Positions 1 through 64,000 of a stretch of 64,000 bases of DNA are shown here, in pieces. The translations under genes and the position numbers were made by a program. Position 1 is the first letter of the stretch, and the number at the start of each line of letters is the position of its first letter. The notes under the pieces were generated by a model. The model was not told where the DNA came from. It saw nothing but the letters and a program-made list of their open reading frames with translations, and searched no databases. Origin of the DNA: a virus (Duplodnaviria > Caudoviricetes); IMG/VR virus record IMGVR_UViG_3300021254_000020, positions 32,001 through 96,000 of that record, one strand, 5' to 3'.

Positions 1-740
1 TCATTGAGAAGGTCATTCCACTTATCATATCTAATAGATTTCTTTGCTACAGAAGAGCTAGGTCTAACCATTGTATCTGGACCTTCTATAGAATCCATAA
101 TACTTCTATTCAATCTACCACTAATAAACGTATAGAAATCATTATAAGCTTGATACATTCGCTGTACATAAGCTGATGAGTCAAACTCTTCTCCACTCTT
201 ACGTTTAACAGCTCTATCTAGAACTACATTGATTGGAGGTTGAATGAAAACATAATAATCTACTGCTTTCTTCAAATGGCAGTATTTATTTAGAATTATG
301 TCCAGGTCAAGTCTCGAATCGTCCTCGCTAATAGCAATATCTCCAGCTAGTCTATTTCTCTTGAGATAGGTACGGATGCTATGATAGATAGTACCACCAT
401 TCATAGCATTATATAATATAGTAGAAATAGGTCCTCTGTCAATAAGCATAACAGCATCTTTAGGATTCTTCTCAAAGAATGGATTTATAGTCTTTTCGAA
501 TGTTTCAATCATGTTGAGAACATACAGCCCTTGGAATAGATCTGGAGGATAATCCATAGCCTTCTTATCTGCTAGAATACTGCGTATCTTCAATCCACCA
601 AATGCCTTCACATTTGGAAACGCAATGGTCTGTACTTTGATCTTAGGATTCTTTTCCTTGATCTCTTCTTTGAGATCATTAATCATAGTACTCTTACCAC
701 TACCATCTACACCCTCAAACATAACCAACTTGCTGTTCAT
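1..740 (-). CDS. tmk: Thymidylate (dTMP) kinase-like protein, 3' end runs off the window
   Basis: Hand translation from ATG at 740: MNSKLVMFEGVDGSGKSTMI (P-loop) and later LIDRGPIS (DR motif); RBS AGGAGG upstream; absent from the ORF track because it is truncated. Confidence 0.85.
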   Translation of the reverse strand, partial: MNSKLVMFEGVDGSGKSTMINDLKEEIKEKNPKIKVQTIAFPNVKAFGGLKIRSILADKKAMDYPPDLFQGLYVLNMIETFEKTINPFFEKNPKDAVMLIDRGPISTILYNAMNGGTIYHSIRTYLKRNRLAGDIAISEDDSRLDLDIILNKYCHLKKAVDYYVFIQPPINVVLDRAVKRKSGEEFDSSAYVQRMYQAYNDFYTFISGRLNRSIMDSIEGPDTMVRPSSSVAKKSIRYDKWNDLLN

Positions 741-755
741 AATCAATTCCTCCTA

Positions 756-1166
756 TTAGATGCTCATATATAGAGCTAATATAATTAAACAATGTAACAA
801 AGCATCGCAGTAGAATAGTAGATGATCATTACGACATAATACATCATCACCACTCATACACATAAAATCAATATCTACTTCAACTTCTTTTCCATTATAT
901 AACTTATTTCGAAATTTGCATTTTATCAAGTCTATGATAAAATGACTATAGAACAACACTCCAAAGATCCAATCCCAATCTATATTAGACACTATTCCTT
1001 TGTTCAATCCTACTATAAGGAATCCAAACGCAACGACCACTGTATAGATAGCACAGTGGGCTAATAAGATATAAATATCTTTGCTTTTCCATTTAGTAAG
1101 AAAATCAGACTGAAAGGCAAAGTCTCCAAAACAGTGGGAAGCAAATAGAATAAGTATATTTATCAT
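756..1166 (-). CDS. DUF3307-like small membrane protein
   Basis: SHCFGDFAFQ motif, hydrophobic helices, H-rich motifs (LLAHCAIY, SHFIID, DALLH). Confidence 0.65.
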   Translation of the reverse strand: MINILILFASHCFGDFAFQSDFLTKWKSKDIYILLAHCAIYTVVVAFGFLIVGLNKGIVSNIDWDWIFGVLFYSHFIIDLIKCKFRNKLYNGKEVEVDIDFMCMSGDDVLCRNDHLLFYCDALLHCLIILALYMSI

Positions 1167-1286
1167 AATACAACCACTCCCATTCTTTAATTATCTGACT
1201 GTTGGCTAGAGATATATTAATAATGATATCCTCCAAAACGTATCTATAAACATCATCAACTAATTATACTTTAGGAGGAGATATAA

Positions 1287-2471
1287 ATGATGCTTAAAAG
1301 AAAACTATTCTTCTTTGGTACTGATAATCCTACTCTCACTATCCACGTTCCAAACTCATGTGGTAATGACTGTTCTTTCTGTGTAAATAAGAATATGTAT
1401 GTACAGGAGAGAGGAGGTACTCTAAAACGTGGAGTACAAGAGGCATTCTTACAAGTCTTAGAAGAAATGCCAGAAGCTGCAGAAACTGTAGTAATCTCTG
1501 GAGGAGAACCACTCTACTCATTTAGTTGGCTAGAGAAGATTGTACTTCCTACTATAGAAAAATACAAGAATAATGGTGTTATTAAACATGCTTATCTCAA
1601 TACGTTCTTGCCATCATCTAGACTTCATGACTTTGTATCATTGATAGTAAAGTACGGTACTAGATATAAGAGTACCAATAAGTTCCCTTATCTAGATGGT
1701 ATATCCATCTCTCGCCCCAATCTGAGCACTGATTCATTTAGAGTTGCTACTCTTAGCGATGATAAATTAGCCAAGTTCATGGAAACACTAGACAAGCATA
1801 TTCAAAAACCAAATCGTTTAGATTTAAGAATCAATGCGTTGATAGATGATAATATGAGTGCAAAAAAGATAGATGAGGGAATCACGCTTTATAGTGATAT
1901 GGGATTCACTGTGAGTTTAAGAGAAGACTTCACTAAAGAAACTCCAACCACTCTCCGTAAACTCACTGATATAGAGAAGTTTAAATATGATTTCTTAGAT
2001 CCAGTATACTCTGTAGGTTGTAATGCGTGTGCTTCATTTATTACTAATAGAAGTGATGTTACTATTCATAAGGGATTAGAACACACCTCTAATGTTAATA
2101 TCTTCCCTGGAGGAAATGCTCTAATAGAAGTAGTAGATGTAATTATAGATCCATGTGGAGGGGTCTTCTATGACTGGGCTATTTCTGATGAGGAAAGGGA
2201 TAAATATGAATTATCCTATTTCAAGAAGTCAATGCATCTACCTCATATTTACTCTAGAAAAGCAATAGAAATCCTTATAAATAAACTACCATCTTGGAAA
2301 TCTATAAATAACGAAGAGAAAGGAGAGACAGATAAAGATGCAATAATAGATGATATAATTGGTTCACTAAAATCGACACCAATATATACTCCAAAGGAAA
2401 CAGTTGGTGGCTTCACTCTAAGAAGGAGTCCAATTATATCTACATGCGAATTACCTGACAGTATATGTTGA
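1287..2471 (+). CDS. Radical SAM protein
   Basis: CxxxCxxC (CGNDCSFC) and SGGEP motifs; AGGAGG RBS. Confidence 0.85.
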   Translation: MMLKRKLFFFGTDNPTLTIHVPNSCGNDCSFCVNKNMYVQERGGTLKRGVQEAFLQVLEEMPEAAETVVISGGEPLYSFSWLEKIVLPTIEKYKNNGVIKHAYLNTFLPSSRLHDFVSLIVKYGTRYKSTNKFPYLDGISISRPNLSTDSFRVATLSDDKLAKFMETLDKHIQKPNRLDLRINALIDDNMSAKKIDEGITLYSDMGFTVSLREDFTKETPTTLRKLTDIEKFKYDFLDPVYSVGCNACASFITNRSDVTIHKGLEHTSNVNIFPGGNALIEVVDVIIDPCGGVFYDWAISDEERDKYELSYFKKSMHLPHIYSRKAIEILINKLPSWKSINNEEKGETDKDAIIDDIIGSLKSTPIYTPKETVGGFTLRRSPIISTCELPDSIC

Positions 2472-2541
2472 ATATAAATATATAAGTTAACGGGATAGAG
2501 GAGATAATCCTCTATCCTGTAAAAATGGCTTTCTTCAATTG

Positions 2542-2556
2542 TATATTATCATTGTG
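2542..2556 (+). promoter_or_regulatory. Early-type phage promoter TATAYTAT-N4-RTG (example of a family)
   Basis: Same motif at + 7713, 13358, 28387, 28890, 30376, 31168, 43637, 46709 and - 26565-26579, 53650-53664, 59416-59430, nearly always intergenic and upstream of non-structural genes. Confidence 0.75.
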
Positions 2557-2610
2557 AATAGAGGTTGTATGATTAGCGAATCATACGTAAAATAGCTATG
2601 TTCCTTTATC
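2554..2610 (+). promoter_or_regulatory. Conserved structured 5' leader, copy 1
   Basis: GAGGTT-[GTATGATT agcg AATCATAC]-GTAAAATAGCTATGTTCCT; second copy at 28399-28457. Confidence 0.6.
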
Positions 2611-2638
2611 GCTACCTTTAGAAAGGAAGGTAATAATC

Positions 2639-2968
2639 ATGAGAACCGCAGTAGTTATTAATTTGGAACAGTATCAGAAGATCAAAGACAGTGGCATTAA
2701 AACTGTTAAAATCGTAGGCATTGAGTGGGAAAAGGCAGAATCTTCTCCGGTCTATTATAAAAATTATAAGACCTGGGGATGGCAGAGCACGTCAACGAAA
2801 CTCAATGTATTCCTGGAAAAAGAAGACGGTACCATTATTAAGAGAGACGTATATGAATACGTTCTCGGTAAACTGGGATGGAAGAAATTGAGTGATAAAA
2901 GATACACTCAATTCCATAACATGTTTATTGGTAAAACTGTAAAAATGAACTGCTTCATGAATGCTTAA
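2639..2968 (+). CDS. Hypothetical early protein
   Basis: ORF with RBS GAAAGGAAGG downstream of an early-type promoter. Confidence 0.75.
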   Translation: MRTAVVINLEQYQKIKDSGIKTVKIVGIEWEKAESSPVYYKNYKTWGWQSTSTKLNVFLEKEDGTIIKRDVYEYVLGKLGWKKLSDKRYTQFHNMFIGKTVKMNCFMNA

Positions 2969-3344
2969 GGAGGAATTAACCATGGAAGCAATCGTTTATC
3001 TCGTATCCACTATTTCCGTAGTACTTGAAAGAGAGTACTATACCAATGACGACCTCAAGAAATTGAGAGAAGAGCTCATTAACAGTATAGAAGACCTTAT
3101 GTCTGAGAAGGGCATTAAGTTCTTCGATATCGAAGAAATCACTCCCGAGCAGCTGGCACACATCGAAACTTCTAATAACACATTTATCTTCTTATATGAG
3201 GGAAACACCAAAAAGAGGAAAAATGTGTATGTTCCGGAAAATCTTATGTGGCTAGATTACGACAAGGGGGAAGTTGTAATTGGTGAGCCAAAAGATCATC
3301 CGGAATATCCAGTAGGCGTGTCTGGTTGGGTTGAGAAGAAGTAA
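2961..3344 (+). CDS. Hypothetical protein (start probably ATG 2982)
   Basis: ORF; AGGAGG precedes MEAIV. Confidence 0.7.
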   Translation: MLKEELTMEAIVYLVSTISVVLEREYYTNDDLKKLREELINSIEDLMSEKGIKFFDIEEITPEQLAHIETSNNTFIFLYEGNTKKRKNVYVPENLMWLDYDKGEVVIGEPKDHPEYPVGVSGWVEKK

Positions 3345-3398
3345 AAATGACTGGGAGGCATCGTAAGTGCCTCCCTATTAAAGAAAGGAAGATTAATC

Positions 3399-4040
3399 AT
3401 GAAAAACATTATTATCAATGTAGTATTAGCTGTATTGCCGTATTTGCTCAGAATCGATTTCGTATTCAAGTTCGTCTCTTGGTCTTTGTGGCAGGGGTAT
3501 CTGCAGGGTGAAGGTAAATGTGTAGATCTCCTCGTGATGATCATGCATGCCAGATATAAATTGGTTGATTCCAAACTCAATATTATGAGTGAGGAAGAAG
3601 CCGTGGAATACTACAAAACCATTTCTGCAGCAGGGGCTAAAACCAATTACGATAATAACACTGCAGTAGATGGTTCAGTTAAGATCGTAGATGGTTTGAT
3701 TATCCCTCCTGCATCCAGTGCTCCAACACAGGATGGTGAGATTCATATTAATGCAGTCCCATCGTTAATGGCATCTCAGTCTGTACAGGTATGCAAGACT
3801 TATCATCAGGATGTGGCTAAGGGATGGAGATTCATCCGCTTCATGATGATGCATGAAATTTGGCATACCAATCAGTTCAGATTCGTGCTCGATAACGGTG
3901 GATTATCCCTTCTGAAGAGGGTGGCTGCTATGGAAGTAAATTCCCAATACTCGGAAGGTCCACTTGAAGTTGGGGCCAACCGGTATGCCGCTTCCAAAGG
4001 AAAGGATAAACAGGATCTGAGTATTCTGTTAGCCGCTTGA
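3399..4040 (+). CDS. Putative zincin-type metallopeptidase
   Basis: HEIWH (HExxH) with downstream PLEVGANRYA glutamate motif. Confidence 0.55.
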   Translation: MKNIIINVVLAVLPYLLRIDFVFKFVSWSLWQGYLQGEGKCVDLLVMIMHARYKLVDSKLNIMSEEEAVEYYKTISAAGAKTNYDNNTAVDGSVKIVDGLIIPPASSAPTQDGEIHINAVPSLMASQSVQVCKTYHQDVAKGWRFIRFMMMHEIWHTNQFRFVLDNGGLSLLKRVAAMEVNSQYSEGPLEVGANRYAASKGKDKQDLSILLAA

Positions 4041-4095
4041 TATGGATAAGCTGTATTATTATGGAGCCAGTGAATAATTCCTGGCTCCATTTATT

Positions 4096-4374
4096 TTGTT
4101 TGATAGGAGGAGAGTACATATGTACATCGTAAACATCATAGAGAGACAGCCGGACCCGGCTGACTACAGTTCGTTTGTCGTGTTGTTCCCTCTTAACTCG
4201 ATTCAGTTCGAGTCGAAGAGGGATGCTCAGCGGTGGCTCAATAAGCAGAACTTCGTTCTTCGTCCATACCATTCTGTATATGAAAAAGACAATGATATTG
4301 CCTATATTACTGAAGTGGTAGCAGGGTACCCCAGCTATGCCGGAGTCAAGTGGAATGAAGGTCATGCTGAGTGA
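4096..4374 (+). CDS. Hypothetical protein (start probably ATG 4120)
   Basis: ORF with AGGAGG before MYIVN. Confidence 0.65.
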   Translation: MFDRRRVHMYIVNIIERQPDPADYSSFVVLFPLNSIQFESKRDAQRWLNKQNFVLRPYHSVYEKDNDIAYITEVVAGYPSYAGVKWNEGHAE

Positions 4375-4394
4375 GTTTGTTAAAGGGCTGGTAA

Positions 4395-5003
4395 ATGCCA
4401 GCCCTATTTTTTGAGGAGGTAATAATCATGGGTGCAAGAAAAGTACAAGAGCAAAAAGTCAAGGTTCTTGGTCATGAATATGAGTTAGAGTATATAGACC
4501 ATGGGTTTAATCTGGAACTCCCAGGTGTAGAAACTCATTTGAAAACAAATGACGAAATCTATACAAGGGATACCAGAAGAATCGGTATCTATGATCTCGT
4601 TCTGCGCAACAATGAAAACGAGGCAAATTTCCAGGCCGGAATGACGTATATCAAAACGTTATTCCCTGGCAAAGAAACTAGATCTAGATTAGATGGGGAG
4701 CTATCGACAATAGGAACCTCTTCTGGTCTATCAACAGATGGGTATATTCTCATAGATACCTATACCGATGTGATGATTGGTATGCCGACCTTCTTTCAGA
4801 GATGGTACAATATATGGCTATATTCAGTAGCGGCAGAGATGGCAGCAGAAAAAGGGATTAATTTTACAGTATCTATCGGAGAATCAGAACCTCGTTTCAA
4901 TAAGGAGCTCAACCGTATAGAAATTAACGATCCGTATCTCTCTGCCAATAATAACACTAAAGAGTTCCTCAAATCAATTGAGGATATTCTTAATAGTATC
5001 TAA
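4395..5003 (+). CDS. Hypothetical protein (start probably ATG 4428)
   Basis: ORF, GAGGAGG before MGARK; terminator follows. Confidence 0.7.
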   Translation: MPALFFEEVIIMGARKVQEQKVKVLGHEYELEYIDHGFNLELPGVETHLKTNDEIYTRDTRRIGIYDLVLRNNENEANFQAGMTYIKTLFPGKETRSRLDGELSTIGTSSGLSTDGYILIDTYTDVMIGMPTFFQRWYNIWLYSVAAEMAAEKGINFTVSIGESEPRFNKELNRIEINDPYLSANNNTKEFLKSIEDILNSI

Positions 5004-5137
5004 CTCCCAATACTCATTTCCTTACATCTTATTTAGAAGGCTGCTTAATTGCAGTCTTCATTTTTTTTTATTCACACGGTTGGGTAGAGGATCATTTCCT
5101 CTACCCACTACTATCATTCATTCATATACATTATATA

Positions 5138-6019
5138 TTAGAAGTATCTAGATATACCATCTAGTACTTCCCTTTTAACAGCATCTTCCAAACAGATATG
5201 GAAAGTATCTCCCATACGTGTTTTCATAGTAACTGTATTAAGAGAGGTATCTAATTGAATAGACTCATATAACACATCGAAGGTGGAGATAATTGATTTG
5301 ATATTATTACTTTCTGCTACCATGAATCTAGCCATCTCATCTTGAGTTAATGGGAATACCAATGGGGTAGCATCTAAACAGTTACCTTCTTCTTTAATAG
5401 CTTCAGCAATTTTAGGGTTGCTAAGGAAAGCACTCTCATTAAGCAATGCATTCTCATCTACTTTAACTGCTTCTGATGATACGATATTAGTCATATAAGC
5501 TTTAACATGAGAAGGATATATGACTTTATCATAAGTGATCATTACCATGTTTTTGACCTTATTGATACCATTTTCATTTACTAATGAACCTATGGCTCGT
5601 AATGAGAAAGACGGTCTACGTCCACGACGCAAATCTTCATTAAATGCTTTACCAAGCTCATTGCTTGTTCCAGTAAACCAAGATTTAACCAAATTACCAT
5701 CCATCCATAATTTTTTATGAAAGCAGCATCCATTCTTTTCTACAATGGTAGACTGCCTGTGGACTGATTGGTCCAAAGGGTGACCTAGTTCCGAAACTAG
5801 ATTACCCGTACGTACTAATTCACGAATTCTAGGAGCCTGAATAGCTCTATTAAGCTCCTCAGTTCCGTAGAATCTCTTGTTTCTATTCACAACCCCTCCG
5901 TCCTGGAGAATACCTTCAGCTACTATATAACCATCTTTACCTTCGTGAACTGGTTTGAATTCTATTTCACTCCTAGTTTCTTCGGAGATAACACAACCGA
6001 TCATTTGATTTTTATCCAT
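5138..6019 (-). CDS. Prohead core protease (T4 gp21-like)
   Basis: NRNKRFY, ELGHP (His) and FSLRAIGS (Ser) motifs; late-type promoter at 6068-6079. Confidence 0.85.
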   Translation of the reverse strand: MDKNQMIGCVISEETRSEIEFKPVHEGKDGYIVAEGILQDGGVVNRNKRFYGTEELNRAIQAPRIRELVRTGNLVSELGHPLDQSVHRQSTIVEKNGCCFHKKLWMDGNLVKSWFTGTSNELGKAFNEDLRRGRRPSFSLRAIGSLVNENGINKVKNMVMITYDKVIYPSHVKAYMTNIVSSEAVKVDENALLNESAFLSNPKIAEAIKEEGNCLDATPLVFPLTQDEMARFMVAESNNIKSIISTFDVLYESIQLDTSLNTVTMKTRMGDTFHICLEDAVKREVLDGISRYF

Positions 6020-6067
6020 GTTAAACTCACTCCTATCTATATATTATTGCAATATATCATTATCAAG

Positions 6068-6079
6068 TTACCGTGATGT
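6068..6079 (-). promoter_or_regulatory. Late-type promoter ACA-N6-TA(A/G/C) (example of a family)
   Basis: Also on - at about 1191, 7304, 12367, 13334, 16983, 26469, 28309, 33558, 37601, 50620, 51665, 53471, 57691 and on + at 7352, 11241, 12396, 41318, 47892; matches the AACA-N6-TA/G late consensus known for phage AR9. Confidence 0.7.
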
Positions 6080-6094
6080 CTTGCTTATATAAAC

Positions 6095-6120
6095 GGGGTA
6101 GACCTAAAATGGTCTACCCC
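6095..6120. terminator. Hairpin GGGGTAGACC-taaaat-GGTCTACCCC (GGTAG/CTACC stem family)
   Basis: Perfect 10-bp inverted repeat just after the stop of 6128-6868. Confidence 0.7.
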
Positions 6121-6127
6121 TTATTTT

Positions 6128-6868
6128 TTATTTGTGATTCTTATCTTTTTTATCCCACTTGCTGTCTTTATTCTGCTGCTGATTGGAGTTGTCTTTCTTT
6201 TCTTCCTTCTTGTCAACAGTAGCCGTTACTGATACTTCTTTAGTAACTTCTACAGCTGGAGTCTCTTTCTTCTCTTCTTTAACAGTGCTGATCGTGAAGG
6301 ATTCTACTTTCTTTTCGTCATTTTTCTTTTTATTCTTTTCTTCACGAGCATATACCTCTTTCAGAGCTTCTGCGCGTTTCTTTTCTTCATATTCTTTACG
6401 TTTAGCAGCTTCCTCTGCTTCTTTAGCAGCAGCTTCTTCTTTAGCTTTCTTAAGAGCCTCTTTAGCGGCGGCTTCCTTTTCAGCCTTTTCTTTAGCGATC
6501 TTTTCTGCTTCCAGATTGATACGTTTAATAGGCGGAGCTACTACAACACGATTGTTGATTACAGTTTTATTACCATCGAGATCGGTTACAGTAATAGCTT
6601 GGTCAACCGGATTTACGATGAACTCGCTAGCACCTTCAGGAACTGCCGATGGACCATTATCGGTATTATAGTTAGCGAAATCCAAAGGTACCTGTTTACC
6701 ATTAGCCAAGTTTTCTGTAACAAGTGCCTTTTCCTGTAAGCAATATGCGATAGATTCGCAAGAAAGGATAATGTTGCGTACTAAGCTAGTGAAGTTAGCA
6801 GCTTTAAGACGGAACGGGCGTGCGGGACGTACTGTTACGAGCTTGAGATCTTTGTTTGAGAGATACAT
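6128..6868 (-). CDS. Hypothetical protein with K/E/A-rich coiled-coil C-terminus, probably virion-associated
   Basis: ORF, strong RBS, low-complexity charged tail. Confidence 0.7.
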   Translation of the reverse strand: MYLSNKDLKLVTVRPARPFRLKAANFTSLVRNIILSCESIAYCLQEKALVTENLANGKQVPLDFANYNTDNGPSAVPEGASEFIVNPVDQAITVTDLDGNKTVINNRVVVAPPIKRINLEAEKIAKEKAEKEAAAKEALKKAKEEAAAKEAEEAAKRKEYEEKKRAEALKEVYAREEKNKKKNDEKKVESFTISTVKEEKKETPAVEVTKEVSVTATVDKKEEKKDNSNQQQNKDSKWDKKDKNHK

Positions 6869-6921
6869 AATTTATTTCCTCCTCTTTGAATACAGATTAG
6901 TGATCTGTTATTCTTTTATTA

Positions 6922-7107
6922 TTATAAATCCAATATGTGATCTATAGTATCATAAAGAGCAGATTCAGCCATCAAGCTATACTCTGCCTCTTCATCATCT
7001 TCAATAAGAGTATCTACGAAACTCATTGTAGAATCCTCTAGTAGTGTATCATCGATACCACCAATATTCATATTATCTATAATGGATTGATCCAACATTG
7101 TTATCAT
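6922..7107 (-). CDS. Small acidic protein (possible prohead core peptide)
   Basis: 61 aa, very D/E-rich, MAES motif, in a late operon next to the protease. Confidence 0.6.
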   Translation of the reverse strand: MITMLDQSIIDNMNIGGIDDTLLEDSTMSFVDTLIEDDEEAEYSLMAESALYDTIDHILDL

Positions 7108-7121
7108 CTCCTATCTATGTG

Positions 7122-7283
7122 TTAAAACAACGGTTCACTAGATGGATCTATCTCTCCATCATCATCAATTCCTAATATATAATCTATGGTTTCCCTAAGG
7201 GAATCATATTCTTGGCCTAATTCAATAGCTTCATCTTCTTCACGCATCGATTCTGCCAATATATTCTCCATCTCAGTAGTCAT
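7122..7283 (-). CDS. Small acidic protein, 53 aa (not in ORF track)
   Basis: MTTEMENILAESMREEDEAIELGQEYDSLRETIDYILGIDDDGEIDPSSEPLF; AGGAGGTGG RBS; late promoter upstream; TIDYILGI resembles TIDHILDL of its neighbour. Confidence 0.7.
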   Translation of the reverse strand: MTTEMENILAESMREEDEAIELGQEYDSLRETIDYILGIDDDGEIDPSSEPLF

Positions 7284-7396
7284 ATATACCACCTCCTATT
7301 CAATTACCATGATGTAACTAAAACAGAAAATTAGGATACCAATTACGGTCGACATTTATATAAAATAACAGGAGGTCTGAATTGAGGTGATGGACT

Positions 7397-7690
7397 ATGG
7401 TAGTTCAGATATTTGATCCGGATAGAGAATATGCTCGTCTCCTGCATGATCCTGATAAAAGTAAGGCTGTCAGGTTTCTTAGTCAAGAAGCAGCTTATTT
7501 CATCAGTATCAAATGTATGATTGATAATTGTAATAGTGATGCTGATTATGAGAGGTTGTTTCCTTCTATGGTAGAAGTTTCGAGTCATATTCGCCGTAAT
7601 ATCTTCAAGTCACTGAAAGATCAATACAGTATTCTAGAATGGAAAAAGAGGAAGTACTTAAATAGACTATTTAAGTCCCTCGAATTCTAG
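7397..7690 (+). CDS. Hypothetical protein
   Basis: GAGGTG RBS, late-type promoter 7352-7363. Confidence 0.65.
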   Translation: MVVQIFDPDREYARLLHDPDKSKAVRFLSQEAAYFISIKCMIDNCNSDADYERLFPSMVEVSSHIRRNIFKSLKDQYSILEWKKRKYLNRLFKSLEF

Positions 7691-7795
7691 ACGGTAATAG
7701 TGTATACAGTTATATACTATAGTAGTGAAGAAGACCATTATAGGTCTTCTTCATAACGTGTCTCTGCATCTGTTTTTTAGAAAGGGAGTATTAAA

Positions 7796-8395
7796 ATGAA
7801 CAGAAGAGATTTAGGTTTCTTAGTCAGTGGTTTTATTGTTGGTGCTATTACTGGTTTAGCATTCAGAGAAAAGAGGGAGATGAAAGAGATAAGCCCCAAA
7901 GAGTTCTTTGATATGGCAAAGAAAAATGGAGGGGCAGCGTCAGTAACTATGAAGTTCAAGCCAGCAGAATCTGAACAGGTTCCGCAGCATCAAGTTCCAG
8001 TAGTACCTCCTCATATGGCGTATCAGATGGCTGCTCAGATGCCGCCTCAATTTAATCAGGGTGAATTGAGCGAAGAAGATAAGGCCAGAATAGCTAGAGA
8101 TGTCGCAAAAGCATTATCCGATATTAAGAAGAAACGCGATAATGGTGAAGAATTATCCCAAGGCGAGTCAACGATTCTTGATGCAGCTGACAAGAAAGAT
8201 GTTATGGTGAAAATGATGATTCCTAATCTAGAATCTAGGTTAAGGACTAACAATGTATTCTTGTCTCAAGATGAGACGTTCCTGTATAGACAGTTAAAGG
8301 AACAAAAGGGATACGGTGTTGAATTATCCGATGCTGATGAGAAAGCATTTGAATTGTTGAGTAAATTTGTTCAGTTAGAACCAGGAAACGCATAA
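7796..8395 (+). CDS. Membrane-anchored protein, paralog 1 of 3
   Basis: N-terminal MNRRDLGFLVSGFIVGAITGL anchor shared with the next two ORFs. Confidence 0.75.
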   Translation: MNRRDLGFLVSGFIVGAITGLAFREKREMKEISPKEFFDMAKKNGGAASVTMKFKPAESEQVPQHQVPVVPPHMAYQMAAQMPPQFNQGELSEEDKARIARDVAKALSDIKKKRDNGEELSQGESTILDAADKKDVMVKMMIPNLESRLRTNNVFLSQDETFLYRQLKEQKGYGVELSDADEKAFELLSKFVQLEPGNA

Positions 8396-8452
8396 GACGA
8401 TAGCAAAGAGTGGTACACATTGGTACCACTCTCATTTTAAGGAGGAATAACA

Positions 8453-8875
8453 ATGAATAGTAAAGAATTTGCGTATTTACTTGGCGGATTTTCTGTAGGT
8501 GTAGTGACGGGGCTTATGCTTGAAAGAAAAGAAGAATCAACCAAGGATAGATTGGTGAAGGAGCTCAATGATGATTGCAACTTTGATGTTGAGGGCAACT
8601 ATACTGCTCCTCAGGCAAACCCAGTTAAGCAGGCTAAGTGGGATGTTTATGTTACCAATGTAATGAACAAGTTCAGTGAGAAACAGGCAAAGATTAAAGA
8701 GCCTTATTCTAAAGATAATCCCCCGAAACCACTTACTGCAGAGGAGATGCAGCTCTATACTAAGTTGAAAAACAAACTTTATGAGAGTAAATATCAGATG
8801 AGCCATACAGAAGGTAGTGCATTGGCCATGCTAGCTGAATATATGCATGTCGTAAATCTGTATAACAAGGAATAA
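8453..8875 (+). CDS. Membrane-anchored protein, paralog 2 of 3
   Basis: MNSKEFAYLLGGFSVGVVTGL. Confidence 0.75.
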   Translation: MNSKEFAYLLGGFSVGVVTGLMLERKEESTKDRLVKELNDDCNFDVEGNYTAPQANPVKQAKWDVYVTNVMNKFSEKQAKIKEPYSKDNPPKPLTAEEMQLYTKLKNKLYESKYQMSHTEGSALAMLAEYMHVVNLYNKE

Positions 8876-8887
8876 GGAGGAATATCA

Positions 8888-9280
8888 ATGAATAGCAGAG
8901 AATTTACATATTTACTCGGTGGTATGACTATTGGCGCTGTAATAAGTCATGTGCTTAGTAACAAACAAGTATCCGTCAGTAATGATGATATCGATATTGA
9001 TAATACTGTACGGAAAGTCAGGGAAGTTATTAATAGTAAAGAGGCTCATGATGTAGCCAAGTCCACAAAGGACTTGTGGCAAAACATGAACCATTTCTCT
9101 AAAGTCTATAATGAGTTCTTTGGAGAAGATAGCCGTAGGAGTGATGTTAATGAGCAGCCAAAAGCGAAATCAGTGTATGGACCAGTGCACCTTAAAGCGC
9201 CTGGACCGTATGAACCTCAAGGACCCGGACCCAGAGACTTTAAGGGAGGCAAAAACAGCGATTCTAAAGGCAATAAATGA
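8888..9280 (+). CDS. Membrane-anchored protein, paralog 3 of 3 (C-terminus uncertain)
   Basis: MNSREFTYLLGGMTIGAVISH; an overlapping +1 frame stays open to 9386. Confidence 0.65.
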   Translation: MNSREFTYLLGGMTIGAVISHVLSNKQVSVSNDDIDIDNTVRKVREVINSKEAHDVAKSTKDLWQNMNHFSKVYNEFFGEDSRRSDVNEQPKAKSVYGPVHLKAPGPYEPQGPGPRDFKGGKNSDSKGNK

Positions 9281-9413
9281 TAACGATTCTAGTCAGTGGT
9301 TTAAAATGATGGGAACCACTGAAGAAGAGGTAGATGAATTTGCTAAAGAATTGCAAAAGATTAAAGAAGAAGAATGGAATAAATGAATAATAAATGAATT
9401 ATTCAAATTTAAA

Positions 9414-9650
9414 CCAATTTAACAAACAAATGTATTATCCTTAACTAGTCCAATCATATGAAAAAATGTACGAATGTGGGACAAATCAATATTCGAGACT
9501 AAATGCATTCCGTGCTCTAGATCAATAATGTATATGACTGAACTAAAACTTAGCAAGATCAATCACAGGTGTAACTGAATATCCTAGAAAAGACCAATTA
9601 CAAGAGGCACTGAACTACCACTATATAAATACCAATATGATATACAAGTG
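9414..9650 (+). repeat. ~36-nt dual-motif interspaced array A (7 units)
   Basis: YCAAT at 9414, 9450, 9486, 9522, 9559, 9594, 9632, each followed 10-11 nt later by AATG/ACTG/AGTG; ends at a terminator. Confidence 0.85.
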
Positions 9651-9652
9651 AT

Positions 9653-18940: not shown

Positions 18941-19102
18941 TTAATCGTCCTGCTTAATACGAGCACGGAGCTTTTCACGAATCACAGACAGATCATCCTT
19001 CTCCCAATCAATCAGGTTATAGCCTTTCGTAGCATCCCAATCGAAAGAATCTGCGTATTCTTTCAGCTCCTCATAAGTCATTTCGTCCAAATGTTCCAAC
19101 AT
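18941..19102 (-). CDS. Small acidic protein, 53 aa (not in ORF track)
   Basis: MLEHLDEMTYEELKEYADSFDWD...; AAGGAGG RBS. Confidence 0.65.
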   Translation of the reverse strand: MLEHLDEMTYEELKEYADSFDWDATKGYNLIDWEKDDLSVIREKLRARIKQDD

Positions 19103-19127
19103 GGCGACTTCCTCCTTTATTATATCA

Positions 19128-19268
19128 TTACTTACGTTTAGAAATTAGTCTAAACGCTTTTATCATATTAATAATCCTAGGATATTTAGATTTTCTCTTA
19201 AACCTGTATTGGGGTTTCCCGAATGTTCTAATCATGTCCTCAAAAGAAGATATACGTACTATCTCCAT
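19128..19268 (-). CDS. Small basic protein, 46 aa (not in ORF track)
   Basis: MEIVRISSFEDMIRTFGKPQYRFKRKSKYPRIINMIKAFRLISKRK; AGGGTG RBS. Confidence 0.55.
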   Translation of the reverse strand: MEIVRISSFEDMIRTFGKPQYRFKRKSKYPRIINMIKAFRLISKRK

Positions 19269-19278
19269 TCTATCACCC

Positions 19279-21039
19279 TTATATTAATATAACAAACCGG
19301 CATACCTCTTCAGCCACGATATCGGGAATAACGTTGATAGGAATACCATTCCATTGTCTATTGTAGTAATCAATGGTCTGGAATTCACTGCTCAGTATCT
19401 GAGCTATCAGACCGAGAATGATTTCTTTCTCAATCTTTTCGTTATTGTATTTTTCGTGGATCATCGGGTACCATTCAGAAGATTCAATCTTCAGCAACTC
19501 TTTCTTATTGATACTCTTTCTAGTTACTACTCGATTAACTCTTCCACCAATCATATACGGTAACAGCATCATTTTATAAGACTCTAACAGCCTCTTAGCT
19601 GCTATCACTAATATGATATAGTTACGAATGTCTACGATCTTAGTAGATTGCGGATCGTTGAATTCCTTGGCAAAGAGATAGGTTACTAATGTCTTCTGCA
19701 AGCTGTTTACAATAAACTTGCCGTCTCTGCTCATTTCTTTTTTATAGAATTCGATCTCGCTTTCGTCGAATGGGCCATATTTGAGTTCAATCCTCTTCAT
19801 AGTAGTCTTACAGTTAGTGATGGTTTGCATCATAATCGCTTCATTGATTTTTGCAGCATGAGCTTCGAATTTATCACACTCACTGTTATTATCTTCATCA
19901 CGATTACTACTACTAAGAACTACAAATCCAAATTCATAAGGAACTTCAGTTACACGGAATTTAATGTCTCTATTTATTGCATTGTAGTTGAAGTGGATTA
20001 TGTTCTTGTTATAGGTATACTTAGGAATGATTTGCATGATAATGTTCTCTACCGTTTCAACTGAGTGAGTAGTAGAGTTCCTTCCACGGATTATCTGCAT
20101 ATCCCACAATACACCATTATTATTCATATTCTTATTAACGTTGCTGGTAGTAGTCTCATAGATCTTACTCCCCAAGTCTACGTTATAGATCTTATTACAG
20201 ATCTGGAATAGCAGGTCAAAGGCTTTTAGCAGTACATTCTTAATCTCTGCTTGAGGAATCTTCTTCTTAGTAATGAAGTGAGTTAGCAGAGGAATCATCA
20301 TATTCTGCATTACTGATATCTTCAGCATAATCTTAGCATGGAAGTCATTGTATTCCAATACCGGACTCTTATTATTCTTATAATTAAGTTCCAGATTATA
20401 CTGTTCTATATTCATCTTATCTAAACAGCAATTTAGATACTGACTAGTATAAGATGCATTCGGATTGATGAAGTTCTTCCAAAGGTCATGCAAGAACATA
20501 TCCAAGTTATATCTTGGTTCACAATCAATAAAGTATTTGAGCTGGGCATATAGCCCTAATAACTGCTTCTGAGTATCATAGTACTTCTCGAAGTAGTTCA
20601 TGTAGTTTGTGCAATGGTCTCTAAAACCTAAACTTACTTCCCCATCTTTAATCTTCGTATCGCTATTATAGCATCTCTTAGAAGTGACGTAGAAGTAGTC
20701 AATCATGTTGTTGGCTGCATCCTCATCACTCATATTATAGAACTTGTGAACTGGAGCTATTACGGCACCTCTTATATGAGAGAATATCCTATCTCCCGGC
20801 TCAGTAGGTTGCCACTGATCTATAGGAGGTTGAATAGTAGCAGGAATCCCCACCTGCTGTAGGCATTGTCCCTGGTTGTGGGTCGCAATCTGTTTACCGT
20901 TTTGATATATACCAGTACTTACTCTATATACTATAGGTATCAATTCGTTCTCTGGGTATAAAGAACGATTAAATACCATTCTAGGGCTATAGAAGCACTG
21001 ATCGTTATAAGTCATTCTGTTCTCAGTTCCATTTGGCAT
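19279..21039 (-). CDS. Large helical protein; possible promoter-specificity (fifth, sigma-like) subunit of the non-virion RNAP
   Basis: 586-aa ORF is clearly coding; the function is inferred only from size, helical character and phage type. Confidence 0.35.
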   Translation of the reverse strand: MPNGTENRMTYNDQCFYSPRMVFNRSLYPENELIPIVYRVSTGIYQNGKQIATHNQGQCLQQVGIPATIQPPIDQWQPTEPGDRIFSHIRGAVIAPVHKFYNMSDEDAANNMIDYFYVTSKRCYNSDTKIKDGEVSLGFRDHCTNYMNYFEKYYDTQKQLLGLYAQLKYFIDCEPRYNLDMFLHDLWKNFINPNASYTSQYLNCCLDKMNIEQYNLELNYKNNKSPVLEYNDFHAKIMLKISVMQNMMIPLLTHFITKKKIPQAEIKNVLLKAFDLLFQICNKIYNVDLGSKIYETTTSNVNKNMNNNGVLWDMQIIRGRNSTTHSVETVENIIMQIIPKYTYNKNIIHFNYNAINRDIKFRVTEVPYEFGFVVLSSSNRDEDNNSECDKFEAHAAKINEAIMMQTITNCKTTMKRIELKYGPFDESEIEFYKKEMSRDGKFIVNSLQKTLVTYLFAKEFNDPQSTKIVDIRNYIILVIAAKRLLESYKMMLLPYMIGGRVNRVVTRKSINKKELLKIESSEWYPMIHEKYNNEKIEKEIILGLIAQILSSEFQTIDYYNRQWNGIPINVIPDIVAEEVCRFVILI

Positions 21040-21090
21040 TTATATTCCCTCTCTCTTTTGGCGTCTGCTCGCCAAGAAAATCCTTTGTGT

Positions 21091-21384
21091 TTATTCACTT
21101 ACTTCTATCTCTTGAACATAGAAGCCCCCTAAAGGAGGAAACACTGCTGGAGATCCATATACAGGACCCTTGCTATCCTGCATATATGATTTCACATATT
21201 GTCGTTTCTCTTCTGCCCCCTTATACTTCTCGTTCAATTCAGCTACTACCCTTTCTGCCGTATCCTTGTTGGCATAGATCTTAATAATAGCTTGACTAGT
21301 AAGCCTTTTATATTTCATCTCCTCGAATACATAAGTCATAGTAGAAGATGAATAGAACAATAATGCTACCCCGTAAACTTTCAT
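21091..21384 (-). CDS. Hypothetical protein
   Basis: GAGGTG RBS. Confidence 0.65.
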   Translation of the reverse strand: MKVYGVALLFYSSSTMTYVFEEMKYKRLTSQAIIKIYANKDTAERVVAELNEKYKGAEEKRQYVKSYMQDSKGPVYGSPAVFPPLGGFYVQEIEVSE

Positions 21385-21448
21385 TTATAAATCACCTCTA
21401 ATATACTATGATGCATCACAGTTCTTCACTGCGATTTAATCTCATTAT

Positions 21449-22252
21449 TTACCTCTTCTTTCCAATGATTTTGGTAGTTTTAATAGTAGAGGCTAGTGAA
21501 CGAGTTCTATTGATTTTTTTCACTTCATTAGTTCTTTTAATATAACTGGTTTGGTGATCAACGTAATGAGCTGCCTTATTCAGACCAGATAAGTTGTTCT
21601 CCTGTTTGGATACTCGTACATTACCTTTCTGATTCTTCAGCTTTTTAAAATTCTGAGCGTATAAATACTTCTTATCAGAATCCATTACGTATTGATTAAC
21701 CCATTGCTTCATTTGGCTAATTGGGTGTGCTTCTAACCAATTCAGTTTATTAAACAATCCCTTATTTCTCATAAAAATATATGCGAAATAAATACTCTTA
21801 ACATAACCTGCCAGTATATTTGGGTTGGTTTTAGTTGGAGGTTCTTTAAGAGCTTTAGGACTAATCTTATTCTTCAATTCAGGAATAATCATGCCTTTCT
21901 TATTGAAGGCATGTGCAAAAGTGAATGTGAAATTTGGATCATTAGAGAAGAATCTAACCTTATAGTTATCCAGCTTCGCAATGCTGTAATCTAGATTGTC
22001 TTCTCCAGTGAATTCAATCATCACGTCATAATATAATTTTGGTGTAGTCTCACTTGGCATCTGTATGTATATTACGTATCTTTTTGGCTCAGATTTCCAC
22101 ATTAAGTAGTTAATCTGTCCACCACACATCAGAATCATTTTATTGTATTTATCATTATAAACCGACTGAGCTACTTCCTTTTCGCCAACCATATGACTTC
22201 TAGACCCAGACGGATTATCGATATACTGTTTGAAAGTATACTTCTCGGCCAT
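21449..22252 (-). CDS. Hypothetical basic protein
   Basis: 267-aa ORF, GAGGAGG RBS. Confidence 0.75.
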   Translation of the reverse strand: MAEKYTFKQYIDNPSGSRSHMVGEKEVAQSVYNDKYNKMILMCGGQINYLMWKSEPKRYVIYIQMPSETTPKLYYDVMIEFTGEDNLDYSIAKLDNYKVRFFSNDPNFTFTFAHAFNKKGMIIPELKNKISPKALKEPPTKTNPNILAGYVKSIYFAYIFMRNKGLFNKLNWLEAHPISQMKQWVNQYVMDSDKKYLYAQNFKKLKNQKGNVRVSKQENNLSGLNKAAHYVDHQTSYIKRTNEVKKINRTRSLASTIKTTKIIGKKR

Positions 22253-22355
22253 TGTTGTGACCTCCTCTTATAAAAGAGAGTAAACCCCCTAGGGTGACTA
22301 GTCCTAGGGGGTAGAAAATGTTGGACAACTCTATATAAATATGTTAGGTAGGTTT

Positions 22356-22568
22356 TTAAGATTGATTAATGTAGAACTCTCTTACAAACTGTTCTTGGTT
22401 TTCTCTAAACCATTCATCAGCTTCTAAATGAGAGAGATCTATTTTATAGAGTGGTTTGTGATAGCATCTTAATGCCTTCCTATACTTCTGAGGAAATACA
22501 TCCCAATTGTAGCCATGAATAGCCACATTAGAGATCTGTTTAATTAAGTAGAGTCTAGCGTTCATCAT
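22356..22568 (-). CDS. Hypothetical protein
   Basis: Overlapping operon arrangement. Confidence 0.55.
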   Translation of the reverse strand: MMNARLYLIKQISNVAIHGYNWDVFPQKYRKALRCYHKPLYKIDLSHLEADEWFRENQEQFVREFYINQS

Positions 22569-22755
22569 TAACTGCCTTTCTAAGACCAGGGAACACGAAC
22601 CGTTTTATAGTAACGATTTCTTCAATCTTGTGCTTAATCGATTGAATAAAGGTAATCAGTCTAGGATCGCATTTCAATGCCTTTCTTTTCTTTACTGAGA
22701 AGGAATCTAATATCTTCCTTCTATCAGAGATACGGCGTTTTCTTCTGTGTATCAT
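22555..22755 (-). CDS. Small basic protein
   Basis: GAGGT RBS, operon arrangement. Confidence 0.55.
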   Translation of the reverse strand: MIHRRKRRISDRRKILDSFSVKKRKALKCDPRLITFIQSIKHKIEEIVTIKRFVFPGLRKAVNDER

Positions 22756-22757
22756 GA

Positions 22758-22961
22758 TTAGCTACCTCTACCAGATCTCTTGTTAGCCTGATGAGTAGCA
22801 GACTTGTCGATACTCTTTAGACTAGCGTTTCTAACTGATTTGTTTACTGCCTCTTTAACCAGTCCATTCATCATCATAGTATCAACATCAGAACCATGCT
22901 GTTTCCGATTTAGATTGTCAAACACGGCTTTCATATTGTACTTCTTTTTTATTCCGCCCAT
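22758..22961 (-). CDS. Small basic protein
   Basis: Start overlaps the chaperonin stop region. Confidence 0.55.
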   Translation of the reverse strand: MGGIKKKYNMKAVFDNLNRKQHGSDVDTMMMNGLVKEAVNKSVRNASLKSIDKSATHQANKRSGRGS

Positions 22962-24877
22962 AATTCTCTTACCTCCTCTATAGAGATGAGATCTAATTTA
23001 GGAATCTCTTCCTCTTCATCTACCACTTCTTCTGTAGTGCCATCGGGACGGATTACAGTCTTGGCCTCCATATCCTTATAGATATTAAACTGAGGAGTAG
23101 GAAGCAGGAACTGATTGGTATTGAAGAGTACTGTGATGATACGGGAGATGCTATCAAGAATAGCAGGCTCACTCTTAATAGAGGTTAATACTGTACCATC
23201 ATATTTTTCAGTGATGATATTGAGAGGGCCACAGTCCTCTTTCAGCATTTTATGAATAGCCTCTTTGGTTAACTCCTCATCCTCAAAGTAGGGTTCATAC
23301 AGACGTTTGGTGATAGTCATATAAGCTGTAGCAACAAGGTTGTAGGTCAAGTTCAATACCTTGCAGTATTCAGCATCTTCATCAATTAATCTTCCCTTCT
23401 CGCATGAGTTGTAGAACGCATCCATGCTGGCACGTAAGCCTTCATAACTAGCACCATATCCAACACCGTCTTGAGCAGCAGATCTGCAGTTTAATACAGC
23501 GTCTTCTACAGCATCAGTCAAGCTACGTTTGTCACTGGTACCAATACCACCAACGTAGAGGTCAACCATATTGCCCTTAATGATATGGATACGTCTCTTC
23601 AGATTACCAATCTCTACTACTTCTTGATTAGTTTCCTGCAGCTTCTCCAACTGATCTTCCAAGTTGGATACATAGTTCTTGAAGTAATCAGTATACTCAT
23701 AGTTTTCATCACGCATTTTAGACGGATTGAGAATCTTGGTCTGGAGTTTATCTACAATGATCTTCTCTGCAGAACCTGCAAAGGTACGGATATTCATTTC
23801 ATTAGGAGCCAAACCCAATGCCTGATCTTTCTTGAAAGATTCAGGATCAATGTACTTCTTGATGAATTTACCACCACTCAGCTTACAGATATCAATCAGC
23901 TTATTAGGATCAGCAGCACCAGTCTGTACGATACAGAGACCATACCTCTGTTCTGGTTTTACGTTGTTATAACTAGCAATGATCTGATCCAGATAAGAGT
24001 TTGCATCACGGCTAAAGTGAGGAGCGAAGATGATAGTTGGGTAAGGCATAGTAACCTCACCTTTAGCAATCTTATCCTTGAGAGTACCATTCCGCTGAGC
24101 AGTTTGGAGTTTGATATTGGGCTCTTCAATCTCAGTATGAATAATGAGATGGAATATATCAATCATAGTAGGAGTATCTACAGGGCAATCAAATACGTAG
24201 ATATGAGGTTGCTCAAGAGTACAAGTATGATCAGAACGGTTGATGAAGCATGGATCCAGATAACCATTATCATAGATCATGCCATCGAATCCTTTGATTA
24301 CAGTCTCTTTAGCAGAGTTACCCTGTACATCAATGAATACACCCATACCATACTGCTTATAGATATCATAGATGACTTTGGCCATCTCTTCATTACCATC
24401 AAGAGAAGTGAGAGCAATGTCATAGATATCATCCAGAGTAGTCTTTCTGCCATTCTTTTCTACGGCTTCAGAGATTTCAGCAACTACATTCTTAAAGGCT
24501 TTGATAATCTTACGTTTCTTATAACCCATCTTTTGAAGAGTAACCAATCCTTCAAAGATGATATAAGAGAGCATAACTGCACTACTAGTACCGTCTCCCA
24601 CCACTTTGAGAACCTGAGTGCAGATATCACGAATCTCTTCTTTGAGAATTGATTCGATAGGCATATCGCATTCAATATTCTTGTGGATAGTAAATCCATC
24701 CTTAGAATAGTTGCTTACTGCCATCGTTTTCCCATCACTACTCATTTTAGAATAAGCAGTATAGCCTCCAAGAGGGCCATACGTCATACCCACAGTATCT
24801 GAGAACAATTTCAGTGCTCTCAGCTGTGCTTCTCTTAATGGCTTTTCGGGGACTACGTTGTCGACGAGCTTCTTCAT
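22949..24877 (-). CDS. groEL: Phage-encoded GroEL-like chaperonin
   Basis: TYGPLG, SKDGFTI, VGDGTSSA and EDAVL...GVGYG chaperonin motifs. Confidence 0.9.
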   Translation of the reverse strand: MKKLVDNVVPEKPLREAQLRALKLFSDTVGMTYGPLGGYTAYSKMSSDGKTMAVSNYSKDGFTIHKNIECDMPIESILKEEIRDICTQVLKVVGDGTSSAVMLSYIIFEGLVTLQKMGYKKRKIIKAFKNVVAEISEAVEKNGRKTTLDDIYDIALTSLDGNEEMAKVIYDIYKQYGMGVFIDVQGNSAKETVIKGFDGMIYDNGYLDPCFINRSDHTCTLEQPHIYVFDCPVDTPTMIDIFHLIIHTEIEEPNIKLQTAQRNGTLKDKIAKGEVTMPYPTIIFAPHFSRDANSYLDQIIASYNNVKPEQRYGLCIVQTGAADPNKLIDICKLSGGKFIKKYIDPESFKKDQALGLAPNEMNIRTFAGSAEKIIVDKLQTKILNPSKMRDENYEYTDYFKNYVSNLEDQLEKLQETNQEVVEIGNLKRRIHIIKGNMVDLYVGGIGTSDKRSLTDAVEDAVLNCRSAAQDGVGYGASYEGLRASMDAFYNSCEKGRLIDEDAEYCKVLNLTYNLVATAYMTITKRLYEPYFEDEELTKEAIHKMLKEDCGPLNIITEKYDGTVLTSIKSEPAILDSISRIITVLFNTNQFLLPTPQFNIYKDMEAKTVIRPDGTTEEVVDEEEEIPKLDLISIEEVRELWAE

Positions 24878-24895
24878 ATACTAATACCTCCTATA

Positions 24896-25540
24896 TTATC
24901 CCACTGGTTGTTGGTCGCTATACGGACTAATAAAGTTGAATATAGCCTTATTCATCCATCGAATAGCCAATGGGTTGATACCTGCTTTGGCATCCATCTT
25001 GAATCCTACATGATTCTTTGCCCAATCATATAAATAAACAACCTTTTTGTCGATATTCCATTTTCTACGTATTATATCTTCAATATCATAGATATATAGA
25101 ACATCGTACTTAGATACATCCTCTACATTGATCTTAGTATTCCAAAGATTAGTAAAATCTTTGCTACGTTTAACTTCTAAATCATTTTCACAGTTTATAG
25201 TAATCCTATACTTACCATCTTTGGCTCCTAGATACATCACGTTAGCAATTTCAGTGGGAGGAGAGTACTCTAGTACCTTATTCCACTTATCTGCCTTAAG
25301 TTCTCCATAGATTGTATCAGCATGACCAGCATATTCATCTTTAAATAAATACGCTATAGGATTTTCCTCACTTCTATTTAGAGCCATATATCTAAAGTAA
25401 TCGAAACTACTTTTACTGAGGAAATCATGATAGTAAGTTTGGTTTTTAGAACACAATCTCAAGTATAGGGCTGATCCTAATGCAGTATCATATATACAGT
25501 TGAAATCAACCAATATATTCTGATTATTATGCACTGCCAT
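24896..25540 (-). CDS. Hypothetical protein, possibly degenerate HAD-like fold
   Basis: N-terminal ILVDFNCIYDT and later YIYDIED. Confidence 0.45.
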   Translation of the reverse strand: MAVHNNQNILVDFNCIYDTALGSALYLRLCSKNQTYYHDFLSKSSFDYFRYMALNRSEENPIAYLFKDEYAGHADTIYGELKADKWNKVLEYSPPTEIANVMYLGAKDGKYRITINCENDLEVKRSKDFTNLWNTKINVEDVSKYDVLYIYDIEDIIRRKWNIDKKVVYLYDWAKNHVGFKMDAKAGINPLAIRWMNKAIFNFISPYSDQQPVG

Positions 25541-25603
25541 ACTCTATCACCTTCTAAAAAAGAGATCCCCGTTAAGGGATCTCTTGTTTTATTAAGGGGC
25601 TGA

Positions 25604-26425
25604 TTAATCAGCTCCCTCTACTAACTTTTTCAAAGCAGATGCATCATATGTTTGCTGAGACGGACCAGTAATAATACTCTGGTTAGTAGAACCAATAGCA
25701 GGACCGCTACCAAATGTAGTATCACCTACACCCATACCAGCATTACCACCAGCAAAGAATCCATTGCTTCTCTGCTGACGATGCAGATTACCGCTCAGGT
25801 CTACAGACATCTTAGCTGCGATCTTATCAAGATACGGATACACCTGACCGATTACACTGAATGCAGTTGCATTGGTCATTGCCAGATAGTATTGTTCCAA
25901 CTGGGTAATGATGCTATCGAGCTCGATGTTCTGGAAATGGCTAGTGTCTTGTTTAAATGCCTTCGGGTTGTTGACATTGAATCCTACAATAGCACTAGTA
26001 CCATCAATATTACATTCATAAGAATAGGAGAGTTCTACGTTACCCTCTTCACTTACACGACGAATGCTGATGACAGGACCACGTCCAGGATACCCAAACG
26101 TATCAGGTTTATCTACGGTGATAATAGCTTGGCTGGTTGCTACACCATAGTTATCATACTGATCAGGATCTTCTTTATAACCTTTAAGAATCTGAGCAAA
26201 CTGATTTGCTTTCTGCGGAGTCAGCCAGATATTGACACCATTCTTATAGCCATAACGAGGAGCTTCATCAGTACCTGATTCAATAGCGGGAATGATACTA
26301 ATACGAATAGTAGTCTTCCACATACTAAAAGTGATGCAAGTCTTATCAATCTTGCTCGTCGGGTTGTACAGTGCGATACCACTCACTGTAGGGGACCATG
26401 GTTCTTGTGCACCATAAAATGCCAT
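25604..26425 (-). CDS. Putative single-stranded DNA-binding protein
   Basis: Beta-rich body with G/Q-rich flexible tail, high-expression codon use, both promoter classes upstream; function inferred. Confidence 0.4.
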   Translation of the reverse strand: MAFYGAQEPWSPTVSGIALYNPTSKIDKTCITFSMWKTTIRISIIPAIESGTDEAPRYGYKNGVNIWLTPQKANQFAQILKGYKEDPDQYDNYGVATSQAIITVDKPDTFGYPGRGPVISIRRVSEEGNVELSYSYECNIDGTSAIVGFNVNNPKAFKQDTSHFQNIELDSIITQLEQYYLAMTNATAFSVIGQVYPYLDKIAAKMSVDLSGNLHRQQRSNGFFAGGNAGMGVGDTTFGSGPAIGSTNQSIITGPSQQTYDASALKKLVEGAD

Positions 26426-26633
26426 AATGTTTACCTCCTAAACACTAAATAAAATAAAAAATATTCATGTACCTAGGTGTTAATTGATTATTCAAGTCTG
26501 ATGACCAATCAGACTTGCAATACACACTAGAGTACATTTACGGCTATAGTGGTTTCTCCCACTACATTTATATAGTATATAGTTGAGAGTTATATTAGGA
26601 TAAATTGAGGTAGACCGAAGTCTACCTCTTTTA

Positions 26634-27839
26634 TTATTGATCTTTCTGGGCTTTGTATTTATTTAGCAGTGATTTGGATTTGGTATAAGACGTACCGCCC
26701 TTGGAGAGTTCTTTACGTCTCTTATCCATTTCCTTAAAGATACCAGTCCATTGTTTAAATACCTCTTTCTCATCAGGAGAGATATTCTCATCCATGTAGT
26801 CTTTCACATACATCATTGAAGTATTGATGCTATGGAGCAAATCAGGAAGAGCATCAGGCTCTGATTTATCCAGATTCTCTTGTTTCAGCATAAATCCTAC
26901 CAAATCATTCTTTGAGATATCCAAGCAGTCTACTACATTAGTCTGAATAGGATATTTAGCATTACGCATCATATCCAACATATCGTCTTCATTGATAGTA
27001 GTATAGCCATATTCTTCTAATAGCATATCGTCATCAATTCGACTCAAACGTTTAACGAAGTTAGCCAGCTCCTGTTTTTCTATCTTACTGGGGGTAAGCT
27101 CTTGTAACCTCTCAAGAGTCTTGATAGCAGAGATACGATAACCAAGAACGTCTTTATATATACGCATAACCCAAGCTAGTGTGATATATTTATTAGTGAT
27201 TTCCTTCTTGGTATTATAGCCAAGCTTATCAATTTTATCCATAGCAGATTTGATATCCCCTCTATAATCAGTCCAAGTGATGAAGTCAGCAAAGGTATCT
27301 TCGGCTTCCTTATATACACCGAGTTCGAAAATGCTAGTGCATTTTCTCAGACTATCCCTAAAAGCATAGGAGAGGATTTTCTGATAGTGAATAACGTCAC
27401 TCAGTTTCAATACGTCATCATTGTCTATCAGATATTTATCCAAAGCATGTACTACCTCTTCAGCAGGTGCACTATTATTTGTAAGAGCTCCAATATCATG
27501 TACAATTAAAGCAGCAATCTGCTTATAGTTTAACCCCAAATAAGAACCAAACAGTTTACCATCTAATTCTAGTACATATTTATCTACCCTATACCGATTA
27601 TCTTTAGTGATAATCTGTACTACCTTTTCTGGTTCGATCTCAGGCATAGCATATAACCCAAAGAATAACTTATCCTCATTTCTAGTGAAAATAACGTTAT
27701 CACATTCTGTTTCTGGGAATAATTTATTTAATGCTGATTTGAGATCATCCAGATTGCGTTGTACTGCATTACGCATAATAGCAGATATAGCCAGTTCTAC
27801 ATCTTCATATGCATTCCTAGTTTTATTTTCAGAATTCAT
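26634..27839 (-). CDS. Putative virion (head) protein
   Basis: 401-aa ORF with LLEE/INE protease-type motifs. Confidence 0.5.
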   Translation of the reverse strand: MNSENKTRNAYEDVELAISAIMRNAVQRNLDDLKSALNKLFPETECDNVIFTRNEDKLFFGLYAMPEIEPEKVVQIITKDNRYRVDKYVLELDGKLFGSYLGLNYKQIAALIVHDIGALTNNSAPAEEVVHALDKYLIDNDDVLKLSDVIHYQKILSYAFRDSLRKCTSIFELGVYKEAEDTFADFITWTDYRGDIKSAMDKIDKLGYNTKKEITNKYITLAWVMRIYKDVLGYRISAIKTLERLQELTPSKIEKQELANFVKRLSRIDDDMLLEEYGYTTINEDDMLDMMRNAKYPIQTNVVDCLDISKNDLVGFMLKQENLDKSEPDALPDLLHSINTSMMYVKDYMDENISPDEKEVFKQWTGIFKEMDKRRKELSKGGTSYTKSKSLLNKYKAQKDQ

Positions 27840-27909
27840 TAGTAGTCCTCCTTTATTTCAACAGCTTCGTAAGAAGTTCTTATTATTAAGTCGAGAGGAT
27901 GTGATTCTA

Positions 27910-28086
27910 ATGGAAAATAAGAACCATTATGTTATTGGCCCTAGGGCTTTGAATGACTACACGGCCAACCTACCAGAAAATGATCCTAGAAAGAAACAGA
28001 AGCCATGGTGGGAGAAAGAGAAGAAGGTGGCTAGTGTTGTAGTAGCATCTCCTATGGAGAGTAAAGTAAGACCTGAGAATTTCTAA
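27910..28086 (+). CDS. 58-aa protein carrying a capsid-protein peptide
   Basis: MENKNHYVIGPRALNDYTANLPENDPRKK...; GAGG RBS; 3' part of track ORF 27607-28086. Confidence 0.7.
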   Translation: MENKNHYVIGPRALNDYTANLPENDPRKKQKPWWEKEKKVASVVVASPMESKVRPENF

Positions 28087-28196
28087 TTCATACACAAGAA
28101 CGGAGTAGAGGTACCCATCCTCTACTCCAATTCCTTGTTTTAGTGTTTGAGAGAATACTAGTTAGTATCATCTTCTATTGTCGGAAAGGAACAACA

Positions 28197-28312
28197 GTAG
28201 TCGTATGATACATAGCATAGGCTTGCCAAAGCCATCCAAATATTAAGAGATTAATGAATTCGATCAGCGGATTTCCGTTCCAGCCCCAACCATTAGCTGT
28301 ACCGCCGACTAC
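28197..28312 (-). ncRNA. Candidate structured RNA
   Basis: Terminal stem GTAGTCG/CGACTAC, GC-richer interior, late promoter ACA-N6-TAG at 28309-28320, hairpin at 28102-28128 downstream. Confidence 0.4.
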
Positions 28313-28398
28313 TATACTGTTAGTACCTATGTAAAAACCTATTTTGATAAATAACTGTGTTCAGTAAAAATGCATATTTTCAATTGTATATTATCGAG

Positions 28399-28457
28399 GT
28401 GAATAAGAGGTTACTTAGATATAGATCTAGGTGTAAAATAGCTATGATCCTCTGTTT
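28399..28457 (+). promoter_or_regulatory. Conserved structured 5' leader, copy 2
   Basis: GAGGTT-[ACTTAGAT atag ATCTAGGT]-GTAAAATAGCTATGATCCT. Confidence 0.6.
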
Positions 28458-28485
28458 ACTTATCCTATAGAAAGGGGTATGTGCC

Positions 28486-28818
28486 ATGTCGACTCGTTTA
28501 TTTAAGATCAGATCATTTATGGATGCAGATATCGTTTCTGATAGCACCCATATTTATGATCGTATGATCGAACGCAAAATGAATATCCGTGATTTCCTGT
28601 ATCTCCTTGAATCCGCAGTAGATGACGTTCTTGATGAAGTCGATAGTGGCTTCGAAATTATGCTTCGTTCAAAGAGCATGAAAAAGAGCATCGTATTTGT
28701 AGCGGTATACAACGAGGAAAAGGACATCATTGATATTCAGATGATCACTTGCATCAATAAGTTTGCGGTAGTATCCGAAAAGGATGCTTATAAAACGCAT
28801 GCTTATGATGTAGCTTGA
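28486..28818 (+). CDS. Hypothetical early protein
   Basis: AAAGGGG RBS; STHIYDRMIER resembles DUF4258/RelE-like H..R..R starts (weak). Confidence 0.65.
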   Translation: MSTRLFKIRSFMDADIVSDSTHIYDRMIERKMNIRDFLYLLESAVDDVLDEVDSGFEIMLRSKSMKKSIVFVAVYNEEKDIIDIQMITCINKFAVVSEKDAYKTHAYDVA

Positions 28819-28961
28819 CAATTTAATATGGAGAAAGATAGGCAGTTAATTCTGCCTATCTTTTTTGCAATAGTTTTGTTATTCCGTTATATATTATTGT
28901 AGTGAGAAAGTCAATATTATAGGATATTGATTAGTGCATATACCTAGAAAGGGGTATTAGT

Positions 28962-29213
28962 ATGAACAGTATTACGCTAAAATTAACAAAGGGTCAGATC
29001 GAGTTTCTCAAAACACACAAAGATGTTATGGAAGACGTGAGCAAATATCTCACAGTAGAAACCATCATTGACTTGGCATCTCAAATTCGCGATTTGGAAA
29101 TGGATGATATCTCTGCATATCATAGTGGAGATATTGCGAATGTCGAGTTAGATGTCAAAATGGATACCAATGGGAATTGTTCTATTGGTATTGATAATGT
29201 TGATGTAAAGTAA
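28962..29213 (+). CDS. Hypothetical early protein
   Basis: Early promoter 28890, AAAGGGG RBS. Confidence 0.65.
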   Translation: MNSITLKLTKGQIEFLKTHKDVMEDVSKYLTVETIIDLASQIRDLEMDDISAYHSGDIANVELDVKMDTNGNCSIGIDNVDVK

Positions 29214-29222
29214 GAGGAGGAA

Positions 29223-29918
29223 ATGACCATGTTAGCAAATAAAGTATTTAGCCAGGACGTAAATACCGTAATCAAATTCATTAGCAATTTATCTCACGAT
29301 GTTACTGAAAATAAATTATCATTCCAGTTTGAGATCAAAGCATTGAAAAATAGCGGTAAAAACGAGAAAGCCCATATACTTGAAAAACGCTGCGCTATGT
29401 TCTTAGAAGAAGCAAAGAAAGTAGAACAGGTATATGAGCATAACCTCGAGCAGGGCACCAAATTACATCGTTTATTAATTTCGAAGTATGGGTACAATGA
29501 AGCTACTAGTGAACTTAATAAAGAGCTGGAGCTTGATAACTTTAAAGATTATTTCATCAATAATTATTCTCTGTTCCGCAAAGCTGTAGGACTCACCCGC
29601 AAGCAGGTAGGAATCGAATTACATGTAACAGAAACGTATATCTATAGTATAGAACGAAATAATGATGAGAAATTCTTCAGCCTGTATTTCCTTGCAGTTT
29701 TGAAAAAGAGTAAATCTCTTGGGAATTTCGATATGCTCATTCTCAGCCATAGGGAAAAGGAGTTGTTCGAAAACATCGTGCTTACAAACAAAAACAAATA
29801 TAATGTAAGAGAATCTCTCACTCCTCAAAAAGTTGCTATGCTTGAAAAAGAGGAATGTGTAGATTACGATGGTATTAAAATTCCCAAGTTTCTGATGAAC
29901 GTGTTATTTAATTCTTAA
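29223..29918 (+). CDS. XRE-type helix-turn-helix protein
   Basis: FRKAVGLTRKQVGIELHVTETYIYSIERN. Confidence 0.7.
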   Translation: MTMLANKVFSQDVNTVIKFISNLSHDVTENKLSFQFEIKALKNSGKNEKAHILEKRCAMFLEEAKKVEQVYEHNLEQGTKLHRLLISKYGYNEATSELNKELELDNFKDYFINNYSLFRKAVGLTRKQVGIELHVTETYIYSIERNNDEKFFSLYFLAVLKKSKSLGNFDMLILSHREKELFENIVLTNKNKYNVRESLTPQKVAMLEKEECVDYDGIKIPKFLMNVLFNS

Positions 29919-29931
29919 GGAGGAAAATAAA

Positions 29932-30318
29932 ATGAGAGAAAAATTGATTGCAGGGTTGATTAACAGCGCAGATTCTATTCTTGAAGTAGCAAAAACTGGC
30001 AATAAGTTGGCAATGCCAGTATACTATTTATTCAGTTTGGTCGGTATGGCAATATCTCTTCCAATAACTATATTGGTCACAATTCCGTTCATTAGTAATG
30101 CACATGTTAGATCATTGCTTATTAGATCTATCAATAATACTATAAGAATGGTAGGGATCTCCTTTGTCGGTATGTTTCTATCTCCATTATCGCCTACGTC
30201 TTTCATTATAGTAACGATTGAGTCATTAGAAGCTAGCCTAAATGGTTATGGCACTAGCTTAAAAATGTATGATCGTCCATACGATGAGAAGACCGTAAAA
30301 GAATATTTGGCAGCATAA
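29932..30318 (+). CDS. Membrane protein
   Basis: Two or three hydrophobic segments, related in pattern to the N-terminus of 30428-31159. Confidence 0.7.
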   Translation: MREKLIAGLINSADSILEVAKTGNKLAMPVYYLFSLVGMAISLPITILVTIPFISNAHVRSLLIRSINNTIRMVGISFVGMFLSPLSPTSFIIVTIESLEASLNGYGTSLKMYDRPYDEKTVKEYLAA

Positions 30319-30427
30319 GCATAACAAATCCCCCTCACTTGAGGGGGTTATTTTTTGTAAACTGCAATACGATTATATATTATACTAGTGAGTGATAATA
30401 AATTGAAATTTAAAGGAGGATAAACCT

Positions 30428-31159
30428 ATGCCTATTTTTGATCAATTTTTAATGAGACTTATCAGTGAGCTTATTGATTACGGAAGAGCAAATAATAAGT
30501 TTGCTATTGTCAGAAAACTACTAGGAGTCTTTGTATTTTCAACAGCTCTTACATTGATGAGCACTATACTTCTTCCATTTTCTGTGTTACTGGGTAAAGA
30601 TAGTTTGAGTAGTTGTTTTAAAAGCATATATGTATATGGTCGTCTACTTGGAGCTTCTCTGATAGGAATTCCAGTTACAATAATTAACCCTAAAGATGTG
30701 GTAATATCTGTAGTGACTTTGTTAGCAGATGTAATCAAACTGTTCTCTGGAAAGGACGTCAATTTCGGACCTTCTGATGATAAGGATGCTATGCTTAAAG
30801 TTATATTAAATACTGAACCTGGAGCTACTGTAGTATTTAATGTACCAAATCAACCTACGATTTCTATTGAAGATCAGATCAATGATGAATTGAGAAATAA
30901 TACTTTGTTTAAAAGAAGGTTTGATACTAATGCACAATTATACGATGCGTATTGGCCCATGTATACTAATATGATGGAAGAATTAAAGAAGCTTCTCAAA
31001 TCAAGCCCAAATGAATTTGATAGTTTAATGCATATTAAAGTAGATATGACTAATGAGTTCAATGCATTATCGGCAGAGATAATCAATTTACAATCTGATA
31101 CTGATTTTGAGATAATGGATTCCAAGATCAGAAATTTTATGAACAAGTATAAATCATAA
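30428..31159 (+). CDS. Membrane protein
   Basis: Hydrophobic N-half; early promoter 30376. Confidence 0.7.
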   Translation: MPIFDQFLMRLISELIDYGRANNKFAIVRKLLGVFVFSTALTLMSTILLPFSVLLGKDSLSSCFKSIYVYGRLLGASLIGIPVTIINPKDVVISVVTLLADVIKLFSGKDVNFGPSDDKDAMLKVILNTEPGATVVFNVPNQPTISIEDQINDELRNNTLFKRRFDTNAQLYDAYWPMYTNMMEELKKLLKSSPNEFDSLMHIKVDMTNEFNALSAEIINLQSDTDFEIMDSKIRNFMNKYKS

Positions 31160-31405
31160 TATGATTATATACTATAGTAATGTAGGAAGTATGACACTTG
31201 TGTTAACACAATGCATTCCTACATGTGTCTACATGGCATCGCTCATAGCGATGACCTCCAAAAAAGAAGAGCCTATATATCGCTGCTGTGGTTGATCGGT
31301 TCTTCTTTTTTTTCTAATTGACACAGTGAAATGGAGAGAGTCACTACGACTCTCTCCATCTCTATGGTTAGCCGTTCTATTGAACGGTGGCAATTGGAAT
31401 CGATA

Positions 31406-33430
31406 TTAGTAACCAGTGGTATCATTGCTCGGTGCCGGGTTAGACGGATCCGATACAGCATAATTAGGCTGGTGAGCCGACTTATTGTTGCCATAGACCG
31501 CATCTTTAAACTCGCCCGGAGCATTAGTCATCTGGTTCATTACGCTGACTGGAGTCTTCGGAATAGCATCGGAACCGAACTGAACGAACTGCTTAGTGGT
31601 TTCATCGAAGGTAATCTTATTAGCAGTGTAGTCGTTGAGAGCACGCGGACCGATCGGGCTGTCATTCTCAACTTCAGTCTTGAGACCAGTCGGGTTGAGG
31701 ATCTGGATACGACCCTGAACAGGTTGATAGCTCAGGAACAGGAAGCGTTCGAATGCAGTTACTGCCGGCAGCTGGTAGTTATCCGTATCACGAATTTCGT
31801 TACCAACGTACAGCTGATAATCGAAGATCTTGTACATGATACGATTCGAGTTACGCGGATTCAGAATGATAATCAGGTTGTTATCGTTACGCAGCTTGTT
31901 GGAGCTGATGAACTGGTAAACACGATTATCGCTAGTCTTAACCGTCTTCTTATAGTCGAGCATTACAGGACCAATGTTGGACGGAGTTACATAGCTGTAT
32001 TCCTTCGGCGTAATCTTGCGGATCAGTTCCGGACGTCCAAAGATGGAAACGGTTACGTTCTCATCATTGTATACCTGCAGCATGGTCGTTACAGCCGTGT
32101 CCAGGTAGTCCATGAACGTCTCATAACGCCAGGTTACATGAGAACCAAGGAAGTTATCCGGCGGTACGAAGTCGAACGTACCGGATACTTTGCTCGTGCG
32201 CGGCAGGTTCAGGAAGGAGCTGTCGAGATCTTCCAGAATCTTGTCGTCTTTATAGTTAACTAGCGTCAGTTTGATCATGCTCATCAGCTTGGTCAACTGA
32301 TTTACGTTATACATAGCCTGAATGTCACGGGTTTCTTCCGGAGAGATCGTAACAGTGATGTGCGGTGCTTCCGGGATTTCGAAGTAATCCGTACGTGCGG
32401 ACCATTTAACTTTCGGAGTCTCGTATGCAGCGCTGGAAACGTCAAGAGCAGCAGAGAGGATTACATGCGTAACCGTTGCACTCGTGCACTGGAAGGTGAA
32501 CTTGTTGTTGTGCATGGAACCAGCGAACTGGAATTCTTCAGCACGTACACCACCAACACCATCAGTCGGAACAACCATATCAACACGTTTCTGGAACGTA
32601 CGGTCATACTGACCAAATGCTGCTACGAAACGAATCGGTTCAATAGCAATAACTTTGCTCTGGAGAGAACCAGTAGCCTGATCATATACTTTGATATCAG
32701 TTACGTTACCCTGAGCATCCAGAACAGCATATTCTTCGCCTTTTACAGTCCAAACATTTTTGATGATCAGTTTGGTTACTTTAGAAGCACGAGATACGTT
32801 TGCCGTCGTGCGGTTTACAGCACCAAGCAGAGCCAATACGTCAGTAGTCTGATTTTCCGGCAGGGCAATAACAATGTCCTTACGCGGAACAGCACTCTCA
32901 ACGATGCTCTTAATCTTGTTCTGTTCCAAGAACATATCGATCTGAGTACCGTCCGGAGCTACCAACGTACGGGTTTCCATGGTCAGCGTGAACTGCGGAC
33001 CAGCTGCTACATCCTTCGGAATGGCACCTTTATCCATGACCGTAGTCATGAGCAGGTTCTTATGCATCGGGAAGGTAATACCAACAACAGGGTTGAAAGA
33101 AGACAGCGGAGCAGCTTCGCAAATACCTTGAACGTCATTTGCATACAGAGCTGCCAAGCCATCATAAGCTTCTTTCAAAGCCTGCGGATCACCCTTATAC
33201 TTCGGATCTTCAACATCGAAACTGTTTTCCACAAAGAAGTTCTTCATCTGATTATTCAGATTGGACTTCATAAAGAATTTACGCGGTTCCTCAAAGAGAT
33301 CAACGTGCTCGGTGAGACCAGCGCGAGAGATTCCAGTAAATGCCTCCGCGAGATCATGCAGTTCATTGCGTTCATAAGACTGGAGAACGTTCTGCATGGC
33401 CTGGTTTTGGCGAGAGCCTACTACTGCCAT
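31406..33430 (-). CDS. Major capsid protein precursor (probable)
   Basis: 674 aa, strongest high-expression codon bias in the window, own late promoter (33558-33569) and terminator (31332-31357), helical propeptide ending at a likely cleavage site GICE/AAP, scaffold-like gene upstream. Confidence 0.75.
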   Translation of the reverse strand: MAVVGSRQNQAMQNVLQSYERNELHDLAEAFTGISRAGLTEHVDLFEEPRKFFMKSNLNNQMKNFFVENSFDVEDPKYKGDPQALKEAYDGLAALYANDVQGICEAAPLSSFNPVVGITFPMHKNLLMTTVMDKGAIPKDVAAGPQFTLTMETRTLVAPDGTQIDMFLEQNKIKSIVESAVPRKDIVIALPENQTTDVLALLGAVNRTTANVSRASKVTKLIIKNVWTVKGEEYAVLDAQGNVTDIKVYDQATGSLQSKVIAIEPIRFVAAFGQYDRTFQKRVDMVVPTDGVGGVRAEEFQFAGSMHNNKFTFQCTSATVTHVILSAALDVSSAAYETPKVKWSARTDYFEIPEAPHITVTISPEETRDIQAMYNVNQLTKLMSMIKLTLVNYKDDKILEDLDSSFLNLPRTSKVSGTFDFVPPDNFLGSHVTWRYETFMDYLDTAVTTMLQVYNDENVTVSIFGRPELIRKITPKEYSYVTPSNIGPVMLDYKKTVKTSDNRVYQFISSNKLRNDNNLIIILNPRNSNRIMYKIFDYQLYVGNEIRDTDNYQLPAVTAFERFLFLSYQPVQGRIQILNPTGLKTEVENDSPIGPRALNDYTANKITFDETTKQFVQFGSDAIPKTPVSVMNQMTNAPGEFKDAVYGNNKSAHQPNYAVSDPSNPAPSNDTTGY

Positions 33431-33595
33431 AATATATTTCCTCCTTTTTCTCCCGCGCTGGAGCAGACTAAAACTTGCAAGTCGTCAACGCGGCTTTTTT
33501 AACTTAGATTAATCTATAAAACCTATAGATGTACACACTATAGGGCTTACTAGACCATTACGTTTATGTTGCTCAAGTCAGATGCCAATTGCTAA

Positions 33596-34396
33596 TTACT
33601 GCACGTCATAACCCCTATTAAATATAGGGAACTCCTCAGGTTCATGTTCAGGCTTGATCTTACTATTCATCTTGGCAATAGCTTGTTGTCTTTTTATTCG
33701 AGACTCGTATATATTGGTTACCAACCTAGTTATATAATTGAACCCATAAGTGAATCTCTGCAGCTCAGTCTTATTCTCCAGATATGTTCTAGCAGGATAA
33801 GCATTAACCAAACTATCTGTAATCATAGTCTTCAGATTAGTTAGCTTCTTGATAATGAAATCGATCATTGTGTCATCATAAGAGGTTCTACTAACCTTAT
33901 TGATCTTAGTAAGAGTTTCAGTAACTGCCTTAAACAATTCCTGATACCTTTGCTTCAGTTCAGTATTCTTTAATAACATCTGTTCAGGCTTAAGATCAGA
34001 GAAGATAACTTCCTCGTCTTTCTCTATCTCAGTTTCTGGGGATTGTGTTGCTGGATCTTGCATTTGGTCCATCTGATCCATAGCCTGGTTAGGATCCATC
34101 TGTTGATTTGGATCTCCTTGAGCATTAGGATCACCAGCCATTTGTTGGTTGGGATCTACTCCAGGCTGCATTCCTGCATTTGGATCCATTGGTTGCTGGT
34201 TAGGATCTGGAGCTCCTCCCAACTCAGGTCCAGGTTGTCCACCAGTAAAATCAGGAGGTGGAGTTCCTGCTCCTAGATCTTGTTGTTGGGGTGGCATAAC
34301 AGGAGCACCAGCTTGAGGAGGAGCAGCAGGCATAGGCTCCTCAGTCAATGGCTGTCCCAATAGGACTTTCTCAAATAAACTATACACTACTATCAC
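33596..34396 (-). CDS. Putative prohead scaffolding/core protein
   Basis: P/Q-rich DPNQQ repeats plus helical C-terminus, directly upstream of the capsid gene. Confidence 0.5.
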   Translation of the reverse strand: MIVVYSLFEKVLLGQPLTEEPMPAAPPQAGAPVMPPQQQDLGAGTPPPDFTGGQPGPELGGAPDPNQQPMDPNAGMQPGVDPNQQMAGDPNAQGDPNQQMDPNQAMDQMDQMQDPATQSPETEIEKDEEVIFSDLKPEQMLLKNTELKQRYQELFKAVTETLTKINKVSRTSYDDTMIDFIIKKLTNLKTMITDSLVNAYPARTYLENKTELQRFTYGFNYITRLVTNIYESRIKRQQAIAKMNSKIKPEHEPEEFPIFNRGYDVQ

Positions 34397-34401
34397 TCCT
34401 A

Positions 34402-35850
34402 TTAATCATTATCATTTCTAGCAAAGTTGGAGCTAGGCGTGAATCGTCCATTCGGATCTACATCGGTTTTCCATATAGATGGATTAGTGATTTCTGGAGT
34501 ACCCTCTTTATCTTTGATCTCACCGATAGTTTTGTCTCTTACATTTTCCCATTCCGTTTCGAGGATATCTATATTTTTATCTAATTCATCTACATACGTT
34601 TGGAGGCGTCTTTTCTGATCTGCATCTTTAGTAGTATCTAATCGTCTCTCTACAGACCGTTTATGATCTCTCCATTCAGAGATAGAGGAACGAAGATATT
34701 CTTTATTAAGATGCTTACTAGTAAGATAGCTGGTTATAGCTGCTAATACTCCAGGAATTACTCCTAGAGCAAATCCGCCAACTGTAACACAAGCATAGAA
34801 AGCAATAGAAAGAGCATTGTGAGTACCATTAGCAATATCTTCTAATCTAGTAGTTACTAGTAGAGAATGTATAGCACTTTTAGCCATGCCAGCTGCATTA
34901 GCTGGTGCTAACTTGATTCTAGCTATGGCATCTTTAGCTTGGTCTAATAAACTAGCTTCTAGAAGAGCACTCTCACTTTTCTCAATATGAGAATAGTCGT
35001 CAAACTCTTTGATTAGTGTAAGTCTATCATCCTCATCATTAGAAGTAGTTAGTTTATTCTCATTCACTCTCTCTAGATAATCTATATAGTCGTATAAATA
35101 GTCTTCTTTAAAGAAGTAACTATTCTCCAATGCACCTTTAATCATATTAAGTGTTTCAGTAACACTATCATCTCCTCTATGTAAGAGAGTATAGTCTACT
35201 ACGTTTCTCATAATAGATTCACTACTAAAGTTATCACCAAGAGTCTCACCAATACTATACAATGTATTCTCAGTCATAACAATGAATCTAGCTTCCTTAG
35301 AACCGAAGTTATATGAGTCAGTCATCTCACATAACCTATATACCATTTCTGTAGATCCCCAGTTGGTATAAGATTCCATGATAGATTTGGTTGTATCGAA
35401 TCTCTTATCTAGATTACGATAATTCTTCAATACCCTATCAGAATTGGTTAACTCAATATACTTCTCCAAGATAGCTTGTTTACTATCCTCATTAATATTC
35501 ATCATTTTGAGATATTTGTAGAGGGGCCTTATATTAGTGATCTCTTCTAGAATCTTATTGAATATTTTAGTAGACTCATTGACTTCCAATTCTCTCTCAT
35601 GGTTCTTATCGATATATTCCAATAGAGTAGCAGCTTTCGTTAGATTGCTTATCTCATCTACTGAATACATGTCCCAATTGATCATAGACTCTTTCAGATT
35701 CTGATAGTTATAAATAGTTTGCCAAGACTCAAATAGAGGATAAGCCATCCTTCTATTTCTAGCAATCCTATAATTTTTAAGAGAGGATTCTCTTATCTTA
35801 ACCTTATTCATTGTTGATCTAGGAGTATATCTCATTCTATACTTTTTCAT
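34402..35850 (-). CDS. Putative virion internal head protein
   Basis: Multiple xxES/LLEAS motifs; hydrophobic hairpin near the C-terminus. Confidence 0.5.
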   Translation of the reverse strand: MKKYRMRYTPRSTMNKVKIRESSLKNYRIARNRRMAYPLFESWQTIYNYQNLKESMINWDMYSVDEISNLTKAATLLEYIDKNHERELEVNESTKIFNKILEEITNIRPLYKYLKMMNINEDSKQAILEKYIELTNSDRVLKNYRNLDKRFDTTKSIMESYTNWGSTEMVYRLCEMTDSYNFGSKEARFIVMTENTLYSIGETLGDNFSSESIMRNVVDYTLLHRGDDSVTETLNMIKGALENSYFFKEDYLYDYIDYLERVNENKLTTSNDEDDRLTLIKEFDDYSHIEKSESALLEASLLDQAKDAIARIKLAPANAAGMAKSAIHSLLVTTRLEDIANGTHNALSIAFYACVTVGGFALGVIPGVLAAITSYLTSKHLNKEYLRSSISEWRDHKRSVERRLDTTKDADQKRRLQTYVDELDKNIDILETEWENVRDKTIGEIKDKEGTPEITNPSIWKTDVDPNGRFTPSSNFARNDND

Positions 35851-35863
35851 ATACTAAGGCCTC

Positions 35864-37576
35864 CTAAAATTCTGGTTTGGTGAGTTTATCCTTATCATCA
35901 GCTAATACCAGGGTTAGATTGTATAATGATTGGATACACTCCTTAGAGGTAAACATCAAGTTTTGTCCATCCAAACCGATAAAGTATTTCTTAGAGTTGA
36001 TAGTATTAAATATCTCGTCATTAGCTTCAATAGAATACAGAACCTTAGAAGATACTGTGTCACCATCGAAGTCACCACCGATTGAATCAAGACGCACGTT
36101 GTTCGGTAATGCTACATCCATAAAAATATTAGACGTATTCTTATTTACCATCTCTGGATCAATCTTTGGATAATCTGGATAGAAGGTATTATTAACCACC
36201 ATAGGAACTGTGTTAATAGTAGAGAGAACCTTTATTTTAGCAGGATACTGGTTCCAATAAGTATCTATTGGGAAACGTGTTATCAGCGTACTCTTATCTT
36301 TAGCTATTTCTTTAGCAGCCATAAAGATTAGATCACACCAAGTAAGTGGTCTTTCACTGATAGGAAGGTTAACTCCTTCTTCAGGAATACCGCCATTCTT
36401 AGTAAGAGTCTCTGCTACTTTCTCATCAGGAACGTTGAAACCCTTAAACATTAAGTAGCTCTTCTTACCTTTAATATCTTCTTCCTCAACTATTGGAGCT
36501 TCGATAGCCATGAATCTATTACTAACACCATGCATGAATCTATCTAGTTCTTCTTTGATCCGTTCATCAGAATACTGGTCTCTCCAGTCTCTAATATGAA
36601 CTCGTCTAGTAGTTTTAGCTTTAGGATCCCAAGCAAGAATTTCTCCTTCATCGCTTAAGTTATTGGCGAACCATTGTCTTATATGGAATATCATATAAGG
36701 GAAGAAGTTGGCACATAGAGCAGCTAGAGGTAACCCAATATGGTCTAAGTCAATCTCTAGATCTTCTAACTTTTCTTTTCTTAAGTCTTGTGTACAGATA
36801 ACCAAACGTGCACCCCAGTCGAATGAACGTCTCATACCAGCACGTCTAATAAGACCTAGCTTTCTAGACAAACCAGATGCTTGACTCTCTATACCAGTTT
36901 GAGGGTCTCTACCAAAAACAATGAAGTCATATACCTTAACTAGACTATCTTGAATACGTCCTCTTAATGAGCCATTCAATGATAACCCATAGTCATCGGA
37001 TTCTTTCAATGCTTTACAATCTCGAATAATAGAATTATAGATCTTATTAATAACACCTACACCTATATTCTTACCAGAAACGTCTGTATCAACGTCTCGA
37101 TACCCTGCAGGCAATACTACGAAATCATCTATAAATAGCTTATCCCTATATTTGGTTAAGAAGTCTATTCTGATATTGCGTTTACTACTAGCAGTCTTCT
37201 TGAAATCAATCGTCTTAATCAACTTCTTAAGAAAAGGTAATCCAGTCTCACCATTAGGATCAGGCTTCAGTTTACCAGTTTCTTTATCTAAAACAAACGT
37301 ATCCATCTCATAAGCACACAGCTTAACGTTACTATCTAACTTATTCCATATCTTATATGCCAGAGGATGCATAAATGTATTCCCAGCTAGATGAATATAT
37401 GCGAAAATGGTCGTTCTGTCTTCTTTAGAGACACCAAAGATTTCGTTAGATAATAACCCTTTACTTGTCGGAAGGTTAGTTCTAGCGAAAAACATTGGGT
37501 CATTTACCTCTTCTAATTCATTTACTTTAATAAAGTTATTGACGTCAAGAGGCTCTAACTCCAAGTGTTTAGTCAT
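35864..37576 (-). CDS. DNA-directed RNA polymerase beta' N-terminal/catalytic subunit (split phage RNAP, likely the virion enzyme)
   Basis: GLLSNEIFG, VLPAGYRD, TRFP and GGDFDGD (catalytic DxDGD) motifs; late promoter; co-transcribed with head genes. Confidence 0.9.
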   Translation of the reverse strand: MTKHLELEPLDVNNFIKVNELEEVNDPMFFARTNLPTSKGLLSNEIFGVSKEDRTTIFAYIHLAGNTFMHPLAYKIWNKLDSNVKLCAYEMDTFVLDKETGKLKPDPNGETGLPFLKKLIKTIDFKKTASSKRNIRIDFLTKYRDKLFIDDFVVLPAGYRDVDTDVSGKNIGVGVINKIYNSIIRDCKALKESDDYGLSLNGSLRGRIQDSLVKVYDFIVFGRDPQTGIESQASGLSRKLGLIRRAGMRRSFDWGARLVICTQDLRKEKLEDLEIDLDHIGLPLAALCANFFPYMIFHIRQWFANNLSDEGEILAWDPKAKTTRRVHIRDWRDQYSDERIKEELDRFMHGVSNRFMAIEAPIVEEEDIKGKKSYLMFKGFNVPDEKVAETLTKNGGIPEEGVNLPISERPLTWCDLIFMAAKEIAKDKSTLITRFPIDTYWNQYPAKIKVLSTINTVPMVVNNTFYPDYPKIDPEMVNKNTSNIFMDVALPNNVRLDSIGGDFDGDTVSSKVLYSIEANDEIFNTINSKKYFIGLDGQNLMFTSKECIQSLYNLTLVLADDKDKLTKPEF

Positions 37577-37658
37577 ACTCTGACCTCCTTATTAGCCACA
37601 TTAGTTGAATGTCGCAGCTATGAAATTCCCATGCCTCCAAAGAGACATGGGAATCATA

Positions 37659-37994
37659 TTATACTTCATTCATATGAAAGGTCAACACGTTGCGGTTCCT
37701 AGAAACATTCAACTCATAAAGAGGTTTATATGCCCCAGGAACAATCATCTTATCTAGATTCTGTTCAGCACTCTCAGCTATAGCTTCTGTACGTAAAGTA
37801 ACATTGAATTTAGGATTAGTGTCCTCATCAATGATTTTAACGTTCAGTATATCATCATCAGGGAAGGTACCATTTAGTACGTTATACATAGTTACCTGTT
37901 CAGAGAAGTGCTTGGGTGGATACGCAACGTTTTCTTCACGAGATAGCTTCTCATTAAAAAACTGTAAGAGATTCATTGTATCCGCCTCGCTCAC
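37659..37994 (-). CDS. Hypothetical protein
   Basis: GTG start with GGGAG RBS. Confidence 0.7.
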   Translation of the reverse strand: MSEADTMNLLQFFNEKLSREENVAYPPKHFSEQVTMYNVLNGTFPDDDILNVKIIDEDTNPKFNVTLRTEAIAESAEQNLDKMIVPGAYKPLYELNVSRNRNVLTFHMNEV

Positions 37995-38155
37995 TTATAG
38001 ATCTCCCAATACGTCTAGCAAATTGGGGTTTTTGTTTTCAGCATCCTTTTTCCTCTTGTTCTCTTTCATAGCTCTAACCCATAGATAGTGGAATAATCCA
38101 TAATCCATGTTTATTAGTTCTTGAATAGAGGTTCTACCCTTATTGTAGTCTGCTA

Positions 38156-40303
38156 TTAGAGCAGCGCGGGAGTAGAGGCTGCTTCGATCGACAAGCGAGC
38201 TCGCATAAAAAGCGCACCAATAGGATCAGTAGCATACTGAGGAATATCAGATTTGCAAATCGGGCACTTGGTTGCAGGAATATAGTAGGATACATCGTCC
38301 TGATTCATATTCTTCAGTACTTTCAGATATTCGCCATAGATCTTGGATCTCTGGTCGATATTGAACTGAACCATGATCTTCATGATACCTTGTACCTTAC
38401 GAATAGTGGTCTTTTCAATATCATCCTTAATAGCACCAAAGTCAATCTTGTGAGTAGTATTATTACGACGATCGATTACATGAACACTATCAATCATCGG
38501 CAAGAATCCTACTACGCTACTATACTTCTTCTTGAATTCCTTAGTCAGACTAGCCGGTTCGAAGTTCATGCTATAGATAGACGGTACAGCGAAGCTGATA
38601 GCAAAGTATTCATTGATAGGTACTGGAGGAGTCTTATACAAACCGCTCAGTACTGACTCGCCCCGTTTAATCTTCTCGAATCTTTCTTTAGTCTTATCAT
38701 TCGGGAAGGAAATCATATCCATGATATTCTTCTTCTCGAGGAACAGACGGGAGCAACCCTTCTTTGGGCACTGATAAGACAGATAGTTATTAGACTCAAA
38801 CTGAGCTACATACTGAGAGAAGATTAGGTTATTAAAATCGGCTGAGGAGATGCTCTTCAACCAAGCATAGAACGAGGGACGACCACGACCTACATTATGG
38901 CTATATAGAGCACGGAAGATACTCATCAGCTGTTCTATAGTCGGTTCAGGATTCGGGTTATCCTCACTACCTACAAATCCTTCCTGAATATCATCAATGA
39001 ACTGAGTCAATTCTTGACCAGAGAATGCAGTAGTGATTACAGGAACACCAGTATGCATAAGAGGCCAAGTTATATGCAACGGTTGAGGAGTCTTTTCCTT
39101 CTTCTGTTGCATAAACATCTTGAGAGCAGTATTCAGATTAACTGCAGTAGATTGCTGCAAATCATTGAGATCTTCCTCTTCTTCGATATTCAATAACTTG
39201 GCAGCATCTTTCAGATAATTAACTCGCATCTTGTCATAAGCATCGCTAGTCATACCATATGCTTCTACAAACGGATCAGTATCTTCTTTGATCTCTTCGT
39301 TGATATCATCCATGATCTCGTCAGTCATACTGAGACCCGGATCAAGCATATCATTCATAATCTCAGAGCTGGTTACTTCTACATTTGGAGTTGTATCTTC
39401 TTCGAGATCTTCCATATCCTTATTTATTTCATCATAAACAGTTTCTTCAGGATTGGATAATACAGAAGCCTCTTCCTTCTCTTTGCTTATCTCTTCACTA
39501 GTAGCTACACGCATGACTGCATCTTCAGACCCAGTTCCTAATACAAACTGCTCTTCACTACCTTCATCACTCTGATTATCAGTCATATTATCTACAGTCT
39601 TTGTAGCTTCAGCAGAACTCATACGATTCTTACGAATAGATTCCTGTGCCAAACCGAACGACTTATCGGTAATGCCAATAGAATCATCATTGGCTACTTT
39701 ATATAGAATATATCCCTTACGCTCATAATCAGAAATACCATCGAAGGTAGGATCTGTTTCCATAGCATCTTCATAGAATTTGATCTTATTAGCAAGCTGC
39801 TTGCTTACTTTAGATCTCTTCATAAGAGAAGCATACCGATCTTCTACGTATTTCTGTTTAGCCTCATCAATACGACCACCAGGAGCCATCAGCTCATTCT
39901 TCTCTCGTTCAATACCCTTATCAGCCAGAGCATTTAGATCATTCAACATTTTTTGAGGACCAGTTATCTGATTCTTGGAGCTAGTTACAGGATTTTTGGC
40001 TATCTTATTGATATCAGTAATTACATTATAACGTTTCTCGTCATCATCATCTTCGACTGGCTTACCCTGTTTAGGACGAGGAACCCTCCTACTCTTCTTC
40101 GGTTTATCCTCGACCTCCTCTTTGATATCAACTTTCTTAACGGTAATCTCAGTACCACCATCAGTAATCAATTTATGTTCCTCATTCTTCTTAGCTGCTT
40201 CTGCTGGTGTTACTTCGTCTTCAAGACCCAAGTCTGCAAGACTCATAGTAGTTTCTTTTTTGTCATTTTCTTTTGCCATTGCGAACTCTCCTCCCATAAG
40301 CAC
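38156..40303 (-). CDS. Baseplate hub/tail assembly chaperone-like protein with acidic N-half (start probably 40279)
   Basis: CPKKGC and CPIC pairs in the C-terminal domain as in T4 gp26/gp51-like proteins; near a gp25-like gene; candidate -1 frameshift extension to 37995. Confidence 0.55.
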   Translation of the reverse strand: MLMGGEFAMAKENDKKETTMSLADLGLEDEVTPAEAAKKNEEHKLITDGGTEITVKKVDIKEEVEDKPKKSRRVPRPKQGKPVEDDDDEKRYNVITDINKIAKNPVTSSKNQITGPQKMLNDLNALADKGIEREKNELMAPGGRIDEAKQKYVEDRYASLMKRSKVSKQLANKIKFYEDAMETDPTFDGISDYERKGYILYKVANDDSIGITDKSFGLAQESIRKNRMSSAEATKTVDNMTDNQSDEGSEEQFVLGTGSEDAVMRVATSEEISKEKEEASVLSNPEETVYDEINKDMEDLEEDTTPNVEVTSSEIMNDMLDPGLSMTDEIMDDINEEIKEDTDPFVEAYGMTSDAYDKMRVNYLKDAAKLLNIEEEEDLNDLQQSTAVNLNTALKMFMQQKKEKTPQPLHITWPLMHTGVPVITTAFSGQELTQFIDDIQEGFVGSEDNPNPEPTIEQLMSIFRALYSHNVGRGRPSFYAWLKSISSADFNNLIFSQYVAQFESNNYLSYQCPKKGCSRLFLEKKNIMDMISFPNDKTKERFEKIKRGESVLSGLYKTPPVPINEYFAISFAVPSIYSMNFEPASLTKEFKKKYSSVVGFLPMIDSVHVIDRRNNTTHKIDFGAIKDDIEKTTIRKVQGIMKIMVQFNIDQRSKIYGEYLKVLKNMNQDDVSYYIPATKCPICKSDIPQYATDPIGALFMRARLSIEAASTPALL

Positions 40304-40820
40304 GTTTACTAAACGCTCTGCCTTTACCTAGTTTCTTCTCTCGGAATTCAGCTCTATGCTTAGCTCCTTCGAGACCCTTATCCAATAGATCCCCCATAGC
40401 TCCTTCATCTAGCTTATGGTTATGGAACATCGTACCTCGATCACCACTAGTACGAACAGAATTGGTATTAAAACCAGGAGCAGATTTGCTTTTGATCATA
40501 GTCTTACTATTCTCTTCTCTTTGTTTAAGAGAATCTACTGATTCATTTAGCATATGGATAGTAGGATTAAAGGTCTTCCTATTTACCATTTGCATTTTAG
40601 AATCATTGTCCTTAAGTTTAACCGTGAAGTAGGTTACTCCTCTTTTCTCAAACTCCCTGAACATGAGTACTATATTTTCATACTCATCTTCTGGTAGTTT
40701 ATATATTACTTTATTTGACCCATCCTCTTCCCACTCTTTAGCCGTGCACTGTCTTACTTGCTTCCTCCAGTCTCCATTCTTTATATAGAAAACTGGGTCA
40801 TTGTCTTTGAGAGAAAACAC
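40263..40820 (-). CDS. Hypothetical protein
   Basis: Translationally coupled in the baseplate operon. Confidence 0.65.
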   Translation of the reverse strand: MFSLKDNDPVFYIKNGDWRKQVRQCTAKEWEEDGSNKVIYKLPEDEYENIVLMFREFEKRGVTYFTVKLKDNDSKMQMVNRKTFNPTIHMLNESVDSLKQREENSKTMIKSKSAPGFNTNSVRTSGDRGTMFHNHKLDEGAMGDLLDKGLEGAKHRAEFREKKLGKGRAFSKRAYGRRVRNGKRK

Positions 40821-41254
40821 TATAAATCCTCCAATCCTACTAATTTATTTTCGTCTACATTATAAAGTATACGATAAGTAATCTGATCAATTTGTATATC
40901 TATCACGATGTAATGGACTAGCTGTCTTTCCTCGTGATACGCTATTACACTGACCAGATTAAAATCAGGAAGATATGTATGTATTTGATCGTCTAGCTCT
41001 TGGCTTAGCTGGTATAGCTCCTCCTCAAATGAAAACCTGTATCTTCCTTTTATATCAATACCCAGCTCCGGGTGGTCGGCATAAGTTCCCGGAACAATGA
41101 GTATTAATCTCGCAATCATAAGAATAGCCGAGTTCCACTCATTAGGTTTGATGATACTCATATCAATCATTCTAGGTTGCTGTAAGTCATCTAATCCTAA
41201 TAAGTGGTCTCGTATATTCTCACCACTATATAGATTATTATTAGTAGTAGGCAT
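40820..41254 (-). CDS. Baseplate wedge protein, gp25-like
   Basis: ILIVPGTYADHPELGIDI motif and typical size. Confidence 0.7.
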   Translation of the reverse strand: MPTTNNNLYSGENIRDHLLGLDDLQQPRMIDMSIIKPNEWNSAILMIARLILIVPGTYADHPELGIDIKGRYRFSFEEELYQLSQELDDQIHTYLPDFNLVSVIAYHEERQLVHYIVIDIQIDQITYRILYNVDENKLVGLEDL

Positions 41255-41355
41255 AGTAGTTTCACCTTCTTTCTACTTATGGGTTTGTATTTTAATTCAA
41301 TTTTTAAAGCATTTTTCACAATTTAATAAATTAATAATATAAGGGAGGAATTTCT

Positions 41356-41967
41356 ATGGCAATGGGTTTAGCTAGTATGAATCCAATTCCTGGAGCTACA
41401 AAACAACAACCAATTCATGGTGTGCTGTTAATCAGACCAGAAGATGAAGATAAACCGAAGTATGGGGTTACTGGTGACTTCAATTCTTCTAAATATATAG
41501 CCCTCGATTCTCGCAATAAACCACAGATTAGGGATATTAAAGAGTTGGATGAATGTAATGTGGAGGTATTTATAATTAAGGATCCTACTGCTGATTCTAT
41601 TTTTAACGCTTTGGTAGAACGGGCTCAAGATATAACCTCTGAACCTCTTCCTGGTAATCTATATGAGGTATTTACTAATCATACAGAATACACTGAAGAC
41701 CAGTATAAGTACGATACTCTTCTAGAAAAGGTCTATATGGATAAGACTGAAAAGACTTTTGAGGGTATTCAGAAAGAGGTAGATTCTATTAAACAGCATG
41801 ATAGGACTATGACTAGCCATAAGCTTAATCTAGATCCTATAGTTACAGATAAGGGAGATTTAGATGGAGAAGGATTATGCTTCCCTATATTGGCCTCTGC
41901 TGATATAGCTCGTCTAGATAAAGAGTATGAATCTATCATAAACGGGGAGGATGATTCCATTGGCTAA
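41356..41967 (+). CDS. Hypothetical late protein
   Basis: Late promoter 41318, GGAGG RBS. Confidence 0.7.
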   Translation: MAMGLASMNPIPGATKQQPIHGVLLIRPEDEDKPKYGVTGDFNSSKYIALDSRNKPQIRDIKELDECNVEVFIIKDPTADSIFNALVERAQDITSEPLPGNLYEVFTNHTEYTEDQYKYDTLLEKVYMDKTEKTFEGIQKEVDSIKQHDRTMTSHKLNLDPIVTDKGDLDGEGLCFPILASADIARLDKEYESIINGEDDSIG

Positions 41968-43618
41968 AGTAGCTACAGATCATCTTACAGAGATGAATAA
42001 TAAAGACAAGTATAAAGAGGATGAGATTGAAAGATTCGAATCAATGTATCCTGGTATTAAGATAATAAGAGACTATTATGAGACTGAAAAAGAATTAGAG
42101 AGTGACTGGAACGATTTCTGGGAATCTCCATATAGTATCCGAGTATTAGCAAATGATAGATCTATAGTTCTATTCGGTATGAGGAATGAAGAACAATATA
42201 AGATTCAAAAGAATAAGTTCTTGCTTAAGGATATAGACAATCATACTTATGCTGAATATGTTCCTGCTAATGAATCTGCTGAACCTGATCGCAGCAATGC
42301 AGCTAGAGATTATATGAATAATGGCGGATACCCTCTAGTTACTACTGACTGTGAAGATATGAAAGAGCTTAATAAGCAATGGAGACGTTATCTTGAACAA
42401 GGAGAGGATAAAAAGGCTAAGTCTAATTCACAAAGTATTTCCTTCTTTGGTTGTCCTGTAGAAGAGGTATACCAAAAGGCTATTAAGAAGTTCTTGATTC
42501 AAGATATCAAAGATAGTGATAACGAGATAGATGATTCTATTATTGGAGAAAGAACTGTGGCATTCTCAGATAAACTGGAGAAATTAGTTATATCTGAAAG
42601 GGCTAATGATATTAATGGAGTTGAGTCGTGCTTCCTAGAATACCAAGATAGATATCCAATAGGAAATGGATATGAGAATATGACCCCTTGGGAAGTTCTT
42701 GATATATTTGGTAGATCGGTATGTGAGAATAGTGAATTATTCAATAATCTATACGCTAAGTTCTTGGGAATTAAGCCCACCCGCTTACTTGGGGAGCATG
42801 TAGTTACTCTATTACTAGATGAGAATTGCGATCCTGATAAACTGTTAGAGTGTGGATTCAATCCTCATATGAATATCAGAGCTGATAGGGTGAATAGTAT
42901 TATAAAAGAAAACATGAATTATCAGTTCATCAATCTATCTGAAACTGAAGATAGTAGTCTAGATGATCTCAATACCGGTATTGCAGTAATGGTAATCAAT
43001 GAGTTAGATAAAGACAATAGAGAAGCTACTAGGGATCTCCCTAAGGTGCTAGTAACTACATCTTTTGATTCTCCAATATGGCATGGATTAAATTATGGTA
43101 ACTTATACTATACCCTCAATGTAGTAGATCACATAGCTAAATTCAATAAACCATCAGTATCAGTATTCTTTTTACCAGTATCTATAGATAACCTTCCTCC
43201 CAAACTCACAATGTTTTCAGATAATGAAATAGAGAGGGTAACTTCGGCTCTTAATAGAGGATGCCCAGATATAGCGAATAAACATCTATTCGTAGCCAAC
43301 CTTTTGAACTCTATTCTTTACTCACCAGAGAATGATAATGACATAACTCTTACTCTCAATAGACATTTTGATGGTTCTAAAGATACAGTGGTTCAAGTAT
43401 TAGATCATGTAGGAAATAAAATATCCTATAAGAGAATACGTCAAGCACTTAATAAGATTAATCTTGTTAAGGAATGTGTAGACAAGACACCTTCTATAAG
43501 TCAGTATTTTGTTGAGGGTATGAGCTATCCTACTTATCCTTCTGAGATTCTCAGTATTAGTGAGTCTGAGGATAAGACTACATGGAGACAGTTCAGAGAG
43601 CTATTTGGGGAAGATTAA
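41951..43618 (+). CDS. Hypothetical late protein with internal duplication
   Basis: KELESDWNDF...SIVLFG..NEEQY repeated as KELNKQWRRY...SISFFG..VEEVY. Confidence 0.7.
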   Translation: MIPLAKVATDHLTEMNNKDKYKEDEIERFESMYPGIKIIRDYYETEKELESDWNDFWESPYSIRVLANDRSIVLFGMRNEEQYKIQKNKFLLKDIDNHTYAEYVPANESAEPDRSNAARDYMNNGGYPLVTTDCEDMKELNKQWRRYLEQGEDKKAKSNSQSISFFGCPVEEVYQKAIKKFLIQDIKDSDNEIDDSIIGERTVAFSDKLEKLVISERANDINGVESCFLEYQDRYPIGNGYENMTPWEVLDIFGRSVCENSELFNNLYAKFLGIKPTRLLGEHVVTLLLDENCDPDKLLECGFNPHMNIRADRVNSIIKENMNYQFINLSETEDSSLDDLNTGIAVMVINELDKDNREATRDLPKVLVTTSFDSPIWHGLNYGNLYYTLNVVDHIAKFNKPSVSVFFLPVSIDNLPPKLTMFSDNEIERVTSALNRGCPDIANKHLFVANLLNSILYSPENDNDITLTLNRHFDGSKDTVVQVLDHVGNKISYKRIRQALNKINLVKECVDKTPSISQYFVEGMSYPTYPSEILSISESEDKTTWRQFRELFGED

Positions 43619-43741
43619 CAAAAAGCAAATGAATGATATATTATAGTAATGGTGAGTAGACAAAAGTCTACTCACCTAGTTTTATACCAATATGGATTAA
43701 AACCATTTTTGTCTATATACTATAGTAATGGAGGTGAGAAA

Positions 43742-44725
43742 ATGGAAGTACCAAGAGTTAAGAGATATGGAAAGAGGTTCTATTTATCTGATACTAGATT
43801 AGAGCTACCAAAGAAGATTAGACAATGGTCTAAGCACGAGTTCATTAAATCAAATAGTAGAAGAACTTCTAAAGCCTTGATAAATATCACTGAAGAGGAG
43901 TTACAGAACTATATAGCAATAGCTCCAATATTTCAGGCATCTTTAATTACTATGCCAGATACATATATAGATAATGCGTTCAAGATACTATTTGAACCAT
44001 ATAGGACTGGGGTGACTGATAATATCTTATTTGAACATGGAGTAGCTTTGAATGTATATAAAGCAGCGGTTCATGGTATTGATGATTTATGTATCAATAC
44101 ATATAGTTACCCAACGAATGTGGATTCAGAAGAGCTAAATGCGATATATAATCAAAATGGAGAACAATCTAATATATTGTACTTCTATTATGATGATTTG
44201 GCCCATGGGGTAATTAGTGCTATAAATATGGATAATGGATTTAGTCTAATAGACCATGTCTATAACACTATGTTTACCGATAATCAGAGAAAGAGGATTT
44301 CTATAACAGATGCTATAGATAATACACTTCATTGTGTAGATACAGCTATGAATATGATCATGGGTACACATACAATGGATAAATCAGATATAGATAATCT
44401 GATTAGCATAGTAACTCACAAGAGAATAGAAACTAAATCACAAGAGAACTCTTTAGATAATCTACTAAGATTCTCAAATAAGATACCTACTTATGTGATT
44501 GATCCGATGGTCATAAATACTCTGTTTGTACTAGAGTATAATGATAAAATAGATCTAGACCAATTAAAAAATGATAATAGGTTGTACACAATAGTGATAG
44601 TTAGAGTGAGAGAAAGTTTAGAGGGTAATGCGTATGTCGTTATGTATAGAGAATCACCCATTGAACTTAGACAAGAATCCAATACTGGATTTAGTAAAGA
44701 AGAACTATCCAAACTACTTAGGTAG
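43742..44725 (+). CDS. Hypothetical protein (start corrected from 43649)
   Basis: GGAGGTG RBS before MEVPRV; tandem early promoters upstream. Confidence 0.7.
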   Translation: MEVPRVKRYGKRFYLSDTRLELPKKIRQWSKHEFIKSNSRRTSKALINITEEELQNYIAIAPIFQASLITMPDTYIDNAFKILFEPYRTGVTDNILFEHGVALNVYKAAVHGIDDLCINTYSYPTNVDSEELNAIYNQNGEQSNILYFYYDDLAHGVISAINMDNGFSLIDHVYNTMFTDNQRKRISITDAIDNTLHCVDTAMNMIMGTHTMDKSDIDNLISIVTHKRIETKSQENSLDNLLRFSNKIPTYVIDPMVINTLFVLEYNDKIDLDQLKNDNRLYTIVIVRVRESLEGNAYVVMYRESPIELRQESNTGFSKEELSKLLR

Positions 44726-44817
44726 TAACCCAATAGGGTTTACTATATATGCCGTGGGGTATCAAAAGAGCTCAATACCCCTTGTTAATTTCTATCTAGA
44801 TAGAGGAGGAAATCTCT

Positions 44818-45645
44818 ATGTCATTGATCAATGAAGGACTCAACCGTCCGGCAAACTTCGAAGGTTCTATTGGTGCTAGCCAAGAGGAGCGCCACAAACT
44901 GAACCAGAAAGAACGTAAAGATTTCGAGGAAAGTCGTCTTAAGTTCGAAATCGAACCGCAAGAGTTCCCCGATCTTGTTCGTGCTATGCACACTGACACT
45001 CAGCAGCTCAGCATCACTATTAACGCACTCATGCGTGCGATCTTCGCTGATTACTATGGTTGCAAAATTGAGATCACGAATAACCGTGCTCTTTTGGCCA
45101 GCATATATTTCTCCGAAGAGCCGTCTCACAAGAATACTGGCAAGTATAACGGCATTGAGCGTATTGTCAACAAGTCCACACTGAACAATGCTGAAGGCCG
45201 TATTGAAGCTCTCAATCAGTTCAGTGCTTTTGGCCGTCGCAATGTTTATAAGATCACCAAGGAAGCTGATCAGCTCCTCCGTGATGTGATTCCGAATCAG
45301 TTCATCAACAAGGAAACTCTGAAAGTTGATTGGTCTAAAGTTACAAACGAAGGGTCTGTACAGAGCAATGGTATTTATCAGTGCCGCATCTATGTGCAGG
45401 TAATGATTGATATCAATAAAGTTCTGAAGATCCTCTTCGGTGCTGGTGATGAGAACTATGAAGCTCAGTATGCAGTTCAGGTAGGTGCTCCGATCAATCC
45501 GTCCATGACTTCCATGGGTGAATTTAGGTCTGATAAATGGCACCTGCTGTTGTTCCGTAGCAATTCTTCTGCTGTTCGTCAGCTTGCTAGCGATCTCGGC
45601 TACAACTTCGGTTCCAGTGCAGATCTTGGTATCGTGACTGAGTGA
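44818..45645 (+). CDS. Abundant non-structural protein of unknown function
   Basis: High-expression codon bias similar to the capsid gene, GAGGAGG RBS, terminator follows. Confidence 0.75.
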   Translation: MSLINEGLNRPANFEGSIGASQEERHKLNQKERKDFEESRLKFEIEPQEFPDLVRAMHTDTQQLSITINALMRAIFADYYGCKIEITNNRALLASIYFSEEPSHKNTGKYNGIERIVNKSTLNNAEGRIEALNQFSAFGRRNVYKITKEADQLLRDVIPNQFINKETLKVDWSKVTNEGSVQSNGIYQCRIYVQVMIDINKVLKILFGAGDENYEAQYAVQVGAPINPSMTSMGEFRSDKWHLLLFRSNSSAVRQLASDLGYNFGSSADLGIVTE

Positions 45646-45723
45646 TAGAATAGCATCAGAGATGCTATAGGAGAGACAGGAGGTTTCTATACCTCCTGTC
45701 TTTTTTATTATATTGATATATAA

Positions 45724-46149
45724 TTGGAGGAATTTCTCATGGCTTTCAAGAACGATGGTCCTATTTCCTTTGAACTAAAAGAGAACGGAATAAATGAACT
45801 CATTGACGAACGAAATAATACTGTAATGATGCTGAGAGAAGTATCTTGGAATGGTCGAGATGCTCATCTAGAACTTCGTAAATGGGTAGTAGCTGAGGAT
45901 GGTGAACGTCCCAATAAAGGAGCAGTCTTTATGACTGAAGAGGGCCCAAACAATCTGGTCAATATTATGACTAAGCATGGCTTTGGTGATACTAAAACCA
46001 TTCTTGGTAATATCAAAGATCGGCCTGACTTTGAGACCTCTTTGGTAGAAACTATCGGTATGCAAAAAGTAATCCAGACTAAGAATACTGAGGTAGAAAT
46101 CTCTGAAGATGACTACTTCGATCCTCGTAGCATCACGACTATGGCATAA
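45724..46149 (+). CDS. PC4/YdbC-like ssDNA-binding protein (start probably 45739)
   Basis: LREVSWNGRDAHLELRKW...PNKGAVF matches the YdbC/PC4 pattern. Confidence 0.75.
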   Translation: MEEFLMAFKNDGPISFELKENGINELIDERNNTVMMLREVSWNGRDAHLELRKWVVAEDGERPNKGAVFMTEEGPNNLVNIMTKHGFGDTKTILGNIKDRPDFETSLVETIGMQKVIQTKNTEVEISEDDYFDPRSITTMA

Positions 46150-46180
46150 ATAAATTGATAATCTTGACTGCACTGTAAAA

Positions 46181-46702
46181 GTGCAGTCAATTATTTTTTC
46201 TATAAATGGAGGTATTAGTATGATTACTACTACAACTGATGATGAACTCCAAGGAGACAATCAAAATACACGACTAGAATCGTTTAGTATGTGTAAACAT
46301 GCTAGCGAGAATGAGAAGAGTAGATATGCATATGTTGAGCATAGATGCAGATTTGCTGATTGTTATAATCGCTGTACTAGAGACACATGTGTATTTGATA
46401 AGGACGAATCTCCTGATGTATGTAATAAGCATTGGGTAAAATGTATTTTTTGTCAAGATTTATTTTCTATAGATCCGAAGCAGATGAATGTGCCAATTTG
46501 TGATAGATGTATTTCGATCATTGCACAACACCTGCATCTACCAGCAACCTGCGCTAAATGTGGCGCTAGCATAGGAGAATATACTAGTATGCCATTCACT
46601 AGATTATGTGAAGATTGTATTTCTAAATATCTCTTTAACGATACGTGTTGGCACTGGGAGCTGCATCATGAAGTAAGTACAACTCCTCTTGATCTTCCAT
46701 AA
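46181..46702 (+). CDS. Cys-rich zinc-binding protein (start probably 46220)
   Basis: Four CxxC pairs plus additional Cys residues. Confidence 0.7.
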   Translation: MQSIIFSINGGISMITTTTDDELQGDNQNTRLESFSMCKHASENEKSRYAYVEHRCRFADCYNRCTRDTCVFDKDESPDVCNKHWVKCIFCQDLFSIDPKQMNVPICDRCISIIAQHLHLPATCAKCGASIGEYTSMPFTRLCEDCISKYLFNDTCWHWELHHEVSTTPLDLP

Positions 46703-46728
46703 TAATTATATACTATAATAGTGAGGAG

Positions 46729-47850
46729 GTGAATGATATGGCAGAATATCAGAAATTACAGCCAGACGATATGATAGAAACGCTAAACTATCATAGAAGT
46801 GAAGCCAATGTATATAGTAGATTCATTAAGTATGAGAAGTTGGATACTCTCTTATTTCCAATAATTGCTGGTCACAAAGAGGTTAATATCTATATTGATC
46901 TTACTCAGATGCTGGCTATACTCTATAGGTTTGAGGATATAGCAAACCCTTTAGGTGTACTTGCATCTAATCTCAATATGCCTCTGCATTATAGATCATA
47001 TTGTAATCGTAAGAAAATCAAATCCAATATATTCTTAATATATTCATCCAATAATAGTGTTAATAATTATAGATTCATTGCTTCGTATGATCATAAGCAT
47101 AAGATGCAAAAGGAGAGTAATTCTAACGTCCATTCTGTTATAGAGAACAATATTAATCTATTATCTACTGTAGTACAGTACATGCCAGGTATATATCTCA
47201 GACTAGGAACTGTAGAACCAACAGTAATGATAGCAGATTTGGTTGATAAGTTCACTAGGCAAGGGATGAATGTACCTCATGTAGTTATTACTTCTACCGA
47301 TTATGCTTTTCAGTTACCATCTATAATGGGAAATGTATTGCTTCTCTACAAAGCATCTGAGATGCTAGATAAGAAGTTAGTAGATGCATCATTCTCGGTA
47401 GCTCATTCAAATGCTCTCTATGCATATATACAGAAAACAAAAAATAAACAGCTAGAGGGATTGTATAGAGATACACCATTAAATCAAACATGGGTTTCAC
47501 CATTTATGGTACTGGCTGGATTAGCTTGTAGAAATGTAAAGGCTTTATGCAGTTATAAAGAGGCTATATCAGTACTAAAATATATCGAAGATAATTATAG
47601 TGTAATATCACCAGATTCTTTGTATAATGCTTTAGTAGATACAGCAAAGAAACCAGTAATATTCCAAAGAGAAGAATTACATAGTCGTTTCTGTGCTATA
47701 GACCTAGACTATCAACTGAAGTTATATAGAGAAATGCCAGAGAGTTTGGAGTTCTCATTCTTAACAGATTTGAATAATCCTCAAGCTCTCAATGATATTA
47801 TGAATCAATACTTCCATCGAAGTAATCAGGTAGATATATGGAAATTATAA
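46729..47850 (+). CDS. Putative PIN/FEN-like 5'-3' nuclease fold protein
   Basis: IYIDL, VEPTVMI and VITSTD acidic motif spacing; early promoter. Confidence 0.45.
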   Translation: MNDMAEYQKLQPDDMIETLNYHRSEANVYSRFIKYEKLDTLLFPIIAGHKEVNIYIDLTQMLAILYRFEDIANPLGVLASNLNMPLHYRSYCNRKKIKSNIFLIYSSNNSVNNYRFIASYDHKHKMQKESNSNVHSVIENNINLLSTVVQYMPGIYLRLGTVEPTVMIADLVDKFTRQGMNVPHVVITSTDYAFQLPSIMGNVLLLYKASEMLDKKLVDASFSVAHSNALYAYIQKTKNKQLEGLYRDTPLNQTWVSPFMVLAGLACRNVKALCSYKEAISVLKYIEDNYSVISPDSLYNALVDTAKKPVIFQREELHSRFCAIDLDYQLKLYREMPESLEFSFLTDLNNPQALNDIMNQYFHRSNQVDIWKL

Positions 47851-47897
47851 GGGATTATTTCTATGATCCCTTTTATTTTTTACAATATATAACATAA

Positions 47898-48024
47898 TAG
47901 TGAGGATGAAATTTGACTTTCTGCTAGGAGAGGGCGAATACTCATACCTCACTAACCATCATAACGTCAAATATTTCCAACCTGAGTCCCTAGGCCAGCA
48001 ATGGCCTAGGGCTCTTGGTGCGTG
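47898..48024 (+). ncRNA. Candidate pseudoknotted/switchable RNA
   Basis: TAGTGAGGATGA pairs with TCAT-a-CCTCACTA; ATTTGAC pairs with GTCAAAT across that stem; strong 3' hairpin 47984-48014. Confidence 0.45.
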
Positions 48025-48027
48025 ATT

Positions 48028-48090
48028 TTATTTTTCAATCATCAAGAATACAACCATGGCTATTACTAATAACCAAAAGCTTTTCCCCAT
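48028..48090 (-). CDS. 20-aa hydrophobic peptide (not in ORF track)
   Basis: MGKSFWLLVIAMVVFLMIEK with GAGGTG RBS. Confidence 0.5.
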   Translation of the reverse strand: MGKSFWLLVIAMVVFLMIEK

Positions 48091-48106
48091 CTAAGTTCAC
48101 CTCTAT

Positions 48107-57689: not shown

Positions 57690-57754
57690 TTATTGTGATG
57701 TGCTAGATAAAAAAGAAAATGGGAGGTTAGTCCCATTTTCTCTTATTTTGAATT

Positions 57755-58729
57755 TTAGAAATTGTGCGCCTTTTTAAACTCTTTGTACAACATAGTAGCA
57801 ATATTAAATGCAGAAGCATATGTACTATGCAGACTCATCTTTCCATTTTGATGACACATAAACATTCCAACCTGACCAGTCAGATGATTTAGTTCTTCGC
57901 TACGTTTATTTCTCCATTCTTGGGGATGAGTAATATAAGTAAGTTCACTAGTACAGTTTCTTGGAATACAATTAACTTCATACTTGCCATATTTCATACT
58001 AAAGGTAACTGCTACAATGATTTTCTTATTATCTGGAACAGCTTTATTATATTCAAAGATTCTGTTCAGATAGTCATACGTTGGCAATACAACTATCCCA
58101 TTTCCCTGATAGCGCACAATATCATTTTCAAAATATGATATAATATTTCTAGATGCATTGTATCCTTGATAATATCTATCTAAAATCACAGAATACATTT
58201 CCACCGCTTTCTTAAACATACTGTTTTGTAATTCATTATTCTCTTCCTCTACGAAAGTTGGATTCATTAGAGTTATAAAATTATGAGCATTAGGCTTAAC
58301 AGAATACGATTGTGCATTCTGACCACAGTCAGCTGCAGATAACCCATACACCCACTCCTCTAATAGATAATTATACCAGTTAGTCATAGATTTGCTGGTA
58401 TTGCTAAACATCCAATCTAGTAACATAGCGCAAGAGCATTTTCTAATTCCATTAGGATATGTTTCCGTTTTCCCATGATGATCAAAAATCAGTTTCCCTT
58501 CAAGTTCTGGGAAACCATTACCGACGTCTACAATAATATCGCATTTAGATAACATTTCCGGGTTTCTAGATCTTACTACAGTAACCTTCTTTGCAGGCTC
58601 AATGTGAGTCTTAATAAGGGCTACTGATAAAACGTCATCGGCATGCATTCTACCATCATGAGTCCCTACTGTAATAGTATCCTTATCCGTTAATTCCATA
58701 AACTTATCTAATTGAATACTTACTGCCAT
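57755..58729 (-). CDS. MYG1 (UPF0160) family DHH-type exonuclease/hydrolase
   Basis: THDGRMHADDV, DIIVDVG, FDHH and MCHQNG motifs. Confidence 0.85.
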   Translation of the reverse strand: MAVSIQLDKFMELTDKDTITVGTHDGRMHADDVLSVALIKTHIEPAKKVTVVRSRNPEMLSKCDIIVDVGNGFPELEGKLIFDHHGKTETYPNGIRKCSCAMLLDWMFSNTSKSMTNWYNYLLEEWVYGLSAADCGQNAQSYSVKPNAHNFITLMNPTFVEEENNELQNSMFKKAVEMYSVILDRYYQGYNASRNIISYFENDIVRYQGNGIVVLPTYDYLNRIFEYNKAVPDNKKIIVAVTFSMKYGKYEVNCIPRNCTSELTYITHPQEWRNKRSEELNHLTGQVGMFMCHQNGKMSLHSTYASAFNIATMLYKEFKKAHNF

Positions 58730-58756
58730 AATTAATATCCTCCCCAGTCGTTATAC

Positions 58757-59368
58757 TTAGATTAAAATTGGACTAATTTGTCTTTTCTTAGCGAATTGAT
58801 ATCTTTTAACCAAGTTCTCCCCACTGACCTGATTAATAAATTCCTCTATAGTCTGATTCCCCTTATTGAGAGGATTATATCTATAAACAGATACAGTGTC
58901 TATGAACATACATGGTTTAGATATTTCATTTACATACCAATCTACCATCTCCTTTTCTCCTTTAGAAAATTCAAATTGACGAGGTTGCATATGCAAGTGA
59001 GTCTCTAAAGCAAAAGTTCTCATATCAGTTTTATAACTAAGCCAACTATAAGTAGATATGATCTTATCTTGTAATTTGAGACAAACTAGATATGCTGAGT
59101 ATTCGTTGTTCCTTAACTTAGTTTTGGTATTTAGTTTATACTGAGGAAACATTGAATCAAAGATAAATGATGCTAATATGGTTTTGTCTAAGCTATTACC
59201 ACACTCCTTCTCCAATGACTCTTCTGGATCTAGAACTGTGTCATATGCTCCTAAGATCCTTGTAGTTCTCTTTTCTTCCCTAGGTTTAATAGTGTACCTG
59301 AAGAAAGATACTAGCTTTTTCAATGACGTAATGTCATCTACCTCTAGTTTTTGTTTACTCATAGTCAA
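58757..59368 (-). CDS. Degenerate transglutaminase-like domain protein
   Basis: LDPEESLEKECGNSLDK aligns with MDPRDTIRICLGVCWDF of 61696-64000; catalytic Cys replaced by Ser. Confidence 0.5.
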   Translation of the reverse strand: MTMSKQKLEVDDITSLKKLVSFFRYTIKPREEKRTTRILGAYDTVLDPEESLEKECGNSLDKTILASFIFDSMFPQYKLNTKTKLRNNEYSAYLVCLKLQDKIISTYSWLSYKTDMRTFALETHLHMQPRQFEFSKGEKEMVDWYVNEISKPCMFIDTVSVYRYNPLNKGNQTIEEFINQVSGENLVKRYQFAKKRQISPILI

Positions 59369-59434
59369 TCCCCCTAAATAGAATATAATAATGGTAGAGG
59401 AGTTAGAACTCCTCTCACCTATATAGTATATAAT

Positions 59435-59866
59435 TCAGAGATTATTTTGAAGTTGCTTTTGGAATATGAATTGATGAGTCGATTGACTCTTTAGTTCAAA
59501 TCCATATGAGTTTGCTGTAGCTATGCTAGCAGTATTAGTTTTCTCTACTCTATACTGCATAGCACTATATCCTTTTTGAGTTAGATTAGCTTCTGCCTTT
59601 TTCAGTAATTCTTTAGTAATCCCTTGATGTCTATGCTGATTTCCTACTGCTAGTATAAGGAAAGCTATTCTGGAAGAATTACCTCGACCAGTCTTAAGAT
59701 TATAAGCATCTATAAATCCTACTGGAATTCCGTCAACCTTCTTGACGTATCTATATGCTAAATTGGGGCTATCTACATACTGCCCCTTAGGAGACACTAA
59801 TTTCTTCTCTTCTGGAGTTAATCCATTCCATACCTCTAGTGCGTCTTTATAACCTGCTGATGCCAT
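59435..59866 (-). CDS. GNAT acetyltransferase
   Basis: LAVGNQHRHQGITKELL motif A and NTASIA motif B. Confidence 0.85.
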   Translation of the reverse strand: MASAGYKDALEVWNGLTPEEKKLVSPKGQYVDSPNLAYRYVKKVDGIPVGFIDAYNLKTGRGNSSRIAFLILAVGNQHRHQGITKELLKKAEANLTQKGYSAMQYRVEKTNTASIATANSYGFELKSQSTHQFIFQKQLQNNL

Positions 59867-59883
59867 ATTAATCTACTTCCTTT

Positions 59884-60147
59884 CTAATTCATTGGTGGTA
59901 TATCCCCAGAATAATCATACCATATATAGAGATTATCATATTCTATTTCTGATTGTTTATTTACTATATCTTTTATCATGTTACTCATATGCTCTATAGA
60001 ATTACATGATGTCATTATTACTGTTAATAATCTTACCTCATTCTGTAGTTTAATCTTTAATAGTATTGGATAAATGAATTTGTCCTTTTTAGGCAGATTA
60101 CTTTCTAGTAACTCTTTTAAAACCTCTCTACGTTTCTCATAATCCAT
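59884..60147 (-). CDS. Small protein, tandem paralog 3
   Basis: LKELLESNLPKKDKF.YP...IKDIVNKQS shared with the two neighbours. Confidence 0.75.
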   Translation of the reverse strand: MDYEKRREVLKELLESNLPKKDKFIYPILLKIKLQNEVRLLTVIMTSCNSIEHMSNMIKDIVNKQSEIEYDNLYIWYDYSGDIPPMN

Positions 60148-60177
60148 ATCATAATCTCCTTTCTAATCCATTGATAA

Positions 60178-60426
60178 TTACTTCCCCAAGAAACCACAAT
60201 ATATCTCGAGACTATTAACATCTATATCTGATTGTTTATTAACTATATCTTCTATAATGTTATACATATGCCCTATAGTATTAGATGATGATACTTTTGT
60301 TAATAATAATCTTGCCTCATGTCGTAGCCTAATCCTTACTAATACTGGATAAGCAAATTTATCACTCTCAGGAAGATTACTCTTTAGTAACTCTTTCAAG
60401 ACCTCTCTACTTTTCTCATCACTCAT
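60178..60426 (-). CDS. Small protein, tandem paralog 2
   Basis: LKELLKSNLPESDKFAYP...IEDIVNKQS. Confidence 0.75.
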   Translation of the reverse strand: MSDEKSREVLKELLKSNLPESDKFAYPVLVRIRLRHEARLLLTKVSSSNTIGHMYNIIEDIVNKQSDIDVNSLEIYCGFLGK

Positions 60427-60718
60427 ATTTATCTACTTCCTTTCTATTCCATTGACATATGTTTCCACACCAGTCAAACCATATATAAAGACTATCAAAA
60501 CTTATAGCCGACTGTTTATCTACTATATCTTTTATTATTTTATGCATATGCCACATTGAATTACAGGATGATTCAGCTCTAATTAGCAATGAAACCTCTA
60601 TCTTCAATCTAATAGATACTATTACTGGGCATGAGAATTTATCTTTATTGGGGAGATTATCCTCTAATAACTTTCTTAAAGTTTCTTTAGATTCACTGAA
60701 ACTGCTCATCGTATACAT
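60419..60718 (-). CDS. Small protein, tandem paralog 1
   Basis: LRKLLEDNLPNKDKFSCP...IKDIVDKQS. Confidence 0.75.
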   Translation of the reverse strand: MYTMSSFSESKETLRKLLEDNLPNKDKFSCPVIVSIRLKIEVSLLIRAESSCNSMWHMHKIIKDIVDKQSAISFDSLYIWFDWCGNICQWNRKEVDKYE

Positions 60719-60730
60719 ACTTCCTTTCTA

Positions 60731-61633
60731 TTAATATACTATAGGAATCATAATATAACCAGTAGTTTCCTCTGGTGTTTCCACTAAATGGAAACGTTCT
60801 ATTAACTCTGGTTTTTCTTCTAACAGTTTAGTCTTTATTACTAGCAATCGTCTATCATAACTAACCACATATGATTCCTCTAACTCATTGTATGCTGAGT
60901 TTTGTAATACTATTTCAGTATTACCAAAAGGAGTATCTACTTTGACTTTATGATTTATTCCTGGAACAGCAAATGCCTCTTCCTCTCCCCAGTATCGTTT
61001 ATCTACTTTAGTTCCCCAAGTGTCTTTAGATTCTACTACTTCTTTCCCTAGTAGAAGATTTATCACTTCTGTCTTAGTAGATAGAGTAACCAGCTTCTCA
61101 GGAGTCAATACGTCTGTATTTTCTATAAGAGTATAGGAATATGTAGCAGTATCTGGATAATAGGATAAGAAGAATTTATCATCATATGCGTTCTTAGCTA
61201 GTATCTTATCCCTTAATCTCTTAGTAGCATACTCAAATCCCTTTAAGCATACCCAATCTTCATAATCAGTTAGATAGAAGATATTGGTATCACTATTACT
61301 CCAATTAAGAGGGCAATAGATGAACCATTGATCCTTATTCTCAAAGAGTACGAATAGTTGATAGTCGTATCCTTTGGTATACAGTCTCTCCCTCATTCCT
61401 AGATCTACTTTGACTAGTAACAGTTTAGTAGGTAGCTTAAGATAATCTAGGAATCTCTTAAAGAGAATAGCCTGATCTACTGTAGTGGTACATCTATCCT
61501 TCACCACTTGTCCAGGAAGTCGTAATTCATCTGACCTACTGAAGTCAGTTACTAGTTTGATATTTATTGCCTTTAGTCTGACAGCCAACTCGGCTGGATT
61601 AGAGCACTTCATAAATAATTGTTTAATACTCAT
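60731..61633 (-). CDS. Degenerate transglutaminase-like domain protein
   Basis: LRLPGQVVKDRCTTTVDQAIL parallels the P..(I/V)....G.CWD.A motif. Confidence 0.45.
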   Translation of the reverse strand: MSIKQLFMKCSNPAELAVRLKAINIKLVTDFSRSDELRLPGQVVKDRCTTTVDQAILFKRFLDYLKLPTKLLLVKVDLGMRERLYTKGYDYQLFVLFENKDQWFIYCPLNWSNSDTNIFYLTDYEDWVCLKGFEYATKRLRDKILAKNAYDDKFFLSYYPDTATYSYTLIENTDVLTPEKLVTLSTKTEVINLLLGKEVVESKDTWGTKVDKRYWGEEEAFAVPGINHKVKVDTPFGNTEIVLQNSAYNELEESYVVSYDRRLLVIKTKLLEEKPELIERFHLVETPEETTGYIMIPIVY

Positions 61634-61695
61634 TTTATTTCCTCCTAAAATAAAATAGAGAGCGCATTATAGCGCTCTCTTACTTAAACGTCGTA

Positions 61696-64000
61696 TTACT
61701 TCTTATCTTCTACAAGACAGTTGATATCCATATCCAAGAAGGATCTATCTATTTCAGGAATAAATTCCTCTTTCATGAATTGGATCCGTCTATAATCTTT
61801 TAGATACTTCTTGAATAAGGACTTGTGTTCTTTAGATAATATCCCTTCTACCTGCTCATACGTATAGAAATGGCCTTTAGTCATCTCGTCTTGTTGATCC
61901 ATCTTCTTAACGTATGACTTGTATTCCTGCTTGTATTCTCCAGTACAGATAAAGGTCATTGATCCATCATAATATATCCCTTCTGGATGAAGAATAACCT
62001 TATGCCATTCTGGGATCTTATCATAGATATGCTGCACCTCTACTCCAGTATATACTACGTTGGTAGGAATAATACGAGCCTCTTCTTTACATTCTCTAGA
62101 AGCAGTCTCTTCTATTCCCTCTTGAGGATCATCAATACCTCCTCCAGGAAGTTTGTAAGTAACTCCATATTGGTTAACCTTATTCTGTTTAACCAGATAC
62201 AGTTTACCTTCTTTGAATAACAGCATCTCCGCTCTTACTCTCCAGTTCTTACCATCCTTATGGAGTATAAGCTGAGGAGTTGATTTAGCATTCCTCTTAG
62301 GTTCACCATTATTATAAGTATAATGGCATTGTTTAATCTCACACTTATACGGTAACTTAGAGGAGGTTATTTCATTAGAAGTAATTGAGGTGGATTCTCT
62401 CATAGGTTGAATCTTACAAGGTATAGGAAACTCAGGAGATACTTTCATTAATCTAGAAGTATTGCATTTATAAATATGCTTCATAAACTCTAATGGTTCT
62501 AATCCATATCTTCTTACAGGAAGATACTTAATGACTATACCTCCACGTAGTTTATTACCTTTCCTAGATTCGTTCTCTCTTTGGGCCTTATCATAGAATT
62601 CTATTATTTCCATTTCAGAATTGAATTCTCTTATACCTTGATACTTGAACCAAGATGATTCGAATAGATATACCTTATCATTCTCCATATAAGCTAGCCA
62701 AGTGTGAGTAGGAGACATTCCTTTGGAATCATCATGCTCCATATAGTATAGAGAATAGGTTCCGTTCTTTAAGGATTTATTGGTTATCTTATATTTACCT
62801 CTGAATAGCTTATCGAATAGATAAGCCTCAGTTTCAGCAAAGTCCCAGCACACTCCAAGACAAATCCTGATAGTATCACGTGGATCCATAGTGGTATATT
62901 CATTGAAATCACTAGGATCTATGTATACTTCTCCTTCTTTTGAGAAGTAACCATATCTAAACCCATTCATGATATTATTAAGATCTTTAGGAGAATGAAC
63001 GTTGTTCTTCAGATAATACATGTTCTTAGCATAATTATCAATATACAACCCATTAGATAATCGTGATTCTGCTATTAGCATATTCGTTTCCTCTTTAACT
63101 ACATTTCTATTTACTATTACTTGATACTTATCTTTATAGACGATATCTTTATTATATATCTTGGTTTTAGATACTTTGATATATCTATCGTCTAATATAT
63201 TACAGAATATCTTTCTAGTCTTATCCCAAAAATGAGAGAATCCATCTTTAGTAAAATACGACTCATATCCTTTAGCGTATTCTGGAGGTTTGGGTAACCA
63301 ATTAATATTCGGATTAGTTAGTATCTCTTTCCATTCCTCTTTAGATACTGCCTTTTTAACAGCTTGGTATATTCCCTCTCCTTTGTAAGTTATCCGATAG
63401 TATACATTACTATCTTTTATATTACAATCTTCGAATATAGAACCTATCTTATCATACAATAATCCAAACTTTTTCTTTATAGTGTTCTTCATCGAATCTA
63501 TAAACGTATAATTAGTGACTTTATTATCGTATGGTAATTTTAGTGTGTTTAAGAAAGGCTCGTCATCTTGATGAATATCATGTCTTCCATAATACTTGTC
63601 ATAAGCCTTATACTGTTCTGCACTGGTACAATAATATGCATCGGTCACGTGAGAGAAGAACCCAGTAGAATATTTTTGCTTTATGTTTACCTTGATTCTA
63701 AATAAAAACATTTTCTTGTACGATTCCATTACTTCTTTTTCAGATTTAAATGGACCAAATAGTCCCATGTTTGGTCCTTCTCCATAGTCGCACACATACC
63801 ATCCAGTACCTGATTTACACACATTAACTATATGACCCATGCACCACCATCTAAGACCATCATTATCTGTAGCTGGTTCTGCAAATACAGCTATACGATA
63901 AATATTGGCTGGAATGTTTTTCTTTTTGCAGAAATAGTAGAAGAATATGGCATGATCCCAACAATTACCTTCAAATGTTTTCAAGATATCATCAGGCCAA
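61696..64000 (-). CDS. Multidomain protein: two transglutaminase-like (Cys-His) domains + NUDIX hydrolase; 5' end off the window
   Basis: GNCWDHA...GHIV and GVCWDFAE...THTW; Nudix box GGGIDDPQEGIEETASRECKEEA; frame is open beyond 63984 to the window edge. Confidence 0.75.
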   Translation of the reverse strand, partial: WPDDILKTFEGNCWDHAIFFYYFCKKKNIPANIYRIAVFAEPATDNDGLRWWCMGHIVNVCKSGTGWYVCDYGEGPNMGLFGPFKSEKEVMESYKKMFLFRIKVNIKQKYSTGFFSHVTDAYYCTSAEQYKAYDKYYGRHDIHQDDEPFLNTLKLPYDNKVTNYTFIDSMKNTIKKKFGLLYDKIGSIFEDCNIKDSNVYYRITYKGEGIYQAVKKAVSKEEWKEILTNPNINWLPKPPEYAKGYESYFTKDGFSHFWDKTRKIFCNILDDRYIKVSKTKIYNKDIVYKDKYQVIVNRNVVKEETNMLIAESRLSNGLYIDNYAKNMYYLKNNVHSPKDLNNIMNGFRYGYFSKEGEVYIDPSDFNEYTTMDPRDTIRICLGVCWDFAETEAYLFDKLFRGKYKITNKSLKNGTYSLYYMEHDDSKGMSPTHTWLAYMENDKVYLFESSWFKYQGIREFNSEMEIIEFYDKAQRENESRKGNKLRGGIVIKYLPVRRYGLEPLEFMKHIYKCNTSRLMKVSPEFPIPCKIQPMRESTSITSNEITSSKLPYKCEIKQCHYTYNNGEPKRNAKSTPQLILHKDGKNWRVRAEMLLFKEGKLYLVKQNKVNQYGVTYKLPGGGIDDPQEGIEETASRECKEEARIIPTNVVYTGVEVQHIYDKIPEWHKVILHPEGIYYDGSMTFICTGEYKQEYKSYVKKMDQQDEMTKGHFYTYEQVEGILSKEHKSLFKKYLKDYRRIQFMKEEFIPEIDRSFLDMDINCLVEDKK

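Follow-up and report, generated by a model that had tools for sequence, protein, structure and literature searches.

Small head proteins that repeat part of a larger head protein are known from the protease-scaffold pairs of the lambda gpC/gpNu3 type, in which the small protein shares the C-terminal module of the larger one, so that both can address one partner during assembly. Where capsid proteins have extended arms, these usually bind neighboring subunits, and the C terminus of HK97-fold shell proteins, such as the P22 coat protein and the encapsulins, is found on the outer surface. We know of no described head accessory protein that is a separately encoded paralog of a piece of the capsid protein, and neither the family libraries nor a literature search returned a described case of a separately encoded capsid-arm paralog. 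Here, we present a small ORF that we hold with high confidence to be a genuine coding gene whose product is an old, free-standing paralog of the C-terminal arm of the phage's own capsid protein. As in the lambda pair, a larger head protein has its C-terminal module in common with the small one, as both alignments and profiles bring out. However, the lambda pair arises from an internal in-frame start and shares identical sequence, whereas the small protein described here is encoded by a gene of its own, 3.3 kb away on the opposite strand and preceded by a separate ribosome-binding site, with 3 of 12 codons in common in the best-matching stretch and about 35% identity. The larger partner also differs, since here it is the capsid protein itself.

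The stretch of DNA that we analyzed, called the window, covers 64,000 nucleotides (positions 32001-96000 of a 266,420-bp virus record). A sequence-only reading of the window had drawn attention to a 12-residue peptide present in two ORFs, and both occurrences are exact. The peptide, IGPRALNDYTAN, is encoded at 27934-27969 (+), inside a small ORF of 58 aa, and again at 31619-31654 (-), as residues 593-604 of the 674-aa capsid ORF (31406-33430). The same reading had noted that the two copies use different codons, quoting the two 36-nt stretches correctly: they agree at 25 of 36 bases and have just 3 of the 12 codons in common. We estimate the chance of such a 12-residue identity within 64 kb to be of the order of 1e-9, which is negligible, and a search of the whole 266-kb genome with the small protein found the capsid tail as the sole other match (E 3.3e-4). 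Over the entire alignment of the small ORF with the capsid tail, synonymous differences have reached saturation (pS 0.91), and hence the copy is not recent. Together with dN/dS values of 0.03 to 0.31 between orthologs of the small gene, this upholds the proposal that the peptide is kept by selection and is not a recent copy.

The small ORF has the expected features of a gene. It starts at an ATG at 27910 and ends with a stop at 28084-28086 on the plus strand. A ribosome-binding site, GAGAGGA, can be read in the sequence at 27893-27899, 10 nt ahead of the ATG, and every homolog of the small protein has a GGAGG-type site at similar spacing. A 10-bp G+C-rich hairpin (28102-28128; -25.1 kcal/mol, z -6.5) lies 16 nt past the stop and resembles a terminator acting on both strands; comparable hairpins follow the stop in most homologs. 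The reading frame is also conserved in relatives, a point on which the earlier suggestion had been made dependent: homologs of 43-67 residues occur in 58 related loci that we fetched, and a profile search of 1.84 billion representatives gave 33 small-protein representatives at 50% identity, including the cluster of the window. The closest comparison, between the window and locus L027, shows 19 synonymous vs 4 nonsynonymous changes (dN/dS 0.03). Small proteins and capsid tails all have N15, D16, and Y17, and nearly all have R12, A19, and N20. The small protein matches no Pfam or PHROG family, and searches of 50,697 deposited phage genomes with the protein (tblastn) and with the locus (blastn) gave no match. 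A longer reading of the ORF, of 159 aa from a GTG at 27607, was rejected, as it overlaps the 401-aa gene on the opposite strand, is not conserved, and has its frame closed by stops in relatives. We also set aside a 301-aa member of one of the small-protein clusters (P0189), which is an unrelated, misclustered protein.

The 674-aa ORF (31406-33430, minus strand) encodes the major capsid protein, with an HK97 fold, as identified by PHROG, PDB profile, and Foldseek comparisons. It matches phrog_20655, "major head protein," with an E value of 1.6e-14 over residues 352-582, and its family profile matches the capsid protein of the Staphylococcus jumbo phage S6 (PDB 7x30) with an E value of 6e-16, up to residue 577. 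The AlphaFold2 model of the capsid protein (mean pLDDT 64) has 7x30 as its best Foldseek match (E 4e-20), followed by chains of phiKp24, phiKZ, P1, and HK97. Phage S6 has the closest solved capsid by sequence profile and by fold, even if the two proteins are only about 18-20% identical. The closest deposited capsids are those of three Staphylococcus jumbo phages, at 20% identity, with none nearer among deposited phage genomes. Metagenomes are richer, with 727 capsid homologs, many of them on contigs of 250-340 kb. The PHROG and S6 alignments both stop at residues 577-582, and the S6 protein ends five residues past the aligned end. The S6 capsid stops where the fold ends and has no arm, whereas about 87 residues extend past the fold in the capsid studied here. 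The end of the alignments and low pLDDT values (below 50 at residues 588-603 and 623-674) delimit a C-terminal arm of residues 588-674 (31409-31669, minus strand), in which the shared peptide forms the first block. The blocks of the arm are conserved among 75 distinct capsid tails. At the other end of the protein, residue 105 is an invariant Glu in a G-[IL]-x-E element (33100-33130, minus strand), a likely maturation cleavage site; the S6 capsid chains likewise lack some 80-100 N-terminal residues. Just upstream of the capsid gene, a 266-aa protein (33596-34396, minus strand) with a repeat-like N-terminal half rich in Pro, Gln, Asp, and Asn and a helical-looking second half has a scaffold-like appearance.

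Judged by its genes, the phage is a distant uncultivated relative of the AR9/S6/phiKZ-type jumbo phages. This placement follows from the capsid match, from an RNA polymerase beta-like gene (ORF 35864-37576; phrog_2986, "RNA polymerase beta subunit," E 7e-70), and from a GroEL/Cpn60-type chaperonin of 642 aa (22949-24877, minus strand; PF00118, E 1.9e-15; phrog_5725, E 1.8e-50). The polymerase-like and chaperonin genes are a likeness to AR9/PBS1-like jumbo phages, and the assignment to the class with a multisubunit RNA polymerase is based on a genome of 266,420 bp (>200 kb) and on the beta-subunit match.

The similarity between the small protein and the capsid arm, which had been described as limited to 12 residues, turned out to be much longer. 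Joint alignments of small proteins and capsid tails show about 55 shared residues, in which four elements occur in identical order. The R-A-[LM]-N-D-Y-x-A-N block comes first, then an aromatic-x-E element, then a basic residue with a short strand-like hydrophobic run after it, and last an [SA]-P-x-[ED] element. The positions conserved at 60% or more in both sets are R, A, N, D, Y, A, N, K/R, and S/A-P. When the first block was removed, a profile-profile comparison still paired the last two elements (P 0.0016, a single comparison). Given these ordered blocks and the profile alignment beyond the first of them, the small protein is a paralog of roughly residues 588-645 of the capsid protein. The arm has a further conserved block near its C terminus that most small proteins lack, and remnants of this last block persist in the small proteins of L043, L018, and L001. 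A profile search over 1.84 billion representatives found the module only in capsid C-terminal tails or fragments and in these small proteins, and its comparison with the sequences of the PDB gave matches at chance level only. The idea of a capsid-motif mimic has thus been partly retained: the homology to the capsid is real, but the resemblance is neither short nor convergent, as it stems from an old paralog of the whole arm that includes several blocks.

We also compared how the two copies vary among relatives. Checking the covariation of the two motifs, as the sequence-only reading had suggested, gave a divided answer, since the core N-D-Y and A-N is invariant in both copies, whereas each copy has drifted on its own at the variable positions. 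Strict covariation is ruled out by three genomes (L016, L017, and L018) that have NDW in the capsid vs NDY in the small protein, and in which the residue after the Y differs as well. On the other hand, small proteins and arms from the same genome are more alike than permuted pairs (p 0.005 for identities and p 0.003 for BLOSUM scores, 12 clades), whereas a count of rare states shared within a genome was not significant (p 0.06, 13 clades); these tests cover 12-13 genome pairs and short alignments. Some of the similarities within a genome can be pinpointed. In L003 the arm and the small protein share a V-S ahead of the motif, and in L069 an H-I pair. The last block contains a shared four-residue string in L018 and is preceded by four identical residues in L005, and in L016 five residues are identical. 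This weak similarity may be the result of gene conversion at the level of clades or of a shared partner. We read the data as a common motif set under purifying selection and not as tight coevolution; gene conversion or drift driven by a partner would be occasional at most.

The small gene has a stable place. In all readable neighborhoods except that of L071, which is a small contig, it lies between the capsid gene and a conserved gene of about 400 aa. In the window, the latter encodes 401 aa (26634-27839, minus strand), is divergent from the small ORF, and recurs in the gene tables of L016, L017, L018, L069, and L072. It gave no lead in Pfam or PHROG, and in the ESM Atlas it gave unnamed viral clusters below a useful score. 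The small gene is usually antisense to both neighbors, although its orientation is flipped in L006 and L069, and the number of variable genes inserted between it and the capsid gene ranges from zero to several. The conserved gene string runs from the capsid gene to the small gene, the 400-aa gene, genes of 270 aa and 215 aa, and the Cpn60 gene, and in every relative whose flank is long enough, the chaperonin is found a few genes past the small ORF. The arm itself is variable in length. The capsid of L011 ends at the fold, those of L012 and L013 carry about 14 residues more, and that of L009 has an arm of 46 residues whose first block is degenerate; the L009 genome, judged to be 99% complete, lacks the small gene. 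The main clade has arms of 80-110 residues with all blocks, plus the small gene. From the loci compared, the long arm is confined to this clade of uncultivated AR9/S6-like jumbo phages. One of its members, L019, has the long arm without a small gene at the usual place, and hence the gene is either dispensable there or has moved.

The two copies of the module differ in their charge. Both are predicted to be unstructured alone, and AlphaFold2 gave no secondary structure for the small protein (pTM 0.24). The small proteins have a mean net charge of +3.7 and a pI of 8.9 (net charge +3 and pI 9.4 in the window; range of net charge, -2 to +9), vs -3.3 and 5.2 for the capsid arms. Most of the difference is due to a Lys-rich linker in the small proteins, which replaces a short predicted hairpin of the arm.

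The regions upstream of the two genes suggest when they may be expressed. The consensus of AR9 late promoters is AACA-(6N)-TA/G (PMC5312081). The window has an AACA-N6-TA motif at 27860-27871 (+), whose last base is 39 nt ahead of the ATG of the small ORF, and another at 33559-33570 (-), 129-140 nt ahead of the ATG of the capsid gene; both are candidate late promoters, the former for the non-virion RNA polymerase. The motif ahead of the small ORF is kept at the same place in L027, L016, and L028, and with one mismatch in L029, and is approximate or different in other clades. Ahead of the capsid gene, a motif of the same form occurs at a similar distance in L017, L018, and L007. Across the genome, AACA-N6-TA is found upstream of genes 39 times in the sense and 16 times in the antisense orientation (22.5 expected), and in the window overall it is not enriched (78 vs 90 expected). 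The most enriched upstream word is of another kind: TATACTAT, which is early-class-like, is found in 27 upstream windows vs 6 expected, and together the A+T-rich words TATACTAT/ATACTATA are found in 27-28 such windows vs 6-7 expected. TATACTAT is absent ahead of the small ORF. The AACA-N6-TA motif and the TATACTAT/ATACTATA words are probably the late and early promoter classes of AR9-like phages. Late coexpression of the small protein with the capsid protein is likely, because the same class of motif precedes both genes and the early-type word is absent, a timing that we deduce only from a short motif and from the analogy with AR9. A sigma-70-like match that overlaps the AACA motif was discarded, being no better than those in shuffled sequence. 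Further AACA-N6-TA(AT) examples occur in the window at 26470-26481 (-) and 22334-22345 (-). Another match, at 28310-28321 (-) in the gap after the small ORF, points back across the small ORF to the 401-aa gene. If used, it would give a transcript antisense through the small ORF, unless this were stopped by the hairpin at 28102-28128.

What could be the function of a free capsid arm? Purifying selection has preserved one set of short motifs in both unstructured copies, which suggests that the arm and the small protein dock on the same receptor surface. This surface could belong to the capsid lattice, where either the capsid protein or a head accessory protein would offer a site normally taken up by the arm of a neighboring subunit. 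The free peptide, probably made late like the capsid protein, could then serve as an arm supplied in trans, capping or filling the sites that have no partner arm, or blocking the site until assembly is ready. The Lys-rich linker, which is missing from the acidic arm, might give it a second contact, with DNA or with an acidic surface. We consider a trans-supplied arm that occupies or blocks the arm docking site during head assembly to be the most economical reading, since arms generally bind neighbors and the C terminus of the HK97 fold lies outside, and we put it forward tentatively, as a possibility that could well prove wrong.

Such a role would have relatives among known capsid extensions. 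The HK97 N-arm and E-loop and the C-terminal arm of polyomavirus VP1 are comparable to the present arm, an unstructured extension of the capsid with conserved motifs that is most simply read as a tie between subunits. The free copy could also bind in the manner of a minimal cement peptide, by analogy with T4 Soc, lambda gpD, and the Dec protein of phage L. However, the known decoration proteins are folded domains unrelated to the capsid, whereas the small protein is a paralog of the capsid and has no predicted fold (pTM 0.24), no PHROG or Pfam family, and no sequence relative in the PDB.

Several observations speak against the trans-supplied arm. It is not evident why a free arm would be needed, because an icosahedral lattice made of a single protein gives every site a partner arm. 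The whole genome encodes no capsid paralog without the tail that could be a candidate for the vertex protein and create sites lacking an arm, and this absence also counts against it. The model of the capsid monomer gives no confident docking of the arm onto the capsid body. Finally, L019 has the long arm without the small gene at its usual place. Co-folding of capsid residues 100-587 with the small protein, each supplied with an alignment and run without controls, scored 0.12 vs a mark of 0.32, which weighs on neither side of the question of binding. If the free peptide does bind the site of the arm, it would be a gene-encoded means to complete, time, or block contacts in the capsid lattice. 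Whatever the partner, the gene defines a widespread unannotated microprotein family (about 33 clusters at 50% identity) carried by a large group of uncultivated jumbo phages, mostly of 250-340 kb. The invariant N-D-Y, in its R-A-x-N-D-Y-x-A-N context, provides a short motif usable for mutation or as bait for the partner.

The partner of the arm could instead lie outside the lattice. The arm could be a tag that directs the capsid protein to the phage Cpn60-type chaperonin, whose gene is five genes away, or to the prohead protease, in which case the small protein could be a regulator, a cofactor, or a substrate that is processed to an internal peptide via the same tag. The place of the chaperonin in the conserved gene string fits this, and so does the [SA]-P-x-[ED] element conserved in both copies, since acidic residues at cleavage sites are typical of T4-type prohead proteases. 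We nevertheless consider this unlikely. L019 retains the chaperonin without a small gene at the usual place, and both the S6 capsid, which has no long arm, and AR9, which is reported to encode a chaperonin, may be raised against it. Moreover, the likely N-terminal maturation site of the capsid protein is G-[IL]-x-E (E105), whereas the arm element has a Pro in place of the Ile/Leu at the equivalent position. Comparison with this probable N-terminal site does not support the [SA]-P-x-E block as a site of the prohead protease.

A host protein is another conceivable partner. The free copy could be a decoy or competitive inhibitor that soaks up a host sensor or protease recognizing the exposed capsid arm. 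It might do so in the way lambda CIII shields CII from FtsH, or as a nonactivating ligand of a defense protein that senses capsids. There are precedents for the components of this idea. In the T4 Gol peptide with Lit and in the capsid with CapRel, a short capsid-derived peptide is the ligand of another protein, as may be the case here, and lambda CIII is a phage peptide of about 55 residues that competes with a larger phage protein for one site. Capsid proteins trigger several defense systems, among them Lit/Gol, CapRel, and PifA. The Pfam and PHROG scans found no similarity to the Gol/Lit, CapRel, or CIII proteins, and a literature search found no precedent for a capsid-peptide decoy. The organization of the locus is compatible with a decoy, as the gene is an independent unit with a promoter-like motif and a terminator, placed antisense between gene blocks like the "moron" genes, and appears to be dispensable in at least one relative (L019, where it is absent from its usual place). 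The small protein has diverged from the arm in charge while retaining the motifs, and, as a second case in this genome, another exposed capsid segment (residues 130-175) has recently been copied into an unrelated protein. Yet one would expect a sensor to be activated, not silenced, by a faithful copy of its trigger peptide. The family is also stable at one capsid-adjacent locus across very diverged phages, unlike the variable cargo of antidefense genes, and it matches no described family in PHROGs or Pfam. On balance, a decoy seems quite improbable to us. We regard as a little less credible still the specific version in which the free arm titrates a host sensor or protease of nascent capsid arms and the copy of residues 130-175 may serve likewise. 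If the partner did prove to be a host protein, this would be a new type of counterdefense, and a true decoy would make it a conserved capsid-derived counterdefense module in a large clade of jumbo phages.

The basic character of the small proteins raises the possibility of a role inside the head, where a packaged peptide could be anchored to the shell by its arm-like motifs and neutralize or organize the DNA with its Lys-rich linker. T4-type phages are known to have small basic peptides inside the head, and the small proteins are consistently basic, unlike the arm, and predicted to be unstructured. Nevertheless, an arm-binding site inside the shell is not expected, because the C terminus of the HK97 fold normally points outwards, and not every member of the family is basic (net charge from -2 to +9). 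We find an internal, DNA-facing peptide very doubtful. Finally, a functionless remnant of a duplicated capsid-gene 3' end, left for example by the insertion of a mobile element, is barely credible, even if capsid-gene fragments have been copied in this lineage (the 247-aa protein and the BpuJI-like frame on contig L073 presented below), given the strong purifying selection (dN/dS 0.03-0.31), the conserved reading frame, start, ribosome-binding site, and terminator, and the retention of the gene across dozens of diverged lineages.

Other fragments of the capsid gene were found in unrelated contexts. A 247-aa protein encoded in the same genome, outside the window (G000:C1:170075-170839, minus strand; L075:1375-2139), includes a 46-residue segment that is 57% identical to residues 130-175 of the capsid protein, with 89 of 138 bases shared. 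In the capsid model, these residues cover the last part of the N-arm and the E-loop hairpin. The 247-aa protein has two conserved parts, an N-terminal domain that contains a Cys/His-rich run and an acidic motif at the C terminus, and the insert is located in the variable linker that separates them. The insert is present in this phage and in a 94% identical relative only, and the five other members of the family lack it. The segment is a second, recent copy of a capsid fragment. A further case comes from a 1.6-kb ENA contig (L073:1-1625), where a BpuJI_N-like restriction-enzyme domain and a complete C-terminal arm of the capsid protein are fused in one frame of 225 aa. Upstream of this frame is the 3' end of a gene for a cytosine-5 DNA methyltransferase, and a homolog of the small protein lies downstream in the same orientation. 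This contig is either a restriction-modification cassette inserted at the junction of the capsid body and arm or a chimeric assembly.
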